From: Candidatus Hodarchaeota archaeon
GTDB taxonomy: Archaea; Asgardarchaeota; Heimdallarchaeia; Hodarchaeales; Hodarchaeaceae
Assembly (NCBI GenBank): GCA_016840035.1
Contig: JAEOTC010000077.1
Location: 1 to 64,000 of the forward strand
DNA: 64,000 nucleotides
Direction: 5' to 3'
Shown here: positions 1 through 64,000 of the stretch, one piece after another
Layout: each line of letters opens with the position of its first letter
Position numbering within the stretch: the first letter of the stretch is position 1
Made by a program: the position numbers and the translations under genes
The notes under the pieces: model-generated
Databases searched by the model: none
What the model was told of the DNA's origin: nothing
What the model saw: the letters and a program-made list of their open reading frames with translations, nothing else

Positions 1-1
1 C

Positions 2-109
2 TTTACGACCTTGACAAGCTTCATACGAGATAATATGAGGCTCATGATTGTTGTCTTAGCCATTCCTGTTGTAGTCCTTGTGATTCGAGAACGTCGGAGA
101 AGAATTTAA
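2..109 (+). CDS. 3' end of a gene truncated by the window edge; C-terminal membrane anchor
   Basis: Open frame from position 2 reads FTTLTSFIRDNMRLMIVVLAIPVVVLVIRERRRRI*, a hydrophobic helix plus basic tail; followed by a pyrimidine-tract terminator. Confidence 0.7.
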   Translation, partial: FTTLTSFIRDNMRLMIVVLAIPVVVLVIRERRRRI

Positions 110-150
110 TTCTTTCTTCTTCTTCCCCCTCCTTTTTTTACATCTTTTTG
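110..150 (+). terminator. Archaeal pyrimidine-rich terminator (C5 run followed by T tract)
   Basis: tctttcttcttcttccccctccttttttta directly after the stop at 109. Confidence 0.55.
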
Positions 151-251
151 AAAAACAATTATTTCATATATTGACTGTGAACCCTTTTAATCCAATATCC
201 CTTATGAAAAAGCGTTATTTTTTAAAGGATCATTCTTATGAGGAATTTACT

Positions 252-1133
252 ATGCCTAAGTTACACGATAAAGATGTAACGGAGATTTTTAAGGCATTAT
301 CACATCCCATTCGACAACAAATCATTTTGATTCTAGCAAACTCACATGAAAATCGGGGTATCGGTTTCACTGCTCTTCAAAGCTCATTAAATTCTAGAAA
401 AGCTGCAAAACCAATTCAGGTCGGATCAATCTATCATCATATAGGTTTATTAGGGACACTTCTGAAACAGACTCCCGAAAAATCGTGGATTCTTTCCGAA
501 AGTGGTTGGTTTGCGTATAATTTATTAGATTCAGCACAAGATACAAATGAATTTTTGGGGAAAGGAGACTTGAAGAAATCTACATCTTTAGCGTATATTT
601 GGAATATTCTCGCTCCTTCCTCACTCTTTTTCTTTGTTAAGAAGTCGTATATGATGTTCATTGGGTGGCTAGTTCTATTTTTCCTAATATTCGCAGGTTT
701 AACGGCGGAAGCGGAGTCGATATTAGTTTTCCTTTTCTTTAATGCTGTTAACACTGATCACGACTTCCTCCTAAGCTTACTCTCCATTCTTATATCATGG
801 TTTGTACTCTCTGGAGTAACATTCATTATTACCAAAATCCAGCTAAGAGACAAACCTGTGTTAATAAAAGATATTCTCCCTTTATCAACCCTTTTAGGTA
901 TATCACTATCCCCTCTGACCATCATCCCTGTGTTAGGAATAGTTAATGCAATCAATTTACAGACTGAGAACTTGATTTCATTATCTAGCGCAATAATACT
1001 CCAGTTATGGGTAATAATTTTATCTGCAAGAGCGATTTCAGTATATTATATTATACGTCTTGATCGAGCTGCAATTATCAGCATTGTTTCAGTCTATATT
1101 ATGGTACTCTTAGGATTATTACTAGAATTTTGA
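252..1133 (+). CDS. ArsR-type winged-HTH fused to a Yip1-like multi-pass membrane domain
   Basis: N-terminal IFKALSHPIRQQII...GSIYHHIGLL is an ArsR HTH; C-terminal ~5 TM helices with a Yip1-like pattern (ILISWFVLS...LWVIILSARAI...RAAIISIV). ATG 252 preferred to TTG 171. Confidence 0.7.
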   Translation: MPKLHDKDVTEIFKALSHPIRQQIILILANSHENRGIGFTALQSSLNSRKAAKPIQVGSIYHHIGLLGTLLKQTPEKSWILSESGWFAYNLLDSAQDTNEFLGKGDLKKSTSLAYIWNILAPSSLFFFVKKSYMMFIGWLVLFFLIFAGLTAEAESILVFLFFNAVNTDHDFLLSLLSILISWFVLSGVTFIITKIQLRDKPVLIKDILPLSTLLGISLSPLTIIPVLGIVNAINLQTENLISLSSAIILQLWVIILSARAISVYYIIRLDRAAIISIVSVYIMVLLGLLLEF

Positions 1134-1142
1134 GGTTTAACA

Positions 1143-2003
1143 ATGAAAATACACCTGGACTGTATTCCATGTCTTCAGAAACAGGTCTTACAAGCTGCAC
1201 GTCTAGCAACTGAAGATTCGACAATACAAAAACAGATTCTACAGGAAGCCATGAAGACAATACTTAATTCCGACTGGGAAACAAGGACTATACTCCTCGC
1301 ATACGAAACTCAGGCTATTGTGAGTCGATTAACTGGTAAAGACGATCCGTATACCGAGGTTAAAAAGAAATACAATCGAATTGTACTCAATTTATACCCC
1401 GAACTGGAAGAGAAAGTTAAGAATGCAAATGATCCCCTGTTAATGGCGTGTAAACTGGCCATCGCAGGTAATATCATTGATTTTGGAGCGCTTAAACCAT
1501 TCAATGTGAACAAGGCAATTAATAAAGCAGTAAATTCATTGTTAACTGTAAATCATGTAAAACAATTGCATCTGCAATTAACAACTGCAAACTCTCTCAT
1601 TTACATTGCGGATAATACTGGGGAAATTGTATTTGATAAATTACTTTTAGAGACAATCCTTCAAAGCTATAATGTTAAAAGGATTATTTTTGTAGTCAAA
1701 GAAGAACCAATACTGAACGATGCAATGAGGATTGACGCCGAAGAGGTTGGAATCTCTCAAATCCCTCAAGTTGAACTTTACGAAGTAGGACGAGATCGAC
1801 GAGATCCAAAATTCTTATCATTTCTCAAACAGGCCGACGTGGTCATTAGTAAGGGTCAGGCAAACTTCGAAGACTTGCATGATATCGATTTCATATATTT
1901 CCTATTAATATTAAAGTGTGAGGTAATTGCGAAAGAAACTGGCCTTCCTGAAGGAAGTACACTTTTAAGTAAGGGTTCAAATAAATTTAGTTCTCAAGTA
2001 TGA
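1143..2003 (+). CDS. DUF89/ARMT1-like damage-control metal-dependent phosphatase
   Basis: DCIPC N-terminus, DPY, AIAGNIIDFG, DNTGEIVFD, ILNDA, ISKGQANFE, KCEVIA. Confidence 0.9.
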   Translation: MKIHLDCIPCLQKQVLQAARLATEDSTIQKQILQEAMKTILNSDWETRTILLAYETQAIVSRLTGKDDPYTEVKKKYNRIVLNLYPELEEKVKNANDPLLMACKLAIAGNIIDFGALKPFNVNKAINKAVNSLLTVNHVKQLHLQLTTANSLIYIADNTGEIVFDKLLLETILQSYNVKRIIFVVKEEPILNDAMRIDAEEVGISQIPQVELYEVGRDRRDPKFLSFLKQADVVISKGQANFEDLHDIDFIYFLLILKCEVIAKETGLPEGSTLLSKGSNKFSSQV

Positions 2004-2063
2004 CTGTAATTCATGTTAGATAAAGAAAACCAGAACTACTCTGAGTATCTTCGCAGTAGGGCG

Positions 2064-2975
2064 TTAAAGATCATTTTTTGATGGTTGAGATTGCATTAAC
2101 GGTTGATAAGCCTTTGTTTTCTTAATCTCTGTAATCAACCCTTGTAGGAGTAAATCACACCCCAACCCTGTAGAGGACTCTGTTTCATATATTAAGCGAA
2201 TAGGTACAAGGAATTTTCTTGAGAGATACCTTCTTATATTCTTTATAGATCCAACATCCTTTTTATTGGCTGCAATCACATAGGGGAGATCCCAAAAATT
2301 TCGTATTTCCTCTAATAATTCTTTTGAATTACTAATTGCCCTACTATCCGATACATCTACAAAGAAGATGTACCCATCTGATTCTGTTGAAAACTTCCAC
2401 CAATGTTGCTGAAATGCCATACCCAAATCATAAAATCTCAAGTGTGGGCTTTGCGTGGAGTTTTCTTGAGTTACAATATTTACGAGCTTTGTGGGTTCAT
2501 AGGAATTAAAACCCGCTAATTGTTGTTCTGTAATATATTGCTGTACGAATGTAGTTTTCCCTGAACGGGCTAAACCCAATAATGAGATTCTGAGTGTAAT
2601 CGAAGAATCGACCATTCTCACGATAGTGTCACAAATATCTTGAAAATCTTTTTGAAAGGTAGCTTGTTGGTTTTCAAAAATTTCAGATTTGTAGGATTTC
2701 CCCAATGCCTTGAGAAACGCTTTAAGCTTTGAAAATGAAGTATTCATACTAGCTATTGCAACTAAGAGTATTTTTTGAGCCTTTAAATAAGAAAAGGCTA
2801 GTAATCTTTCTCCAAAAACCCATCCCTGAATAGGGTACCCACTATAATTCTGATCGAGTAATCGACGGATGGCTGGTAAATGAGAAGAAAGATGATAATC
2901 ATCTGGACTGACAGAAATTGTTGAGATTATTTCCCGATCATCATCATCAAACACCTTTACAGCAAGTAATGTCAT
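2064..2975 (-). CDS. Longin-like domain fused to an Arf/Rag-like small GTPase
   Basis: G1 GLARSGKTT, G2 YEPT, G3-like YDLG, IFFVDVSD, G4 NKKD, G5-like ESSTG; N-terminal ~120 aa with a longin-type pattern. ATG 2975 is preceded by an AGGTG SD (track start 3017). Confidence 0.8.
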   Translation of the reverse strand: MTLLAVKVFDDDDREIISTISVSPDDYHLSSHLPAIRRLLDQNYSGYPIQGWVFGERLLAFSYLKAQKILLVAIASMNTSFSKLKAFLKALGKSYKSEIFENQQATFQKDFQDICDTIVRMVDSSITLRISLLGLARSGKTTFVQQYITEQQLAGFNSYEPTKLVNIVTQENSTQSPHLRFYDLGMAFQQHWWKFSTESDGYIFFVDVSDSRAISNSKELLEEIRNFWDLPYVIAANKKDVGSIKNIRRYLSRKFLVPIRLIYETESSTGLGCDLLLQGLITEIKKTKAYQPLMQSQPSKNDL

Positions 2976-3179
2976 CCAATTGACACCTAGAGAAAATATC
3001 CCACTTATTGTTCCCATAAGGGAAGTTCTACAAGAGAATAATACGTAAAATTAATAATAAATAATTCTCGACAAAATATCCGCACAATTTATATTTTCCA
3101 CCTCAGTAATTTGCTTAAATTCTACTTGGTAAAGATTCTCACCGTTTTAACATCCAAAAGTAAATGGACGATATTAGAA

Positions 3180-3836
3180 ATGGTTTCTGAGAAGAATAAG
3201 TATTCGATTTGGGTTGCAAGACTTAGTTTCTCTTTTTTGGGGTGGTTTACAATAATTATGAGTCATTACTTACAAATAGCCGACTCTGGTTCGATTTCCA
3301 TTTCTTCAGGTGTAAAAGTACTTAGTTCCTACAGATATTTCACAATGCAGACAAATTTATTTGTTTTAATTTGGTGGAGTCTGGCATTAATCTATTTTAA
3401 CAATTCTACAGTTATGACCAGGCTACATGGGCCAGTAAAAGGTGCAATTACCATATATATTTCTGTAACATTCATAGTATTCGCAACGGTGCTTAGTCCG
3501 ATCTATCATCCTACAGGATTCGATGCTTTTTCAAATATTGTACTTCACTATCTGGTCCCAGTATTCTTTATTCTCGATTGGTTTGTAACTGAAAGGGTAG
3601 ATTATCAACTAAAATCCCTTCCAGTCTGGTTACTGTACCCAATTCTGTACTTAGGATTTTCTCAAGTACATGGAGTTCTAACAACGAGTTATCTATATCC
3701 ATTTCTAAATAGTAAGGATTTAGGACTTGTAAGGTTTTTCGTGAGTATATCAATCCTGCTAGTACTCTTTATAGTATTATGTGTGATCTGTTTGGGGATA
3801 GCTAAGATCGTAAAAATTGAAGATAAGACATTCTGA
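3180..3836 (+). CDS. Pr6Pr / FAR-17a-AIG1-like membrane protein
   Basis: YFTMQTN, LHYLVP..F.LDW and YLYPFL motifs; 6 TM helices; ATG 3180 preferred (track start 3111). Confidence 0.8.
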   Translation: MVSEKNKYSIWVARLSFSFLGWFTIIMSHYLQIADSGSISISSGVKVLSSYRYFTMQTNLFVLIWWSLALIYFNNSTVMTRLHGPVKGAITIYISVTFIVFATVLSPIYHPTGFDAFSNIVLHYLVPVFFILDWFVTERVDYQLKSLPVWLLYPILYLGFSQVHGVLTTSYLYPFLNSKDLGLVRFFVSISILLVLFIVLCVICLGIAKIVKIEDKTF

Positions 3837-3890
3837 AATTAAGTAAGGATTAAGACAGGGAATAAAAAGAAAAAAGATGAATGGAGAAAA

Positions 3891-5162
3891 TTAAGACATT
3901 TTCACCATTGTATTAATTGTACGGGAGCCAATTAAGAACTGTACGTTTCTGGTTCCACCAACTACTTCAGAAATTTCTGAAAGACCCTGATGATGGGGCA
4001 TTTTGGTTTGATCTGTAACGCCCGTACCGCCCATAGCATGCATTAACTCATAACATAACTCATGGTTCAAAAATGAGCAGTATTCTTTCATATGGGAAGC
4101 TGTAGCAACTAATGGATTCATTGTAGGGGGAATGTCTGCAAGTTCATCCTTTTTCGCGTCATAGGTTTCCGCTAGCTTTAGGAGTGCCATTGTTGCAGTA
4201 GTTAATCGTGCGTGATATTTGGCCATAACTGCCATTCCAACAGCTTGGTGTCTTAGAATTTTCTCACCAAATTGTTTTCGGACAGTAGTGTAGATCGATG
4301 CTAAGGTGAATGCACCCCACATGTTACCTACACACTCAGCAGCAATTCCAATTCGTTCTGGTACTAGCCCTTCAAAGAGGATTTCGTACCCAGCACCATT
4401 ATCTCCTGTGATGTAATCAGTTGGGATGTGTGAATCTGTAAAAATTGTTTTTCCAATATGAAGTTTGTTAACTGATGGAATTCCAATTCGTTCTGCTTTA
4501 AAGCCAGAAGACCAATCCTTATGGGAAACTCCTTGAACCATGGTTCCACGAGGATCTTCTGGATTGTACACCGCATATACAACACATAAATCTGCTTTTG
4601 GACTATTTGTGGTGTAGCACTTCTCACCGTTTAGTACAATACCATCATCAACTTTTTCTGCTTTTACCTTCATATTGACTGCGTCAGAGCCTTGCAGAGG
4701 TTCAGTGATTCCAATACATCCGATCTTTGTACCGTCTAGTAATCCCTTTAGGTCATTTACTAGAGATTCTTTGCCTTCATTATGATGGGCAATTGGATTA
4801 ACAGCAAGAACAGAGGCACCCAAAGCCATACTCAATTGAGGATTAAAAATATCCAAGGTCCATTGCCTAAGAATTTCTGGTTTCAACCCGATTTCAAGAT
4901 CATCCCGGTGAGGATATTCATTCGACCTATTGATAAGCCCATGACTACCAGCCCAAGGAAATAAATCATAAACATCCATCTTATTATGCCCTGGAACTCC
5001 TCCAAGTGCTTCATCTTTTTCTAAACAGATACCCTGAATCTTCTCAACGAATGCTTTGTCCTCATCCGATAAAAGCATCATCATATTGTTGTTAAATATG
5101 CCATATTGCTTGTTCAAGTTCATTTCTGACAAGACGGCATCTTCTAGTAATTGTGTTTTCAT
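3891..5162 (-). CDS. Acyl-CoA dehydrogenase family protein
   Basis: GITEPLQGSDA, LNGEKCYTTN, ERIG, RKQFG, HAMGGTG, GGT..Q. Confidence 0.9.
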   Translation of the reverse strand: MKTQLLEDAVLSEMNLNKQYGIFNNNMMMLLSDEDKAFVEKIQGICLEKDEALGGVPGHNKMDVYDLFPWAGSHGLINRSNEYPHRDDLEIGLKPEILRQWTLDIFNPQLSMALGASVLAVNPIAHHNEGKESLVNDLKGLLDGTKIGCIGITEPLQGSDAVNMKVKAEKVDDGIVLNGEKCYTTNSPKADLCVVYAVYNPEDPRGTMVQGVSHKDWSSGFKAERIGIPSVNKLHIGKTIFTDSHIPTDYITGDNGAGYEILFEGLVPERIGIAAECVGNMWGAFTLASIYTTVRKQFGEKILRHQAVGMAVMAKYHARLTTATMALLKLAETYDAKKDELADIPPTMNPLVATASHMKEYCSFLNHELCYELMHAMGGTGVTDQTKMPHHQGLSEISEVVGGTRNVQFLIGSRTINTMVKMS

Positions 5163-5484
5163 AACTCTTCACTTTCTACTCAAATGTATCTTATAGCAAT
5201 CGAAGCATTTTCAGCTATTGCTATCTGATAATTAAGATTCTTAGAGTCAAAAACCAGTATAAAAGAATTAAGTCCGATATTTTAATTACAAATCATCACT
5301 GAAATTAACGATTGTAACTTTATCTGAGTTTTTCTCTCTTAACTGTTCTCTTCAAAGTTAAATGAATCTTTCCTTCTGAATCATTTAACGTAAATCTTTG
5401 TTCTTCACAGGCAAAGGATAATTAAAATCTTGAAGAATTCTTTCAAACATACTCCTATTCAAGTATAAAAGGATATTAAGAAAA

Positions 5485-7257
5485 ATGACAACAACTTGGG
5501 ATTTAACCTTTTTATATAAGGGATATGACGATCCACAAATAGATTTGGATCTAGAAAAAGCAGATCAAATGGCCGAGGATATTGCTAAGTATCGAGGAAA
5601 GCTTTCAAGCTTATCTTCATCTGAATTTGCTTCCTTTCTTAAGCAGCATGAAGAAATAGGGAATTTCCTAGTTCAATGTGGATCATATGGATCACTACTG
5701 TTTTCACAGGAGACTACAAACGATAATTTTAAAGCTGTTTTTGCAAAAGTCCAACAGAAAAATGTTGCTATTGGAAACAAGCTGATCTGGATAAATCTGG
5801 AAATTAATAAGATGGAACCTGAGGTTTTTTCAAAGTTTCTCAATGATCCTCAACTCAAAAATTATCATCATTATCTTGAAGTTCTTCGTTTACGAGAACC
5901 CTACCAATTAACAGAACCAGTAGAACAGGTACTAAATCAAAAAGCACTCATAGGTTCTAGTGCATGGGTAAAATTCTATGAAGAATTTACTGCTGATTTT
6001 AAATTTGAAGTAGAGATTGATGGAGAAAAGAAAACTCTTTCCCAAGGAGAAATGCGTCCGTTGTTCCGAGACCCTAACTCTACTACCCGTGAAAACGTTT
6101 TCAAGGCTTATTACCAGAAACATGTTGACAATTCTATCGCAATCTCTCATTGTTTCAATAATATCTGGAAAGATCATGGGCAGAATGTGGATCTTCGAAA
6201 ATATCCATCCACAATGACTATTGCGCACATTCGTAACCAAACCGATGAAAAAATCGTCGAAAAGATGATGGATGTTGTCAAAAAGAACTATACGCTTGTA
6301 CAAGAATACTATAAAGCAAAAGCAAAGCTAATGGGACAAGGTACGGCGATTAAAGGCTCAGACCTTTACGCTCCAATTACTAAGGTCACAAAGTATTCTT
6401 GGAAAGAAGCAGAAGAGGCAGTTATGTCAGCATTCAATGAATTCGACCCCGAAATAGGTACGATGGGCCAGAGACTCTTTGATGAGAACTTGATTGATTC
6501 TGAGATCAGGAAAGGTAAAAGAACTGGGGCATTCTGTGCTGGAATAACACCCGCACTTAAACCCGTAATCCACATGTCGTTCGATGGAACTTCCGATGGA
6601 GTAGCCACACTAGCTCATGAAATGGGACACGCCCTCCATGACATGTTTGCCGCTCGTAAGCAAACCCTGTTCAATTATCACCCTCCATTAGTAGTTGCTG
6701 AGACCGCTTCCGTATTTAGCGAACAGATTCTAATCTCCAAACTTCTTAAAACAATGACTGATGAAGAGGGAAAACTTACTCTACTCGTAAACCAACTTGA
6801 AGATGCTATTGGAACCATCTCCCGGCAAACAATGTACATCTATTTTGAAAAGGAATGTCATCTGAAGGGTGCAACAAAAACTCTTTCTTTCCAAGAAATG
6901 AGCGATATCTGGGATAAATACGTTAAAGAAGCTTATGGTGATTCTGTTAACTTTTTACCGGAGCAGAGTGCAAATTGGGCATCTATCCCGCACTTTCTAT
7001 TTATTCGATACTATTGTTATGCTTATTCTTTCGGTATGCTGTTCGTACTTGGCCTATATCAGAAATATCTTGAAGAAGGAAATCCATTCATTCCAAAATT
7101 AAAGAGAATTCTGGAAGCAGGTGGGTCGCAATTTCCGGTCGATCTTGCAGCTTCGGTAGGTCTGGATATTAGAACAGAAGAATTCTGGCAAGCTGGATTT
7201 GATTATTTACACGGATTGTTAGCAGAATTTAAGGAAATTGTAGAAAAACGTTCCTAA
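5485..7257 (+). CDS. pepF: M3B oligoendopeptidase F
   Basis: WDL N-terminus, GKRTGAFC, TLAHEMGHALH (HExxH), AETASVFSE, W.SIPHF, YCYAYSFG. Confidence 0.92.
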   Translation: MTTTWDLTFLYKGYDDPQIDLDLEKADQMAEDIAKYRGKLSSLSSSEFASFLKQHEEIGNFLVQCGSYGSLLFSQETTNDNFKAVFAKVQQKNVAIGNKLIWINLEINKMEPEVFSKFLNDPQLKNYHHYLEVLRLREPYQLTEPVEQVLNQKALIGSSAWVKFYEEFTADFKFEVEIDGEKKTLSQGEMRPLFRDPNSTTRENVFKAYYQKHVDNSIAISHCFNNIWKDHGQNVDLRKYPSTMTIAHIRNQTDEKIVEKMMDVVKKNYTLVQEYYKAKAKLMGQGTAIKGSDLYAPITKVTKYSWKEAEEAVMSAFNEFDPEIGTMGQRLFDENLIDSEIRKGKRTGAFCAGITPALKPVIHMSFDGTSDGVATLAHEMGHALHDMFAARKQTLFNYHPPLVVAETASVFSEQILISKLLKTMTDEEGKLTLLVNQLEDAIGTISRQTMYIYFEKECHLKGATKTLSFQEMSDIWDKYVKEAYGDSVNFLPEQSANWASIPHFLFIRYYCYAYSFGMLFVLGLYQKYLEEGNPFIPKLKRILEAGGSQFPVDLAASVGLDIRTEEFWQAGFDYLHGLLAEFKEIVEKRS

Positions 7258-7282
7258 ATCCCCCTCTTTTTTCTTTATCTCC
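7258..7282 (+). terminator. Pyrimidine-rich terminator
   Basis: atccccctcttttttctttatct immediately after the pepF stop. Confidence 0.5.
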
Positions 7283-7336
7283 GGAAAAAGATCATAGAAG
7301 GGTTTAATCCTCATTTTTTCTGAAACACACTCTCCA

Positions 7337-10300
7337 ATGAATTTATTGCCCTCTATCGTTAACTTTTTGAGGTCAGAAAATTCCAAATCACCTATAGCTA
7401 TATCAGGAATCTCGACAGCCATGCAGAAAACGGATTATGAGAAGGTTTCTTTTGGACGAGTTCCTTTCGTTTGGAAGAAAAAAATCAGTAATCTTGCTAA
7501 AGAAGATCCTGAACAAGCCATAAAAGTATTTTTCAGTAATTTTCAGATGAACAATGAACCTAAACAGATGATTTATGGTTTCGAACAAACACTACCTCAA
7601 AGTATGGTCTATATATTAAATCATTTGGAAGAACTGAATTCAGAGCGATTTGAGTACTTAATAAGCATGTTTAACGATTCTAATTTTCTTGATTCTTTAC
7701 TTTCAGTTGGAAAAACTGAACAAACAAAGTTCCTTGACAGAATGGTTCAAAATTGGGATATTGTGGATAAAAGTATCATCCAAAGGATTTTGAGTCAATT
7801 AAATCCCGAATTGAGTGAAAAAAGTTACAAAGATCTGGTGACAGCAGAGAATAATTCCCTCATTGAGCTACTTTCTTTCTGGGTTAAATGTGATGTCCGA
7901 GTATTATATCTCGTCTTAACTAATTATATCATACAACCTACTGATCTAATCCTTCCTCTGTTACGAAAGACTCCAAAAGAGAGTTTAATCACTGCATGTA
8001 ACGCGCAAAATCTCCCAGGAAAACTATCTCCCAAGAAAATCGAACCATTTTTAAAAATGTTTGACGAAACACAGGAAGAAATCAATTATCTTTTCCCAAA
8101 ATTCAGTTCTTCATCTAGTAAGGCTCAACAGTCTTTTCTCGACTGGCTAATTGCAAAAAAAATTCCCGTAAGAAAGCTACTAGGCACAATCCCTCCTTCT
8201 GATCAAGTAAAAACTAAGGCATTGTTCATATCCTATTTTTCCCTAATATCTAAGGATGAGAAAGCAGAGGAACTTAATATATTAACTAAAATTGTTGATT
8301 TTTCACTATATCAGACTGCAAGTTTTGTACTAGAGTTTCTCGACAAAAAAAAAGATACCGTTGCTTTAGATTATCTCGATTCTCTCCTTATGATCTTTCA
8401 AAAGGATTTAGAGAAGCATTTGGAATTCTTCGCTTCAGCTTTTCAAAAATATTCAATCAATGAGAAGCAACGTCTAATAACCACTTATTTCAAGACAGAA
8501 GAAGAAATTATAGGAAAAATCCTTCTTCCTTCAATAAACACCCTCAAAACCTCACAATGGAAAAAACTTATTGAACAAATTATTCAGCAAAGGTATTACA
8601 TTGACAAAAATCGAGTATTCCTTTTACTGAATAGTTTTAATGCTAAAATAATTAATGCAATGAGTAAATATATTATTAAAACTCAATATTTACCTCAACT
8701 TAGTTTCCTCTACTCAAACTATGAATTTTTCCGTCCTTTACTTACCACATCGGAACCTATTGATACAACAGTATACTCACATTTAGCAGAGTCCATGAAA
8801 ACCCATTTTACAACTCATTTTGACGAAATTATCGTTTATGGGAGTAAAATTACATTCCCAAAGAGTATCATTGCAAGTGGATTTACAGAGAAAGAAGTCT
8901 CGAAATTAGTATCAGGAGTGGGATTCGAGAAAACCCTAATTATAGCTTGGGAAGAAGTATTCTTACTCCGACCTGACGAAAGTTTACCGTTATTTTTGAA
9001 ACAATTCGCAAGTAAAACCAAGAAATCGAAGGATCCAATTGTATCGATTACAAAAAAACTGATAGACATTGAATCGGGGACATTCTGGAAGTATATTTCC
9101 TCTTTGTCAAATAGAAGTTTATCAAAATATCGTGATCTACTGATACATGCATTAGATAAGAGTATACCATTATTAAGTGAAATCCTCATTTCTTTACCAA
9201 GAACACATACCACTTATCTAGGGAAGAGTATAATCCCAGAATTTGAAGCAAAGAGTCAAGAAATGCTCTATGCGATTCTTTCGGTCAATGAGTCTTCATT
9301 TTTGAATCATAAGAGTGTTGACGGCTTCATTCTATCCATATTGAAACAGAATCCAAGAAACCTTATATTTCCAGCCTTAATGCGACTTTCAGCCCTCGAA
9401 TCCGATTCATCATTACTGGAGTTTGTGAAAAAACTATTTTCCAGTATCATTTCAAAATATCCAAGAGTTACAATTGAAATCATTGATGATCATGCACTCT
9501 CATCATTTTCTCCCTCAGTTGCAGTCTATTTCGATTCATTAACTGAGAAAAAACTTAGGATTTTGCTCAAATATATAATTCTACAACTTAAAACTAAATG
9601 TTTAAAGCCTACTCTCATCGATCAATGTCTTTCACAATTTAGACATTCTAATAATAATTATCGATTACTCCAAGAGATTACAACGGCTGATCCCTCAAAA
9701 GAATTTTCAACTGAAGGCCGTTCTTTATTATCATCGGTAACCAAACAGATTGTAGGAACATCTATTGAAAATGATGTCAAAATATTGGCCCTAGTCAAGA
9801 ATTCCCATACATCTATTCGTGAAGAGTTACTAGGAGCGTATTTTGAGAAAATACCACAAAATACATTAGATTATGTTCTTTCTGATCAAACTATCGACAT
9901 TTCAGATGAATTGACTGTTCGAGCATTGACGATTCGATTTGCCAAACGACCCCCACAAGCCCCAGAAGAATTTTATCTTTCTCTATATCAGCAATCAACA
10001 CGAAACGAAATTAAACGTGCTGTGTTACCCCTAGTAGGAGAATATTGTTCATGGACTAATTTACCATTTCTTATGGAGTTACCGGAACGGAATGAATTCA
10101 AACAAGAGTATTCTGCTGCAATCAAGAAATTCATTCAACGATTTGAGATTGAATCTGAAGATACCCTGTTTCGTATCTGGAGTTCAGGTTTGAAAGATAT
10201 TTATGATAAAAGAGGTCAAGCTTCACAGGTTTCTACATCACCTTCAAAACAAAGATCTAGTTATCAATCAAATTGTCCAAAATGCAATAATCCGATTTTA

Positions 10301-10537
10301 GAAGGACAAAAAAATTGCGGGTTCTGCACCCAAAGATTAACATGTCCTATCTGTCTAAAAAGCGTGATTAAAGCCTCAGATGTCGATTTAGTAGAATGTA
10401 CACAGTGTTCAAATATCTTCCATAGACCGCATTTGCTTCAAAGTGTGAAAATGAGACATGAGTGTCCAATATGCCATGTTCGTCTTACTGAACGAATGGT
10501 CTTGACATTACCGTCAATTCAATTCCAATTCTACTAA
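7337..10537 (+). CDS. Large alpha-helical (solenoid-like) protein with C-terminal Zn ribbon and RING-like finger; putative E3-ligase-like protein
   Basis: ~950 aa of Leu/Ile-rich amphipathic helices, a Ser/Gln linker, CPKC-x10-CGFC, then CPIC...CTQC-x4-H-x2-H...CPIC; start may be ATG 7421. Confidence 0.7.
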   Translation: MNLLPSIVNFLRSENSKSPIAISGISTAMQKTDYEKVSFGRVPFVWKKKISNLAKEDPEQAIKVFFSNFQMNNEPKQMIYGFEQTLPQSMVYILNHLEELNSERFEYLISMFNDSNFLDSLLSVGKTEQTKFLDRMVQNWDIVDKSIIQRILSQLNPELSEKSYKDLVTAENNSLIELLSFWVKCDVRVLYLVLTNYIIQPTDLILPLLRKTPKESLITACNAQNLPGKLSPKKIEPFLKMFDETQEEINYLFPKFSSSSSKAQQSFLDWLIAKKIPVRKLLGTIPPSDQVKTKALFISYFSLISKDEKAEELNILTKIVDFSLYQTASFVLEFLDKKKDTVALDYLDSLLMIFQKDLEKHLEFFASAFQKYSINEKQRLITTYFKTEEEIIGKILLPSINTLKTSQWKKLIEQIIQQRYYIDKNRVFLLLNSFNAKIINAMSKYIIKTQYLPQLSFLYSNYEFFRPLLTTSEPIDTTVYSHLAESMKTHFTTHFDEIIVYGSKITFPKSIIASGFTEKEVSKLVSGVGFEKTLIIAWEEVFLLRPDESLPLFLKQFASKTKKSKDPIVSITKKLIDIESGTFWKYISSLSNRSLSKYRDLLIHALDKSIPLLSEILISLPRTHTTYLGKSIIPEFEAKSQEMLYAILSVNESSFLNHKSVDGFILSILKQNPRNLIFPALMRLSALESDSSLLEFVKKLFSSIISKYPRVTIEIIDDHALSSFSPSVAVYFDSLTEKKLRILLKYIILQLKTKCLKPTLIDQCLSQFRHSNNNYRLLQEITTADPSKEFSTEGRSLLSSVTKQIVGTSIENDVKILALVKNSHTSIREELLGAYFEKIPQNTLDYVLSDQTIDISDELTVRALTIRFAKRPPQAPEEFYLSLYQQSTRNEIKRAVLPLVGEYCSWTNLPFLMELPERNEFKQEYSAAIKKFIQRFEIESEDTLFRIWSSGLKDIYDKRGQASQVSTSPSKQRSSYQSNCPKCNNPILEGQKNCGFCTQRLTCPICLKSVIKASDVDLVECTQCSNIFHRPHLLQSVKMRHECPICHVRLTERMVLTLPSIQFQFY

Positions 10538-10556
10538 AAAATTAAAGGGGGAGAAA

Positions 10557-11030
10557 CTATCCTCCTGGGGACCCATGTGAAATTGAATCCTTCCAAGTAA
10601 GATCCCAAAGATCCTGTTCAGTGAGAGTTTCTTTTTCAACCACCATTTTATGAATCTTCTTAAGAAGAGCATGGTGCCTAACTTCATCGTTTAAAATATA
10701 CTTAATGATTAGAATCTCGCTTTCTCCTTCAACAGTCTTTAACAGTTCCTTATATGTATCAATAGCATGTTGTTCTAGTTTGATATGCCTTTCTAGATTC
10801 TCCTTCAATTGATCTGTAACTTTCTCATCAATAAGAGGATTTTTTCCTTCTTGGGCAGCGAGTAATGAAGTCAGTAATGATGCATGCTTATTAGAATCAC
10901 TTGCTATTCCTTCAATTAATTCTTTGACCATGCGGTTTTTGATATCTTTGACAGCCTCATGGGCAGCTTCAACGATGTCTTTTTCAAGTTGTATTTGTTT
11001 CTTAAAGAATTCAACACGTTCCATATGCAA
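10557..11030 (-). CDS. Ferritin/rubrerythrin-like four-helix-bundle protein
   Basis: Duplicated E...(D/E)xxH-type di-iron motifs (QLEKD...DSNKH; KLEQH...DEVRHH); C-terminal WKDSISHGSPGG tail. Confidence 0.8.
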   Translation of the reverse strand: MHMERVEFFKKQIQLEKDIVEAAHEAVKDIKNRMVKELIEGIASDSNKHASLLTSLLAAQEGKNPLIDEKVTDQLKENLERHIKLEQHAIDTYKELLKTVEGESEILIIKYILNDEVRHHALLKKIHKMVVEKETLTEQDLWDLTWKDSISHGSPGG

Positions 11031-11135
11031 TTTTCTTCCAATAGTGTTATATAAGAGAAAGAACTCGTTCTCAAATATAGTTTTTTTGGAGAGAGGTGAA
11101 TAGAGAATTTTTGGGAATTAATGAAATCAAAGTCC

Positions 11136-12602
11136 TTATTTGAGGGAGAAATCCGAAGAAACTAGTTTTTGTACCTCTTTCAAGTAATCAAACACTTGAG
11201 TTTCCTCAATTCGATTTAACACAGGTAGATTCTGTAGATAAACTGTTTTCAGCTGTTTCATCTGATTTGTTAGCTCTTCTTTTTCCATAGTGACCATTGT
11301 TTGATAGAGATTCAACCCTTTCTCCTTAGTGATTCTCAGAGCTTGGTTTAAGTACGCATTAGCATCTTCAAGATCACCTTCGATTAGAGAAAACTTAGAT
11401 TGGAGAATTAGACCTTCAATGGATATGGGAGTTTGTTTTCTCATTTTCTTAATTAAATCCTGTACTTCTTTATATACAATTTCTTCCCCCAATGCCTTAT
11501 ATTCCTGTAATAGGAGCTGGGTTAGTTTTAGTCTTACTAATAATGATATTTCATGATCCTCAATATTCTCTTTTTCGATCTTAGAAAGAATCTTTTCCGC
11601 TTCAGCTTTATCCCTCAAGCGTGGTTTTTCGCTGAAAATTAATGCATTAGCCAATCGGAGTCGAATCAGCATAATTGGATTTCTAGTATTCTGTGTGATG
11701 GTTTCTAAATCTTGTAAAATATGTTCTGCTCGGATTATATCAGATTTACTTAGAAATGCCCTAATAAGCATGAAATAAATACTTGATTGTTCAAATTTAT
11801 TTCCCAGGGCAAGATAATATTCTAGAGCTCTTTGGTAAAACTCGATACACATCTTTAACTCGTTTTTCTTGAATAGAACCTTCCCTATTTCTTCATAACA
11901 TTGGGCAAGATAATAGTAATTTTTAATTTTATAATCAGAGAGCTTGTTTGCACGTTCAAGACTTTTCTGGTAACAAGATAAAGCCTTATTTATATCACCA
12001 CGCTTTTCATTAATCCTTCCGCGCGTATTAGATAACTCGATCAGTATTGGTGATGCCAGAGCCTTTTCATCTTGACTGAACTTTGAGACCAATAAATTGC
12101 CTGTTCCAATACAGTTGAGACTCTCTTTATACCTCCCAAGTTGATAATGAGCCTGAGCAGAAAATAGAATCGCGTTTAACTGTAGAAATTTATGCTGAGA
12201 AATCCCAAATTGATCTTTGGATGATCTATACTCAAGATATCTGTTATAAGCTTTATTAGCTACCTCCTCTGCAAGAACTAAAGATTGCTGAATGTTACCC
12301 TCATTCCTCAATATTCTACTCTTGATTAATTGACACTTCAATTCTAATTCTGATTCTTGATAAACATCTAAGGCTCCTAAATTACTTTCGGGTTTTATAC
12401 CTTGAAGGTTCGCCTTTATGTATTTACTTATTTTTAGAGTGGTCTCATATCCCCAGCGGTGATTAAGAAAATCTAAATATCCCTCATCTATCAGGGATTT
12501 GATCATAGTTTCAGATTCATCAAGTTCAAAATCATTTTCGCTCAATTCTTTGTTACTAGAATTCACATTGTCCGATTTGGTAAGTTTATGCATTTCCCTC
12601 AA
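11136..12602 (-). CDS. Tetratricopeptide-repeat (TPR) protein
   Basis: Repeated TPR signatures (GRYKESL, GDINKALSCYQKSL, YQRALEYY, GDLEDANAYLNQAL). Confidence 0.8.
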   Translation of the reverse strand: MREMHKLTKSDNVNSSNKELSENDFELDESETMIKSLIDEGYLDFLNHRWGYETTLKISKYIKANLQGIKPESNLGALDVYQESELELKCQLIKSRILRNEGNIQQSLVLAEEVANKAYNRYLEYRSSKDQFGISQHKFLQLNAILFSAQAHYQLGRYKESLNCIGTGNLLVSKFSQDEKALASPILIELSNTRGRINEKRGDINKALSCYQKSLERANKLSDYKIKNYYYLAQCYEEIGKVLFKKNELKMCIEFYQRALEYYLALGNKFEQSSIYFMLIRAFLSKSDIIRAEHILQDLETITQNTRNPIMLIRLRLANALIFSEKPRLRDKAEAEKILSKIEKENIEDHEISLLVRLKLTQLLLQEYKALGEEIVYKEVQDLIKKMRKQTPISIEGLILQSKFSLIEGDLEDANAYLNQALRITKEKGLNLYQTMVTMEKEELTNQMKQLKTVYLQNLPVLNRIEETQVFDYLKEVQKLVSSDFSLK

Positions 12603-12725
12603 CTACCCAAATAAGCCAAGATGCAAAGAGAGCTCTTCAACTATATAAAATCGATAGTCGAAATGGTGTGAAGGAAAAGCAAAAAAGTGTAGATTTCCAG
12701 AAAAAGGAAAGAAAAAAGATGAGAA

Positions 12726-13535
12726 TTAGTCTAAGGGAGCATCTGGAAAAGCTACAATGCGGCACATCGAAGATTCTAATTCTATACCGCGAAGTGGGAA
12801 ACATCCTATCCATGTGCGCTTGTTGGTCAATGCAGGATCATCAGGAATCCATAAATTTTCAGCATGAATAACACCTTTCGGAAAGAGTTCAAGATGCATA
12901 ATTTGGTAGAACTTAGAAGGTGGGAACATCTCATCCCAGCTACTCACACCAAACTTTTTCGTCAGTTTTTCTTCTGCTTCAACAAATGACTTCGGATGCC
13001 AATCACGTATAATAGTATTCATCGGATGGTCAGCTGATCCACAATCGACCCCTATCCACTTGAATTTCATATCTATTGCCCATTGAGGGAAATCAGCGTC
13101 AGGACCTGGGTGTTTTACAAAATATCTCACTTCATCACTCTCAGGTTGATCCCACGCATATCTCTGATAGCCAGTTTTTATCAGGAGGATGTCCCCTTTC
13201 TTTATATCTGCTTTTTCCATTAATAGATCTGGGGAATACAGATCATAATCAGTCATTTCATTGGATATATCAACAACTACACCTGAACCACAAAATTCTT
13301 CTAACTCCATTTCACCTATGGTCCTTCCTGCAGCAAAGAAATGTATTTCACCATCAATATGCGTACCAACATGATTACTAGTCTTTATAATTTGTCCATT
13401 GGCTCCTTGTCCCATGTGGGCTCCTGCAATTCGTTTAAAATACTGTAATTGCAACGGCATGTAACTTGGCCAAGGAGGCGTATGTATAGAGAGACGTTGT
13501 GTCAAATCAATCATTCTAAAGGTCATTTTTATCAC
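12726..13535 (-). CDS. Cyclase-family (kynurenine formamidase-like) metal-dependent hydrolase
   Basis: IDLT, HVGTHIDG (HxGTHxD), GDILLIKTG, GVDCGSAD, HAENL, CRIVA. Confidence 0.9.
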   Translation of the reverse strand: MIKMTFRMIDLTQRLSIHTPPWPSYMPLQLQYFKRIAGAHMGQGANGQIIKTSNHVGTHIDGEIHFFAAGRTIGEMELEEFCGSGVVVDISNEMTDYDLYSPDLLMEKADIKKGDILLIKTGYQRYAWDQPESDEVRYFVKHPGPDADFPQWAIDMKFKWIGVDCGSADHPMNTIIRDWHPKSFVEAEEKLTKKFGVSSWDEMFPPSKFYQIMHLELFPKGVIHAENLWIPDDPALTNKRTWIGCFPLRGIELESSMCRIVAFPDAPLD

Positions 13536-13687
13536 TTTGTAGGTAAAAAATTACGTATATACAATTTTTGATATTAGGTTCATTTATTTTATTCTTCGTT
13601 TGTTAGGTTTACTTTTTCCCCTATCTATCAATGTTGTTCAAGGACCATAGTTGTATGTATTCAGGGGAATAAATAAAAATTATTTCA

Positions 13688-13936
13688 CTAATGGAAGGTA
13701 ATCACATGATATAGGCGTCGGAGAAAAAGTATATTTTGGAAACCGAAAAAAATAGTCACATAAATCAGTGCTAGAACCAGTATCTCCCAAATTAACTTTT
13801 TGTAAGGATTTTCGTGAAAATAAAATCTGATATTACTGATGAAAAGTAGAATGAGGAAGAGTTGAAAACAATGTTTTGAAGACTTCCTAGGTTTTGGGTT
13901 ATTCGTCATTCTTTTCTGTTCCCCCAAATTATTCAA
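13688..13936 (-). CDS. Possible small two-TM membrane protein (uncertain)
   Basis: Only ORF in a 585-bp gap; two hydrophobic segments; no recognisable motif. Confidence 0.3.
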   Translation of the reverse strand: MNNLGEQKRMTNNPKPRKSSKHCFQLFLILLFISNIRFYFHENPYKKLIWEILVLALIYVTIFFGFQNILFLRRLYHVITFH

Positions 13937-14119
13937 TATTCTCTTCTTTGTAATTGCTCTTGTACAAATTGAATATTGATTCTCCCTTCAGTAAACTACT
14001 TTCTAGAGTGTTAATGATTTTAGATTCCTCTGCGAGGCCAAAGAATAAAAATATCTTCTCCCCATAGTTAGGGTATTCACTAGGAAATCAAAACCTATTA
14101 TTACGAGGCGATTGAGAGT

Positions 14120-14515
14120 ATGTCACATTTTACGATTATAAAAACACAAATCAAAGATCGTGAGTGTTTAATCGAAGCGTTATTAAACCTAAATTATGTT
14201 GTAAAGGAGAACGTTCCAATCCTTGGATATGCAGGACGGAAAACACGTGGAGACGTTGTTGTCAAAACGGGAAAACAATATGATGTGGGATTTAACAGGT
14301 GTCCTGAAGAGATCTATCAGATGGTTGCGGATTGGTATGGTGCAAGAAGAGCAGTTGGTCGTTCGGAGTCTGAATTCTTAGGTGAAGTGCAAAGGGAATA
14401 CTCGACCATCAAAGTGATTCGTTCAGTCAAAGCTAAAGGTTATAGCATACAATCTAGGACTGAAGCAGAAACTGGAGAAATTCACTTAGTAGCAGTTAAA
14501 CGAGGTTGGCAATAA
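14120..14515 (+). CDS. DUF1257 / Ycf35-like protein
   Basis: MSHFTIIKTQIKD...L..AL, GY.G, YDVGF, MVADW...QREYS consensus. Confidence 0.88.
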   Translation: MSHFTIIKTQIKDRECLIEALLNLNYVVKENVPILGYAGRKTRGDVVVKTGKQYDVGFNRCPEEIYQMVADWYGARRAVGRSESEFLGEVQREYSTIKVIRSVKAKGYSIQSRTEAETGEIHLVAVKRGWQ

Positions 14516-14721
14516 TGAGTGTACAGCAAACAGAAATTGCGATAACAATTGATAAACAAGGGAATGTCTCCTATACGGTGAAGGGGCTGAAAGGAAAGGA
14601 TTGTGTCAAAACCACAGAATTTCTAGATCAGGCTTTAGGTGAGGTCACAAAACGGGAGCATACTCGTGAATATTATGAAAGAAAAGTGAAGATAACAGAT
14701 CGTGTCGAAACAACTCGATGA
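14515..14721 (+). CDS. DUF2997 small protein
   Basis: I.I.IDKQGNV...VKGLKGKDC...T..L..ALG.V......EYY; ATG overlaps the upstream stop (TAATG). Confidence 0.85.
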   Translation: MSVQQTEIAITIDKQGNVSYTVKGLKGKDCVKTTEFLDQALGEVTKREHTREYYERKVKITDRVETTR

Positions 14722-14736
14722 TTAAAATGGGTGTAA

Positions 14737-16275
14737 ATGATGACAGATTTAATAGAAAGTCAACCAGAAGAAGTTGCAACACTTATCAGGGCAAGGTACT
14801 CAATTATATACATTGTTTCATGGGAAGAAGCTCGGATCACGCTTACCTTAAACAATATAACCGCTGAAAGTGAAAAACGACTTATTATCTGGAGTACAAC
14901 GGAAGGGTTCAAAGACTTAAGTGGGAAAGCGGTTGATGCCGCAGCAACTGATCCATTTGCAGCATTAAATTACATTGTTGACTACAGTCGTCCAGCGGTA
15001 TTCCTACTAAAGGATTTCCATCCTTTTATGAAGGATCCCGTCATTATCAGAAGATTAAGGGATTTGAAAGAACCATTAGATAAACTGAGAAAATCGTGTG
15101 TCATTGTCTCTCCAGTCTTGTATATTCCAACTGAATTAGAAAAAACCATCACGGTAATTGATTGGGATTTACCCGATTTGGACATCTTAAACAATGTCCT
15201 CCAGAGCATCGTTGAACCTATGCGCGAAAATCCGAAAGTAGACGTGAATCTTACGGAAGAACAGCAGGAGCTCGTATTAAAGTCTGCATTAGGATTAACT
15301 TTAGTTGAGGCAGAGAATGTATTCGCTAAAAGTCTAGTTAAGGCCAAATCTTTCAATCCAGATATTATTATAAGAGAAAAGGAACAAATCATCAAAAAAT
15401 CAGGGATCTTAGAGTTTTATCAACGAGTTGAGAAACTTGACTCGATTGGAGGCTTGGATAATCTTAAGAATTGGTTAACTAAGAGAAGTAAAGGATTCAC
15501 AGAAAAATCTAAAGACTACGGCTTACCTGCCCCTAAAGGGGTAATGTTAATAGGTATAGCAGGATGTGGAAAGAGCCTTACAGCAAAAGCCATAGCTTCG
15601 CTTTGGAAGCTTCCTTTACTACGATTAGATGTAGGGAGATTGTTTGGAGGAATCGTTGGGGAGTCCGAGCGAAATATTCGAAAAGCTATCAAAATTGCAG
15701 AATCTGTAAGTCCAGCTATTTTATGGATTGATGAAATTGAAAAAGGATTCAGCGGCATCCGATCGAGTGGCCAAACAGATGCCGGAACAACAAGTCGAGT
15801 ATTTGGAACATTTATAACTTGGCTTCAGGAAAAAGAGGATCCAGTATTTGTTATTGCTACTGCTAACGATGTAAGTCAATTACCTCCTGAATTACTAAGA
15901 AAAGGTAGATTTGATGAGATCTTCTTTGTAGATCTACCTTCAGATTCTGAAAGGACGGACATTTTCAGAATCCATTTTGAAAAAAGAGGACGTGATCCTA
16001 AAAAATTCGATATAAATGCATTAACAGGATTGACCACTGGTTTTTCCGGCGCAGAAATAGAGCAGGTAATAATAGAGGCGATGTTTGAGGCTTTCTTCGA
16101 TGATCGTGAGGTAGAAACCACAGATATAATGAATGCGATCGATGAAACCGTCACATTATCGAGACTTATGAAGGATGAAATTTCGGATCTTCGGACATGG
16201 GCGACTTCACGTGCGAGATATGCCTCAAAAACTGAACAGCAAACAGAAAGGAAAATTGATATTGAAATTGATTAA
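14737..16275 (+). CDS. Ycf46-like AAA+ ATPase
   Basis: LIRARY..IY..SWEE.R N-terminus, degenerate first AAA (VFLLKDFH), Walker A GIAGCGKS, Walker B LWIDEIEK, ATAN, PPELLRKGRFDEIFFVDLP. Confidence 0.92.
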   Translation: MMTDLIESQPEEVATLIRARYSIIYIVSWEEARITLTLNNITAESEKRLIIWSTTEGFKDLSGKAVDAAATDPFAALNYIVDYSRPAVFLLKDFHPFMKDPVIIRRLRDLKEPLDKLRKSCVIVSPVLYIPTELEKTITVIDWDLPDLDILNNVLQSIVEPMRENPKVDVNLTEEQQELVLKSALGLTLVEAENVFAKSLVKAKSFNPDIIIREKEQIIKKSGILEFYQRVEKLDSIGGLDNLKNWLTKRSKGFTEKSKDYGLPAPKGVMLIGIAGCGKSLTAKAIASLWKLPLLRLDVGRLFGGIVGESERNIRKAIKIAESVSPAILWIDEIEKGFSGIRSSGQTDAGTTSRVFGTFITWLQEKEDPVFVIATANDVSQLPPELLRKGRFDEIFFVDLPSDSERTDIFRIHFEKRGRDPKKFDINALTGLTTGFSGAEIEQVIIEAMFEAFFDDREVETTDIMNAIDETVTLSRLMKDEISDLRTWATSRARYASKTEQQTERKIDIEID

Positions 16276-16295
16276 AGAAATGGTGAATTTCACTC

Positions 16296-17528
16296 ATGAA
16301 ACGAAAAAGTATCCATTTTTGTCACTTAACTGATTCTCATCTTGGAAACCGTCAGTATGGCCTTCTAGAACGATTTGATGATTTTGCACGAGCACTCTCA
16401 TATTCAATCAATAGCTGTATCAACCTTAGACCTGATTTTGTGATTATGACTGGTGATTTGTTTGAGAACGCCAAGCCTCAAGCTCCAGAACTTCGCCAAG
16501 CAGTGAAGATCTTGGGAAAACTACAAGAAGCCGAAATCCCCTTGATTATTTCCCAAGGAAATCATGATGTTTCATATTCTCGGGCAAGACGTTATGGGGG
16601 GGATATTTTGGAATTCTTAGCTGATTTAGACATCGGAATTCAATATATTCAGGATGAGATAGCCTATATTGAACTGGATGACGAAAAGACGGTTCAAATT
16701 CTTGCAGTCAATTATTATGGAAAACGGACCGATAAAATCCTACAGCAATTAATTCGTCAAAATTCGTCAGAGCTTGAAGCTTTCAAAGGCCTTAAGCTGT
16801 TGATGATTCATGCATTTGTGGAGGGAATGCCTGGTGCAACAGATGTGAAATTACGCACAATAAAACGAGGTAATTTTGATTATATCGCAGTAGGACACTT
16901 GCATGAACGCTGGGAAAATAAAACCCATCATATCTATTGCCCTGGATCAACAGAACATACTAGTGTTTCAGAATGGAAGCAACCTGAACGAGGATTATAC
17001 GATGTTAGAAATGTTCGTATAGACGATCATTGGGTCTCAGAAGTCGAGTATGTGCCCATCTCTACCAGAGAGAAGATCGAATATACACACAAATTTCGTA
17101 GTACTAGTGTTACTGAGATCAGAGAGGAGGCAGAGGCGATTTTACTTAAAAATGATAAAACAGATGCCATCGTTCGGTTCGTATTCCAAGGAGATTACAA
17201 GGGAAAAGAGCATCCGTTTATAAATCTTGAATATTTTAAGCATATTCCCAAGAAAGCTCTCCATACAATAATCGTCCCAAAATTTCTTGAAGTAGAAAAA
17301 AAAGGTATTGCAAAGAAAATTCTTACAAAACGGGAAGCTTACGAAGGGCTGATAACCAGGAACTATGAATTACCTTCTAAACTCACAGATGATTATATTT
17401 CCTTGATTGAAGATTCTATCCGTATAATCGAGGGTAATGCAAAAATTTCTCATCAAGAAACCCTACTTGATAAGCGCTACTCACAGTTTGCAAAAAATTT
17501 AATAGTGAAATCTAGTGAGGAGGGGTAA
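16296..17528 (+). CDS. mre11: DNA double-strand break repair nuclease Mre11 (SbcD family)
   Basis: DSHLG..QY, TGDLF, GNHD, HA, YIAVGHLH, PGSTE; GGTGA SD; adjacent to rad50. Confidence 0.9.
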   Translation: MKRKSIHFCHLTDSHLGNRQYGLLERFDDFARALSYSINSCINLRPDFVIMTGDLFENAKPQAPELRQAVKILGKLQEAEIPLIISQGNHDVSYSRARRYGGDILEFLADLDIGIQYIQDEIAYIELDDEKTVQILAVNYYGKRTDKILQQLIRQNSSELEAFKGLKLLMIHAFVEGMPGATDVKLRTIKRGNFDYIAVGHLHERWENKTHHIYCPGSTEHTSVSEWKQPERGLYDVRNVRIDDHWVSEVEYVPISTREKIEYTHKFRSTSVTEIREEAEAILLKNDKTDAIVRFVFQGDYKGKEHPFINLEYFKHIPKKALHTIIVPKFLEVEKKGIAKKILTKREAYEGLITRNYELPSKLTDDYISLIEDSIRIIEGNAKISHQETLLDKRYSQFAKNLIVKSSEEG

Positions 17529-17530
17529 GA

Positions 17531-20380
17531 GTGGTTTTACGTTTAGAAAAGCTGGATTTATCGAATTTTAAAACATTTCAAAAAACCTCTTTTAGTTTCA
17601 CTCCAGGACATAACGTTGTCTTAGGAGAGAATGGAGCAGGAAAATCGTCGATTTTCGAGGCTATTACCTATGGCCTGTTTGGAAGTGTCCCTGGTAAAAC
17701 TATTTCAAGTTTAATCCGTCATGACACAAGGAGAATGGAAATCACACTAGAATTTAGTGTGGATGAGAAAGATTTCGTAGTAGAACGTTCAGCAACACAT
17801 AGTACATCTTCCGCTTTACTTACAGAAAAAAATGGTAAAAGAATAGCTGAGAAAGCTAAAGCAGTAAATGAAGAAATGGGCCAAATTTTAGGTTTAGGAC
17901 AACGTGTTTTTTCCAATGTGGTCTATATTCCACAGGGACAGATTGCAGCTATTGCCTCGGAAAGGCCATCAGAGAGAAGAGAGCTTTTTGACAAAATTCT
18001 AGGTTACTACCTATATAAAATAACATCCGACCGATTACGAGTCGTTGAAAGGTCTACAGATCAATCTATCACCGCGTTTCACGATCGAATTCGAGACTTT
18101 CAAGAGGATATTAAGAGAAAAAACGAAATCGAAACCGATCTTGAGAGCTTAGAATTAAAATTAAACACTTTACAGAAGGATATTATCGATCTCAAACCAA
18201 AACTAGAGAAAGCTGTTGAGAAATACGAGGAATTAAACAATGAGAGAGAAACTATTAATCAAATTGAGGAGAGATTAAAATCAAAGGAACAAGAGATAGA
18301 AAAACGTAAAAATGAATCTAAAGATTTGATTATATCATTAGAAGAATTAACCAAAAAATCTATACCTTCAGACATAAAAGAAGTAAAAGAACTGAAAACT
18401 GAAAATACAATGAAGTTATCACATCTAGAAGAGAGTCTAAAAAAACTTGATTTGAAAGTGGAGGAGGGGAAGAATGTAAGGAGTGTTTTATCAGAGCTAA
18501 CAAAAAGAAAAGCAAGCTTAGAATCTCAAATCGATACGATTAACACTAAAATAAGTAATTTGGCGCATGAAATTGGTGTGAAGTCGCAAAATTATCAGAA
18601 AGAATTAACAACAATTAAAACGAGAAGTGAACAGCTTAAAGAATCGAAAATCGTCATCAAAAGGAGAATCGATGAGGTAATCTTGAAAGAAAAGGAGTTG
18701 AGTGTGTTAGAAGAGAAAAAAAATACTATCCTTGAAGATAGTGAAGGAATAAGCGTAAAAAAGAAAGACCTCGAAGCTACACTTTCCAGTATTCTTCCAG
18801 ATTGGAGGACATCTCTTGAAGAAATCCTCAACGTTGATCTTTCAGTACTCAAGATAAAGCAAGAAAAACTTCTTCAGAATCAGAACTTAAAAAATACGAC
18901 AATACAGGGAAAGATTACAAGTTTACAAGATCAAGTGGAAAATGAATCTAAATTATTGAGCTTAATCAAAACAAAGAATATCGAAAATTGTCCATTGTGC
19001 GAACAATCACTCAATGACTCTCATAGAAAGAATATCAAGGCAACTAAGAGGACAAAGATAAAGGAGATCAGGCAAGAAATAAAGAAACTGACCAAAGAGA
19101 AGCAGTTAAATGATCTTGCCATCAAGAAGTCAATAGATAGCCTGGAAGATATTAATAAGCGAGAAAAGAACCAAATTTCGCTACAACTTCATGCTAAAGA
19201 ATTAAAAGATTTCCAATCAACCATCAAGGACTTGAAGAAAAATTTAGGGAGAGTGGAGAGCAGTATTGAAGATCTCAAAGATCCTTCAAAAATTTATAAC
19301 GAGCTTGAAATCGAGCTTGAGAAGATTGAATCAGATCAGAACATTTTAGGAGATCGAATCAATCGGATTGAAAATATACTGATATTAAGTGAACAACTAG
19401 GTAATTTTCGATCTGAAATGGATTCTATTATCAAGGAAGTATCAAATAATCAAAAGAATTTCAATTATTTGGAACTAGAAGAGAATATCAAAGTATTAAA
19501 ATATCAAAAACAAGACCAAAAGCACATCCTGAACATAATCCCACGTTTGGAGACATTGATTAGTACCCACGACTCGATTGAACAATTAATTGAAGAACAA
19601 ATTACTATAAAATTGGATCTTTCATCTAAATTAGACGAGTTTGATGAAAAAACATTTCGTAAATTTAAAAATCGTGTGGAGAAACTAAAGACCAAGAAGG
19701 TTCAAATTGAAACCAATATCTCTAGTCTAGTAAAAGACCAAATTCCTGACAAAAAAAAGTCTCTTCGGGAGATAAGGGAGAAAGAGAAAAAATTAAAATC
19801 GATTAAACACGATTTAAAAATCACTCAATCAAAACTTGATACTATTGAGATTGTAAGGAATTTTACAAAGGAAATAGTACCAATCTTACGTAGACAACAT
19901 GTAATGGCTATTTCAGAATATTCCACAGAAATTTTTTCGTACTTGATGAATAATGAAGAATACGAGGGAATCGAGATTACCGAGGATTATGAATTGTTAA
20001 TCCTGCAATCAGGCAAGAAATATGATTTAACTATTCTTTCAGGAGGGGAACAAGTTATTGCATGTCTTGCCATTCGCTTAGCAATTGCAAAATTATTAGC
20101 CAATCAAGACATAATGCTTCTTGACGAACCTACAGTTATGCTTGATTCGTATAGGCGAAAAGAGCTAGTCGAAGTTTTTGATAAAACTAAACCTGTTCGT
20201 CAGACAATTATCGTTACCCATGATACAGAATTTGAAAGAGTTGCTGATACTACTTTCACGATCGTAAAACTTGCAGGCAGATCCACTGTAATTTCAGAGG
20301 AAATTGATCATATTGTCTCTCAACAGAAGAAATATCAGATGTTAACTAAAGAACGCTTTAAACAATTAGAAATTAGCTAG
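17531..20380 (+). CDS. rad50: Rad50 SMC-like ATPase
   Basis: Walker A GENGAGKSS, Q-loop YIPQGQI, long coiled coil with central zinc hook CPLC, signature LSGGEQ, Walker B LLDEPT, IVTH. Confidence 0.92.
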   Translation: MVLRLEKLDLSNFKTFQKTSFSFTPGHNVVLGENGAGKSSIFEAITYGLFGSVPGKTISSLIRHDTRRMEITLEFSVDEKDFVVERSATHSTSSALLTEKNGKRIAEKAKAVNEEMGQILGLGQRVFSNVVYIPQGQIAAIASERPSERRELFDKILGYYLYKITSDRLRVVERSTDQSITAFHDRIRDFQEDIKRKNEIETDLESLELKLNTLQKDIIDLKPKLEKAVEKYEELNNERETINQIEERLKSKEQEIEKRKNESKDLIISLEELTKKSIPSDIKEVKELKTENTMKLSHLEESLKKLDLKVEEGKNVRSVLSELTKRKASLESQIDTINTKISNLAHEIGVKSQNYQKELTTIKTRSEQLKESKIVIKRRIDEVILKEKELSVLEEKKNTILEDSEGISVKKKDLEATLSSILPDWRTSLEEILNVDLSVLKIKQEKLLQNQNLKNTTIQGKITSLQDQVENESKLLSLIKTKNIENCPLCEQSLNDSHRKNIKATKRTKIKEIRQEIKKLTKEKQLNDLAIKKSIDSLEDINKREKNQISLQLHAKELKDFQSTIKDLKKNLGRVESSIEDLKDPSKIYNELEIELEKIESDQNILGDRINRIENILILSEQLGNFRSEMDSIIKEVSNNQKNFNYLELEENIKVLKYQKQDQKHILNIIPRLETLISTHDSIEQLIEEQITIKLDLSSKLDEFDEKTFRKFKNRVEKLKTKKVQIETNISSLVKDQIPDKKKSLREIREKEKKLKSIKHDLKITQSKLDTIEIVRNFTKEIVPILRRQHVMAISEYSTEIFSYLMNNEEYEGIEITEDYELLILQSGKKYDLTILSGGEQVIACLAIRLAIAKLLANQDIMLLDEPTVMLDSYRRKELVEVFDKTKPVRQTIIVTHDTEFERVADTTFTIVKLAGRSTVISEEIDHIVSQQKKYQMLTKERFKQLEIS

Positions 20381-20530
20381 TTAGGATATTGTATTCTCTT
20401 GGATGCAAAGTCGTTCATAAGGAAGAGTATCACATCCTTACCGTTTTTCCGTCATTTCTGAGTCAGAGAAATGAGAATTTATGATACCCTTCTTACTCAG
20501 GAACCCTAAGTAGAAGGATGCATACCTTCT

Positions 20531-21481
20531 TTATTCTTTCGGTAAGTGAAACCGATAACTCTTAGAAATGAATTTTACATGACCAGATTTTTCAAGTTCT
20601 TGAACCATGTTGAATTCGGTACCTGAATCAGCCTCGTATGTACCAGAGAGATGTTTTTGAGTTATTTCATATGCTTGTTTTGCAATTTTGGTCACTAACA
20701 ATTTCCAGGCTGGTTCATATCCAGGACGATAAAAAGTAAATTGAACCATTGGATTTTGGCCTTCTTCAGCTCGAATAGCTCCAGCTGCTACAATTAACTC
20801 GTTTTCAAAGATTAACAACGTTTTCAGCGGACGATTTTGGATATTTCCATAGTACCTTTTTAGCTGCTCTTCTTCAGGGAATGCCTCAAGAGCAGTTTCA
20901 TCAACTCTTCCTAGTTCAATAAGAGCGGTTAAGTCTGTTTCATTTGTCAAATCGCCTTTACGAAGAGTATATTTTTCTTCTCCTTTAAATTCTAAATTCT
21001 CAGGGTTATATCGATAAGTGATGTATTTCCTATCCACTTTAAATCCGTTGGACTTTAGAAAGGTAATTTCAGCTTTTCTTTTCGATTGATATACTCCACC
21101 AGCTATTATTTGATGATTATCACCCTTATCCTTGTCACGATCAACGATATAGTTCAACACTTCTTTAAACAACTTGTCTTGAACTTCAGGAGGACATTCA
21201 TCCATTGCATGGGGATAACTGATCTCTGTAGCGTTGAATCGATTCATAAAATGACTCTGAACATACGCTAGAGGTTTTCCATCTGATGTAAGTGCATATC
21301 TAAAAGCATTAACATCTGGAGGATCGTTTTCATTCCGTTCCTTTATTTGCTTTACAACCTCATCTTTTGGAGGTACAGGATAATCTCGATCTGGGATACG
21401 ATTCTGAGCAGTTACAAATATCTCTGCTTGAATTTCCTCCAAACCCTCATTCGGTTGAAATTTTCGATAAACAATATCCAT
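20531..21481 (-). CDS. Hypothetical protein, probable tandem GNAT-like fold
   Basis: Two halves with GNAT-like beta/alpha patterns (DGKPLAYV...FLKSNGF; ENELIVAAG); ATG 21481 with a GTGTGA SD-like site (track start 21565). Confidence 0.55.
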   Translation of the reverse strand: MDIVYRKFQPNEGLEEIQAEIFVTAQNRIPDRDYPVPPKDEVVKQIKERNENDPPDVNAFRYALTSDGKPLAYVQSHFMNRFNATEISYPHAMDECPPEVQDKLFKEVLNYIVDRDKDKGDNHQIIAGGVYQSKRKAEITFLKSNGFKVDRKYITYRYNPENLEFKGEEKYTLRKGDLTNETDLTALIELGRVDETALEAFPEEEQLKRYYGNIQNRPLKTLLIFENELIVAAGAIRAEEGQNPMVQFTFYRPGYEPAWKLLVTKIAKQAYEITQKHLSGTYEADSGTEFNMVQELEKSGHVKFISKSYRFHLPKE

Positions 21482-21705
21482 TGGTATCACACTTATGGGA
21501 CTTACCCCATCCAACTTAAATATTTTTCCAAGATTTGGCATAAATATCAGAAATTGGAATATCAAAAATAATTGGAAATAAGGTAAATTTGCCAGTATCT
21601 TTTTAAGGAAGAGGTAGAGGATTATACTTAGGGGAAAACTCTCAAATTTCCTTTATTTGTATATAATATAGAAATAAACTACTTATACTGGAGAGATAAC
21701 GAATT

Positions 21706-23742
21706 ATGTCAACTCACGGAAAAAATGTGCTGATTATAGGGGAAAAATCCTCTCAAGTGCGAACTTTCTGTGAGACTCTCCTCCCTGCAATAAAGACAAA
21801 GAAAGTTGGTAAACGTATATATACTCGTTCGGGTCCATGGAAAGGCAACAATCTGACTTTTCTTCCTTTGTCAGGTCATATTACCACAGTTGATACAAAA
21901 AAAGGTTACGGGTGGGGAGAAACTGCTCCAATCAATATTGTACAGGATCCTAAAGCACTTATTATCAAAGAGAATTATGAATTTCGGAAAATTATACGTG
22001 AACTAGCGACTAAAAGCGAAGAACTCTGGTTAGCGACCGATCCTGATTCAGAAGGAGATAATATTGCCTATGAAGCCTATAAAATTGCAATTCGGGCCAA
22101 TCCCATATTAAGAGTTAATACTCGGAGAGTATGGAATTCGTCTCTAACTTCTGTTGAAATTTTACGGGCCTTCAATCAATTAGCAAATTGGTCTGTTAAT
22201 CAGGCATTAGCTGTACAAGGCAGAAGAATGGTAGATGCCTGGGTGGGTTTTGCTGGGACTCGAGAAGTAACTATTGCTGCACGAAAAGTTCGAAATGAGC
22301 GGGGTCTTGTTTTATCTGTCGGTCGAGTCCAACTACCTACTCTTAAGTTGATTGTGGATAAGGATATTGAACGTACAGAGTTTCTTGTACAAGAAAAGTA
22401 TAATATTCTTGCAGATCTACTGGATGAGAGTAGAAAACAGATTTTAGTGTCTGTTCAGCATGATAAATCCCCTTTTACCAACGAAAACGATGTTCAGACG
22501 ATTCTTGATAAGTTAAAAAAATCCACTTTAGGGAAGATTTCTTCATTTCAACAAAAACAGACTAAGATTCCACCTCCGCGTCCTATGAACACTACTGACG
22601 CGATAGCGTTACTTTCCCGTCAATTAAAACTGAAAGCTGATAACGCCCTAGAAATTCTCGCAACTCTTTACGAACAGGGATACATCTCCTACCCAAGGAC
22701 TGAGAATAGACAATTTAAATCAAATTTCCCTCATAACGAAATTCTTACGAACCTCCAGTCTCACCCTCCTTATAAACCATTTTTTCAACAGATTAAAACA
22801 ATGACTCAGGTTCGTACGAATGGACGGAAACAAGGAACTGAAGATCATGATCCTATCCATCCAACTGGGGAAATTCCATCGATTGGAGGAAAAATAACTC
22901 CCTTACACCTTAAAAGTTGGACCTTTATTGCTCGTTGGTATATTGGGATGTTTATGGAAGACCTCATCCAACAGCGTGGTACAGTAAGATTAGCAATCAA
23001 AGAAGAACCTTTTTCCCAGAAATATCAATCCACAGAATCACTTGGGTGGACTGAAGCAATGAACTGGAGAAGACCCCGTGAAACTCCCTCATTCTCCTTC
23101 GAAGCAGGTCAGATCGTACAAGTCCGTAATATACGGTCAGAAGCCTTTAAAACGAAGCCTCCTGCCCGATGGAGTGATGCTACCTTAATTAAACGATTAG
23201 AAAAACTCAAAATCGGTACGAAATCTTCCCGTCCAGATGTTATTAAGAAACTTGAATTAAGACAATATATCGTACGAAAAGGAAACTCCTATGAAAGTAC
23301 CAATACTGGTAAAACAATCATTACTGTATTTAATGCGATTTGGCCTGATTTAGTTACACCCAAATTTACCAGACAGGTTGAAATTCGAATGGATGAGGTG
23401 GCATCTGAAACCTGCTCGTATGACATGATGCTTGAAACTATTCGTTCAGAATATCTTTTCCTGCATCAAAAATTACTTTCCCAAATCGAAAATCTCCAAG
23501 ATCAACTAAAAGAAGCCTTTTCTGATCTTGGAAGTTCAACCTATAAAAAGAGGAAATCTCACTTTTCCACCAAGCAGCGTAAATCAAAGACTGAAAACGC
23601 TTCTTACCCTTGTCCTGCTTGTAACTCCGGTAACCTACGTGAAAGAACCAATTCCCGTACAGGGGAGAAATTCTTCGGTTGTTCTCGATACCCAGCTTGC
23701 AGTTTCACAAGTTCAAGGAATATCTACAAAAAAAAAGGATAA
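21706..23742 (+). CDS. topA: Type IA DNA topoisomerase with C-terminal C4 zinc ribbon
   Basis: TOPRIM IGEKSS, LSGH, ATDPDSEG, SVGRVQLPTL, catalytic GYISYPRT, HDPIHPT, IGTKSSR, CPAC...FFGCSRYPAC. Confidence 0.92.
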   Translation: MSTHGKNVLIIGEKSSQVRTFCETLLPAIKTKKVGKRIYTRSGPWKGNNLTFLPLSGHITTVDTKKGYGWGETAPINIVQDPKALIIKENYEFRKIIRELATKSEELWLATDPDSEGDNIAYEAYKIAIRANPILRVNTRRVWNSSLTSVEILRAFNQLANWSVNQALAVQGRRMVDAWVGFAGTREVTIAARKVRNERGLVLSVGRVQLPTLKLIVDKDIERTEFLVQEKYNILADLLDESRKQILVSVQHDKSPFTNENDVQTILDKLKKSTLGKISSFQQKQTKIPPPRPMNTTDAIALLSRQLKLKADNALEILATLYEQGYISYPRTENRQFKSNFPHNEILTNLQSHPPYKPFFQQIKTMTQVRTNGRKQGTEDHDPIHPTGEIPSIGGKITPLHLKSWTFIARWYIGMFMEDLIQQRGTVRLAIKEEPFSQKYQSTESLGWTEAMNWRRPRETPSFSFEAGQIVQVRNIRSEAFKTKPPARWSDATLIKRLEKLKIGTKSSRPDVIKKLELRQYIVRKGNSYESTNTGKTIITVFNAIWPDLVTPKFTRQVEIRMDEVASETCSYDMMLETIRSEYLFLHQKLLSQIENLQDQLKEAFSDLGSSTYKKRKSHFSTKQRKSKTENASYPCPACNSGNLRERTNSRTGEKFFGCSRYPACSFTSSRNIYKKKG

Positions 23743-23882
23743 TTTTCAGAAAATTCTTCAATCGTGGATCTACATACTTTTTGTGTCACAACCACTACAT
23801 TTTTGTTACGAGTGATTTTCATCGATTCTTGGATTGATTCCCTTTTTTACCTATACTAAGCTTTTAGGATACCAGATTATAA

Positions 23883-25340
23883 ATGACAATTAAAGTTGCA
23901 GAGAAACGGATGAATTCAGTAGGAGTTGATGTAGGCACCAGCACTTCTCATCTGGTCTTTTCGGAGTTAGTTCTCAAGAAAGACCCTTCATCAAAAACAG
24001 AAAAATTCTACGTCGCTGAACGCAACATAAAACATCGAGGAGACATTATTTTTACTCCTTTACGCCCTACAACCAATGAAATTGATATTGACCGCCTTTT
24101 ACCTGCTCTCCTCCACGAATATCAGAAAGCGAACATTGATCCAGCCACCATAGATTCTGGGGCAGTTATCATCACTGGTGAGTCTGCTAAACGTAATAAT
24201 GCAGAGAAAATTGTTCAATTCCTGGCTAAGGAAGCTCAACTTGGTAATTTTGTCGCTAGTACTGCTGGACCCAACTTCGAATCAATGATCTCTGCATATG
24301 GGTCAGGAGCTGTGACCTATTCCGCAACTCATGGGAAAAAGATCATTCATTCTGATGTGGGAGGCGGAACCTCGAACATTGCTGTCATTGATAATGGTAT
24401 TATTACTGCTACAGCATGTATAAATGTTGGAGGTAGATTATTAGCATTTAATGATGCTAATGAGATTATTCGCTTGGAACCTGCTGGAGTTTGGGTTTTA
24501 GAGGCATGTAACCTGACTCATAAGTTAGGTGAGAAAATAACTGAAGAAGAAAAACTTCTTGTAAGTCAAAAATTAGCTGATTCATTGCTTGAAGTACTTA
24601 AGGGTGAAAAGCTCTCTAAACTTACGCAAAAACTGATGATGACGGAAAATCTTCCTCAAGAATGCTTTGAGAATAGTCCTGCTGTTAGTTTCTCTGGAGG
24701 TGTGGCGGAATTCATTTATCAAAAATCTGATGAGGAATTCCACGATCTTGGAAAGCTACTGGGAAATCACATACGATCTCTCCTCAGTGAAAACAATTTG
24801 GAGCAAATTGAAACTCCAGAGAAAATTAGAGCAACTGTTATTGGTGCTAGCGGACATACACTAAACGTAAGTGGGTCAACAACATTTATTTCGAAGGATC
24901 GAAGTAAAATTGACCTTCCTGTTCGTAATTTACCTGTAGTTCTCCCCCAAATCGACAGACAACTTCTATCAATTGATTATGTTGCCACCCAGATTCGCAA
25001 TGCCTTTCTGAGAATGGATATTGAAGAGGGCGAAGATAACTTTGTCTTGGCTTTTATAGATCCTGTCCGTTCAGTTTATGAAAAATTAACAATTTTTTCA
25101 AAAGGAATTGTGAAAGGATTACCTAAAACAATACAATCTGAAAAACCAATTTTTCTTGTCTTTGAAACAGATATTGGTAACTCTGTAGGGAATGTCATGA
25201 AAAGAGAAACAGGAATCTCAAATGAAATCCTCTCTTTAGATGAAATTTCTATCAAAGAGGGTGATTTTCTGGATTGCGGAAAACCACTGTTTGAGGATCG
25301 TGTATTCCCTATAGTCATAAAATCATTAATCTTCGGTTGA
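23883..25340 (+). CDS. eutA: EutA-like reactivating factor for B12-dependent lyase (ASKHA fold)
   Basis: SVGVDVGTSTSHLVFS, IFTPL, GAVIITGESA..NA, FVASTAGPNFES, DVGGGTSN, NVGGRL, FSGGVAE, IRATVIGA, PIVIKSLIF. Confidence 0.88.
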   Translation: MTIKVAEKRMNSVGVDVGTSTSHLVFSELVLKKDPSSKTEKFYVAERNIKHRGDIIFTPLRPTTNEIDIDRLLPALLHEYQKANIDPATIDSGAVIITGESAKRNNAEKIVQFLAKEAQLGNFVASTAGPNFESMISAYGSGAVTYSATHGKKIIHSDVGGGTSNIAVIDNGIITATACINVGGRLLAFNDANEIIRLEPAGVWVLEACNLTHKLGEKITEEEKLLVSQKLADSLLEVLKGEKLSKLTQKLMMTENLPQECFENSPAVSFSGGVAEFIYQKSDEEFHDLGKLLGNHIRSLLSENNLEQIETPEKIRATVIGASGHTLNVSGSTTFISKDRSKIDLPVRNLPVVLPQIDRQLLSIDYVATQIRNAFLRMDIEEGEDNFVLAFIDPVRSVYEKLTIFSKGIVKGLPKTIQSEKPIFLVFETDIGNSVGNVMKRETGISNEILSLDEISIKEGDFLDCGKPLFEDRVFPIVIKSLIFG

Positions 25341-25370
25341 AAAATTAGCAATATAGGTGTTATTTTAAAT

Positions 25371-25862
25371 TTGAAAGTTTTAGGCTTGATCTCTGATACA
25401 CATATCCCCTCGAGACGTGGGGAATTACCCAAAAACGTTTTAGATGCTTTTAAAGATGTTGACATGATTCTACATGCAGGAGATTTTGAGGAACTTGATG
25501 TGGCTGATACCCTTGAATCTATAGCACCCCTGATAGCAGTCCATGGAAATATGTGTAATTTGGAAGTGAAGAGAAAATTTCCCCCCAAATTAACCCTCAA
25601 AGTTGAGGATCTTACAATAGGTCTCACACATGGAAATGGTAGACCATCAAGTTTCTTCGGTCGGGTGCAGGATCTTTTTCAAAAAGATAATCCGAATATA
25701 ATCATCTCTGGTCACACTCACCATCCAGCAGCTGAAGTCATTAATGGCATCCTAATGTTAAATCCTGGATCGCCAACTGATAAGCGATTTGCTCCTAAAA
25801 ATACTGTCTTAATTCTAGAAATTAACAATTCGAAGTATAAGTATCAATTTATCGATGTTTAA
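25371..25862 (+). CDS. YfcE/MJ0936/Vps29-like metallophosphoesterase
   Basis: ISDTH, HAGD, VHGN, THG, SGHTH, NPGS. Confidence 0.9.
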   Translation: MKVLGLISDTHIPSRRGELPKNVLDAFKDVDMILHAGDFEELDVADTLESIAPLIAVHGNMCNLEVKRKFPPKLTLKVEDLTIGLTHGNGRPSSFFGRVQDLFQKDNPNIIISGHTHHPAAEVINGILMLNPGSPTDKRFAPKNTVLILEINNSKYKYQFIDV

Positions 25863-25908
25863 GGACCACCCTCTAATTAAAGGAAATATGATTTGATTCT
25901 TTTTCAAT

Positions 25909-26727
25909 TTAAGGAATTCCTCTTGGATCCCAAGTGATTGATGTATCTTCGTTTAACATATCTATAGTCTCTAAATCGTTCGTAGATAGAGTAAAATCGA
26001 AAACGTCTGCATTTTGTTGTAAATGATCTTTAGTTGCACTCTTTGGGATTGTCGGAACATTATGCTGTAAACACCAACGAATCAGAATTTGTGCAGGAGA
26101 TTTTCCATATTTTTCTCCAATTTCATGCAATGTTTTATTTCCGAGATATTTCCCTTTGGTTAATGGACTATATGCTTGCAACTGGATATTTTTTTCCTTG
26201 CAATATTCCAAAAGATCTTTGTTATACCACCAGGGATGGAATTCAACTTGGTTCACTGCAGGAATAATCGAACATGTGCCGAGGAGTTCTTCTAAATGCC
26301 TGATCACAAAATTACTAACACCTATCGCTTTCACTCTTTCTGTTTCTAATAACGATTCGAGTGCAGCCCACGATTTTAATCTCAAATTTGTGACAGGCCA
26401 ATGAATTAAATAAAGATCGATATAATCCAGACCAAATTGATCCATGCTTTTATCAAATGCATTTAGGGCCTTTTCATATCCATGATCACTGTTCCAGAGT
26501 TTGGAGGTCACAAAAAGCTCCTTTCGATCAACAGTACTTGTTGCAACCGCTTTACCCACCTCTCGTTCATTCCCATAGAAAGCTGCAGTATCGAATAATC
26601 GATAACCAATGTCAATAGCCCACTCAAAAACTCGATCAGCTTCTTCGGGTCTTATTAGGTAAACCCCCAAACCTAGATACGGCATTTTGGTACCATTGTT
26701 AAGCTGTACCTTACTCGAAAACTCCAT
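25909..26727 (-). CDS. Aldo/keto reductase
   Basis: GLGVY, GYRLFDTAAFYGNE, LFVTSKLW, DLYLIHWP, IGVSNF, NQVE, AYSPL, IPKS. Confidence 0.95.
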   Translation of the reverse strand: MEFSSKVQLNNGTKMPYLGLGVYLIRPEEADRVFEWAIDIGYRLFDTAAFYGNEREVGKAVATSTVDRKELFVTSKLWNSDHGYEKALNAFDKSMDQFGLDYIDLYLIHWPVTNLRLKSWAALESLLETERVKAIGVSNFVIRHLEELLGTCSIIPAVNQVEFHPWWYNKDLLEYCKEKNIQLQAYSPLTKGKYLGNKTLHEIGEKYGKSPAQILIRWCLQHNVPTIPKSATKDHLQQNADVFDFTLSTNDLETIDMLNEDTSITWDPRGIP

Positions 26728-26807
26728 TCACTCTACATCCTCTTTGTTTATTCAAAATGATTCTAAGGAGATGGGTGATTGATGAACCATCTAATTAATA
26801 TTTCTTC

Positions 26808-27755
26808 TTAAAAGAACAGAGTGGTTCCAATTAGCGCAATATAAAACCACAAGAATGCAAAAGCCATCAAAATTGAAGCAGTTTTAAAAATTTTAAAGCT
26901 AAGTTTTTGAGAGGGGGTAATTAAGTTCTTTACTGCTAAATAGAGGACAAACGCATTAATCACCAGAAGGGGAGTCAAGAGAATTAATTCAATACTTAGA
27001 ACAAATCCTGTAGATATAATTAATATGCTGCTAATAATAGCTGAAATGGTAATAACTTGTATAGTCTCTGTTTGGCCACGAACAATCGGCCAAACTGGAA
27101 TATTAGCCTCCTGATAGCCACTTAAATTTTCTGGAATGAGTGCAAGAGTTAAGAAGTGTAAAGGGATCCAACAGACCACAAATAGCCCCATCAATATCCC
27201 TGCAACAGTGATAGAATTTGTAACAGCAGTTACGCCAGCTAATGCGGGAAATCCACCTGCTAATCCTCCAAATACAATAGAATAGCGAGTTCTCCGCTTA
27301 AGCCAGAAAGAATATACAACAATGTCAAAAAACGCCCCTAAAAATACAACAAGCATTGTTAGCGCATTTACGAATACACCAACAAAGAATCCTCCAGCAA
27401 TGGTGAAGAGAAGACCATGTTTTAATACTGTATAAGGAGGAATTTTACCTGATGGTAGCGCGCGTTCTTTAGTCCGTTTCATCAATGAATCAATATCACG
27501 ATCAATATACATATTCAGGAGTGTACTCCCTGAAACCGCTAAAAATAATCCAGTTATTAACCATAAAAAGGTCATTACATTAAAATTATTTACCCAAGCG
27601 GTTATCAAATAAGCAAAAATAGTCGTGTACACCAATAAAAAGGTCTGCTTTGTTTTGATTAGCTCACCGTAAAGAGAAAAAGGTGTAGTTTGTGAAGTAG
27701 TTAGAACTGTCTCTTCATAAGAAGTATATTGAGCAGGGGGCTTGTCATTTGCCAT
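26808..27755 (-). CDS. ctaB: Protoheme IX farnesyltransferase (heme O synthase), copy 2
   Basis: UbiA-family NMYIDRDIDSLMKRTKERALPSG, VYSFWLKRRT, GGLAGGFP, W.PLHF. Confidence 0.88.
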   Translation of the reverse strand: MANDKPPAQYTSYEETVLTTSQTTPFSLYGELIKTKQTFLLVYTTIFAYLITAWVNNFNVMTFLWLITGLFLAVSGSTLLNMYIDRDIDSLMKRTKERALPSGKIPPYTVLKHGLLFTIAGGFFVGVFVNALTMLVVFLGAFFDIVVYSFWLKRRTRYSIVFGGLAGGFPALAGVTAVTNSITVAGILMGLFVVCWIPLHFLTLALIPENLSGYQEANIPVWPIVRGQTETIQVITISAIISSILIISTGFVLSIELILLTPLLVINAFVLYLAVKNLITPSQKLSFKIFKTASILMAFAFLWFYIALIGTTLFF

Positions 27756-27898
27756 CGTGGATCTGGAGATACAACAATATTTATTTTATTACTTTGTTTA
27801 CTCCAGTTTTTCGTAGGATTTTCCAAAGTATAAAACTCAAAAAAGAAAAAAAGAAGGAGATTATAGATCAACATTTATTTATATTGATCTAATATTTT

Positions 27899-28858
27899 CT
27901 AAGGGGGAGAGGCAATAACACCGATAAAGAGCCACAAGAAAGCAAACGCCATCAGCATGGATGCTAGTTTGAAGATTCTAAATGTCCGTATTTGTGTGGG
28001 ATTTCGAAGATTGTTAAGTGACATCCATATCATATAGAAACAGAAGGCGAATAATGGGATCAGAGGTAGAAATCGAATCTCTAACACCATTCCAGTTAAA
28101 GCGATTAGTATTGTACTTAAGATAGCAGAGAGAGTGATTACTTTAATTGTCTGGTTTTTACTTCGTATGACTGGCCACATTGGAACCTGTGCATTTCGAT
28201 AACCTTCAAGATTTTTAGGGAGTAAAGCTAATGTTAGGATGTGTAAGGGAATCCAACATAATACAAATAACCCCATTAAAATCCCTGGAATAGTGATTGA
28301 TGCGGAAACAGCTGTGGCTCCTGCTAATGCAGGGAGGCCCCCTGCAATTCCACCAAAGATTATAGAAAATCGTGTTCTCCTCTTCAATAAGTAGGAATAA
28401 ACAACCACATCAAAAAAAGCCCCGAGGAAAACGACCACTGAGGTCAGGAGATCCACAAAAATCGCAATTGCTAATATTCCTGCAATTGTAAAGAGGAAAC
28501 CGTGTTTAAGAACCGTCTTAGGTGAGATTTTTCCCATGGGGAGTGGTCGATCTCTTGTTCTTTCCATAAGAGCATCAATATCCCGGTCAATATACATATT
28601 TAACAGAGTACTTCCCGAAATAGCGAAAAACACTCCCACGTTCAACCACAGAAATACGCTCAAACTAATCCCAGTCCACCAAGCACTGATGAGGTAAGCA
28701 AAGAATGTAGTGTAAAGTAACAAGAATGTTTGCTTACTCTTAATCAACTCTCCATAAAGAAAAAAGGGAGTAGTTGTGGTTGTGGAGACTGTTGCTTGCT
28801 CGTAGTCATGTAAGTATTCAGGAGAGTCCATGTCTGTCATATGTTTCCATTTCACCAC
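27899..28858 (-). CDS. ctaB: Protoheme IX farnesyltransferase (heme O synthase), copy 1
   Basis: NMYIDRDIDALMERTRDRPLPMG, VYSYLLKRRT, GGIAGGLP, W.PLHI, Y..A.VPM; start may be ATG 28840. Confidence 0.88.
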   Translation of the reverse strand: MVKWKHMTDMDSPEYLHDYEQATVSTTTTTPFFLYGELIKSKQTFLLLYTTFFAYLISAWWTGISLSVFLWLNVGVFFAISGSTLLNMYIDRDIDALMERTRDRPLPMGKISPKTVLKHGFLFTIAGILAIAIFVDLLTSVVVFLGAFFDVVVYSYLLKRRTRFSIIFGGIAGGLPALAGATAVSASITIPGILMGLFVLCWIPLHILTLALLPKNLEGYRNAQVPMWPVIRSKNQTIKVITLSAILSTILIALTGMVLEIRFLPLIPLFAFCFYMIWMSLNNLRNPTQIRTFRIFKLASMLMAFAFLWLFIGVIASPP

Positions 28859-28880
28859 TTTTGAGATTGTTTTATGTTAC

Positions 28881-30503
28881 TTATTCTGGCCAATCCTTGA
28901 CATCATGTCGACCTTTTATGATCTGAATCAATTGATTAAAGCAGAGAATTGCTAATGCGATTACAAAAAGCATGATTCCTAAATCCATAACAATTGGTAA
29001 CCAATTTCCAAAACCAAATAGCTCCTGTGCTTTCCAAAAGGCTGCTACATCTTCAAACATGCCAAGAGATAATGGATCAGAAGGAGTAATACTATCTGCC
29101 CAAGCTAGATCAAAGTGTGGAAAATATAGGTAGATAGCACCAAGACCAAATGCCACAACACTTCCTGCAAGGAATAACCAACCCATTACATTTCTGATTG
29201 ATCCCTTTATATCGAGTACATCAATTAGAAGTAACACCAACATGATTGCAGAAAGGGTAGCTAAAATGTGCCAATGACCGCGAGCTACAGTCGTTTCAAC
29301 TGCTAATGGACCCTCTCTAAAGGCAGGTATTTTCAGTATTTCTGTAAAAGGGGATGGATCATCACCACCTCGAAGACTGAGTGCAAGGAAAATTCCACCA
29401 AAAGTCATAACAAAATTGACCCAAATAAAATGGAAATAGAGAGAAAATCTCACAGGATCCTTGAAAATGGCTTTAACCTTGGTAGACGATGAGGAAGAAT
29501 CATAGTCTCCACCAAGGAACTCTTTACTTAATTTTTTCCAACCAGTTAAGGCCAAAATTAAGCCAACTGTTACAAGAATTGCAGATCCTGCATATATCAA
29601 ATAATGCATATCAAATGGGTAACTAATTATTTCGTTAAAAGTAACAGCCCATGACCCAATTGACATGATTAACATACCAGGTATTGCTAAGGCCATAGAT
29701 AATCCATACCATTTTCCTTTTTGATCTTGTACAGTATATCGATATACAACTAATAAAATAATTACATCGATAAGCGCAAGCATGATATGCAAGTGTGCTT
29801 TTACCGCATCCACTAATACATGATCATATTCAAGTGCATATGTTTCAATTACCTCTGGACGGAGAAAATATTCAGCTAATAGTGGTATCATGCCATTTCC
29901 AAAGAAAGACCCGATTACTCCACCAAGAATGACACTAAGTAGAATACAAACCGTAAGAAGGGTTACCGCATATTGGCCAAGAAGAATATTCCGTCTATTT
30001 TCCGCATCACGTTTTGGGAATGAACCCGTTGGAAAAACACCTAGTAATAGCATAATTCCTGCATAGAAACAAAGAGAAAGTCCAACAAGGTAAAAACCGT
30101 GGAAAATCCATCCCTTGGGATCTATATAGGCAAATATTATACCACTTCCTGAAGCAAAAATACTACCAATGAACAATGGCCATTTAACCCGTGTTTTGAA
30201 TTTTTCACGGACATCCATGAACATTAGTACAAAATATGTACATACTGCAACCACTGGTACAGCTATACTGTGGTAAAGGATAATAATTCGTCCTGCTCTA
30301 TCTACAAAATCATCTGATAGCTCAATAGGCAATAGAGGTTTTCCAAAAATGAGTTTTATGGGTTCAGAAAATGTAGAGAGGAATAAAATTATTACAAAGA
30401 GCCACACAAGGGTAAACGTTATCATTCCTTTGTAAGTCGCGCCATAGTTAATTTTTCTTTTCAACCAATCGGTTTTTGAATCAGTAGTATCTACTGTATC
30501 CAT
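28881..30503 (-). CDS. ~12-TM His-containing membrane protein; divergent heme-copper oxidase subunit I-like
   Basis: Three 4-TM pseudo-repeats with His at LYH78, AH237LH239 and GH410WH412; TFGGIFLA...ETTVARGHWHIL resembles Cox1 helices IX-X; co-oriented with two heme O synthases. Confidence 0.55.
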   Translation of the reverse strand: MDTVDTTDSKTDWLKRKINYGATYKGMITFTLVWLFVIILFLSTFSEPIKLIFGKPLLPIELSDDFVDRAGRIIILYHSIAVPVVAVCTYFVLMFMDVREKFKTRVKWPLFIGSIFASGSGIIFAYIDPKGWIFHGFYLVGLSLCFYAGIMLLLGVFPTGSFPKRDAENRRNILLGQYAVTLLTVCILLSVILGGVIGSFFGNGMIPLLAEYFLRPEVIETYALEYDHVLVDAVKAHLHIMLALIDVIILLVVYRYTVQDQKGKWYGLSMALAIPGMLIMSIGSWAVTFNEIISYPFDMHYLIYAGSAILVTVGLILALTGWKKLSKEFLGGDYDSSSSSTKVKAIFKDPVRFSLYFHFIWVNFVMTFGGIFLALSLRGGDDPSPFTEILKIPAFREGPLAVETTVARGHWHILATLSAIMLVLLLIDVLDIKGSIRNVMGWLFLAGSVVAFGLGAIYLYFPHFDLAWADSITPSDPLSLGMFEDVAAFWKAQELFGFGNWLPIVMDLGIMLFVIALAILCFNQLIQIIKGRHDVKDWPE

Positions 30504-30514
30504 TGAAAATCACC

Positions 30515-31201
30515 TTAGAATAGGTTACTAATCACAGGAATGTCAACTTTCCATTTCTTGGGTAATCCAATTCCTAGGACAAACAAAACTCCTACTATTA
30601 AGAGGAGATAGGGAAGTACATCGAAGACCAAGTTCAATAAGTCTTCATTCCCTGATCCAACTGTAGCCATAGCTAATAAAACTCCACCAAATGAAATTAA
30701 TAACCCACCAATTCCAAAGAAAGCACTTGTCCACTCTGTTTCTTTTGTATACACGGTGTATAATGGCAAAAAGGAAATAATTAATCCAGAGGGAATATGA
30801 ATTGCCATAATAACCATGGAGGCTATATCCAGTTCTAATATACCTAGTTTAATTACCGTTAAGAGTGCAATAACGATTAACGCGTATATGGTATAAAATA
30901 ATCCATATTGTGTGTCATCGAACACAGCATACAAAAGTCCGACAGCAAGTCCTGCTGGGATCAATGCAGCTACAGGGGGGACTAATTCGTGACCTATGGC
31001 ATCTGCCCATCCGAGAAGAATAATTATCACTCCCGAGACGAAAAGTACTAAGAAACTAATAGCCCATGCCAAGTGATATGGTTTTTTAGATACCAAATAT
31101 TCCTTTAATAGGAGGAGGGCTAATACGATTGCCACCACACCTACTACTAGAAGCACAATTGCTCCAATCATATCTGTTTCAAGTAATGACATAAATTTCA
31201 A
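30515..31201 (-). CDS. Hypothetical ~7-TM membrane protein
   Basis: Seven hydrophobic segments; YHLAW and IHIPSG; 11 bp upstream of the His-rich membrane gene. Confidence 0.75.
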   Translation of the reverse strand: MKFMSLLETDMIGAIVLLVVGVVAIVLALLLLKEYLVSKKPYHLAWAISFLVLFVSGVIIILLGWADAIGHELVPPVAALIPAGLAVGLLYAVFDDTQYGLFYTIYALIVIALLTVIKLGILELDIASMVIMAIHIPSGLIISFLPLYTVYTKETEWTSAFFGIGGLLISFGGVLLAMATVGSGNEDLLNLVFDVLPYLLLIVGVLFVLGIGLPKKWKVDIPVISNLF

Positions 31202-31367
31202 CTCAATTTCTAATTTAGATCTTTCTTTTACTAATGAAAGTCTGATTTTGTGAAAGATTTAAACTATCAAGCTTTATCCACAAGAATTCGTGTTTATAAT
31301 ATTCCTGCCAATAGAAGAAACAGGTAACAATTCAGAATAAAGTTTTTGCGAATAAAAAAATTAGCAC

Positions 31368-31383
31368 CTTACTAAATAGTAAG
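31368..31383. promoter_or_regulatory. Perfect inverted repeat, candidate operator of the adjacent HxlR-family regulator
   Basis: CTTACTA-AA-TAGTAAG in the middle of the divergent 31202-31529 intergenic region. Confidence 0.55.
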
Positions 31384-31529
31384 TAAATCTAACATTTCTT
31401 TTGTCCGAAAACCTTGATAACAAAAAACAAGCAGATTATATTAGAGTAAGCAACTAACTTATCTTGATATCCTTATTATATTCCATTTTAATTGTGTAAA
31501 TAGCAACGATTTCTGCTGGATGTGCTAGT

Positions 31530-31970
31530 TTGAACGAAGAAAAAATGGAAGAATGTGCCGCAAGCCTAGCAATGAAAATCTTAGGCCGTAAATGGACACT
31601 GTATATTATTTGTGAGCTTCTGATGTGCCAAGAATTATATTTTAGTCAATTACAAGAACAAATTCAAGGCCATTATAATGAAAAGATCTCTGCACGAGTC
31701 CTATCAGAAAGTCTGAGTCGTTTAGAAGAAAATGGAGTCGTTAATAGAACTGTCCATAGTGAAAGCATGCCGATTCGAGTGGGGTATTCCTTAACTGCAA
31801 AAGGTGATGATTTTGCAGTTATTTTTAGTGCATTGAAGGGTTGGGGAATCAAATGGGGCGGAGTGACAGTCAAAAAATGTAAATCTTTTGCTTGTATTCA
31901 TAATGCTGTTCCCGTTATTGATATTGATGCTGCTAAAGAGCTTTTCCAAATCGGGGAATGCAACGACTAA
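31530..31970 (+). CDS. HxlR/DUF24 (MarR-type) transcriptional regulator, Cys-rich
   Basis: ECAASLAMKILGRKWTLYII, FSQL, ISARVLSESLSRLEENGVV.R, P.RV.YSLT.KG, WG; C-terminal CKSFAC. Confidence 0.9.
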   Translation: MNEEKMEECAASLAMKILGRKWTLYIICELLMCQELYFSQLQEQIQGHYNEKISARVLSESLSRLEENGVVNRTVHSESMPIRVGYSLTAKGDDFAVIFSALKGWGIKWGGVTVKKCKSFACIHNAVPVIDIDAAKELFQIGECND

Positions 31971-32138
31971 TTGAAAAAAAGGAAGTCTGTCGGCCATTTA
32001 AGACGGACAGAGATTATCCCGAAACCAGTTTTAAAATTCGTCCTAATCTTTGAGTAACCCATAATTTTGTAGTCATTATAGTTAAAATAAATATTTCACA
32101 CTAGTGAGTAAAGAAAGCGTTAGGAAGGTGAATACGAA

Positions 32139-32531
32139 ATGAAGCAAAAATTTCCATTTAAAACAGACTATATGTATTTCCAGTATCATGTTCTAGATAT
32201 AGAAAGAGCAAGAGATTTTTATGTGAACACTTTTGATTTTAAAGTAGCTTGGGACGGAGGTAAGGAGGTTGGTTGGTGTGAACTTGATCTTCCCGTAAAA
32301 GGAACTAGATTAGGACTAAATCTTCTCCCTGAAGGATCTAAATTTGTATCAGGTTCGGGAGTTTTATCTTTCGAAGTAACTGACTTAGATAAAGCCAGAG
32401 AAATTCTAAAGGAGAAAGGAGTTCCTTCTGATGAAATTATCGATATACCAGAACTCGTATCATATTTTAATGCTGTTGATTCTGAGGGGAATAAAATCCA
32501 ATTTGTAGGAGAACCACGAATTAAAGAATAA
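32139..32531 (+). CDS. VOC / glyoxalase-bleomycin resistance family protein
   Basis: V.DIERARDFY..TF, LSFEVTDLD, DSEGNKIQF. Confidence 0.85.
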   Translation: MKQKFPFKTDYMYFQYHVLDIERARDFYVNTFDFKVAWDGGKEVGWCELDLPVKGTRLGLNLLPEGSKFVSGSGVLSFEVTDLDKAREILKEKGVPSDEIIDIPELVSYFNAVDSEGNKIQFVGEPRIKE

Positions 32532-32533
32532 AC

Positions 32534-33001
32534 TTATTCTTTTCGAATCTTTTGTTGGGCAAGCATCGCTGATTGAACTATGGGTTTATACCCCGTGCAC
32601 CTACAAAGGTGTTTTTCGAGAGCTTTATTGATATCTTCTTTTCCTACTTCAGGGTTCGCATTAAAAAGCGCATACAACTCCATAATATATCCAGGAGTGC
32701 AGAATCCACATTGAACCCCTGTGGCTTCAATAAATGCTTCCTGAATTGCATGAAGAGAGAAGTCACTTGATATACCCTCAATAGTAACAATATTAGCATT
32801 TTCCAGTTTTCTAGCTTTAGTAATGCAACTTTTCACAGCTTTACCATTAACAACGACGGTACAGGCTCCACAATGACCCTGTTTGCATCCATTTTTTGTA
32901 CCTGTTAGATTTAGCTTCTCACGAAGAATGTCAAGTAACGAATCAGAAGGCTCTACTTCAAATGTATACGCTTTTTTATTAACGATTATATTTAGTTCCA
33001 T
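32534..33001 (-). CDS. Molybdenum hydroxylase small subunit (2x[2Fe-2S]; CoxS/XdhC-like)
   Basis: GTKNGCKQGHCGACTV, QCGFCTPG, HLCRCTGY; ATG 33001 abuts the large-subunit stop (track start 33016). Confidence 0.92.
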   Translation of the reverse strand: MELNIIVNKKAYTFEVEPSDSLLDILREKLNLTGTKNGCKQGHCGACTVVVNGKAVKSCITKARKLENANIVTIEGISSDFSLHAIQEAFIEATGVQCGFCTPGYIMELYALFNANPEVGKEDINKALEKHLCRCTGYKPIVQSAMLAQQKIRKE

Positions 33002-33002
33002 T

Positions 33003-35336
33003 TCATTCTCCTCCATTCCTTAATAATTCAAGCATCCGTTCTGTAGTTACCGGTATGCTTGTTAATGAAATTCCTGTTGCTCTTTGAATTGCATTTAAGA
33101 TGACAGAAGGGGGACCTATAGCTGGATGTTCAGCAATTGGTCGTGCACCAAAGGGGCCATCGGGTTGAGGTGTTTCGATAAAGATACAACTATATTTTTC
33201 AGGCATATCAGAAAGTCTGGGGATGGCATATTTACGTAAATTCGTTGTAATCATGTTACCTGACTCATCATATTCGATTTTCTCTTTTAATGCCTGACCA
33301 ATACCTTGCATTACCCCTCCAGTAATTTGTCCCTCTGCTAAAGCGGGATTAATGATTTTTCCAGCATCTAAAGCCGTAACAAAGTGTAAAATACTGATTT
33401 TTCCAGTTGTTTTATTGATTTTAAGGTCTACTCCTTGACTCCCATATGTCCACTCGTAAGGCTGATACTGACCCGTCTCTAAATCTGGGAAAGTAACATT
33501 ACGAACAACTGATGAACCAGTACTCAGAATCGGATTTCCCAAGGTATGTCCATCTGGGTACTGATAACCTAAAACTAGTTCTTTAAGACTAAGTGTTTTA
33601 TCCTGATAACTTACTCTCGTCCCATTATAAACAATATCATTTAAGGAACAATTCCACACTTCAGCAGCATTTGTTTTAAACTTTTTAATGGCTTCTTCAC
33701 ATGCTATAATGATTGCATTTCCAACTCGCATGGTTGTCATACTTGCAACCGTCTGCCATTCATATGGGGTCAGTTGTGTGTTGATCTCATAATTTATCCG
33801 TATTCGTTCTACTGGAATATGTAGAGTTTGAGATGCAATTTGAGCAAGAACGGTTAAACAACCTTGACCCATTTCTACACCACCAATCGAGATATTAACC
33901 GTTAAATCCTCATTAAATTTTAAAAATACAGTTGAGGATGCATTTGCTGTTTGAACAGGTGATTTTATTAGTCCAACTACTGCACGACCGTAAAAATACT
34001 CTTCATCCTCCGGAGGTAGAGAAGTTTCATTCAATTTTGCCACTGTTTGAGTGAAGCACTTTCTAATATCCCCATTATGTCTAGTAACGATTTGACCTAG
34101 TGAATTCGTGTCACCATGTTGTAAAAAGTTCTTCATTCTCAGTTGATTAGGATTCATATCCAATTTTAGAGCGATTTTATCGATTAAACGTTCAACCATG
34201 AATTGTCCTTCGGGATGGCCATATCCACGAAATGCTCCGACAGGGGTTGAGTTAGTATACACTCCAAAAGACTTGAGATTGCAATTGGGGAAATAATAGG
34301 GGCCAACACAGTTATGACCTCCCGCTAATACAACATTACAACCTGTATCTCCATAAGCACCATCAGAATAATATTGTGTGGCTTCTATTCCAACGAGGGT
34401 ACCGTCACTTTTCGCTCCTAACTTCATGAATCCCTTCATTCCACGTCCCAATACTGATCCAATAAATACTTCTTTTCGAGTTAGAACAAATTTGACGTGA
34501 TAACCTGGGACTAATTTTGCAGCGAGTGTAACAAGTGGTTCAATAGTATAATCACTCTTTCCACCAAAACCCCCTCCAAGATACGGGATATGAATGTGAA
34601 GTTTCGTCATTTGTTTAATATCGAAGTAGTCTGAGAGAACCTCCCTTAACACAAAGGGGGCCTGTGAGCTACTCCATACATGGATGTCTCCTGTATGATC
34701 CCAGCGTGCAATAGCACCATGAGGTTCGATAGCTGCGTGATTCATAAGTGGATACTCGAATTCATCTTCAACTATAATCTCGGCATCCTTAAAAACTTCT
34801 TCATGGTCACCTTTTTTCAATTGGTACATGTAAAAGACGTTTGATTTTGGAATAGGAACAAAAGTAGGTACGTGACGATAGTTTCCATTCTGTTCATGAA
34901 TAAGGGGAGCGTTTGGATCTGCTGCTTCAATGGCATCCAATACAAAAGGTAATTCTTCTAAGTTCACATCAATTTCCTTAATCGCAACTAGTGCTTGGCT
35001 TTCAGTTTCTGCAATAACAACAGCTATAACCTCTCCCGCATGTCTTACTTTATCAATAGCAATTGGGGGTTGATCAAAAATACAAGTGCCGAATAAATGG
35101 TTTTTATCCAAACCTAAAGACTTGCCTGTAAATACTTTATGAACTCCAGGCATTTTTTCCGCGTTGTCTATATTTATTGAGTTAATGATCGCATGAGGCA
35201 CCTTTGCTCTTAATACCTTCATTATTAATGTTCGTGGAAATCGTAAATCATCAATAAATAAAGCTGTGCCCGTAACTTTTTCCTTTGCATCCGCTCTTGG
35301 AATATTGGTCCCTACTACTTTGCCATACAACTTCAA
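33003..35336 (-). CDS. Molybdenum hydroxylase large subunit (xanthine dehydrogenase/aldehyde oxidoreductase family)
   Basis: KVTG.A.F.DD, IEPHG, GGGFGGK, AFRGYG, EMGQG, INP...GQITGG..QG.G, GPFGA...E. Confidence 0.92.
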   Translation of the reverse strand: MKLYGKVVGTNIPRADAKEKVTGTALFIDDLRFPRTLIMKVLRAKVPHAIINSINIDNAEKMPGVHKVFTGKSLGLDKNHLFGTCIFDQPPIAIDKVRHAGEVIAVVIAETESQALVAIKEIDVNLEELPFVLDAIEAADPNAPLIHEQNGNYRHVPTFVPIPKSNVFYMYQLKKGDHEEVFKDAEIIVEDEFEYPLMNHAAIEPHGAIARWDHTGDIHVWSSSQAPFVLREVLSDYFDIKQMTKLHIHIPYLGGGFGGKSDYTIEPLVTLAAKLVPGYHVKFVLTRKEVFIGSVLGRGMKGFMKLGAKSDGTLVGIEATQYYSDGAYGDTGCNVVLAGGHNCVGPYYFPNCNLKSFGVYTNSTPVGAFRGYGHPEGQFMVERLIDKIALKLDMNPNQLRMKNFLQHGDTNSLGQIVTRHNGDIRKCFTQTVAKLNETSLPPEDEEYFYGRAVVGLIKSPVQTANASSTVFLKFNEDLTVNISIGGVEMGQGCLTVLAQIASQTLHIPVERIRINYEINTQLTPYEWQTVASMTTMRVGNAIIIACEEAIKKFKTNAAEVWNCSLNDIVYNGTRVSYQDKTLSLKELVLGYQYPDGHTLGNPILSTGSSVVRNVTFPDLETGQYQPYEWTYGSQGVDLKINKTTGKISILHFVTALDAGKIINPALAEGQITGGVMQGIGQALKEKIEYDESGNMITTNLRKYAIPRLSDMPEKYSCIFIETPQPDGPFGARPIAEHPAIGPPSVILNAIQRATGISLTSIPVTTERMLELLRNGGE

Positions 35337-35454
35337 TTACCAAAAGAGAAAAAGATCATCATCTGTAAAAAAACTTGTTTCTGAATGTTAATGAGACTAT
35401 AATGGTTTGTCAATCCCTCCAGTTAGGGAAAAGTAAAAATTTTCAGGCAAATCT

Positions 35455-37422
35455 ATGAGGAAAAGAATCCCTCAGCACATACTTGAGTTGATTTTAATCA
35501 TGACTGGCTTGAATACCATGAAAATAGGAATAATTGATTTAAGTACGGGTAAAATAGGTTTTGAAGAATTTTCATTCGAGAATATAAAATTTAAGAACTA
35601 TTTAGGTGGTGAGGGGGTGGTTATTGATTATCTTCTAAGAAATATGCCGATTGAATGTGATCCTTTATCTCCTGATAATCATCTGTGTTTTATTACTGGT
35701 CTTCTAAGTGCAACAAAAGTTCCGTTTTCTGGTAGATTTACTGTCGTATGTAAATCCCCTCTCACAGGAGGTTGGGGCGAAGCTAATTCTGGTGGTCGGT
35801 TTGGACCAGAATTACGAAAGACAGGATTTGATTCTCTGATAATCAAAGGTAAATCTAAACAATTGTCTATTATTGTTGTTATGGATAACAAAATAGAAAT
35901 TAAATCGGCAGAAGACCTCAAAGGGAAGGATTGTGTCGAAACTGAAGAAGCTCTAAAGGACACATATGGTAAGAAATGTCAAATTGCCAGTATTGGATTA
36001 GCTGGAGAAAATATGGTTCTAATTTCAGGAATAGTCACAGATAAAGGCCGAATTGCAGCTCGGAGTGGTGTTGGGGCAGTAATGGGCTCAAAAAACCTTA
36101 AAGCTATCGTAGCAAAAGGAAATAAACCAATTTACGTTGCAGATCCCTCTGGTCTCAATGAACTCAGGAAATTAGTTAATAAACGCATCAATAAAGGCAT
36201 TAGTCCTCTTCTAAAACCAGGATTAAAAGCCTCTACTGCTTTTGCTCCCTGGATTAGACGATTCGGAATTAAGAACTATGGTTCAATGAGTCCGAGTAAT
36301 ATGATAATAGAAGGTTATCGTAGATGGGGAACTTGTGCGGGACCTGCTATCGCCGTTGAAACCGGGGATGCCCCAATAAAAAACTGGAAGGGCTCATACC
36401 TTGATTTTCCTCTTAAGAAAAGCACTAAAATTACTGGTGATAATGTTACAAAGTATCAAATTAAAAACTATGGCTGTCACAGTTGCCCTATGGCCTGTGG
36501 GGGAATAATGAGATATTCAAATGAGAATTTTACCCTCGAAGAAACACACAAACCCGAATATGAGACTCTAATCATGCTTGGAGCAAATTTGTTAAACGAT
36601 GATCTTGGTTCGATATATCAATTGAATGATTACTGTAATCGTCAGGGTTTGGATACTATTGCTTCTGGAGGGGTCCTAGCATTTATTATTGAAATGTTAG
36701 AAAAAAAAGAAATTGCACAAGAACAACTTGGTGGCCTAAATCCAGTTTGGGGAGATCCTACAGACTATTTAGCTATCCTGAAATTAATTACTAAGAGAAA
36801 AGGCCTTGGAGAAGTTTTCGCAGATGGTTTCATCCGTGCTACTGAGAAATTCCCTACTACCTCAGGAGTACATATTCAGAACCAAGCTCTTCCTGCTCAT
36901 GATCCACGATTTTCTAATAGTCTTTTGCTTTCCTATAGATTAGATCCCGCACCGGGAAGACATACCCCATTCATGGAATTAATGATCGATCTAGCAAAAT
37001 TCAGTCAAATGTTTCCTGAGCTTCCTAAAAACAAGCGTATATCCAATTTTTATTGCTATCACAAAACAGTTTCCACTTTAGGTTTGTGTCAGTTTAGTTT
37101 ACTCACTGGAAATTTTCCTGTCCTTGAATTTGTGAACTTAATTACAGGGTTTAACCTGTCAATTGAAGATCTCATAATGATCGGCGAGAGGATTCTTAAT
37201 TTAAAGCATATTTTTAATTTACGGGCAGGAATAAATCCTCTCGATTATAAACTTCCCTCTAGAGCGTTAGAAAAAGCTAATCATGGGCCTAATAAAGCTA
37301 TATCCAGTAAAGTCGAAAGAGAACTAATTATGGGATTTCTTGAATCTTTAAACTGGGACACTAAAACAACCAAACCGAATATTGACCGATTGAAGGCTCT
37401 TGGGATTGAGGAATTCAGCTAA
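35455..37422 (+). CDS. aor: Tungsten aldehyde:ferredoxin oxidoreductase (AOR family)
   Basis: YLGG.G, KSPLTG..GEANSGG, ARSGVGAVMGSKNLKAI, CHSCPMACG, PEYET, GLDTI, HDPR, GLCQF, GERI; start may be 35500 or 35518. Confidence 0.9.
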   Translation: MRKRIPQHILELILIMTGLNTMKIGIIDLSTGKIGFEEFSFENIKFKNYLGGEGVVIDYLLRNMPIECDPLSPDNHLCFITGLLSATKVPFSGRFTVVCKSPLTGGWGEANSGGRFGPELRKTGFDSLIIKGKSKQLSIIVVMDNKIEIKSAEDLKGKDCVETEEALKDTYGKKCQIASIGLAGENMVLISGIVTDKGRIAARSGVGAVMGSKNLKAIVAKGNKPIYVADPSGLNELRKLVNKRINKGISPLLKPGLKASTAFAPWIRRFGIKNYGSMSPSNMIIEGYRRWGTCAGPAIAVETGDAPIKNWKGSYLDFPLKKSTKITGDNVTKYQIKNYGCHSCPMACGGIMRYSNENFTLEETHKPEYETLIMLGANLLNDDLGSIYQLNDYCNRQGLDTIASGGVLAFIIEMLEKKEIAQEQLGGLNPVWGDPTDYLAILKLITKRKGLGEVFADGFIRATEKFPTTSGVHIQNQALPAHDPRFSNSLLLSYRLDPAPGRHTPFMELMIDLAKFSQMFPELPKNKRISNFYCYHKTVSTLGLCQFSLLTGNFPVLEFVNLITGFNLSIEDLIMIGERILNLKHIFNLRAGINPLDYKLPSRALEKANHGPNKAISSKVERELIMGFLESLNWDTKTTKPNIDRLKALGIEEFS

Positions 37423-37590
37423 GACTCTTCATTATCCAATCCTTGACTAATTTCTGTAGTGTAACTCTACTCATTGTTGTCTTTCAATACATCGTAAAGA
37501 CAGAATCCTTTTGTAATCATCAATTCCACATTGATATTACCTCCAAAATTCGAATCAGAGACAACTAATTTACACGATTGGTGGAATCTT

Positions 37591-37926
37591 ATGTCTGAAG
37601 AAGAATATGTTACGATGATCCACAAATTTAGGGAGAATTTTCTAACTGATAAAGCAAAAAAAACCTTTAGAAAATGGAATAAAACAATGGCTTTTGAATT
37701 TACAGATCTAGAGAAGACATTTTACTTTCTTGTTGAAGCGGGATCTCCCAATGAAGTTATAGAAGGAGAACCAGTGAAAGCAGACGTTAAAATTATTACG
37801 GATTCCAATACCTGGGTTGGTGTAATGAAGGGAGAAATTGGTGGCATGAAAGCTTATACCTCTAAGAAACTCAAGGTAAAAGGTAGAATGCCTGATCTTT
37901 TAAAACTGCAAAAACTGATGAAATAG
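37591..37926 (+). CDS. SCP2 sterol/lipid-binding domain protein
   Basis: EG...ADV.I......W...M.GE.....AY..KKLKVKG...DL.KL; ATG 37591 with a GGTGG SD (track start 37531). Confidence 0.85.
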   Translation: MSEEEYVTMIHKFRENFLTDKAKKTFRKWNKTMAFEFTDLEKTFYFLVEAGSPNEVIEGEPVKADVKIITDSNTWVGVMKGEIGGMKAYTSKKLKVKGRMPDLLKLQKLMK

Positions 37927-37954
37927 TTACCTATCTATCTCCAATTGATATCAT

Positions 37955-38596
37955 ATGAAATGGTGGATTCAAGTGTCAGATCATGAAAGAAAAGTTGAAT
38001 TATGTAAGACTATGAAAGAGCTGTATAAAGAAAAAATCCTAACAGATATTGGGGGAAATCTAAGTTTTCGTTCTCTTGAAGAACCAGAGAAGTTCTTTTG
38101 GATTACTCCCTCTGGTAAGAAAAAAGATCTCGTCGAACCAGAAGATTTAATTAAGATGACACTTGAGGGAGAAGAGTTAAACAATGATAACGATCTTTCT
38201 CCAAGCGTAGAATGGCCCATTCATCTCCGCATTTATCAAGAAGATGAGGATTTTCAATTTATTGTTCACTCTCATGCTCCTCTCGCAACAGCTTATTCAA
38301 TCCTAGCTAACCCTCCCAAAATCCCACCTCTTACCGCTGAATTAGGATTCTTAGTTCCAGAGATTGTCATGGTACCTTATAAGCAAAGTGGATCTGAAGA
38401 ACTGGGAGAAGCCGTTGCTGAATTATTATGGGATAGTCAAACCCTTATTTTAGAAAATCACGGTGTTGTAGCTGTTAGCGAAGAATCTTTTCAGAATGCT
38501 GCAATAAAAACACGAGCATTAGAAGAATATTTTCAAATTTATCTTAACACTAAAAAGTTTGGAGGGCAAATTCGTCCTTTTCCAGGATTTGATTAG
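37955..38596 (+). CDS. Class II aldolase/adducin family (fuculose/rhamnulose-phosphate aldolase-like)
   Basis: GGNLS.R, ITPSG, PSVEWPIH, VHSH, LENHGVV; start may be GTG 37973. Confidence 0.9.
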   Translation: MKWWIQVSDHERKVELCKTMKELYKEKILTDIGGNLSFRSLEEPEKFFWITPSGKKKDLVEPEDLIKMTLEGEELNNDNDLSPSVEWPIHLRIYQEDEDFQFIVHSHAPLATAYSILANPPKIPPLTAELGFLVPEIVMVPYKQSGSEELGEAVAELLWDSQTLILENHGVVAVSEESFQNAAIKTRALEEYFQIYLNTKKFGGQIRPFPGFD

Positions 38597-38610
38597 GTTG
38601 TGGGGAAATC

Positions 38611-40122
38611 ATGCCAGATTATTACCTTTCACTTGATGCAGGAACAAGTGGAGGAAAAGCTGTTGTTCTTGATGATCGAGGTTATGTAATTGGCTATTCT
38701 AAGACTGCGTGGAATCATCTTTACTTCATACCCGAGGATCTAGACCCATATGGGAGTGAATTCAAACCCGAACAGTTTTGGGATATTCTTCTACAAACTG
38801 CAAATGAAGCAATACTTAATTCGAAAATTTCCTCTAGAGACATAACAGCTATCACGGCTACTTCTCAGAGACACGGTTGTGTTTTTTTTGATGATAAAGG
38901 TATACCTCTGTATGCTGGACCTAACCGAGATGCTCGTGGACTTGAAGTCGATACTGAGGAGATAATGCCTAATGAGGAATTATATGAAATAACTGGCCAT
39001 GGTCTTCCTTTCCTATTCGCCTTAACAAGGCTATTATGGTTTAAAGAAAATGAAGAAGATGTATATGACAAAATCAAACATCTTCTGTCCATTGATGGTT
39101 GGGTAAATTTTAGATTAACAGGCAATTATACTATTGACGATACTGCTGCAGCTGAAACACTACTTTTTGATATCAAACACCGAAAATGGTCTGATAAGAT
39201 ACTCTCTGAATTTGAGATTCCTCATGAAATACTCCCAGAAAAGTATGAGTATGGAAAAGTCATTGGTACCATTACTCCAGCAATTGCTTCACTTCTCGAT
39301 CTAAATTCCAATACTCCAGTTGTTATGAATGCCGCTGATACTCAAGCATCAATTCTCGGATGTGGAGGAATAAAGGAAAACACACTTGGGATTGTTGCGG
39401 GTTCCACAATGCCTTTACAAATGATAATTGATAAACCGATTATTGACTCCGAACAGAAGATTTGGACAGGAGCATTTCCAAATAATCTTTGGGTTCTTGA
39501 ATCGAATGCTGGATCAGTTGGAGACATCCACAAATGGTTTATTGACTCAATTCTTACTCCACTCGGGGTGGAGAATCCTTACGACAAATTTGAATCTTTA
39601 GTACTTACAAAACCACCTGGTAGTGGTGGAGTAATTGCAAACCTAGGTCCACAGGTGTTTTCATCTCAAGCAATGCTTTCAGTTCCTATTTACGGTGGAT
39701 TCTCCTTTACGCCTATTGCTTATTCATTTGATACTCCAGTAAATATTGCTGGATTCTCTCGATCTGTTGTAGAGAATATTGCTTTCGCAGCACGTGCGAA
39801 TTACGACCAAATTCTAGCAATAAGTGGAAAACAGGCAACAGAAACTCTTTTGATGGGAGGAGTTGCCCGATCAAAAGTTCTTTGTCAAATCCTTGCTAAT
39901 GTTCTAAACTGTGAGATTAAAACATTTTTACCAGAAGGAGCTTCTGTATCAGGTGCATTCGCAGCAATGATTGGTACAGAAAAATACAGCAATTTAGAAG
40001 AAGTAGTTCAGATCATTTCTGATTTTTCCATTTATTATCCTCAACAAGACCAATTCGATGAATATGAAGCATTATATCCTGAATGGAAGGCCCAATATCA
40101 GAAATCTTTTGAGGAAGATTAA
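38611..40122 (+). CDS. FGGY-family carbohydrate kinase, LsrK/YoaC-like
   Basis: LDAGTS...W.HL...GSEF, TSQRHG, N.DAR, RLLW, ADTQ, LESNAG, GGVARS. Confidence 0.88.
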   Translation: MPDYYLSLDAGTSGGKAVVLDDRGYVIGYSKTAWNHLYFIPEDLDPYGSEFKPEQFWDILLQTANEAILNSKISSRDITAITATSQRHGCVFFDDKGIPLYAGPNRDARGLEVDTEEIMPNEELYEITGHGLPFLFALTRLLWFKENEEDVYDKIKHLLSIDGWVNFRLTGNYTIDDTAAAETLLFDIKHRKWSDKILSEFEIPHEILPEKYEYGKVIGTITPAIASLLDLNSNTPVVMNAADTQASILGCGGIKENTLGIVAGSTMPLQMIIDKPIIDSEQKIWTGAFPNNLWVLESNAGSVGDIHKWFIDSILTPLGVENPYDKFESLVLTKPPGSGGVIANLGPQVFSSQAMLSVPIYGGFSFTPIAYSFDTPVNIAGFSRSVVENIAFAARANYDQILAISGKQATETLLMGGVARSKVLCQILANVLNCEIKTFLPEGASVSGAFAAMIGTEKYSNLEEVVQIISDFSIYYPQQDQFDEYEALYPEWKAQYQKSFEED

Positions 40123-40156
40123 ATTTATACCTGATTGTTCATCTTGGTGGCAATGA

Positions 40157-41170
40157 ATGAAAATTCTGATTACTACTCCCTTTACTGAATCGGGATTACA
40201 CGCTCTAAACGAATCTAGAGATTTAGAAGTAATTTATGAAAATTGGCGGGAAACTGGGGTTCTGTATTTTGATGAGGATGAACTGATTGAGAAGCTTAAT
40301 TCAGGTAAGATTGACATTTTTATTACTGAAGCTGATGAAGTAGATGCAAAAGTAGTCGAGAAAACAGATCTGAAGCTGATAGGTTGCACCCGTGGGACTC
40401 CAGTTAATGTTGATCATGAATCAGCCTTAAAAAAAGGTATTCCCGTTATTTACACCCCGTTTCGGAATGCTGATGCGGTTGCTGATTTAACTGTTGCCAT
40501 GATGCTTTCACAGGCGCGAAAAATAGTTGAATTAGACCGATTTCTTCGTACTGGAGATTTTGATGTTTCGGATTTAGATGAAGACGGTTTTACTAAATTT
40601 TTGGCAAAATATATGGGGGTGGAGCTTGGTGGACTTACAATTGGTATAATTGGATTTGGTCAAATTGGTCAACGAGTTGGAAAACGTTTATTCCATGGTT
40701 TTGGATCAAAAATCATCTATTATGACCCGTTTATACCTGAAGATCATGCTGTTGTGGCAGAAATTAAAGCTACTAAGGTAGAATTAGAAATTCTTATGAA
40801 AACATCTGATATGATAACAATTCACACTCCTCCTATCGAAGAAGCTGAAGAATTAATCAGTGATACAATGTTTCGCTTAATGAAACCCACTGCACAATTT
40901 TTCAATCTTTCTCGCTCCTTCTGCATCGATGAAGACGCATTATTTGATGCTTTGGAGAACAATCGCATCGCTGGGGCAGGATTAGATGTATTCGATGATG
41001 AACCAGTGGATTCGGATAACCGTTTTTTAAAATTTGATAATGTTACGGTAATGCCCCACTTTGGAGGCAATACTCGAGACGTTATCACCCATCAAACAAA
41101 TATGATTGTTGAAGATATTCTCAATTTTCTGAACGGTCGTCCATTGAAATACATGTGGAGTGGAGATTAA
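40157..41170 (+). CDS. D-isomer-specific 2-hydroxyacid dehydrogenase (YoaD-like)
   Basis: GCTRGTPVNVD, NADAVADL, GIIGFGQIG, YYDP, N.SR, GAGLDVF..EP, PHFGG. Confidence 0.9.
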   Translation: MKILITTPFTESGLHALNESRDLEVIYENWRETGVLYFDEDELIEKLNSGKIDIFITEADEVDAKVVEKTDLKLIGCTRGTPVNVDHESALKKGIPVIYTPFRNADAVADLTVAMMLSQARKIVELDRFLRTGDFDVSDLDEDGFTKFLAKYMGVELGGLTIGIIGFGQIGQRVGKRLFHGFGSKIIYYDPFIPEDHAVVAEIKATKVELEILMKTSDMITIHTPPIEEAEELISDTMFRLMKPTAQFFNLSRSFCIDEDALFDALENNRIAGAGLDVFDDEPVDSDNRFLKFDNVTVMPHFGGNTRDVITHQTNMIVEDILNFLNGRPLKYMWSGD

Positions 41171-41173
41171 CTC

Positions 41174-42208
41174 TCAATATTCCCTATCTAACTGAACCAC
41201 ATTCAAGTATTCTCTACTACCAAGGTGATGTCTTTTGATATTTTCAATCACTTCATTCCACCGTTTCAAGTCGGAAAAAGGAGAAGCTGCTCTGTGGGGG
41301 GATAATATAACATTGTCCAAAGCATTAAATGGAAAATGAAAAGGATATTTTCCTCCATTCTCATCTTCAAGAGGTGAATATTCGTACCAGACATCGATTG
41401 CTGCGCCCATAATTTTTTTCTGTTGTAAAGCTTCGAACAAACTCTTCTCATCGACAACAGATCCTCTACTAACATTGACTATGATTCCTTCAGATCCTAA
41501 ATGATCTAATTCTTTTTCTCCTATTAAACCAATAGTGTCTGACGTTTCTGGAACTGCAATGATTAGTACATCAATGGATTCTAGAAAACCAAGTAATTGG
41601 TTTCCACTAAACAATTTATTACCCTTTGTACTTGAAGAAGGGGATTTTCCAGTTCTGGTTAAAATCGAGAACTCGACATCAAAACCTGCAAGAAATTTGT
41701 GAACTTTAGTATTAATTGCACCATACCCCAGAAGTCCAATTCTTTTATCCCTCAAGGGGATAGAAATTGCATCCTTATCTCCTGTTCTCCATTTACCATT
41801 TTTCATCCACGTATGATGAGGGATGACTTTATTCAGGAGTGTAAGTAACATTGCTACAGCATGTTGAGCAGTAAAATAAGAATTTCCATGACCATTAATT
41901 AAAATCACATTTCGGGTCTGGTTAAGCTTTCTAAAAAAGTCAATATGATGTTTTATCCCAGTTCCAGGATTTATAAATAGTTTCATCCTTTTAGCAGTTA
42001 ATTTAACTTCATCCTTTACTCTCCATCCAATAATAATATCAGCTGAGGGAGCTAGATCTAGTAAAACCTCATCAGTTAAAGGATTAGGGAATAAAAGATT
42101 TATTCCAGAAAATTTAGCCAAGTTATCCTCAATATAGGTTTTTAATCGTGTATTTACATCCCATGTGAATAAAACATTGGTGATATTATTGGAACTCAAA
42201 TCTTTCAC
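41174..42208 (-). CDS. D-isomer-specific 2-hydroxyacid dehydrogenase
   Basis: GLLGYGAI, VNVSRG.VVDE..L, GAAIDVW, SPHRA. Confidence 0.9.
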   Translation of the reverse strand: MKDLSSNNITNVLFTWDVNTRLKTYIEDNLAKFSGINLLFPNPLTDEVLLDLAPSADIIIGWRVKDEVKLTAKRMKLFINPGTGIKHHIDFFRKLNQTRNVILINGHGNSYFTAQHAVAMLLTLLNKVIPHHTWMKNGKWRTGDKDAISIPLRDKRIGLLGYGAINTKVHKFLAGFDVEFSILTRTGKSPSSSTKGNKLFSGNQLLGFLESIDVLIIAVPETSDTIGLIGEKELDHLGSEGIIVNVSRGSVVDEKSLFEALQQKKIMGAAIDVWYEYSPLEDENGGKYPFHFPFNALDNVILSPHRAASPFSDLKRWNEVIENIKRHHLGSREYLNVVQLDREY

Positions 42209-42349
42209 TCGCTTTAGATTTTCTAAGTTGTTTAATCCGAATATTTCTGGATAATATTCAGTTTTTTCCTCTTCAAATAAGTTAAGGGAAAGGATTTTTA
42301 GGACTAAAAATCTCTAAGTGAACCAAGTTTTCCCAAAAAAAAACCATAA

Positions 42350-43615
42350 ATGGAGAGTAATCTAATGCTTGATGTTCTACTTACAGAAGAAGAGAGAGAA
42401 ATAAAATATAAGGTTAGAAAAGCTATCAAAGCTATTCCCCCCTCAATGTTACGAAAGATGGATAGAGAGGAAATTCAATACCCTACAGAATTCATTGAAA
42501 ATATGGCTAAACAAAGTTTATTGGGAATTCGCTTTCCTGCCGACTTAGGGGGATCAAATCTGAATTGGGTAGCGGAATCAGCTGTTATCGAAGAGGTAGG
42601 TGCGCTAGGTCCTGCATTGGGGTGTTTATATTCTCTTCCAAGTATTGTGGGAGAAGCAATACATCATTTTGGGACATCTGAGCAAAAGGAGAAATACTTG
42701 AAACCCATCTTAAGAGGGAAGCTTTATTGTGCAGAAGCTTTAACTGAGCCAAGAGGGGGATCTGATTTTTTTGGTGCAACATGTATGGCTGAAAAACAAG
42801 GGGATATGTTCTTACTAAATGGACAAAAACGTTTTGTGGTAGGTGCAGAAGGAGCAGATATTTTTCTAGTTTATGCAAAAACAAACCCGAAAGCTTCTGA
42901 TCCTAGAAAGTCTATAAGCACTTTTATCATGGAAAAGGGTCTAGGTGTTGAAACAAAGCATGTATATGGATTGATGGGATCAAGAGGAGGAGGTACTGGT
43001 CGTCTTTTATTTAAGGACGTTGAAGTTCCTGAAGAGAATCTTATAGGTGATTTAAATCAGGGAGGCGAAATATTCAACCAAATGATGATACCAGAACGTA
43101 TGACTTCTGCTGCAGGTGCTATTGGTGCGGCACGTGCGGGTCTTCAAGTTGCTGGTAAGTATAGTACGCGCCGTAAAGCATTTGGAAGGCCTATCAGAAA
43201 ATTCCAAGCCGTCTCATTCAAAATCTCTGAAAGTCTAACCTTACTTGATGCAGCTAGTGGTTTACTCTTTTCAGCAAGTTGTACAATTGACAAGAATAAT
43301 GGATTAACAAATGGGTTAGTGAGGCGATTAGTATCGGAAAGCAAAAAATTCGCCACAGACTCGGCTTGGGAGGTAATCAATCATGCAATGCAAATTTTAG
43401 GTGGAATTGGATATACCAACGTGTATCCAATAGAGCGACTTCTTAGAGATATTCGATTATTGAGCATCTGGACAGGTACAAATGAAATTATGAGTCTATT
43501 AATACAACATGAGTATTTCAACGAACTAAATTCAATTGATCCGTCATTTGAGCCTAGAGATGTGGAAAAGGATGCAATAGGGGCCGAATATTCGGACGAA
43601 AAAGTATACGAATAG
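42350..43615 (+). CDS. Acyl-CoA dehydrogenase
   Basis: EALTEPRGGSD, LNGQKRF, MGSRG, PER, RKAFG, QILGGIGY, IWTGTNEIM. Confidence 0.93.
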   Translation: MESNLMLDVLLTEEEREIKYKVRKAIKAIPPSMLRKMDREEIQYPTEFIENMAKQSLLGIRFPADLGGSNLNWVAESAVIEEVGALGPALGCLYSLPSIVGEAIHHFGTSEQKEKYLKPILRGKLYCAEALTEPRGGSDFFGATCMAEKQGDMFLLNGQKRFVVGAEGADIFLVYAKTNPKASDPRKSISTFIMEKGLGVETKHVYGLMGSRGGGTGRLLFKDVEVPEENLIGDLNQGGEIFNQMMIPERMTSAAGAIGAARAGLQVAGKYSTRRKAFGRPIRKFQAVSFKISESLTLLDAASGLLFSASCTIDKNNGLTNGLVRRLVSESKKFATDSAWEVINHAMQILGGIGYTNVYPIERLLRDIRLLSIWTGTNEIMSLLIQHEYFNELNSIDPSFEPRDVEKDAIGAEYSDEKVYE

Positions 43616-43675
43616 AAAGATATAATTCTGTAGTAATTCTTAACAAGTCTAAAACAATAGAAATTTGAATGAAGA

Positions 43676-43999
43676 ATGAACACCAATTCAGATAGAAATT
43701 CATCCATGGAACAAAAGACCCTCTACGAAAGTATTTTCGGAGGTGAAGGGTACTCACTTGGTGGTCCTATTTTTTATCTTGCTACAGGTCTTTTATGCCT
43801 AATAATTACTTTTCTAATAGTTTTAACAGGAATTTACGTACCTGATGTTGTTACTGATGTTCAATCTATTCGACCGGATATTAAATTTCCATTTTATGGA
43901 CTTAGTCTACTATTAGCGGGAGTAGGAGCCTTAGTTGGAATTTTTTTAGGGATAACAGGTATTTTATGGAGAAATTGGAAACAACAATTGGTAGAATAG
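43676..43999 (+). CDS. Small two-TM hypothetical membrane protein
   Basis: Two clear hydrophobic helices; occupies its own gap. Confidence 0.65.
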   Translation: MNTNSDRNSSMEQKTLYESIFGGEGYSLGGPIFYLATGLLCLIITFLIVLTGIYVPDVVTDVQSIRPDIKFPFYGLSLLLAGVGALVGIFLGITGILWRNWKQQLVE

Positions 44000-44094
44000 T
44001 GGGTACAATTTACTTCCATTACACAAAAAATTCTTTATGACAAAGAAGAGTCTCCTCATATTATGTTTTTTATGCTTGAAAATGAGAGTTATTT

Positions 44095-45675
44095 ATGTCA
44101 GTAGTGAAAACCCACCTCATACATCAAGAATATCGTGATTCTGTTCAATTAATGAGAGCAGCAGCAAGTGTTACTAAGGAAGTTGAGGGAATCCAAATAG
44201 CATCTGTATTAATGGGAACTCCTAAGAATAAACCTTTGTTAGATGAGGTGGGTTTACTTACTCCAGAAGCAAGTTCCGCTGATGCCAATGATATTGTTAT
44301 TTCGATACGTGCCGACACCTTGGCGATTGCAGATGAGGCAATAGATTTCATTATTAACTTCTTGTCTCAAACTGTTCAAGCTTCCCATGATAGTACACTC
44401 CTATATCGGTCTATCCGTGGAGCACTCGAAGGCCTACCCGATGCAAATTTAGCTGTAATATCTGTTCCTGGGGAGTATGCAGCAAGAGATTCGCATATTG
44501 CACTAATGACTGGATTAAATGTTCTTCTTTTTTCTGACAATGTTTCTTTAAGTGACGAAATTCGTTTAAAGAAAGAAGCACATGAAAAAGGGTTACTATT
44601 AATGGGCCCAGATTGTGGTACAGCAATGATAAAAAATATAGGTCTAGGATTCTGTAATATAGTGAATCCAGGTCCAATAGGAATCATTGCTGCCTCTGGT
44701 ACTGGAACTCAAGAGGTAATGACATTATGTCATCATCTTAATCTTGGTGTCACTCATGCTATTGGTACAGGATCTCGCGATGTAAAGGATTCGGTGGGAG
44801 GAATTACCATGATCGATGGATTACATGCTTTGGAACGTGATTCGTCTATAGAACTTATTATCTTAGTTTCTAAGCCACCTGAAGCAAAAACTATGGATAA
44901 AATCGTTAAAGAGATAAAAAATAGCTCAAAACCAGTAATTATTATCTTTCTCGGGAAGGAACATGGATATTGCGATATTGAGGATAAATCATTAACCGTT
45001 AATACGTTGGAAGAAGCTGCTTATGCAGCAGCTAACTTTTTTACATCCAAGAAGTTAGAGCGGTCAATAATTCGCTTCGAGGATGAGGCCAGCATCAAAG
45101 AGATCTTATATGACTCGAATCAACAGATCAAACCTAGTCAAAAATATATCCGTGGATTGTTTGCTGGAGGTACTTTTACTTTTGAATCAGCCCAAATTAT
45201 CAGAGACCTACTTTTGGAGAATGAAGTGCTGAATACCAACGTACATCTTGAAGGTACAGTTATTATTGAGGACGAAAATACAAGTAAAGGCCACACACTT
45301 ATAGATATGGGAGCTGATGAATTTACACAGGGTAAACCACATCCAATGATAGATCAAACTGAAAGAACACAAAGATTTTTACGTGAAATTAAAGATCCTG
45401 AAACTGCAGTCATTTTACTTGATTTTGTATTAGGATACGGATCTCATCCTGATCCAATTTCTGATATGGAGGATGCTTTCATGCAATGGAAGAAAATTGA
45501 TCAAAAAATCCCAATTATTGCTCATGTGTGTGGAACACAATTAGATCCACAAGATTACAATAAATCAATTGAAAGATTAACCGATCATGGGGTTATAGTA
45601 ATGCCTACTAATGCACAAGCGGCAAGACTTGCAGCTCTAATCGCTCTTAGAGAGGAGTTAAATTACATTCATTGA
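44095..45675 (+). CDS. fdrA: FdrA (AllF)-like acyl-CoA synthetase family protein, N-terminal main part
   Basis: YRDSVQLM, MGT..NK, NLAVISVPGEYA, FSDNV, MGPDCGTA, ASGTG.QE, IGTG.RD, GLFAGGT, D.G.DEFT.G.PHPMID, LLDFVLGYG.H.DP. Confidence 0.9.
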   Translation: MSVVKTHLIHQEYRDSVQLMRAAASVTKEVEGIQIASVLMGTPKNKPLLDEVGLLTPEASSADANDIVISIRADTLAIADEAIDFIINFLSQTVQASHDSTLLYRSIRGALEGLPDANLAVISVPGEYAARDSHIALMTGLNVLLFSDNVSLSDEIRLKKEAHEKGLLLMGPDCGTAMIKNIGLGFCNIVNPGPIGIIAASGTGTQEVMTLCHHLNLGVTHAIGTGSRDVKDSVGGITMIDGLHALERDSSIELIILVSKPPEAKTMDKIVKEIKNSSKPVIIIFLGKEHGYCDIEDKSLTVNTLEEAAYAAANFFTSKKLERSIIRFEDEASIKEILYDSNQQIKPSQKYIRGLFAGGTFTFESAQIIRDLLLENEVLNTNVHLEGTVIIEDENTSKGHTLIDMGADEFTQGKPHPMIDQTERTQRFLREIKDPETAVILLDFVLGYGSHPDPISDMEDAFMQWKKIDQKIPIIAHVCGTQLDPQDYNKSIERLTDHGVIVMPTNAQAARLAALIALREELNYIH

Positions 45676-45687
45676 GGAAGGATCAAT

Positions 45688-45861
45688 ATGGATACACAGA
45701 TTGACAAACTACTAAGTAACGGCCCTAAAGTAGTAAATATTGGATTACATTCATTTTTTGAAGCAGCAAAAGCTCAAGGGATTCCAACAGTCCATATCAA
45801 ATGGGAGCCACCCGCTCAAGGAAATCAGGAGTTATTACATTTATTAAATGAACTACTCTAA
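45688..45861 (+). CDS. 57-aa stand-alone FdrA C-terminal domain protein (not in ORF track)
   Basis: MDTQIDKLLSNGPKVVNIGLHSFFEAAKAQGIPTVHIKWEPPAQGNQELLHLLNELL*; VNIGL..F...Q....W.PPA.G matches the FdrA C-terminal motif; GAGG SD upstream. Confidence 0.82.
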   Translation: MDTQIDKLLSNGPKVVNIGLHSFFEAAKAQGIPTVHIKWEPPAQGNQELLHLLNELL

Positions 45862-45875
45862 GCCAGAAAAAGATA

Positions 45876-47138
45876 GTGGTTAACATGACTATTAAAAATA
45901 TGATTGAAAAAGCTAATAAAAAAGCCTTACAACGAATGGCGGATGTACAACCCATTCTGGTTGACATTGATCTAGCTATAAACGTAGTCCCTGGAATGGA
46001 AAAAAGGACGATTTTTCATGCAGGACCCCCAATAGAATGGGAAAGGATGTCCGGTCCAACTAAAGGGGCTATTGCTGGGATTCTTGTTTATGAAGGCTTA
46101 GCTAACACTATTGAGGAGGGGTACACTTTGGCTGCTTCCGGAGAGATCAATTTCGATTCCAACCATGATCATGACACTGTTGGTCCTATGACTGGTATAA
46201 CTGCACCACATCAGCCAGTTTTTATTCTAGAAGATCCTAAAACTAAAAGTAATGCCTATTGTACTCTTAACGAAGGTAGAGGTAAAGTTCTTCGATTTGG
46301 AGGGTGGAGTGATGACGTTTTAGCCCGTTTAAACTGGATGAGAGATACTTTAGCTCCTACACTAAGAAAAGCTATCATCCATTCTAAAGGAATCAATGTT
46401 AAAGCTATTATCTCTGAATCTCTTCATCAAGGGGATGAAGCTCACAACAGGAATCGTTCTGGTACCTATTTATTCTTGGGTGAAATCACACCTCATCTTT
46501 TAGATACCGCCGACTCATCTCAAGTCAAGGAAGTTTTTCAGTTTATTAAAGAAAATGCTGATATTTTTAATTTGAATTTATCAATGCCTCATTCAAAATT
46601 AATTGCTGACGCTGCGCGTGATATTGATTATTGTCCTTTAATGGTTGCAATGGCTCGAAATGGAACTGATATTGGAATTCAAGTCTCAGGATTGGGTCGT
46701 AAATGGTTCACTTCTCCTGCCACGATGGTTGAAGGGCTTTATTTTCCAGGATATACTGCAGATGATGCGTGCCCAGATCTCGGTGATTCTACTATTTCTG
46801 AAGTCATTGGAATTGGAGGATTTGCAATGGCTGCTTCCCCCGCAATAGTTTCTTTTGTTGGTGGGGCAGCAAGTGAGGCTGTATCCAGAACCGAGAGAAT
46901 GTACGAAATAACGGAAGGAAAAAATAAATCCTTCACTATACCGATTTTGGACTTCAAAGGAACACCTACTGGTGTAGATATACGTAGAGTGGTTGAACTC
47001 AACGAAACACCTCTCATTAATACTGGAATAGCTCACAAAGAAGCTGGAATTGGTCAAATTGGTGCTGGTTTAACTGCAGCACCCATAGAAATGTTTAATG
47101 ATGCTTTACGTGCTTTTGGTGTCAAATATCTTAAATAA
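45876..47138 (+). CDS. DUF1116 (YlbE/AllG, YahG-like) protein
   Basis: HAGPPI.W..M.GP, VGPM.G, NEG.GKVLRFG, GDE.HNRN, MARNG, PD.GDS.I.E..G.GG, INTGIAHK..G.GQIGAG. Confidence 0.9.
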   Translation: MVNMTIKNMIEKANKKALQRMADVQPILVDIDLAINVVPGMEKRTIFHAGPPIEWERMSGPTKGAIAGILVYEGLANTIEEGYTLAASGEINFDSNHDHDTVGPMTGITAPHQPVFILEDPKTKSNAYCTLNEGRGKVLRFGGWSDDVLARLNWMRDTLAPTLRKAIIHSKGINVKAIISESLHQGDEAHNRNRSGTYLFLGEITPHLLDTADSSQVKEVFQFIKENADIFNLNLSMPHSKLIADAARDIDYCPLMVAMARNGTDIGIQVSGLGRKWFTSPATMVEGLYFPGYTADDACPDLGDSTISEVIGIGGFAMAASPAIVSFVGGAASEAVSRTERMYEITEGKNKSFTIPILDFKGTPTGVDIRRVVELNETPLINTGIAHKEAGIGQIGAGLTAAPIEMFNDALRAFGVKYLK

Positions 47139-47160
47139 ATATCAAATAATTTGGTGAAAA

Positions 47161-47703
47161 GTGCTGTCAACGAATAAATCGCATGATCTTAGTCACTCTC
47201 ATGAAGCCCTTGCTCTTAGAAGTGAGCTCCTCGAATTATTAAACCTTTCTGGCAGTAGAATTGAATATTTAAGCGCTGCAGTTACTCCTCTTGTGTCAGT
47301 AGCAATGTCTGCATCAGTTCTGACTTTCCTATCCCTTCAATTCTTTTTCAACGGACAATTACTCTCTACCCGAATAATTGCAGGATTAAATATACTAATA
47401 CTTCTTTGTTTAGTTTTTATTTCCCTCATTACTCAAATTATGATCCATCGTGCACGTCTACGGTTAGCACGAATAAATCACGATCTAAAAATCGAGAAAA
47501 TCCTCGATAAGGATCATATTTCTAAAGAAGAACATCAAATATTAATTCGATTAAGTCATCTGGCAAGAAAAAGTCGTGGTACAATCGATCAAGTTCAATG
47601 GCTTTACACCCATGGATTATTCCTAATTCTTTATGTACTGATTTCAATTACAGTGACGGGACTATTTCTGATTACATTGAGCGAAATTCCGCAATGGATC
47701 TAA
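47161..47703 (+). CDS. Hypothetical three-TM membrane protein
   Basis: GTG start with a GGTGA SD; three hydrophobic segments. Confidence 0.65.
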   Translation: MLSTNKSHDLSHSHEALALRSELLELLNLSGSRIEYLSAAVTPLVSVAMSASVLTFLSLQFFFNGQLLSTRIIAGLNILILLCLVFISLITQIMIHRARLRLARINHDLKIEKILDKDHISKEEHQILIRLSHLARKSRGTIDQVQWLYTHGLFLILYVLISITVTGLFLITLSEIPQWI

Positions 47704-47704
47704 T

Positions 47705-49561
47705 TCAGGGATTTTCAGCCATCTCTGCTCCAATGGGAGGTGTGGTTCCATTGGGAGTCCAATCTACCTCTTGATGTTTGAAATATGTGTTGTAAAGGGT
47801 AGCGTACTCACCGTCTAATGCTAATAAATCATCATGAGTTCCTTCCTCTATAATTTGCCCATGATCGATTACAATAATCCGATCAGCATTCTTGACAGTG
47901 GATAATCTGTGAGCAATAATAATAGACGTTCTACCTTTCATCAGCTCCTCAAGTGATTCTTGTATCATTGACTCAGTATAAGCATCAACAGAGGAAGTAG
48001 CCTCATCTAGAATCAAGATTTTTGGATCTGCTAATAGTGCGCGTGCAAAACTGATCAGCTGTCTTTGCCCAGTACTTAGAAGTGATCCACCTTCACCCAC
48101 GGAGGTATTTAAACCGTCTTTCAAGTATTCCAAAATTTCTTCGACACGAGAAATTTGTAGTGCTTGTTTTAAGTCGTCTTCAGAAGCATTTTTACGGCCA
48201 TAAGTTATATTTTCTAATATCGTCCCGTTAAATAGAAATGGAGTTTGTAATACAACACCTAAATGGTTTCGATATCCTTTAAGCTTGTAATCTCGAACGT
48301 GTGTCCCATCGACGAGTATTTTTCCATTTTGAAACTCATAAAACCTTGTTAATAAGGCTATTATCGAAGTTTTTCCAGCCCCGGTATGTCCAACAATTGC
48401 TAATTTCTCTCCGGGGTTAATTTTTAAGGTGAAATTAGTTAGAACTGGAGATTCAGGAACATAGGCGAAATCCACATTTTGAAATTCGATCTTTCCTGTA
48501 ATAGACTCCTTCTCTATATTCCCTAAGTCTTGAACTGAGGGTTCTGTGTCGATTACTTGAAGGATTCGCTCAAATGCGGCAAAACCTGCCTGAATTTGTG
48601 CGTAAAAACTGATTAACTGAGTTATTGGGAAGAAAAAGTTATTCAGATAAGAAACAAAGATGAATAAATACGCTGCAGTAATTATACTGGATCCAGATAA
48701 TGCGAGTTCACCCCCAACTAAGAGAATGAGGACTGTGGCAGTGGCTGACAATAGTTCAACAAATGGAAAAAAGAGCATCATAGATATGCTTCTTTTAAAT
48801 CCAGCCTGAAAGTGCTTCTGATTTATTCCTTTAAACTCGTCTAATGATTCAGATTCAACACCAAAAGATTTAGACACTTGAATTCCATTTACACTCTCCG
48901 CAATGGCGGCATTTACCGATGCATGTGCCTTTCTAAAACCCATGCTTGTTGAACGAGCTACTTTTCGGAATAAATAGCTGATTACTATTAATACAGGAAT
49001 TACTGATGCAGTAATTAAAGCTAATTGTAAATTGATTAAGGCCAAGACAAAAAATACTGCTATAATAATCAAGAATTGCCCTACAACTGTTAAAACGATA
49101 GAAACGGCTCCTCCATAATCAGCAGCGTCACTGGAAACACGAGAATTCAATCTTCCGCTACGATGTTTATCAAAGAATTTCATATCTTGTTTTTGTAAGG
49201 CATCAAAGATGTCTCCACGTAAGGTCACCATGAAAAAAGGAACGACTTTAGCTACTTGAACATTTATTGTAAAATCCCCGAGCCAACTAAAAACAGATAA
49301 CACTAAATAACATGTTCCTGCAAACAAGACGACTACAATGCTCACTTCTGTTAAATCCGATGAATCCAATGTTTGGATTAGAAATCCAAAAATGAGCGGG
49401 GTTAAAAGACTAATAACTGTTAACAGAATAGTAGTAACTGACGAAATAATGATGGGCTTTCGATAAGGTGCTAATCTTTTGAGAGAGCGTTGAATAAGTT
49501 CACGATCACTGTACCTTCTTTCATCTTCAGATCTCTCAATTCCTTCAAATATCCAACCCAT
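47705..49561 (-). CDS. ABC exporter half (TMD+NBD), consensus-site subunit of a heterodimer
   Basis: 6 TM; GHTGAGKT, LSTGQRQ, ILILDEATS, IAHRLST. Confidence 0.92.
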   Translation of the reverse strand: MGWIFEGIERSEDERRYSDRELIQRSLKRLAPYRKPIIISSVTTILLTVISLLTPLIFGFLIQTLDSSDLTEVSIVVVLFAGTCYLVLSVFSWLGDFTINVQVAKVVPFFMVTLRGDIFDALQKQDMKFFDKHRSGRLNSRVSSDAADYGGAVSIVLTVVGQFLIIIAVFFVLALINLQLALITASVIPVLIVISYLFRKVARSTSMGFRKAHASVNAAIAESVNGIQVSKSFGVESESLDEFKGINQKHFQAGFKRSISMMLFFPFVELLSATATVLILLVGGELALSGSSIITAAYLFIFVSYLNNFFFPITQLISFYAQIQAGFAAFERILQVIDTEPSVQDLGNIEKESITGKIEFQNVDFAYVPESPVLTNFTLKINPGEKLAIVGHTGAGKTSIIALLTRFYEFQNGKILVDGTHVRDYKLKGYRNHLGVVLQTPFLFNGTILENITYGRKNASEDDLKQALQISRVEEILEYLKDGLNTSVGEGGSLLSTGQRQLISFARALLADPKILILDEATSSVDAYTESMIQESLEELMKGRTSIIIAHRLSTVKNADRIIVIDHGQIIEEGTHDDLLALDGEYATLYNTYFKHQEVDWTPNGTTPPIGAEMAENP

Positions 49562-51390
49562 TATGAACTACCTCCAATTTCATCTGTGTACTCGCTTTCT
49601 AATGGGGGTAACACCGCGTACTTACCAAAGATCCGTCTATAATCAGGTGAAGCACGAATAAGCTTTGAATGATGTCCTTTAGCAACAATTTTATTTCCCT
49701 TTATCACGATAACACAATCCGCTCTTCTTATCTGTGATAGTCGGTGTGTAATGATAAAAGTGGTACGCCCTTGACTCACAGCGTTAATTGCTTTTACTAT
49801 TTCTTCTTCTGTTTTTGAATCCACGGAGGAAGTTGAATCATCAAGGATTAATATTCTTGGATCGGTCAGAAATGTTCGTGCAAGAGCTACTCTTTGTCGT
49901 TGACCTCCAGAGAGTTGACTTCCCCCTTCTCCGACATAGGTATCATATCCCTTAGGAAATTCGGAAATAAAATCATGAGCTTGAGCCAATTTTGCAGCTT
50001 CAATAATACTCGGATCATCAGCTTCTCTGGCACCGAATGCGATATTCTCTCGAATTGATCTAGGAAAAAGATAGACATCCTGCTCAATCAATCCTATTTG
50101 TTTCCTTAAAATTTCTAAGGGGATTTTTTGGATATTCACATCATCTAAGAATATATCACCAGAATAATCGTACAATCTCAATAATAATTTTGTCAAAGAT
50201 GATTTTCCAGATCCAGTGGGGCCCACAATTGCTATCATTTGTCCTGGAGCGACACTAAATGAAATATCATCAAGAATTGGTCCTTTTGAGGTAGGATACT
50301 GGAACGAAACATTCTGAAACTTAATTTTTCCCTGAATAGTTTCCATTAAGGACATTCCATTTTCTAGAGTATCCTCACCAACCTCTTTCATTTCCATATT
50401 GTAAATACGCCTTGCTCCAGCTAATCCACCATTATAAAGCATAACCGCAAACGAGATGATATATGTAGGACCAATAAGGGTAAATAAAATACCAGTAAAT
50501 CCTACTAAGGTGCCTATGGTAATTTCACCAGCTAGAATAAGTAAAGATCCGATGAGAACAGAGGTTCCTGTTGTAGCGAATAAAATTAGAGTTGGGAAAT
50601 ATCGTGCTTGAAGAATTTGTCGTTTATACCATGTATCTCTGAAGTCCAAGACAAAATCCATGAACTTTCTCCGTTCATACGACTCCTCTGCAAAAGCTCG
50701 AACCACTTCTGCACCTGTTATGTTATCCTGAACCGCAGTCGCTATTGCACTCCATTTTCGCATAAATGTGTGGCTAATAGGAGCCATTTTCTTGTTATAG
50801 CTAAACACAGCCCACAAATAGACTAGAAAAAATGGTATTGATAATAATAACAGCTGGGGGGCTTTTAGAATTGTTAAGACAAGTACTGCAGCTATCGTGA
50901 CTGAGATGAATACATCAGCCATCATAGAAAAACCTGGGGAAATTAATCCACCAACTTGAGAAAGATCATTAGTAGCTAACGCCATTAATTCCCCTGTTCT
51001 TACTGAATCATGAAATTTTAGTGGTTTATTTTGCATAGAGTCAAAAAATTCCTCACGAATTCGTTTTTGTGAGGTCCATGATAACCATTCATTAGCAATC
51101 GAGGTGATAATCCCAATTAAGAAGCGGAGGATTCCCATTATCAGAATCAGAAATACGAAATCACGCAAGAGATCGAGTTGTTGACTATTTGTACGTAAGT
51201 CTGGTAGATCGATAATCGCCCTATCTAGTGCCTGTCCCAAAAATATTGGTATTAGCATGCGTATTAAAATAGATATTGATGTACCAACAAATATGACTAT
51301 TAAATTCAATGGATTTGCCAATAAATGACCAAAAAACCAGCGAGAAAACGATTTAGAAGAAACCTGATCCTTCGTAGTAATTGTCGCCAT
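49561..51390 (-). CDS. ABC exporter half (TMD+NBD), degenerate-site subunit of a heterodimer
   Basis: GPTGSGKS, LSGGQRQR, Walker B ILILDDSTS (E to D); stop overlaps the partner's ATG; ATG 51390 preferred (track start 51423). Confidence 0.92.
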   Translation of the reverse strand: MATITTKDQVSSKSFSRWFFGHLLANPLNLIVIFVGTSISILIRMLIPIFLGQALDRAIIDLPDLRTNSQQLDLLRDFVFLILIMGILRFLIGIITSIANEWLSWTSQKRIREEFFDSMQNKPLKFHDSVRTGELMALATNDLSQVGGLISPGFSMMADVFISVTIAAVLVLTILKAPQLLLLSIPFFLVYLWAVFSYNKKMAPISHTFMRKWSAIATAVQDNITGAEVVRAFAEESYERRKFMDFVLDFRDTWYKRQILQARYFPTLILFATTGTSVLIGSLLILAGEITIGTLVGFTGILFTLIGPTYIISFAVMLYNGGLAGARRIYNMEMKEVGEDTLENGMSLMETIQGKIKFQNVSFQYPTSKGPILDDISFSVAPGQMIAIVGPTGSGKSSLTKLLLRLYDYSGDIFLDDVNIQKIPLEILRKQIGLIEQDVYLFPRSIRENIAFGAREADDPSIIEAAKLAQAHDFISEFPKGYDTYVGEGGSQLSGGQRQRVALARTFLTDPRILILDDSTSSVDSKTEEEIVKAINAVSQGRTTFIITHRLSQIRRADCVIVIKGNKIVAKGHHSKLIRASPDYRRIFGKYAVLPPLESEYTDEIGGSS

Positions 51391-51462
51391 AATAAAAGAG
51401 CGGGATATCGAACTTATATACAATTTACTCTTGGCAAGTATATATTCCTAGCTTGGGAAATT

Positions 51463-53841
51463 TTAATTCTTTTTTAGTAAGAGTCGACTTTGAGCACGTG
51501 ATTTTATCTCATCTCGATCCCACAACATTGGATGATAGTCCCCTTTGTACCACATGGGTATCAGATCATCATAATGTGGACTAGCTAAATGCCCAGATTG
51601 TCCTGGTGCAAATATCATTAGCGATTTTGAAAGATCATTTAAGTCAATTATCTGTCTATGGGATGGAGCCCATGCATTAACGTTATATGGATCATCTGCA
51701 TGGATAGCTGTTTGACATAGAGTGTCTGTATCCCCACCAATAGGAATATTGCCACGGTTAAATACCTGATCCAATGGTCTTTTTAACCCCATTGCATGAG
51801 GGAAATTGACTTTATGTAGTTTTCCCCATTGCCAATCCGTTGGTTTTTTCCCGCAGGAACGAGTTAACCACTCAAAAGTTTTTTTCAAATTACGTAAGAT
51901 TATCTCTTCTGTACCCCCCGCCTCTTGAATCCACCAAGAATTTGGAGATTTCAGTAGTCGCATGATGATATAGGTATCGTGTCCGTAAAACTCATTAGCA
52001 TGATACAAGACTGGATTGAACCCCTTTCCCATGATTTCAAACACTAAATTCTCACTTAAACTACAACTCAAAATATCCCTAACGATCATGTACCGAAGGA
52101 CCTCATAAATTGTACCTCCGATTGATTCAGGAGATAACACGCCGTTCCATGAGAGTAACAGTTGCAGTGCTTCTGCCACTTCCGAATTCGAAGGAGTTGG
52201 CAAACCCAAATTTCTGATTAGTTCGATAAATTCTTTTCCAGGTAAACATGTCACATCCATCTGCATTGCTTTAAAATCTTCGACAGATAACTTTTCTCCT
52301 CTCTCCTTAAGCATCTGTTCAAACCGGGCTGCCCTAGCTCCATTCATCCAAACATCTCCCAAATAATAGGGAAAATCATCAGGTACAATTTTATGGTTAC
52401 AATTGATAATATAGCCCTGCTTTGGGTTTAGTGCGTGAGGCATTGATTTGAAAGGAATCTCTCCTTGCCATTCATAAGAATCATCCCATCCTGGAACAGG
52501 AACAGTGCCTTTATGTTTAGGTACTCTAAGAGGAACCTTTCCCGTAACCCAATAACCGATATTGTTCTCTGTATCGGCATATGACATGTTTAGCTGTGTT
52601 GCATCAATGGATCTCATTGCTTCAACAAATTCATTCCAATTTGACGCTTTGTTCAATGAAATATAGCCCTGTAATGCCTGACTGGGTCTTAATGCCATAG
52701 AATTAATCGCAAGTCTAACGTTTGATCCTTCAATCACATCACTAATTATTGGTCCATGTCGAGTTATAAGTACTTTTTCGATGAGAGGGCCTTCTTGTCC
52801 TTTAATAATTATCTCTTCTTCAATAATCTCCGCATCAATAAACTCTCCATTAACTTCGTATTGATTAGGATTCTGTTCGTTCATTCTTTCAATGTATAAG
52901 TCCTCAGCATCTGTAAAAGCTAATGTACTCCCCCAAGCTATGCTTTGATTGTGGCCCACGAGAATCATAGGTACTCCACACAACGAAACTCCAGATACAT
53001 TGAATTCAGCTCCCATTAAATGTGTTTCGTACCAAATACTTGGTAGCATCAATGATAAATGCATATCATTACACAAGTAAGTATGTCCAGTTGTACTTTT
53101 CTCTTTAGAAACAACCCACGTATTGCTTCCTTGCCCTTGTGACAAAAAAGGGCCGTTAGATCCTGAAAGAATACCATCTTTACTTAAGACATTGAACTCG
53201 ATTCCATTAGGCAAAGTTATTGGATGAGTAATAGGAAATTTTATTTCTAATTCAGCAGCGTGATCGGCCCCGACCTCTTCAACTATTTTTGACCTAACTA
53301 TTTCCCCATACCAGGCATGTGAAAGCTGCCAAAGCATAACTCGAGCAAATGCACAACTATCCTCGGGACTCCACATTTTTGGTTTATGTCTGATCAGAGT
53401 AAATTCTACTGGCAACTTCGATTTTTTATGCTGTAAAAAAGCATTTACTCCATCTGTATATGCTTGTATACAATCTTTTACCTCTTCTGTAGCATTATTC
53501 CAATCTATCTTTCCTAATCGAGCGAATCCGAATGTTCGGGATGTACGGTCTGTTTCGATTGCAAGATCACCAATTAATTCACTCAAAGTACCATTTGCTG
53601 TTCTTCGATTGAGTTCCATCTGCCATAAGCGGTCTTGTGCTTGTACAAATCCTTGGGCAAAGAATAAATCATATTTATGGTCAGCAAAAATATGCGGAAT
53701 TCCCCATTTATCCCGAATAATCTCAACTGAACTTCCTCTTAATCCCTCTACCTCTATCTCACCGTCAACTATTGGTAATCGACGTTTACTCATCTGAGTG
53801 AGGACAAACCGCATTATTTTACCTAAAACCATCCTTACCAT
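51463..53841 (-). CDS. Penicillin acylase family Ntn-hydrolase (PvdQ/QuiP-like)
   Basis: RDKWGIPHI, QGFVQAQDRLWQM, nucleophile GSNTWVV, NDMHL, TRHGP, NP..GY...N, W.WG..H, PGQSG...SPHY.D. Confidence 0.92.
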   Translation of the reverse strand: MVRMVLGKIMRFVLTQMSKRRLPIVDGEIEVEGLRGSSVEIIRDKWGIPHIFADHKYDLFFAQGFVQAQDRLWQMELNRRTANGTLSELIGDLAIETDRTSRTFGFARLGKIDWNNATEEVKDCIQAYTDGVNAFLQHKKSKLPVEFTLIRHKPKMWSPEDSCAFARVMLWQLSHAWYGEIVRSKIVEEVGADHAAELEIKFPITHPITLPNGIEFNVLSKDGILSGSNGPFLSQGQGSNTWVVSKEKSTTGHTYLCNDMHLSLMLPSIWYETHLMGAEFNVSGVSLCGVPMILVGHNQSIAWGSTLAFTDAEDLYIERMNEQNPNQYEVNGEFIDAEIIEEEIIIKGQEGPLIEKVLITRHGPIISDVIEGSNVRLAINSMALRPSQALQGYISLNKASNWNEFVEAMRSIDATQLNMSYADTENNIGYWVTGKVPLRVPKHKGTVPVPGWDDSYEWQGEIPFKSMPHALNPKQGYIINCNHKIVPDDFPYYLGDVWMNGARAARFEQMLKERGEKLSVEDFKAMQMDVTCLPGKEFIELIRNLGLPTPSNSEVAEALQLLLSWNGVLSPESIGGTIYEVLRYMIVRDILSCSLSENLVFEIMGKGFNPVLYHANEFYGHDTYIIMRLLKSPNSWWIQEAGGTEEIILRNLKKTFEWLTRSCGKKPTDWQWGKLHKVNFPHAMGLKRPLDQVFNRGNIPIGGDTDTLCQTAIHADDPYNVNAWAPSHRQIIDLNDLSKSLMIFAPGQSGHLASPHYDDLIPMWYKGDYHPMLWDRDEIKSRAQSRLLLKKN

Positions 53842-54235
53842 CCTTCTTGATTTGGCCGCTTTTTTAAATTAATGCATTACACGAACATCATAGAATTCTT
53901 AAAGTTTTAGGAGAATTTAGTGACTATAGTTCTGATACGATATCTCTCTTTACATAAGAACCCACATGTCAAAAGATTGTATTCAGAATATGACAAGATT
54001 GAATTACTGGGTATTTTTTTATTTGATAACCGTCTGAAAGACTTTTTTATTTGTGAACTGGTCTTTTAATAATGACATCAAAATGCTGTAAATCAGCAAT
54101 AACCTACCTGTACGGTTTCTAGGATTTGGGAAGAGTATAAGGAAGAGTATAGTGAATATTAAATCTATTTCTAATTCCTAAACCATTTGCCAAATTCTAT
54201 GAATATAAATAAGCATAGCATGAAGAGTACTACTA

Positions 54236-57136
54236 ATGGTTTCTGGCAAGAAAGAGGTAATTTCTGTCCAAAATGCCCGAGTTCATAATCTCCGTAACTT
54301 ATCTGTCGAAATTCCTCATAATCAACTCGTTGTGATCACAGGTGTTTCTGGTAGTGGGAAATCAAGCTTGGCATTTGATGTCATCTTCGCAGAAGGACAA
54401 AGACGTTATGTAGAGTCATTATCTGCCTATGCACGACAATTCCTTGGTAGAATGCAGAAACCTGATGTTGATCATATAGAGGGATTAAGTCCAGCTGTTA
54501 GTATTGAGCAAAAGACTACAAGCAGAAATCCTCGTTCCACTGTTGGTACTCAGACAGAAATTTACGATTACCTCCGTCTTCTTTATGCAAATGTAGGAAT
54601 TCCTCATTGCACTTCGTGTGGGAAAGAACTTAAGATTCAAACTCCTCAATCAATTGCAAGGATGATTCGGTCATGGGAAGAAGGAACACGCATCAAAATA
54701 CTTGCCCCTATCATTCGTGGAAAGAAAGGAACCCATCATACACAATGGGATCGATTGACAGAATTAGGATATGCACGAGTTAGGGTAGATAATGAAGAAT
54801 ATGAGCTAACAGACCCTCCAAAACTTGATAGATACAAGATTCACACTATTGAAGTAATTATTGACCGATTAATCATTAATGACCACTTGTCTAAATCACG
54901 GCTTATTGAAGCAATTGAGCAAGCCCTTGCATTAGGGGAGGGCTTACTTATTGTTACCAAGATCGAAAATGGTACAAAAAAGTCGATTGATAACTTATTT
55001 TCAGAAAACTATGCCTGTGCTGATTGTTCTCTTTCATTTGAAGAATTAAAACCCAGAAATTTTAGTTTCAATTCTCCTTGGGGAAGTTGTCCAGAGTGTC
55101 AGGGTCTGGGAAAAACGCTGAAAATCGATCCTGATCTAATTATTACCAATAAAGATTTAAGTTTCCGAACAGGCGCCTTTATGGATAGACCATTAGAGCC
55201 CGGGACGTGGAGGTATTCCTACTACACTGCTCTCGATAAAGCTTGGGATGATTTTTCTGTAGACACCCCTGTTAAAGATCTATCTGATGATGTAATCGAA
55301 AGACTACTTCATGGATCCAAAGGGGATATTAGTATCGTTTTTGAATCAGATAAGAGTCGATGGGAGTCAAAAAAGCATCATCACGAAGGTCTCGTAAATA
55401 CGATTTGGCGTCGTTACCGTGAAACGAAATCTGATGGCTCACGAAGATATTATGAAACCTTAATGCGAAAAGATTCTTGTGAAACCTGCCAGGGAAAGCG
55501 ACTAAAACCATCCAGCTTAGCAGTGACTATCAATGATAAAAATATTGTTGACATCAGTAATACTACAGTTGAGCAATGCTTAGATTGGATCGAGGAAACG
55601 CGGGGAGGGTTATCAAAAACTCATCTAAAAATTGCAACGAATATATTAAGAGAAATAGAAAGTAGATTAATGTTTCTTATTTCTGTAGGATTACCGTATT
55701 TGACATTGGATCGCGCATCGATGACATTGTCTGGAGGGGAATCACAGCGCATTCGACTGGCAACTCAAATCGGTTCAGCGTTAGTTGGAGTAACTTACGT
55801 CTTAGATGAACCCAGTATCGGATTACACGCAAGAGATCAAAATAAACTACTTGAATCTTTGAAAAACTTACGTGCCATCGGTAATACTGTGATAGCAGTT
55901 GAACATGATCACCAAACTATTCTATCAGCAGATCATGTTATTGATCTCGGCCCTGGTCCAGGAATTCATGGAGGGACTCTAGTCGCCCAGGGCTCCCCTG
56001 AAGTAATTCTTAACTCCCCAAACTCTCTAACAGGAGCTTATCTATCGGGAAAAAAAGTTATTGCAATTCCAAAATCTCGTCTCAATGGAAATGGGAAAAA
56101 GATCTCCATATTTGGAGCTAAAGAGAACAATTTGAAGAATATCGATGTGGATTTTCCTCTTGGCAGATTTATTTGTTTAACAGGAGTATCAGGTTCAGGT
56201 AAATCGACTTTAATGAATGAAACTCTCTATAAAGGCTTAATGAAGTACTTACACGGTTCAAAAACACGTGTAGGAAGTCATGAGAAGTTTATTGGACTTG
56301 AGTATGTTGATAAAGTTATTAACATTGATCAAAGTCCTATAGGTAGAACTCCCAGAAGTAACCCAGCCACCTATACAGGAGTGTGGGATCATATTCGTCA
56401 ATTATTTACCCAAGTAAAGGAGTCTAAACTTCGGGGATATAAACCAGGACGATTTTCGTTTAATGTGAAAGGAGGAAGATGTGAAAAATGCCGTGGAGGA
56501 GGCCAAATTAAAATTGAACTTTCATTTTTACCTGATGTATGGATAACTTGTGAAGATTGCAAAGGTAAGCGGTATAATTCAGAAACGCTTGAAATCCGTT
56601 ATAAAGGTAAGAACATTTCCGATATCCTAAATCTAACCGTTGAGGAAGGATTGGAATTCTTCGAAAAAATCCCCCCGATTAAGAAAAAATTACAAACCAT
56701 TGTTGATGTAGGACTTGGGTATATCCAAATTGGTCAAGCAGCGACAACGCTTTCTGGCGGTGAAGCTCAAAGGGTCAAGTTAGCAAAAGAATTATCAAAG
56801 AAATCTACAGGAAAAACATTTTACATCTTAGATGAACCAACTACTGGTCTTTCCACACATGATATATCTTTTCTTCTGGCAGTTTTACAAAGACTTGTGA
56901 AAGAAGGAAATACTGTTGTAGTCATCGAACACAACCTTGATGTGATCAAAACCTGTGACTGGATCGTAGAGTTAGGCCCTGAGGGTGGTGATAATGGAGG
57001 AATGGTTCTAGCAACAGGAACTCCAGAGAAAATCGCTCAAGTCGACTGTCCTACAGGGTTGTTTTTACGAGAGATTCTGGAAGTTTACTCTACAAGCACT
57101 TCACAGAAAAAAAACAAGGTTAAAACTACTGATTAA
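54236..57136 (+). CDS. uvrA: Excinuclease ABC subunit A
   Basis: ARVHNL, TGVSGSGKSSLAFD, EGQRRYVESLS, two ABC domains with LSGGE, Zn fingers, IDQSPIGRTPRSNPATY. Confidence 0.97.
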   Translation: MVSGKKEVISVQNARVHNLRNLSVEIPHNQLVVITGVSGSGKSSLAFDVIFAEGQRRYVESLSAYARQFLGRMQKPDVDHIEGLSPAVSIEQKTTSRNPRSTVGTQTEIYDYLRLLYANVGIPHCTSCGKELKIQTPQSIARMIRSWEEGTRIKILAPIIRGKKGTHHTQWDRLTELGYARVRVDNEEYELTDPPKLDRYKIHTIEVIIDRLIINDHLSKSRLIEAIEQALALGEGLLIVTKIENGTKKSIDNLFSENYACADCSLSFEELKPRNFSFNSPWGSCPECQGLGKTLKIDPDLIITNKDLSFRTGAFMDRPLEPGTWRYSYYTALDKAWDDFSVDTPVKDLSDDVIERLLHGSKGDISIVFESDKSRWESKKHHHEGLVNTIWRRYRETKSDGSRRYYETLMRKDSCETCQGKRLKPSSLAVTINDKNIVDISNTTVEQCLDWIEETRGGLSKTHLKIATNILREIESRLMFLISVGLPYLTLDRASMTLSGGESQRIRLATQIGSALVGVTYVLDEPSIGLHARDQNKLLESLKNLRAIGNTVIAVEHDHQTILSADHVIDLGPGPGIHGGTLVAQGSPEVILNSPNSLTGAYLSGKKVIAIPKSRLNGNGKKISIFGAKENNLKNIDVDFPLGRFICLTGVSGSGKSTLMNETLYKGLMKYLHGSKTRVGSHEKFIGLEYVDKVINIDQSPIGRTPRSNPATYTGVWDHIRQLFTQVKESKLRGYKPGRFSFNVKGGRCEKCRGGGQIKIELSFLPDVWITCEDCKGKRYNSETLEIRYKGKNISDILNLTVEEGLEFFEKIPPIKKKLQTIVDVGLGYIQIGQAATTLSGGEAQRVKLAKELSKKSTGKTFYILDEPTTGLSTHDISFLLAVLQRLVKEGNTVVVIEHNLDVIKTCDWIVELGPEGGDNGGMVLATGTPEKIAQVDCPTGLFLREILEVYSTSTSQKKNKVKTTD

Positions 57137-57248
57137 GGTTTTAAGCGTTTTAATTTCAACTTAAATTAACCATTGATTCTTTTTCTTGAGAATAGAGTAT
57201 TTCATAAACAATCGTTTTTATGGTATGTGTGTAAGAATTTGAATTAGA

Positions 57249-58400
57249 GTGAAGAAAAAGGTCTGCCTCCTAATGACTCAAGATAATCCAACAAAGACAT
57301 TCGATGAAACAGATTTACTGTCATTTAACGAGATAAAACGATTAACAGATCTGGTTTTTGTCCCCTCAGGTTATATCGTTCAATTGAAGAACCTAAAAAA
57401 TGAAATCCTCTGGGAAGATCCTCAAATCGTAAAGATAAGGGGTGACCAAAGAAATCAGAATTGTTACAAGGTTAATTTCGGAAGAGATTATCCATGCCCA
57501 CATTGTTCCGCAATGGACAGCATTGAAAAAATGAAACCTATGATAAAAGAAGATAGAAGCCTCATCGATGGAAAATGGTATCGTGTCATTGCCCTTCCAA
57601 TAACATATCAAGGAAAGATTGCCGCTATAGAACTCATACAAGATATTACTTCAGAAAGGCATCAAAGGCAATTATTTGATTCTCTAGCATCGAAAGACTC
57701 TTTAGTATTAAATATTATTAGACATGATATTCCAAATTACTTGAATATAATAAATATGGCCTTAGAAAGTCTTGAATTGACAAATAAATTAGGAGAAAAA
57801 GAAAAATCATTTTTAAAGATAGCTCAATCTAATACCACACATACAATTTCCATTTTGGAAGAATTACGAGATTTAAGTAGACTAGAAGATCCAATGGGAA
57901 AATTAGAGAAAATTGAAATAATAACAACTCTTGAAGATTGTATCAAAGAAATATCTTCTATGTTCCCTGAAAAGACTTTACAGCCTGAATTTAATATAGA
58001 AGTTCCAAGAAATAATACAATAATCTGGGCTAATAAATTATTGGCAGAAATATTCTTAAATGTCTTAACAAATGCAATAAAATTCACAGAAAGTTCACTA
58101 GTTGAAGTTAAGATTCAAATTACTGATTTCATTGATGAGCGTGAATACATTCAAATAAAATTTGATGATTTCGGGAGTGGTATTCCTCCAGAGATTATTG
58201 AAGTTTTATTCAACAGAGCGGAGAGATTAAAAAGAGGATGGAAAGCAAAAAAGGGTTCTACTGGACTTGGAGTTACAATAATTAAATCTCTCGTTGATAT
58301 TTTCGGTGGAGAAGTATTTTTTCTTAATAGAGTTAAGGAAGATTGGACTAAGGGAACTTCAGTAATACTCCGTTTTCCCCAAGTAATTAAAAGAACGTGA
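57249..58400 (+). CDS. Cytoplasmic sensor histidine kinase with Cys-containing PAS-like domain
   Basis: CYKVNFGRDYPCPHC, PAC-like ELIQDIT; H-box RHDIPNYL, N-box NVLTNAIKF, DDFGSGI, TGLG. Confidence 0.88.
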   Translation: MKKKVCLLMTQDNPTKTFDETDLLSFNEIKRLTDLVFVPSGYIVQLKNLKNEILWEDPQIVKIRGDQRNQNCYKVNFGRDYPCPHCSAMDSIEKMKPMIKEDRSLIDGKWYRVIALPITYQGKIAAIELIQDITSERHQRQLFDSLASKDSLVLNIIRHDIPNYLNIINMALESLELTNKLGEKEKSFLKIAQSNTTHTISILEELRDLSRLEDPMGKLEKIEIITTLEDCIKEISSMFPEKTLQPEFNIEVPRNNTIIWANKLLAEIFLNVLTNAIKFTESSLVEVKIQITDFIDEREYIQIKFDDFGSGIPPEIIEVLFNRAERLKRGWKAKKGSTGLGVTIIKSLVDIFGGEVFFLNRVKEDWTKGTSVILRFPQVIKRT

Positions 58401-58622
58401 TGTAAAGCCTCCTTACCGGAAGTTGATTCTAATTTTCCCTCCAGTTGGGAAGTATTCCGACGAATTCTATATTGGTTTTACCTTTAACATAAGAGATTTA
58501 AAGTACTCAAGAGTGTCTTTAATTGCAAAGCAAGTGTTGAAATAAAAGTCTGAACATCGTTATTCCTTCAAAGGAATAATAAAATTCATAGTCTAAAGCA
58601 TTAGACGGGAAGTGGAAGTTAT

Positions 58623-58640
58623 TCAGTATAAATATACTGA
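58623..58640. promoter_or_regulatory. Perfect inverted repeat overlapping a TATA box
   Basis: TCAGTATA-AA-TATACTGA, containing TATAAATA, ~60-80 bp upstream of ATG 58702. Confidence 0.5.
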
Positions 58641-58701
58641 TACAGACGGTGTTTTTGATAACAACGCTTTAGATAAGTAAAAAATATAGAAGGTATAAAC
58701 T

Positions 58702-58836
58702 ATGAAAAAAATAAATTCAAAATACAATGGAACCGCCAATTTCGGCGCAGTTTTTAATTCACTGTTCGTTTCAGTGAATAACAATCGTCATATTAAACCA
58801 GAACCTTATGTTCCAATTAATATGCGTAGTGCTTAG
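58702..58836 (+). CDS. Putative 44-aa small protein (not in ORF track)
   Basis: MKKINSKYNGTANFGAVFNSLFVSVNNNRHIKPEPYVPINMRSA*; GAAGGT SD-like site, upstream TATA, downstream C5/T-tract. Confidence 0.45.
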   Translation: MKKINSKYNGTANFGAVFNSLFVSVNNNRHIKPEPYVPINMRSA

Positions 58837-58894
58837 AATAATCTAAGCCTTTCAACCCCCAATTTTATTTAGGATCTCTTGTTGAGAGATGAAT

Positions 58895-60256
58895 TTACCA
58901 ATTTCTAATATTATCCATCACAGTAGTAAATTCATTTTCCCATTCAGGAAATTCTTCGGGTGAATTTGGGAATCTCTCAAAAAGATTATCGAATTTCTGT
59001 ACACCTTTTACTATTTTATATAAATTATACAATAGATCATACCTTGGAAATCCTTTCAAGACGATTTTAAGGACTTCACTTCTTCCAAGACTCATTCCAC
59101 CGTGTAAGGTCATAAACTGATCTTGAGATAAAATTTTACGTTTAAATAGATATTCTAATCCTGGTGTTTTCACTTTACGTAGTGCTTCTGTGAACAATTG
59201 TAATTTAGTATGAGATAATCCGAAATCTTTCATGACTGCCACGTTATATCCCCATAGTTGCTCAGCACGTACATCTTGAGCTTTTAAAGCCTCGGACGCG
59301 ACTTTTCCTGCATAATATCCTGCTGCAAGAGCAGGCCCATGTCCTTCCGCAGAGAACGGATTGACATGAAAAGCACTATCTCCAGCGGCTATAAATCCAT
59401 GAGTCACGGCGTTCATTAGTGGATACCGTGTTGGAATTGTATACCCACCTTTATCTTCCACTTCATAGGTTCCTGGAGGATAGTATTTATGCAAAACTTC
59501 TCTAAAAAGCTCCTTCATCCCTTTCTCAACTGACATATCGAGATACCATCCAATACCAATATTTAATCTTTTAGGTCCCTTACTGAAGATCCAAAAATAT
59601 CCAGGTTCAGGAATTTTACCGTCATATATCAAGAGTATTTTCTTTGCATACGGATGGTCTTCTTTTAGACGAATTATTTCACGGTAGGAGGCGGCTACAT
59701 CTCTTTTTTCCATTTTCTTCTCTAAATTGGGAAAAAGGTGAGAAGGAACTGTTTTTCTGATCTGATAATTTCTTCCACTACAATCAATTGTGATGTGTGA
59801 ATGAATCTCATATGGAGTTGTCTCCCCTTTTTTCTTTACTATTGCTCCTTTTACTCCAGTTTCATCTACGATTGCTTTTATTGCCTTAGTTTCTGCGCGT
59901 ACTTCCACACCACTCTCTACTGCCAACTTTAAAAGACGTTGCCCATAAGGATGTCTATTAAGGACGAATCCGTCTCCAAATAATGGAAAAGTTACCTTAT
60001 CAGTTTGGAAAACTAAGGCTTCTACATCATCAGCTACTTCTTCGCCAGATGGGAATTTTATCCCTAGTTCTTTATCCAACATCTTCAGTGGGCCAAGATT
60101 TATCGCATCCCCGCATGTTTTATTTCCTATCTCTTCATATGATTTAGCATCAATCAAAATAACTTTATGGCCATTTTTAGCTGAAGTCAATGCTGAAATA
60201 ACTCCAGCAGGCCCTCCACCGACCACTAAGACATCTGTATTTTCCATAATACCCAC
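58895..60256 (-). CDS. Geranylgeranyl reductase family flavoprotein (DGGR-like)
   Basis: DVLVVGGGPAG, KTCGDA, GYFWIF.KG...NIGIG, AGDSAFHVNP...EG. Confidence 0.88.
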   Translation of the reverse strand: MGIMENTDVLVVGGGPAGVISALTSAKNGHKVILIDAKSYEEIGNKTCGDAINLGPLKMLDKELGIKFPSGEEVADDVEALVFQTDKVTFPLFGDGFVLNRHPYGQRLLKLAVESGVEVRAETKAIKAIVDETGVKGAIVKKKGETTPYEIHSHITIDCSGRNYQIRKTVPSHLFPNLEKKMEKRDVAASYREIIRLKEDHPYAKKILLIYDGKIPEPGYFWIFSKGPKRLNIGIGWYLDMSVEKGMKELFREVLHKYYPPGTYEVEDKGGYTIPTRYPLMNAVTHGFIAAGDSAFHVNPFSAEGHGPALAAGYYAGKVASEALKAQDVRAEQLWGYNVAVMKDFGLSHTKLQLFTEALRKVKTPGLEYLFKRKILSQDQFMTLHGGMSLGRSEVLKIVLKGFPRYDLLYNLYKIVKGVQKFDNLFERFPNSPEEFPEWENEFTTVMDNIRNW

Positions 60257-60343
60257 TATCCCGACAGATTGGGAAAAAGCTATTCTGATTAAAAAGAAAA
60301 TCGATCATCACCCTCGCAATTAATTTCACAAAACTTTTTTAGA

Positions 60344-61444
60344 GTGAAACCTAGAGCTAGACAAATCTCACAGACTATTCTCTTGAGAGATGATATCGGA
60401 GCATATTTTGAAGTGGAATCGGACCAACGACGATTATATCTTAATAATTGGGCATTGATGACTTCAGACGACCGTGTGATGTGGTCTTTTGGAGATATCA
60501 ACCAAGAAAAACAACAAATGACACTCGACTTTATCACGGCTCTATCCAAGCTTGGTCATGAAATTTGGGGAACAGACCAATCAATTGGTACCATTCGGTT
60601 AAGATATGCTACACCTCACCCTAGTCATGCAAGAGAAATTTTGATTATTGATTTACATCGCAAATATAATATTGTGATATCTGATCCACTTGTTACTACA
60701 AGACTTTTACGGAAGATTACGGTAAATGATGCTCAATCTCCGGAGATTGATAATATCCGAAGTATTCTTGCGGGATCTGCAGCAGTTACGTATTCCCAAT
60801 TCTTCTCTGAAGGAAGTTCCATGGAGCCATCTTTAGTGGATGAAATTTTCCAAGAAGCAGTAACTGCTGTTACTTATAATAAGAAAGTAACTGTTGGAAA
60901 CGGAGAATGTTCATTTTCTGCTCTCTCGGTTGAAGAACTCCTCTTTTTCCATGCTTTATTGAAAAATTTATTTGAATCTCATTCCCGTTATTCGAGTTTC
61001 CCTGAAACTCGTCCTTGGGGCGTTGTACATTCTAGCACTGGAGCTCAAGTGTATTTAGAGCATCAACCTCCGATTGACGGTGCTTTAATTAGCGCCTTTT
61101 CCTCGGTTACTGCAGCATACTGCAATCTTCTATTTTCTGCATATCCAGCCCGACTTGTCTTTGGTTATGATGCTTCGTCAGGTATGGAATTTATATCAAC
61201 GACAAACAATATTTTCGTCATAAACAATCCACAGCGTCTTTTAAAACTCCAGAGATTTGTTCGACAATGGAAAAAAGTACCTAAAAATATCAAAGAAGAT
61301 CTCATTCCAGCAATGAAAGCATATTTTGTAGAATTAGCTACCTTAGAGGAGCAACAAAGGCTTAAATCTCTCGAATTTCATCAAGTAATAAATAATTTAA
61401 CACATATGGGAATACGTCGAGCAAGGGAGTACAAAGAACTATAA
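60344..61444 (+). CDS. Hypothetical protein with two predicted longin/roadblock-like domains
   Basis: WALMTSDDRVMW...LDFITALSKLGHEIWG...IGTIRL and WGVVHSSTGAQVY...LISAFSSV..YC..LF...PARLVFG both fit a longin-like pattern. Confidence 0.55.
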   Translation: MKPRARQISQTILLRDDIGAYFEVESDQRRLYLNNWALMTSDDRVMWSFGDINQEKQQMTLDFITALSKLGHEIWGTDQSIGTIRLRYATPHPSHAREILIIDLHRKYNIVISDPLVTTRLLRKITVNDAQSPEIDNIRSILAGSAAVTYSQFFSEGSSMEPSLVDEIFQEAVTAVTYNKKVTVGNGECSFSALSVEELLFFHALLKNLFESHSRYSSFPETRPWGVVHSSTGAQVYLEHQPPIDGALISAFSSVTAAYCNLLFSAYPARLVFGYDASSGMEFISTTNNIFVINNPQRLLKLQRFVRQWKKVPKNIKEDLIPAMKAYFVELATLEEQQRLKSLEFHQVINNLTHMGIRRAREYKEL

Positions 61445-61894
61445 AGCGACCGATATATCAGCAATTAATGGATGAGTACTTTCTATTAGCTCTTCAACGG
61501 ATATAAGTAAATTTTTCCCTTCCTCACCTCCACCTCCATAGACTTTTTGTTGATTTAAAGCCAATTCGTCTAAGATTGTCGGTAATTCAAGACTGATGGG
61601 AGGAACGTCTCCAACGTAGTACCCTGTTTGCTTCTTAACTCTATTAGGCGAAGCTAGTTTAATATCTCGCACAAGTAACAATTTTTTTAACTTGGAGGTT
61701 TTTATTTTCCGATTTCCTTGTAAGATCACAAGATAGTAATTATCTGAAGGGTCTACAACAATAATAGATTTTACAATTTCTTCAATCTTGCATTTTAATA
61801 CTTTACATGTTTCTTCTACTGTTCGTGTAGGTGAATCAACAATAATTAACGATGCACTCAATCCATGTGTTGTAATATAGTCAGATAAATCCAT
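61439..61894 (-). CDS. YbaK/EbsC aminoacyl-tRNA deacylase family
   Basis: TVEE, IVKSII, LAS...V...TGY.VG.VPP, VYGGGG. Confidence 0.88.
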   Translation of the reverse strand: MDLSDYITTHGLSASLIIVDSPTRTVEETCKVLKCKIEEIVKSIIVVDPSDNYYLVILQGNRKIKTSKLKKLLLVRDIKLASPNRVKKQTGYYVGDVPPISLELPTILDELALNQQKVYGGGGEEGKNLLISVEELIESTHPLIADISVAL

Positions 61895-61973
61895 TATTAG
61901 ACCCGAATCAGCTAATGTAAGTAGTGAAATCCACAGGGAGCTTTCTTAAAAATTATGTGAGATATTTCTAAAC

Positions 61974-62534
61974 ATGCTTTTTGGTCAGAATATTTACTTG
62001 CGAGGGTTAGAACTCACAGATCTTCCAGAAATCATGAAATATTGGAATAATCAAGAATTAAAACAATTTTTAAATGCAACTACACCTCATTCAGCTCAGG
62101 AAGAGGAGGAATGGATTCGTAAAACTTGGGAAGAAAGAAAAAATGGGGAATCCTATGTATATGGAATTGTTCTGACTGACTCTGACATCTATATTGGAAA
62201 TGTAGAAGTTAGAATCAAAGACCCAATAAGTCGTCGTGGGAATTTAGGGATAGCAATATTTAATCCAGTTTATTGGGGTAAAGGATTTGGTACGGAGGCA
62301 ATCGAAGTAATGCTCAAATATGCCTTTACAACCCTAAATCTACATTCAGCCGAACTGGAAGTGTTTTCAAATAATCCTCGAGCTCAGAGGTGTTATGAAA
62401 AATGTGGATTCCAGAAATCAGGTGTTCGACGCGAGGCTCTCTTTGTAAATGGGGAATATCGGGATATATTCCTATTAGATATAACAAAAGAAGAATGGAA
62501 AGATAAGAAATCTGAAAATCGCATATCTACTTAG
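61974..62534 (+). CDS. GNAT acetyltransferase, RimJ/RimL family
   Basis: I.LR, YWGKGFGTEA, AF..LNLH, N.RA.RCYEKCGF..G..R. Confidence 0.92.
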   Translation: MLFGQNIYLRGLELTDLPEIMKYWNNQELKQFLNATTPHSAQEEEEWIRKTWEERKNGESYVYGIVLTDSDIYIGNVEVRIKDPISRRGNLGIAIFNPVYWGKGFGTEAIEVMLKYAFTTLNLHSAELEVFSNNPRAQRCYEKCGFQKSGVRREALFVNGEYRDIFLLDITKEEWKDKKSENRIST

Positions 62535-63276
62535 CTTTTTTTGGAATTACTATTGTATTCTGAATGTTAATTAGTTCAGGTCTCTTCTTGTGGAATTGTC
62601 CATAAGTACAGTGGGATTTCAGCTGACAATTTTCACATAATGGCTTAACCTTATTACAAACTTGTTGACTGTGACTAACGATTAGTGCATGAAATTTGCC
62701 TAAAATGAAATAATCTGAGGGAAGGGATTCCGTCATTAATTCCTGAATAACCTCGTACTTTAATTGTAAAAATTTAATTTCTCCGAAAATCCGAGCAAAG
62801 AATCGTCTTGTGTATGTTCCAACAATAGGTACAGGAGAATTGAAACAATAGACTAGCAGGGAGTCTGCAGTTTCCTTTCCAACCCCTTTTATGTTAATTA
62901 ACTCCTTACGTGAGGGAACTCCATCCTTTCTTGAACTATAGCTAGAAAACGCTTTGGATAACGATATCAAGGATCGAGCCTTTTGCTTATAAAATCCTGC
63001 AGGACGTATTAGCTCTTCAAGATGGCCTACTTCAGTTCTAAGAATCTCCTCAAACGAATTGATATTTTCCTTAAATAAATTTGATATAGCAATATCTACA
63101 TTCTTCCAATTTGTATTTTGTACTAGGATTGTACCAATCGCTACCTCAAATATTTCTTGGGTTGATTTCTCTTTTAGCCAAAGCATCCAAGTCTCGTGAT
63201 GTGGTTCAATCCGTACATAGATGGTGGATAACATTTGAAAGAGACTAATGAACTCCAATGCAATCACTTCTCTCAT
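62527..63276 (-). CDS. HhH-GPD DNA glycosylase / endonuclease III-like with [4Fe-4S] motif
   Basis: FEVAIGTILVQNTNW.NV, IRPAGFY.QKA, L..IKGVG.ETADS, FHALIV, C-x6-C-x2-C-x5-C. Confidence 0.88.
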   Translation of the reverse strand: MREVIALEFISLFQMLSTIYVRIEPHHETWMLWLKEKSTQEIFEVAIGTILVQNTNWKNVDIAISNLFKENINSFEEILRTEVGHLEELIRPAGFYKQKARSLISLSKAFSSYSSRKDGVPSRKELINIKGVGKETADSLLVYCFNSPVPIVGTYTRRFFARIFGEIKFLQLKYEVIQELMTESLPSDYFILGKFHALIVSHSQQVCNKVKPLCENCQLKSHCTYGQFHKKRPELINIQNTIVIPKKAK

Positions 63277-63522
63277 TCATGAAGGGGAGGCTGAATCGAT
63301 TTGATTTTGGATGTTCAGTTTACTGACAATGTGTAAGATGCTAACTAGACAAATCAAACTTTACAGTTGTTCTTAAAACGAATTGTTAATAAATCCTCAC
63401 CTCATCCAATATTTGCACACTTGCTTTTTACTTTGAATGACATATTGTCGGATAAAAGTAATGAATAAGTAGCTACTTAGGACGAATTGTCTAGTCAAAT
63501 TCATATATTATGACAAAATGGT

Positions 63523-63930
63523 TTGAATTGTATGTCGAGTCAAGACTCTGAAGTTCAGTTAGAAGTCATCGCTTGGCAAGTGATGATTGTCTCCGTTTTT
63601 CGACATACAGAAAGACAAACTCTAAATTTACTAATATCACTTTTAGGTATTTCATCCCTTGTTGATGCCACCTTTCTGATAGAACAAATATTTGAACTCA
63701 TCAGAAAGGGAATGATCTATATTCCTGAAGCTAGACTGGAGATATTTCACGAGGCACCCGAACTTGTAGATGTTTATCTCATCAAGGATTTTGATGAATC
63801 AATGAAATCTCTTGTCAAAGAACTTGCCGATCTAAGAGTAAAACTGAGTCAGGTTGAAGAAATTATTCCTCAAAAGGTTCTGATAGACTGGAAGAACTAT
63901 ATTGAGGGCAAATACATTAACTCTCGATAG
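63523..63930 (+). CDS. Hypothetical protein (possible winged helix followed by a coiled coil)
   Basis: Clean ORF, IFELIRKGMIY segment; no clear family. Confidence 0.55.
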   Translation: MNCMSSQDSEVQLEVIAWQVMIVSVFRHTERQTLNLLISLLGISSLVDATFLIEQIFELIRKGMIYIPEARLEIFHEAPELVDVYLIKDFDESMKSLVKELADLRVKLSQVEEIIPQKVLIDWKNYIEGKYINSR

Positions 63931-64000
63931 TCTGCGTTGGATTTAGTTCAATCAATACATATCTAGCTTCTTGATTGACTTTGCACTTTGGCTCTAGATT

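Follow-up and report, generated by a model that had tools for sequence, protein, structure and literature searches.

Five co-oriented genes occupy positions 14120–20380 on the + strand of the window, i.e. the whole 64 kb stretch of DNA analyzed here from one Asgard genome (G000). They encode a Ycf35/DUF1257 protein, a DUF2997 protein and a Ycf46-like AAA+ ATPase (together, the triad), followed by Mre11 and Rad50 (MR; Table 1). The genes are tightly packed: the DUF1257 stop codon overlaps the DUF2997 start in a TAATG (14513–14517), and the other intergenic gaps measure 15 bp (DUF2997/AAA), 20 bp (AAA/mre11) and 2 bp (mre11/rad50). ORF calling gave two possible starts for the DUF2997 gene, 14506 and 14515; because of the TAATG overlap, ATG 14515 is most likely the start, and DUF2997 homologues begin with MS(V/A) at the same place. 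A GGTGA lies 9 nt upstream of the mre11 ATG, and the intergenic gaps of the cluster contain no T-run of ≥5 nt. A preliminary description of this DNA had listed the same orientation, overlap and gap lengths, a GGTGA Shine–Dalgarno sequence for mre11 and a gap between AAA and mre11 without a T-tract terminator, all of which we recovered to the base; its view of the five genes as one tightly packed unit is borne out by the spacing and by the recurrence described below.

The first oligo-T past the rad50 stop is at 20444–20448. Since oligo-T runs also occur inside the coding regions of the cluster, they do not define transcript ends. We infer that the five genes are co-transcribed, presumably from a promoter in the upstream non-coding part of the insert. 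In that part, a short box (13575–13596) is conserved as an exception to the loss of congener homology after 13535, and an 82-aa minus-strand ORF (13688–13936) that matches no Pfam family is probably spurious. Logan contigs from three DNA datasets bridged the AAA/mre11 and mre11/rad50 junctions; the outer insert junctions of this metagenome-assembled genome were not bridged by independent Logan contigs in these three datasets.

Domain searches detected neither herA nor nurA in 14120–20380 or anywhere else in the 64 kb window, as had been noted earlier for the operon; contig C98 of this genome carries a nurA-herA pair, and C18 a second NurA. The second mre11/rad50 that the preliminary description had raised as a possibility exists, as a much more divergent Mre11-like/Rad50-like pair on C272. 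The cluster pair is the only canonical MR of this genome and of two others with the cluster (G053 and G307).

Table 1. Coordinates of the five-gene cluster, its non-coding flanks and the motifs of its products (positions within the window).
Feature	Position	Strand	Match or remark
Upstream non-coding part of ~7 kb insert	13536..14119	.	homology to G002, G014, G020 stops at 13535
Ycf35/DUF1257, 131 aa	14120..14515	+	PF06868 1e-17
DUF2997, 68 aa from ATG 14515	14515..14721	+	PF11211 1.8e-15
Ycf46-like type II AAA+ ATPase, 512 aa	14737..16275	+	Pfam AAA 5e-29 + AAA_lid_3
AAA+ D2 Walker A	15553-15576	+	
AAA+ D2 pore loop GGIVGESE	15646-15669	+	
AAA+ D2 Walker B	15718-15741	+	
AAA+ D2 sensor 1	15856-15867	+	
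AAA+ D2 Arg fingers	15895-15915	+	
AAA+ C-terminal tail KIDIEID	16252-16272	+	
Mre11 nuclease, 410 aa	16296..17528	+	Metallophos 3e-11
Mre11 DSH	16323-16346	+	
Mre11 GDLF	16449-16463	+	
Mre11 GNHD	16554-16568	+	
Mre11 GHLH	16890-16904	+	
Rad50 ATPase, 949 aa	17531..20380	+	AAA_23/SMC_N, weak Rad50 Zn hook
Rad50 Walker A GENGAGKSS	17624-17650	+	
Rad50 Q-loop YIPQGQ	17924-17941	+	
Rad50 Zn hook CPLC, residues 487-490	18989-19000	+	weak Pfam Rad50_zn_hook match 0.0087
Rad50 signature LSGGEQ	20036-20053	+	
Rad50 Walker B/D-loop LLDEPT	20117-20134	+	
Rad50 H-loop VTHD	20213-20224	+	
Rad50 25-aa C-terminal extension, end ERFKQLEIS	20303-20377	+	
Downstream non-coding insert end, with first oligo-T and short hairpin	20381..20530	.	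congener homology resumes at 20530

The AAA+ ATPase and its small partner proteins

The ATPase combines a degenerate D1-like tier that lacks a P-loop (approximately residues 1–230) with a D2 tier that keeps all catalytic motifs and whose best solved relatives are the D2 domains of Cdc48/p97. In structural comparisons, residues 6–491 of the model (pLDDT 79) matched D1-D2 of VAT (Z 23.1, 456 residues aligned), and the whole model also superposed on Pex1/6, Rix7, NVL and p97 D1-D2, in agreement with the earlier reading of the protein as a Cdc48-like two-domain AAA. We predict a VAT/p97-like two-tier hexameric ATPase with D2 as the sole active tier. Two stacked tiers, and a D2 with classical-clade Walker A/B, SRH and Arg fingers, place it among the type II classical AAA+ proteins. 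The model begins directly at the D1-like tier, with no N-terminal double-psi-barrel domain, and the pore loop reads G-I-V-G in place of an aromatic pore loop 1; the protein is therefore not a Cdc48/VAT orthologue, though of the same working kind. Unfoldase pore loops are usually aromatic, whereas this one has Ile. The nearest non-Asgard relatives are bacterial (55–59% identity), so the ATPase does not belong to the archaeal Cdc48 lineage.

Both small proteins exceed the Pfam gathering scores of their families (DUF1257, 64.7 bits, cut-off 22.2; DUF2997, 57 bits, cut-off 24.1), and the DUF1257 protein has the M-S-H N-terminus required for Ycf35 membership. In a 123-sequence DUF1257 alignment, every sequence has S2, and H3, G36, D71 and Y94 are conserved in ≥90%; a hairpin with the consensus [VI]RG[YWF]xG reads ILGYAG here (14219–14236). 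Foldseek returned no PDB match at E ≤ 0.001 for the DUF1257 AlphaFold model (pLDDT 95.7). The best VIA matches (KA1-like and IntS9/11-CTD-like alpha+beta domains, Z 6.3) lie within the tool's stated noise, and no fold was assigned from them. Given its resemblance to RVxG[YF], the hairpin might, speculatively, be a glycyl-radical site for an NrdG-like activase. A small Fer4_12/NrdG-like radical-SAM (rSAM) activase is absent from the cluster and from the 64 kb window; elsewhere, it directly follows rad50 (L025) or the AAA gene (L018). A search of this genome turned up an orphan NrdG-like activase copy (C59) and no NrdD. Within the genus, rSAM and triad occur together in 5 genomes, only one of the two in 1 and 2 genomes, and neither in 14.

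Mre11 and Rad50

All motifs of the Mre11 phosphoesterase fold (D-x-H, GD, GNH[DE], H, GH-x-H) are present, and D13, H15, D54, N89, H90, H172, H201 and H203 are invariant among 11 clade members. The best NCBIfam model is archaeal (Mre11_Sulfo, 90 bits, cut-off 500, vs SbcD, 57 bits), with the lineage-specific equivalog cut-off not reached, and the protein groups phylogenetically with Asgard Mre11s adjoining herA-rad50. Rad50 has a split ABC head, a long coiled coil and a CxxC zinc hook, and its best NCBIfam models are all Rad50 (266 bits, cut-off 700, vs SbcC, 98 bits). We predict that the two proteins form a catalytically competent complex for DNA-end processing.

Triad-linked Mre11s lack the Lys-rich KKLDSF tail found in herA-linked relatives, and the C-terminal Rad50 extension (...LT.ERF..LE[IL]) occurs in 10/10 triad-linked and 0/18 other archaeal Rad50s. 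The end of this extension resembles the tail of the AAA+ ATPase (consensus ...[IL][DQ][IL]E[IL]), a likeness recognized post hoc, with C-terminal LE[ILV] present in 14/3438 ORFs. Such a tail is absent from other neighbours (a Zn-ribbon protein and rSAMs). A C-terminal extension, ending hydrophobic-x-hydrophobic, is also seen in Rad50s linked to herA in one Heimdall family (L045, L046).

Distribution, origin and mobility of the cluster

We found the same five-gene order with tight spacing in a congener (G013:C52; identities 65/63/76/70/71% in gene order), and again in another family of the same class (G053:C13; 56/61/70/62/44%), in Ca. Borrarchaeum (G307:C6; 40/52/60/42/32%) and on two metagenome contigs (L035, L040). 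The AAA-to-mre11 gap ranges from 15 to 90 bp across copies. AAA, Mre11 and Rad50 matches fell on ten contigs apparently in common (paired by equal size), which suggests that about eight further metagenome contigs carry the cluster; the contexts of metagenome homologues derive from the related-locus search and this pairing only. Recurrence of the gene order is far beyond chance. Uniqueness of the adjacency to this genome, which would have spoken against the preliminary description, does not apply, given its presence across divergent Asgard lineages.

In the Mre11 tree, all triad-linked sequences fall into a single clade (SH-aLRT 97), Borrarchaeum branching first; the AAA tree repeats this order and additionally contains a nested subclade that lacks MR (99). 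The two trees, both quick searches with support by SH-aLRT only, agree in indicating a single origin of the triad–MR linkage and subsequent co-diversification. The flanking genes differ between the lineages carrying the cluster. Linkage of the triad to MR is not general: a sister subclade of triads without MR (L018–L022, including a second copy in this genome, G000:C184) and three more distant Asgard triads (L029–L031) have other neighbours. DUF1257 was detected in 11/400 Asgard genomes.

The sister Mre11 clades have nurA-herA-mre11-rad50 or herA-mre11-rad50; the triad thus occupies the slot that herA(-nurA) holds there. Genomes G000, G013, G053 and G307 lack the operonic HerA type (77–88 bits, vs 457 bits in G037); the only nurA-herA left in each is a separate pair.

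Within the genus, the cluster is one present/absent unit of ~7 kb, found in 2/22 species at different sites; canonical MR is likewise found in 2/22 species, both copies being triad-linked. Where the cluster is absent (G002, G014), the two flanking genes lie ~140–150 bp apart, and in G013 it resides at another site than here. Judging from these comparisons, the cluster moves as one piece. The insert borders showed neither direct nor inverted terminal repeats and neither an integrase nor a tRNA, and the base composition bears no foreign signature. In PADLOC, the cluster gave generic head-domain/AAA matches only (LmuB, 118 bits; IetA, 85 bits), with no LmuA/LmuC or IetS partners and no match for Mre11, DUF1257 or DUF2997; with generic matches and partner genes absent, it was not assigned to Lamassu, IetAS or any other PADLOC system.

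Discussion

We consider it fairly likely that the five genes form one conserved operon of an Asgard clade, created by a single-origin swap of the triad for herA(-nurA) upstream of mre11-rad50, with the triad serving as a remodelling partner of MR. A portable Ycf35/DUF1257–DUF2997–Ycf46-like module would once have displaced herA(-nurA) from its position in front of an archaeal-type mre11-rad50 pair, and the five-gene operon would thereafter have been inherited, and transferred between genomes, as a unit. Functional coupling of triad and MR is well supported by comparative genomics. To that extent the earlier proposal that the triad may be coupled to double-strand-break processing finds partial support. 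In the most likely mechanism, the AAA+ ring and the two small subunits would contact MR and may remodel it. The ring might load, release or recycle Rad50–Mre11 at DNA ends. Its task could alternatively be to strip end-bound proteins, letting MR act. Against a role in MR remodelling, members of the classical AAA+ clade have a wide range of substrates, and the client is not necessarily MR. A possible handle is the clade-specific Rad50 extension, with its end like the AAA+ tail. In a narrower version, which we regard as unlikely, Ycf35–DUF2997–Ycf46 would be a tail-directed protein segregase with Rad50 as its client, the Rad50 tail ...ERFxxLE[IL] mimicking the AAA+ ...[IL]x[IL]E[IL], and ATP would drive the removal of MR from DNA ends or its resetting. 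A segregase of this kind would replace HerA–NurA coupling, parallel in a prokaryote the control that p97 exerts over MRN and Ku, and provide the first biochemical role for the plastid/cyanobacterial orphans ycf35 and ycf46.

The patchy distribution of canonical MR and of DUF1257, together with the single-unit indel behaviour of the cluster and its different locations in two congeners, would also suit an accessory anti-virus or anti-plasmid cassette that spreads horizontally, in which an MR-like nuclease degrades invading DNA and the triad senses or gates. DUF1257 clusters and full-length AAA homologues do occur in phages, and the generic PADLOC matches to IetA and LmuB point the same way. However, the three long copies have housekeeping neighbours, with no defence, integrase or other mobile-element genes flanking them, the insert lacks terminal repeats, and no Mre11 relatives were found in viral contigs. 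Rad50 and Mre11 also score far better on archaeal repair families than on LmuB or other defence models, and a cassette of this kind fits poorly with the cluster MR being the sole canonical MR in three of the genomes. The anti-virus role put forward in the preliminary description thus lacks contextual support, and we regard a defence cassette as rather unlikely.

Two further readings concern the adjacency itself. The exact position in the herA(-nurA) slot and the loss of the operonic HerA type could mean that the triad truly replaces HerA–NurA, with the AAA+ ring as a DNA resection motor and a small protein providing nuclease activity or DNA handling; the conserved polar residues S2, H3, D71 and Y94 of DUF1257 could form an active site. 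Yet the ATPase is a classical-clade AAA protein with Cdc48/p97 D2 as its closest relative, and members of this clade thread polypeptides, not DNA. The triad also occurs without any DNA-repair genes, all four genomes retain a separate nurA-herA pair, and the DUF1257 fold matches no nuclease, making this the least probable reading of all. That triads function without MR elsewhere, including in this genome, would be expected if the adjacency were a historical accident kept by co-transfer, with triad and MR functionally independent. This is very unlikely: order and tight spacing survive down to 32% (Rad50) and 42% (Mre11) identity in at least three families with all flanks changed, the AAA and Mre11 trees co-diversify, and the Rad50 and Mre11 termini changed alongside the partner swap.

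We found no published description of an operon joining the triad to mre11-rad50. Cyanobacteria, plastids, phages and many bacteria commonly encode Ycf35 (DUF1257), DUF2997 and Ycf46; with Mre11–Rad50, a well-understood machine, this orphan module gains its first testable partner. What counts as the standard archaeal resection operon, with its four genes, is rewired in these relatives of the eukaryotic ancestor. In eukaryotes, p97 removes Ku from breaks and restrains MRE11 there. As the nearest non-Asgard relatives of the cluster's ATPase are bacterial, its likeness to p97 on break-bound complexes can be regarded as an analogy only; the cluster is still attractive as a minimal model system.

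Comparison with known systems

The canonical archaeal end-resection operon, herA-mre11-rad50-nurA of Sulfolobales and Thermococcales (reviewed in PMC13748450), resembles the cluster in having Mre11 and Rad50 of archaeal type, complete in their motifs and Zn hook and encoded by adjacent, translationally close genes, and a hexameric ATPase gene directly upstream of mre11. It encodes HerA (an FtsK/HerA-type translocase) and NurA, whereas the cluster has a classical-clade AAA+ and two small proteins instead; Rad50 has gained its 25-aa extension, Mre11 has lost its Lys-rich tail, and nurA-herA persist in the cluster genomes solely as a separate, divergent pair. Bacterial SbcCD belongs to the same superfamilies as the cluster pair (metallophosphoesterase nuclease and SMC-like ATPase), but the cluster proteins score far higher on archaeal Mre11/Rad50 than on SbcD/SbcC models, with the C272 pair nearer the SbcCD grade.

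Cyanobacterial and plastid ycf35, DUF2997 and ycf46 represent the same three families as the triad. The cluster's DUF1257 begins with the MSH described for Ycf35 (PMC13060386), DUF2997 adjoins ycf35 in cyanobacteria (PMC4284462) as in the cluster, and Ycf46 of S. elongatus is a stress-induced AAA with a reported KaiC interaction (PMC13683863). The cyanobacterial/plastid triad has no reported link to DNA-end processing, whereas in the archaeal cluster the module is joined into the MR operon. With Cdc48/p97/VAT, the cluster's ATPase shares the two stacked tiers and intact Arg fingers and SRH, and its D2 sequence is closest to theirs; it differs from them by lacking the double-psi-barrel and the D1 P-loop and by a pore loop that is I-V-G, not aromatic.

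Results

The window is contig C13 of an Asgard MAG (4.3 Mb, 87% complete). The preliminary description had joined DUF1257 (Ycf35), DUF2997 and a Ycf46-like AAA+ ATPase (the triad) with mre11-rad50 (MR) in one operon, and its sequence details proved exact: five consecutive plus-strand genes, a TAATG overlap of the DUF1257 stop and DUF2997 start (14513-14517), gaps of 15, 20 and 2 bp after DUF2997, AAA and mre11, and GGTGA 9 nt 5' of the mre11 ATG. It had also reported no T-tract between the AAA gene and mre11; no run of at least five T occurs in any gap of the cluster.

Genes of the five-gene cluster, the divergent C272 operon and the NrdG-like activases
Feature	Location	Strand	Evidence or context
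DUF1257 gene	14120-14515	+	ORF call, Pfam DUF1257
DUF2997 gene	14515-14721	+	ORF call, Pfam DUF2997
AAA+ gene	14737-16275	+	ORF call, Pfam AAA plus AAA_lid_3
mre11	16296-17528	+	ORF call, Pfam Metallophos
rad50	17531-20380	+	ORF call, Pfam SMC/Rad50 head families, weak Rad50 zinc-hook match
Divergent Mre11-like phosphoesterase, 410 aa	L032:7889-9121	-	C272 operon
SMC/Rad50-like ATPase, 792 aa	L032:5514-7892	-	C272 operon
MrfA/Hrq1-like DEAD helicase with MZB zinc domain, 754 aa	L032:3253-5517	-	C272 operon
NrdG-like radical-SAM activase (Fer4_12), small	L025:14090-14662		directly after rad50, G053
NrdG-like radical-SAM activase (Fer4_12), small	L018:4512-5102		directly after AAA, MR-free triad of G018
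NrdG-like radical-SAM activase, orphan	G000:C59, L051:5485-6096	-	

The five-gene order is not unique to this genome. It recurs in a congeneric Hodarchaeota MAG (G013:C52; 65/63/76/70/71% identity, the contig stopping within rad50), in another family of the class (G053:C13; 56/61/70/62/44%), in Ca. Borrarchaeum weybense (G307:C6; 40/52/60/42/32%) and on the short metagenome contigs L035 and L040, with an AAA-to-mre11 gap of 15-90 bp in every five-gene copy found. Ten contig sizes common to the AAA, Mre11 and Rad50 database matches suggest about eight further linked copies. The flanking genes, all housekeeping, have nothing in common between lineages. In a quick IQ-TREE phylogeny of 48 Mre11s, all triad-linked sequences formed a single clade (SH-aLRT 97), Borrarchaeum branching first within it; the AAA tree branched likewise and contained one nested subclade (support 99) of MR-free triads, to which a triad on contig C184 of the window's source genome belongs. 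The simplest history would be one fusion, co-diversification, and then one loss or duplication giving the MR-free triads. About 230 bp beyond the MR-free triads of four species lies the gene of a conserved protein of 187 aa (L019, L020, L021:4801-5364 and L022; 62-64% identity), whose N-terminal part is a zinc ribbon and whose C-terminus is hydrophobic.

Against NCBIfam, the window Mre11 scored higher as archaeal Mre11 (90 bits) than as SbcD (57 bits), and Rad50 higher as archaeal Rad50 (266 bits) than as SbcC (98 bits), all under the lineage-specific equivalog cut-offs. Mre11 keeps all phosphoesterase motifs, their residues being invariant in eleven clade members, and Rad50 has Walker A, Q-loop, signature motif, Walker B/D-loop, H-loop and a CPLC hook (residues 487-490). 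Logan contigs from two runs carry an in-frame 630-nt skip in the rad50 coiled coil (window 17646-18277); as the shorter side spans only 21 nt, a different organism or an artefact of repeats is a more probable source than a short-coil variant.

The ATPase had been described as a Cdc48-like two-domain protein, and sequence and model both bear this out. Its C-terminal tier has classical Walker A, Walker B, sensor 1 and Arg fingers, a pore loop (GGIVGESE) without an aromatic residue, and the D2 domains of Cdc48/p97/VAT as nearest solved relatives by sequence. Residues 6-491 of the AlphaFold model (pLDDT 79) superpose on VAT D1-D2 (Z 23.1, 456 residues aligned), and the model also superposes on D1-D2 of Pex1/6, Rix7, NVL and p97; residues 1-230 are therefore assigned to a D1-like tier, which lacks a P-loop; the protein has no N-domain apart from it. 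Full-length homologues (32% identity, 96% coverage) occur in Corndog-like mycobacteriophages, eight genes from a Ku-like DNA-end-binding protein (L052, Mycobacterium phage Firecracker, gp100 and gp91), and further homologues in Pseudomonas, Rhizobium and Rhodobacter phages. The DUF1257 model (pLDDT 95.7) is an alpha+beta domain with no convincing relative among solved structures. Its N-terminal Met-Ser-His is invariant, D71 and Y94 are near-invariant, and a predicted beta-hairpin tip bears [VI]RG[YWF]xG (14219-14236; Gly in 96% of sequences), loosely resembling the glycyl-radical motif RVxG[YF].

Canonical Mre11/Rad50 was found in only 2/22 species of the genus, both triad-linked. When 18 kb of the window was searched as DNA, the cyclase-family and 344-aa genes flanking the cluster proved to stand ~140-150 bp apart in G002 and G014. 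A different gene fills the gap in G020, and G013 has no cluster at the corresponding site but carries it on another contig; the five genes, together with ~0.7 kb of non-coding sequence, thus form a single unit that is either present or absent. The G020 insert (~1.2 kb, G020:C54:6088-7350, L043) holds one minus-strand gene; with G002 and G014 lacking any insert, the site is variable in the genus. No repeats, integrase or tRNA were found at the cluster borders, and base composition is unremarkable.

The preliminary description had reported an operon without herA/nurA. Elsewhere in the source genome (G000), a nurA-herA pair (C98) and a further NurA (C18) were present; the window pair is its only canonical MR, and the C184 triad has no adjoining MR. 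A much more divergent operon of overlapping genes lies on C272. Its ~800-aa SMC/Rad50-like protein type occurs in 13/21 congeners, i.e. most, so that the C272 genes, rather than canonical MR, seem to be what the genus uses as its core set for end processing. The NrdG-like activase is not in the window's cluster, and NrdD was not detected in the source genome. Across the genus activase and triad co-occurred: five genomes had both, one activase only, two triad only and 14 neither (Fisher one-sided p 0.004, for relatives that are not independent).

We surveyed the position upstream of mre11 in a Helarchaeota-like sister group and Heimdall families f4 and f5. There, herA lay directly upstream of every non-clade Mre11 with visible upstream DNA, preceded by nurA in L027 and L037. 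With operonic HerA as query, genome G037 scored 457 bits (its second match a weak 75), whereas G000, G013, G053 and G307 reached only 56-129 bits, so operonic herA(-nurA) has evidently been displaced by the triad, not just relocated; ~500-aa HerAs adjoining nurA elsewhere in G013, G053 and G307 scored 77-88 bits and the C98 HerA 34.

Protein termini differ too. All ten triad-linked Rad50s extend ~25 residues past the canonical C-terminus, ending ...LT.ERF..LE[IL], whereas 18/18 other archaeal Rad50s lack this extension and end 13-32 residues past the H-loop; one herA-linked Heimdall family also has an extension, ending ...LKLS or ...FELA. The Asgard AAA+ tail, ...[IL][DQ][IL]E[IL], is absent from bacterial relatives, and its likeness to the Rad50 tail is a post hoc lead (0.4% of all ORFs in the genome end in LE[ILV]). 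Triad-linked Mre11s are ~40 aa shorter than herA-linked Asgard Mre11s and lack their Lys-rich tail with conserved ...KK(L/I)DSF (L027, L036, L037, L039, P0016-P0024), which may be a partner-docking peptide.

Discussion

We consider it rather probable that triad and MR are functionally coupled, because order and spacing are kept at 32-42% identity, the linkage has a single origin with co-diversification, the triad takes exactly the place of herA, and the Rad50 and Mre11 termini changed simultaneously. We place much less confidence in the Rad50 tail as the handle of this coupling. That the adjacency is accidental hitch-hiking seems quite improbable beside these features.

Classical-clade AAA ATPases remodel proteins, and we therefore favour the AAA+ as a putative protein-remodelling partner of MR over the other readings. 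A defence cassette, in a unit present or absent at a variable site without an integrase at its borders, is unlikely; a DNA motor replacing HerA-NurA, as its place in the herA slot might suggest, is the least likely, with an ATPase of this clade. Full-text literature searches on the triad families and on Asgard Mre11, HerA and NurA turned up no account of the triad-MR arrangement. A further AAA-type addition to MR operons is seen in the canonical nurA-herA-mre11-rad50 operons of the sister clade, where an AAA_5 (MoxR-like) ATPase gene stands immediately after rad50 (L028:9948-14362, L037:14427-16208); in L028 it is followed by a gene for a VWA/CobT_C protein.

Follow-up and report, generated by a model that had tools for sequence, protein, structure and literature searches.

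An unannotated 540-aa membrane protein of an Asgard archaeon, encoded on the minus strand at 28881..30503 of the window (the whole 64,000-nucleotide stretch analyzed here), is probably a member of a deeply divergent, uncharacterized family in the heme-copper oxidoreductase (HCO) superfamily. This protein, referred to as HCOL, appears to have kept both heme sites and to have its own CtaB, and it probably acts as a prenylated-heme membrane redox enzyme. The predicted fold, the heme-binding His residues, a rewired second-metal site, and a separate synthase lineage suggest that HCOL marks an undescribed heme-O-dependent enzyme of this kind.

HCOL belongs to a block of four co-oriented minus-strand genes (26808-31201). 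A 228-aa membrane protein of no known family, modeled with seven transmembrane (TM) helices (P0004, 30515..31201), is encoded immediately upstream, and two ctaB-like genes, P0002 (27899..28858) and P0001 (26808..27755), follow HCOL. The intergenic gaps calculated from the coordinates were 11, 22, and 143 bp, and the block diverges from a plus-strand gene for a Cys-rich HxlR-family regulator (31530..31970). This gene order, with its strands and gaps, had been described in the original prediction, and the open reading frames were found exactly as described. No subunit II, ctaA, or cytochrome c gene was detected within 23.9-35.3 kb, again in agreement with the prediction. The neighbors in this interval encoded EutA, a metallophosphoesterase, an aldo-keto reductase, a glyoxalase, and 2Fe-2S and molybdopterin subunits; synteny with the downstream aldo-keto reductase and the upstream glyoxalase genes was restricted to very close relatives. 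Scans for sigma-70 promoters and terminators, based on models that are not applicable to archaeal promoters, returned no more hits than expected by chance.

Fold and metal-ligand residues of HCOL

The predicted structure of HCOL contained 12 TM helices arranged as three four-helix units, as in HCO subunit I, and alignment with HCO subunit I using hhalign gave a probability of 93% and an E-value of 4.4e-8. The similarity to the HCO fold claimed for this protein was thus recovered. PF00115 gave no match even at E ≤ 1, and a sequence search of PDB chains found no oxidase, yielding no matches and then one weak match to an Mrp antiporter over a single helix pair. When 1.84 billion proteins were searched with a family HMM, 260 clusters at 50% identity were obtained. 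Because PF00115 misses HCOL and the family HMM reaches only these 260 cluster representatives, the homology between HCOL and HCOs rests on profile-profile and structural comparison. Relatives of HCOL were present in at least 593 species genomes, and a literature search found no paper describing the family. The cultured anaerobes Archaeoglobus sulfaticallidus and Pyrodictium delaneyi also have relatives. One Atlas cluster carries the name of the Thermoplasma locus TVG1190485, and heme O of Thermoplasma was reportedly the subject of work by Lubben and Morand in 1994. A link between HCOL and this heme O, prompted by the cluster name, was dropped, as the locus was not mentioned in the papers found.

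In the 93%-probability alignment, H78 was placed opposite the helix II His, H410 and H412 opposite the helix X HxH, and W285-A-V-T opposite the W-x-H-H motif. The low-spin heme ligands, H78 and H412 (the second His of the HxH), were invariant in both clades of the family, and the proximal ligand of the high-spin heme, H410 (the first His), was likewise aligned and invariant. HCOL also shares with HCO subunits I (C-family CcoN, 8smr_E and 3mk7_A; cNOR NorB, 4xyd_A and 3o0r_B; A-family CoxA, 3dtu_C and 2gsm_C) the Trp at the end of helix VII and an acidic residue, E403, seven positions before the first helix X His, which we take to be the position of the Mg-site Asp in A-type oxidases. Seven His residues, together with R72, Y77, Y126, R396, E403, and W411, were invariant in the two deeply split clades at identities down to 20%, as anticipated for the His residues.

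In contrast to HCO subunit I, HCOL carries V287-T288 in place of the helix VII His-His pair, which together with one helix VI His makes up the CuB/FeB ligand set. A second hhalign run (E-value, 2.7e-6) placed H237 opposite the CuB His of helix VI; the two runs positioned the helix VI region differently, and this match was obtained only in the second. In the same run, H239 occupied the column of the cross-linked Tyr of the A, B, and C oxygen reductases, and H300 reached the helix VII His-His columns only past a 13-residue insertion. The helix VI motif K-A-H-L-H-I-M-L contains no Tyr, and no invariant Tyr was found on helix VII across the family alignment. The FeB set of cNOR and qNOR (three His and a Glu) is incomplete as well, two of the three canonical His being missing, and E211 was kept in clade 1 only. 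The claim that the protein lacks a CuB site was therefore correct for the helix VII pair, whereas the invariant H237, H239, and H300 may make up a rebuilt metal site. With H135, there are four extra invariant His residues, three of them (H135, H239, and H300) new relative to HCO subunit I; judged from the sequences, they suggest a rebuilt site rather than a simple loss.

The first HCO-superfamily member found to replace one active-site His was gNOR (Murali et al., PNAS 2024, PMC11214002). In gNOR and other recently described NOR families, the catalytic Tyr is absent and the active sites are altered, no more than one of the three canonical His residues being lost (PMC11214002). The B-family-related eNOR, sNOR, nNOR, and gNOR have homologues of the CuA-containing second subunit, that of gNOR being without the CuA ligands (PMC11214002). 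HCOL resembles these families in its superfamily membership, its altered active site, and the absence of the catalytic Tyr; however, it replaces both helix VII His residues, has no CuA-type subunit, and is far more divergent.

Linkage to ctaB and the heme O synthase lineage

The proposed association between HCOL and ctaB was confirmed in other genomes. Among loci with enough flanking sequence, 12 of 13 archaeal and 43 of 51 bacterial ones (41, plus two with overlapping ORF calls) had a same-strand ctaB gene within 1.3 kb downstream of HCOL. The linkage spanned Asgard archaea, Chloroflexota, Aminicenantes, and Bacillota; clade-2 members, such as that of Archaeoglobus sulfaticallidus, had no adjacent ctaB. 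It was also found where PF00115 was missing from the genome, as in four of five closed or near-closed genomes containing HCOL and ctaB.

TIGR01473 (heme o synthase) was the best NCBIfam model for P0001 and P0002, both UbiA-family proteins (PF01040 for P0002). Relative to its cut-off of 210.3 bits, P0001 scored above (219.5 bits) and P0002 just below (209.7 bits). Both share with oxidase-linked CtaBs the motif N-x3-D-x-D-x-D, R94, R98, K153-R154, W196-x-P-x-H200, and Y214. P0002 was 84% identical to the ctaB product of relative L019. It is the conserved partner gene, the orthologue of the one ctaB found after HCOL in close relatives; in L015, L016, and L019, this gene lies between HCOL and the aldo-keto reductase gene. 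P0001 was 60% identical to P0002 (BLASTP) and formed a longer branch, sister to the P0002 orthologue group. The prediction of two heme O synthases therefore agrees with the best model for both proteins, but the second is a diverged tandem duplicate seen only in the present genome among those sampled. In the tree, HCOL-linked ctaBs, P0002 among them, and six unlinked Asgard ctaBs formed a clade with 99% SH-aLRT support, apart from the oxidase-linked Asgard ctaBs. Four positions separated the clades (Y to D144, N to S159, N to S294, and L to M297 in P0001 numbering). P0001 and P0002 thus resemble CtaB/CyoE/COX10 in best model and motifs but differ in their separate clade, their scores at the cut-off, and these substitutions. 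Sequence comparison ties the HCOL gene to a dedicated CtaB-type lineage of heme O synthases.

The linkage would be incidental if the window ctaB genes served a canonical oxidase and the 540-aa protein were an unrelated polytopic protein. A complete A-type operon encoding a DOMON protein, a COX3-domain protein, COX2, COX1, COX4, and SCO1 is indeed present on another contig (C69) with no ctaB beside it, and the assembly, 87% complete, yielded no ctaB of the oxidase type. However, the linkage of HCOL to ctaB is maintained in archaea as well as bacteria, and the tree and taxonomic spread exclude a sampling artefact of close relatives. All three ctaB paralogues of the host genome, including one on contig C10 whose neighbors show no relation to HCOL or to the 7-TM family, fell within the HCOL-linked clade, and another genome of the genus, G107, contains a distinct ctaB of the oxidase type. 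The fold and ligand conservation also speak against an unrelated protein. This explanation, already contradicted by the comparative data, is highly improbable.

HCOL could also be a helper in heme O/A metabolism, that is, a scaffold, chaperone, or modifying enzyme that takes heme O from CtaB and passes it on or converts it. The near-obligate coupling to ctaB is consistent with this role, and because canonical HCO/NOR genes were present in 10 of the 12 bacterial HCOL genomes tested and in the present genome, such a role is possible in some hosts. A precedent is the "eNOR scaffold protein", a CuB-less HCO paralogue encoded beside heme O/A synthase genes inside functional eNOR operons (bioRxiv 10.64898/2026.01.22.701106). 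By description, the two are alike as HCO-related genes of unassigned function in one operon with a heme o synthase gene; in that case, however, eNOR is the visible client, whereas HCOL operons, and often whole genomes, contain no canonical oxidase. Among the 201 Asgard genomes sampled, 28 had a strong HCOL match; every one of these contained ctaB, and about 20 had no PF00115 protein. HCOL and ctaB likewise occurred without PF00115 in 5 of 15 genomes checked, and no client is visible in genomes of this kind. At least two ctaBs were found in four of five bacterial HCOL genomes checked, and in three of the five (G211, G213, and G215) a separate, highest-scoring ctaB lay within about 4 kb of canonical COX1. 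Further arguments against a helper are that the present assembly (87% complete) gave no match to PF02628 (CtaA) and that both heme ligand sets and four further His residues are fully conserved, as in a cofactor-bearing enzyme. We therefore consider a helper function unlikely.

Accessory genes and electron transfer

The 7-TM protein P0004 contains a near-invariant His, H135, and an invariant I81-P82. It had been proposed as a partner of HCOL, and its gene adjoins HCOL here; however, in the neighborhood survey, which showed ctaB at most loci, the 7-TM gene accompanied only about 40% of HCOL loci. Complex prediction for HCOL and the 7-TM protein with two alignments gave a score of 0.00 (mark, 0.32), which speaks neither for nor against binding.

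The regulator matched the HxlR domain (PF01638; 63.5 bits against a cut-off of 20.8; E-value, 1.7e-17) and, weakly and below the cut-off, the redox regulator RrpB (64.8 bits). It carries an N-terminal Cys and a C-terminal CKSFAC. The family, the divergent orientation, and the Cys content were as predicted, but linkage was limited to Asgard relatives, an HxlR homologue being found near HCOL at 12 loci, all Asgard. The divergent intergenic region contains a perfect 7-2-7 palindrome, CTTACTA-AA-TAGTAAG (31368..31383), a candidate operator that is unique in the window and for which no occurrence was expected from shuffled sequences. Its ACTTACT half was invariant in five related intergenic regions and its other half variable. 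The exact palindrome was rejected as a conserved operator, as it was absent from the other loci and only half-sites were kept. A second, imperfect inverted repeat (31445..31460), read from the sequence, shares these half-sites (AGTAAG and CTTACT-like), and the block AGTAAG-N2-4-(G)CTTAC was present in five of five aligned relatives. The Asgard unit thus often consists of the 7-TM protein, HCOL, and CtaB with a divergent HxlR-type regulator, which may control it at the candidate operator half-sites.

In bacteria, HCOL and ctaB are separated by a gene for an exported FGE-sulfatase-like protein with a lipoprotein signal. Natural fusions of HCOL to this protein occur in some cases, as do fusions to a beta-propeller. 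A multiheme cytochrome c gene was found beside 5 of 59 bacterial HCOL operons. These exported domains and cytochromes would fit a transmembrane electron conduit that reduces no small molecule, with the FGE-like domain, the beta-propeller, or the multiheme cytochromes as outer-face acceptor. All hemes would then be six-coordinate, with H239 or H237 binding the helix X heme on its distal side, and a third heme might lie between H135 (helix IV) and helix VI. The missing CuB pair and catalytic Tyr are compatible with this arrangement, as is a pseudo-threefold repeat in which helix VI has an HxH like that of helix X, and H135 and H300 stand at equivalent starts of helices IV and VIII. However, Asgard operons encode no outer-face partner, and a plain conduit has no obvious need for a prenylated heme. 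In the catalytic subunit of known HCOs, prenylated hemes are found at one heme site or at both. A conduit function is rather unlikely.

Proposed function and significance

If HCOL is a prenylated-heme redox enzyme, as we favor, the CtaB partner would make heme O or a variant, in the host genus probably from scavenged heme b, and this heme would be loaded into HCOL. H237 and H239 (helix VI) and H300 (start of helix VIII) would form the distal pocket, with or without a non-heme metal. The most speculative step is the reaction itself, in which a small oxidant met by anaerobes (O2, NO, or peroxide) might be reduced by electrons from quinol or from a donor on the outer face; Asgard HCOL operons encode neither a cupredoxin nor a cytochrome c subunit for electron entry. 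It is conceivable, although tentative, that HCOL represents a new catalytic class, a heme-O enzyme in which H237, H239, and H300 form a new second-metal site or an extra heme takes its place, and through which anaerobes, including the Asgard lineages nearest to eukaryotes, consume trace O2, NO, or peroxide. The HCOL relatives in Archaeoglobus sulfaticallidus and Pyrodictium delaneyi make experiments possible.

The HCO superfamily is among the best-studied enzyme scaffolds and, to our knowledge, its three active-site His residues have been regarded as all but invariable. The chemistry of this scaffold would be extended by a family, present in hundreds of species, that has two of these residues replaced, retains both hemes, and possesses a heme O synthase of its own. 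COX10 (heme O synthase) and Cox have been taken as evidence on whether Heimdallarchaeia tolerate oxygen or respire (bioRxiv 10.1101/2025.02.26.640444). Among the sampled Asgard genomes, ctaB tracked HCOL (28 genomes) more often than a canonical oxidase (13 genomes). Should HCOL prove to be such a catalytic class, the heme O synthase of Asgard archaea would mostly report HCOL rather than aerobic respiration, and the inference of oxygen use in the archaeal ancestor of eukaryotes would change.

An operon with a divergent oxidase-like protein

Four genes lie on the minus strand of the window, separated by 11, 22, and 143 bp in the ORF list: a 228-aa 7-TM protein (30515-31201), the 540-aa membrane protein that, with its family, is here called HCOL (28881-30503), and two ctaB-like genes of the UbiA family encoding proteins of 319 aa (P0002, 27899-28858) and 315 aa (P0001, 26808-27755). 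The best NCBIfam match of both ctaB-like proteins was TIGR01473, the heme o synthase model (209.7 and 219.5 bits, respectively; cut-off, 210.3 bits). The divergent plus-strand gene at 31530-31970 encodes an HxlR-family regulator (PF01638, 63.5 bits). The ORF list and the Pfam/NCBIfam matches confirmed this arrangement as given in the original prediction, and its statement that no subunit II, ctaA, or cytochrome c gene is nearby was borne out within 23.9-35.3 kb, where the surrounding genes are unrelated metabolic ones. An EutA-like reactivase (23883-25340, plus strand) flanks the cluster on one side, and 2Fe-2S and molybdopterin-binding subunits of a xanthine dehydrogenase-family enzyme (32534-35336, minus strand) lie on the other; the 2Fe-2S gene is syntenic only in close relatives.

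No Pfam or NCBIfam model matched the 540-aa and 228-aa proteins, and all of the more than 500 HCOL homologues are without a name or Pfam domain. The canonical oxidase (COX1) model PF00115 gave no HMMER match to HCOL at E <= 1. As had been proposed, the structural and profile comparisons all pointed to subunit I of the heme-copper oxidoreductases (HCOs). The AlphaFold2 model, built on 39 homologues, contained twelve long helices (pLDDT 90.4, pTM 0.91), and its Foldseek matches in the PDB were nearly all subunit I of oxidases or NO reductases (TM about 0.5, E from 8e-3). A structure search of the ESM Atlas returned COX1 clusters (TM 0.60-0.62), and hhalign aligned the HCOL family with 24 COX1 sequences, from Asgard genomes and one Anaerolineaceae genome, over 443 columns (93% probability, E 4.4e-8); a broader family alignment gave 88% and E 2.7e-6. 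The family profile reached just 260 cluster representatives among 1.84 billion proteins. HCOL is a separate, very divergent branch and not a misannotated oxidase. For one Atlas cluster of its relatives, the automatic name is 'Cytochrome oxidase subunit I profile domain-containing protein'; the oxidase resemblance had therefore already been caught automatically, though without study.

Residues of the active site

The hhalign columns placed H78 (HCOL numbering) on the helix II heme ligand of COX1, H410-W-H412 on the helix X HxH, and W285-A-V287-T288 on the helix VII W-x-H-H motif, indicating that the predicted retention of the heme ligands and replacement of the W-x-H-H pair were correct at the residue level. 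Twenty-two positions are invariant across both HCOL clades, down to 20% identity. The histidines proved conserved among homologues, with seven invariant in both clades (78, 135, 237, 239, 300, 410, and 412); further invariant residues include R72, Y77, Y126, R396, E403, and W411.

HCOL had been described as lacking the CuB site. The canonical CuB ligand set is indeed absent; the absence of a second metal does not follow. H237-L-H239 lies in helix VI at roughly the same depth as the canonical CuB histidine, and H135 and H300 are located where helices IV and VIII begin at the outer face (AlphaFold2 helix boundaries), at pseudo-threefold-equivalent positions. With the broader alignment, hhalign matched H237 with the CuB histidine and H239 with the column of the cross-linked Tyr; H300, past a 13-residue insertion, fell on the first histidine of the helix VII pair. 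Unlike this run, the first (E 4.4e-8) left the H237/H239/H300 region gapped. H135, H237, H239, and H300 can be read either as a rebuilt metal site of two to three histidines or as distal or extra heme ligands. A rival explanation is that HCOL only conducts electrons, its hemes being six-coordinate or a third heme being present.

The accessible text of Murali et al. (PNAS 2024; PMC11214002) reports new NOR families and describes gNOR as the first of the HCO superfamily in which one active-site histidine is replaced. HCOL replaces two, in contrast to gNOR, and lies outside the set covered by that text. Full-text literature searches, as far as the indexed texts extend, returned no description of the HCOL family.

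Association with a separate ctaB lineage

HCOL relatives were present in at least 593 genomes in a scan of one genome per species. Archaeal carriers include Hodarchaeota, Heimdallarchaeota, Thor- and Hermodarchaeota; bacterial carriers include Chloroflexota (mainly Anaerolineae), Aminicenantes, and Bacillota, including Symbiobacteriaceae. In 80 fetched HCOL loci, ctaB was scored when it lay on the same strand, at most 1.3 kb downstream. Linkage in other genomes was found as predicted: among loci with enough flank, ctaB followed HCOL in 12 of 13 archaeal loci, directly adjoining it, and in 41 of 51 bacterial loci, with overlapping ORF calls in two additional ones of the 51. A single gene for an FGE-sulfatase-domain protein (PF03781) with a lipoprotein signal separates HCOL from ctaB in 30 of 59 bacterial loci. 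Natural fusions of HCOL with an FGE-sulfatase domain (P0199, 785 aa) and with PD40/beta-propeller repeats (P0275, 777 aa) argue that bacterial HCOL is attached to an outer-face globular partner domain.

Three lines of evidence say that the HCOL-linked ctaB is the synthase for HCOL. First, in a maximum-likelihood tree, all 61 HCOL-linked ctaBs fell in one clade with six unlinked Asgard ctaBs (99% SH-aLRT), separate from the ctaBs beside canonical COX1 in Asgard genomes (98%); both groups retain the common conserved CtaB residues, and four columns discriminate between them. Second, four of the five bacterial genomes checked for ctaB copies carry at least two. In three genomes (G211, G213, and G215), about 4 kb at most separates the top-scoring ctaB (292-334 bits) from canonical COX1, and a lower-scoring copy (207-218 bits, the HCOL-linked range) lies elsewhere. 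Third, PF00115 was not found in four of five closed or near-closed genomes with HCOL and ctaB (an Anaerolineaceae chromosome, the complete Ca. Heimdallarchaeum aukensis, and two Heimdallarchaeota chromosomes). In an even sample of 201 Asgard genomes, PF00115 was detected in 13, HCOL in 36 (28 with a strong match), and ctaB (E <= 1e-30) in 41; all 28 strong-HCOL genomes had ctaB, mostly adjacent, and PF00115 was not found in about 20 of them, with MAG incompleteness bearing on all these presence/absence counts. One single-contig Asgard genome has only a 62-residue HCOL-matching fragment (G079:C1:790950-791138), which may be the remnant of a lost operon; ctaB was not found there.

Canonical HCO/NOR genes occur in 10 of 12 tested bacterial HCOL hosts and in the window's genome. 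A second rival explanation is that HCOL is a helper in heme O handling, in the manner of the 'eNOR scaffold protein', a protein without known function that the accessible text of a preprint mentions next to heme o synthase in the operons of eNOR (bioRxiv 10.64898/2026.01.22.701106). Two observations weaken this explanation: there are HCOL hosts that lack a client oxidase, and in bacterial hosts the oxidase is linked to a ctaB of its own.

In the window's genome (87% complete, 293 contigs), contig C69 carries an operon for a canonical A-type oxidase (L002:6829-12508), encoding a DOMON-domain protein, a COX3-domain protein (481 aa, COX3 domain C-terminal), COX2, COX1, COX4, and SCO1. This operon has no adjoining ctaB. 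An oxidase-type ctaB was not found anywhere in the 87%-complete assembly; one is present in another genome of the genus (G107). On contig C10 (L143:4801-7323), a third ctaB-like gene (323 aa), from the HCOL-type clade, comes after two genes, one for a PadR regulator and one for a polytopic protein of 290 aa that belongs to no known family; the contig ends 1 kb on. The tandem ctaB pair is particular to the window's genome among those sampled. Relatives have a single ctaB between HCOL and an aldo-keto reductase gene; P0002, 84% identical to the ctaB of a close relative's locus (L019), is the orthologue of this gene. P0001 shares 60% identity with P0002 and is an additional, diverged copy that still has the conserved residues.

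No gene for CtaA (PF02628), HemB (PF00490), HemC (PF01379), or ferrochelatase (PF00762) was found in the 87%-complete genome. HemB was detected in one of 21 genomes of the genus, at a contig edge of a 74%-complete MAG, and the 20 without it include genomes 96-99% complete. Heme O synthases and HCOL are nevertheless retained in the genus, as is a canonical oxidase in some members, suggesting heme scavenging; the genus may scavenge heme and just prenylate it.

Companion genes, hosts, and possible function

The model of the 7-TM protein (pLDDT 91.3, seven helices) resembles generic 7-TM bundles only. Its homologues flank HCOL in 31 of 80 loci and lie immediately upstream of HCOL of the second, distant clade in a Njord-like Asgard genome (E 1e-33) and in Archaeoglobus sulfaticallidus (1e-31). 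The proposed partner is therefore a recurrent companion, not a universal one. Several bacterial operons carry up to two 7-TM paralogues after ctaB, joined in locus L067 by a 160-aa membrane protein. In 5 of 59 bacterial loci, HCOL has a multiheme cytochrome c gene nearby; in one of them (L067:5839-6951), this gene is immediately upstream of the 7-TM/HCOL operon. The HxlR gene was linked to HCOL in 12 loci, Asgard only. The intergenic region between it and the operon contains two palindromes, a perfect 7-2-7 one that occurs nowhere else in the window and an imperfect one; their half-sites AGTAAG/CTTACT are conserved in five relatives.

P0125, a 462-aa protein of the second clade found via weak matches in one Asgard family, has the same invariant motifs. 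Its relatives occur in A. sulfaticallidus PM70-1 (Asulf_01925), Pyrodictium delaneyi, Korarchaeota, Ca. Methanodesulfokora, and Njordarchaeia, and the cultured hosts among these make experiments feasible. At the A. sulfaticallidus locus, ctaB is not adjacent to the HCOL gene.

HCOL combines a modelled HCO fold with the ligands for both hemes; the helix VII pair and the Tyr are gone, a CtaB lineage is dedicated to it, and it occurs in genomes without canonical oxidases. We class it as a branch at family level, new to the HCO superfamily and equipped with a cofactor synthase of its own. It would bind the prenylated heme produced by its own CtaB and is probably a redox-active membrane protein. 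More speculatively, HCOL might reduce traces of O2, NO, or peroxide in anaerobes, which fits the reputation of HxlR regulators as sensors of oxidants or electrophiles and the mostly anaerobic hosts.
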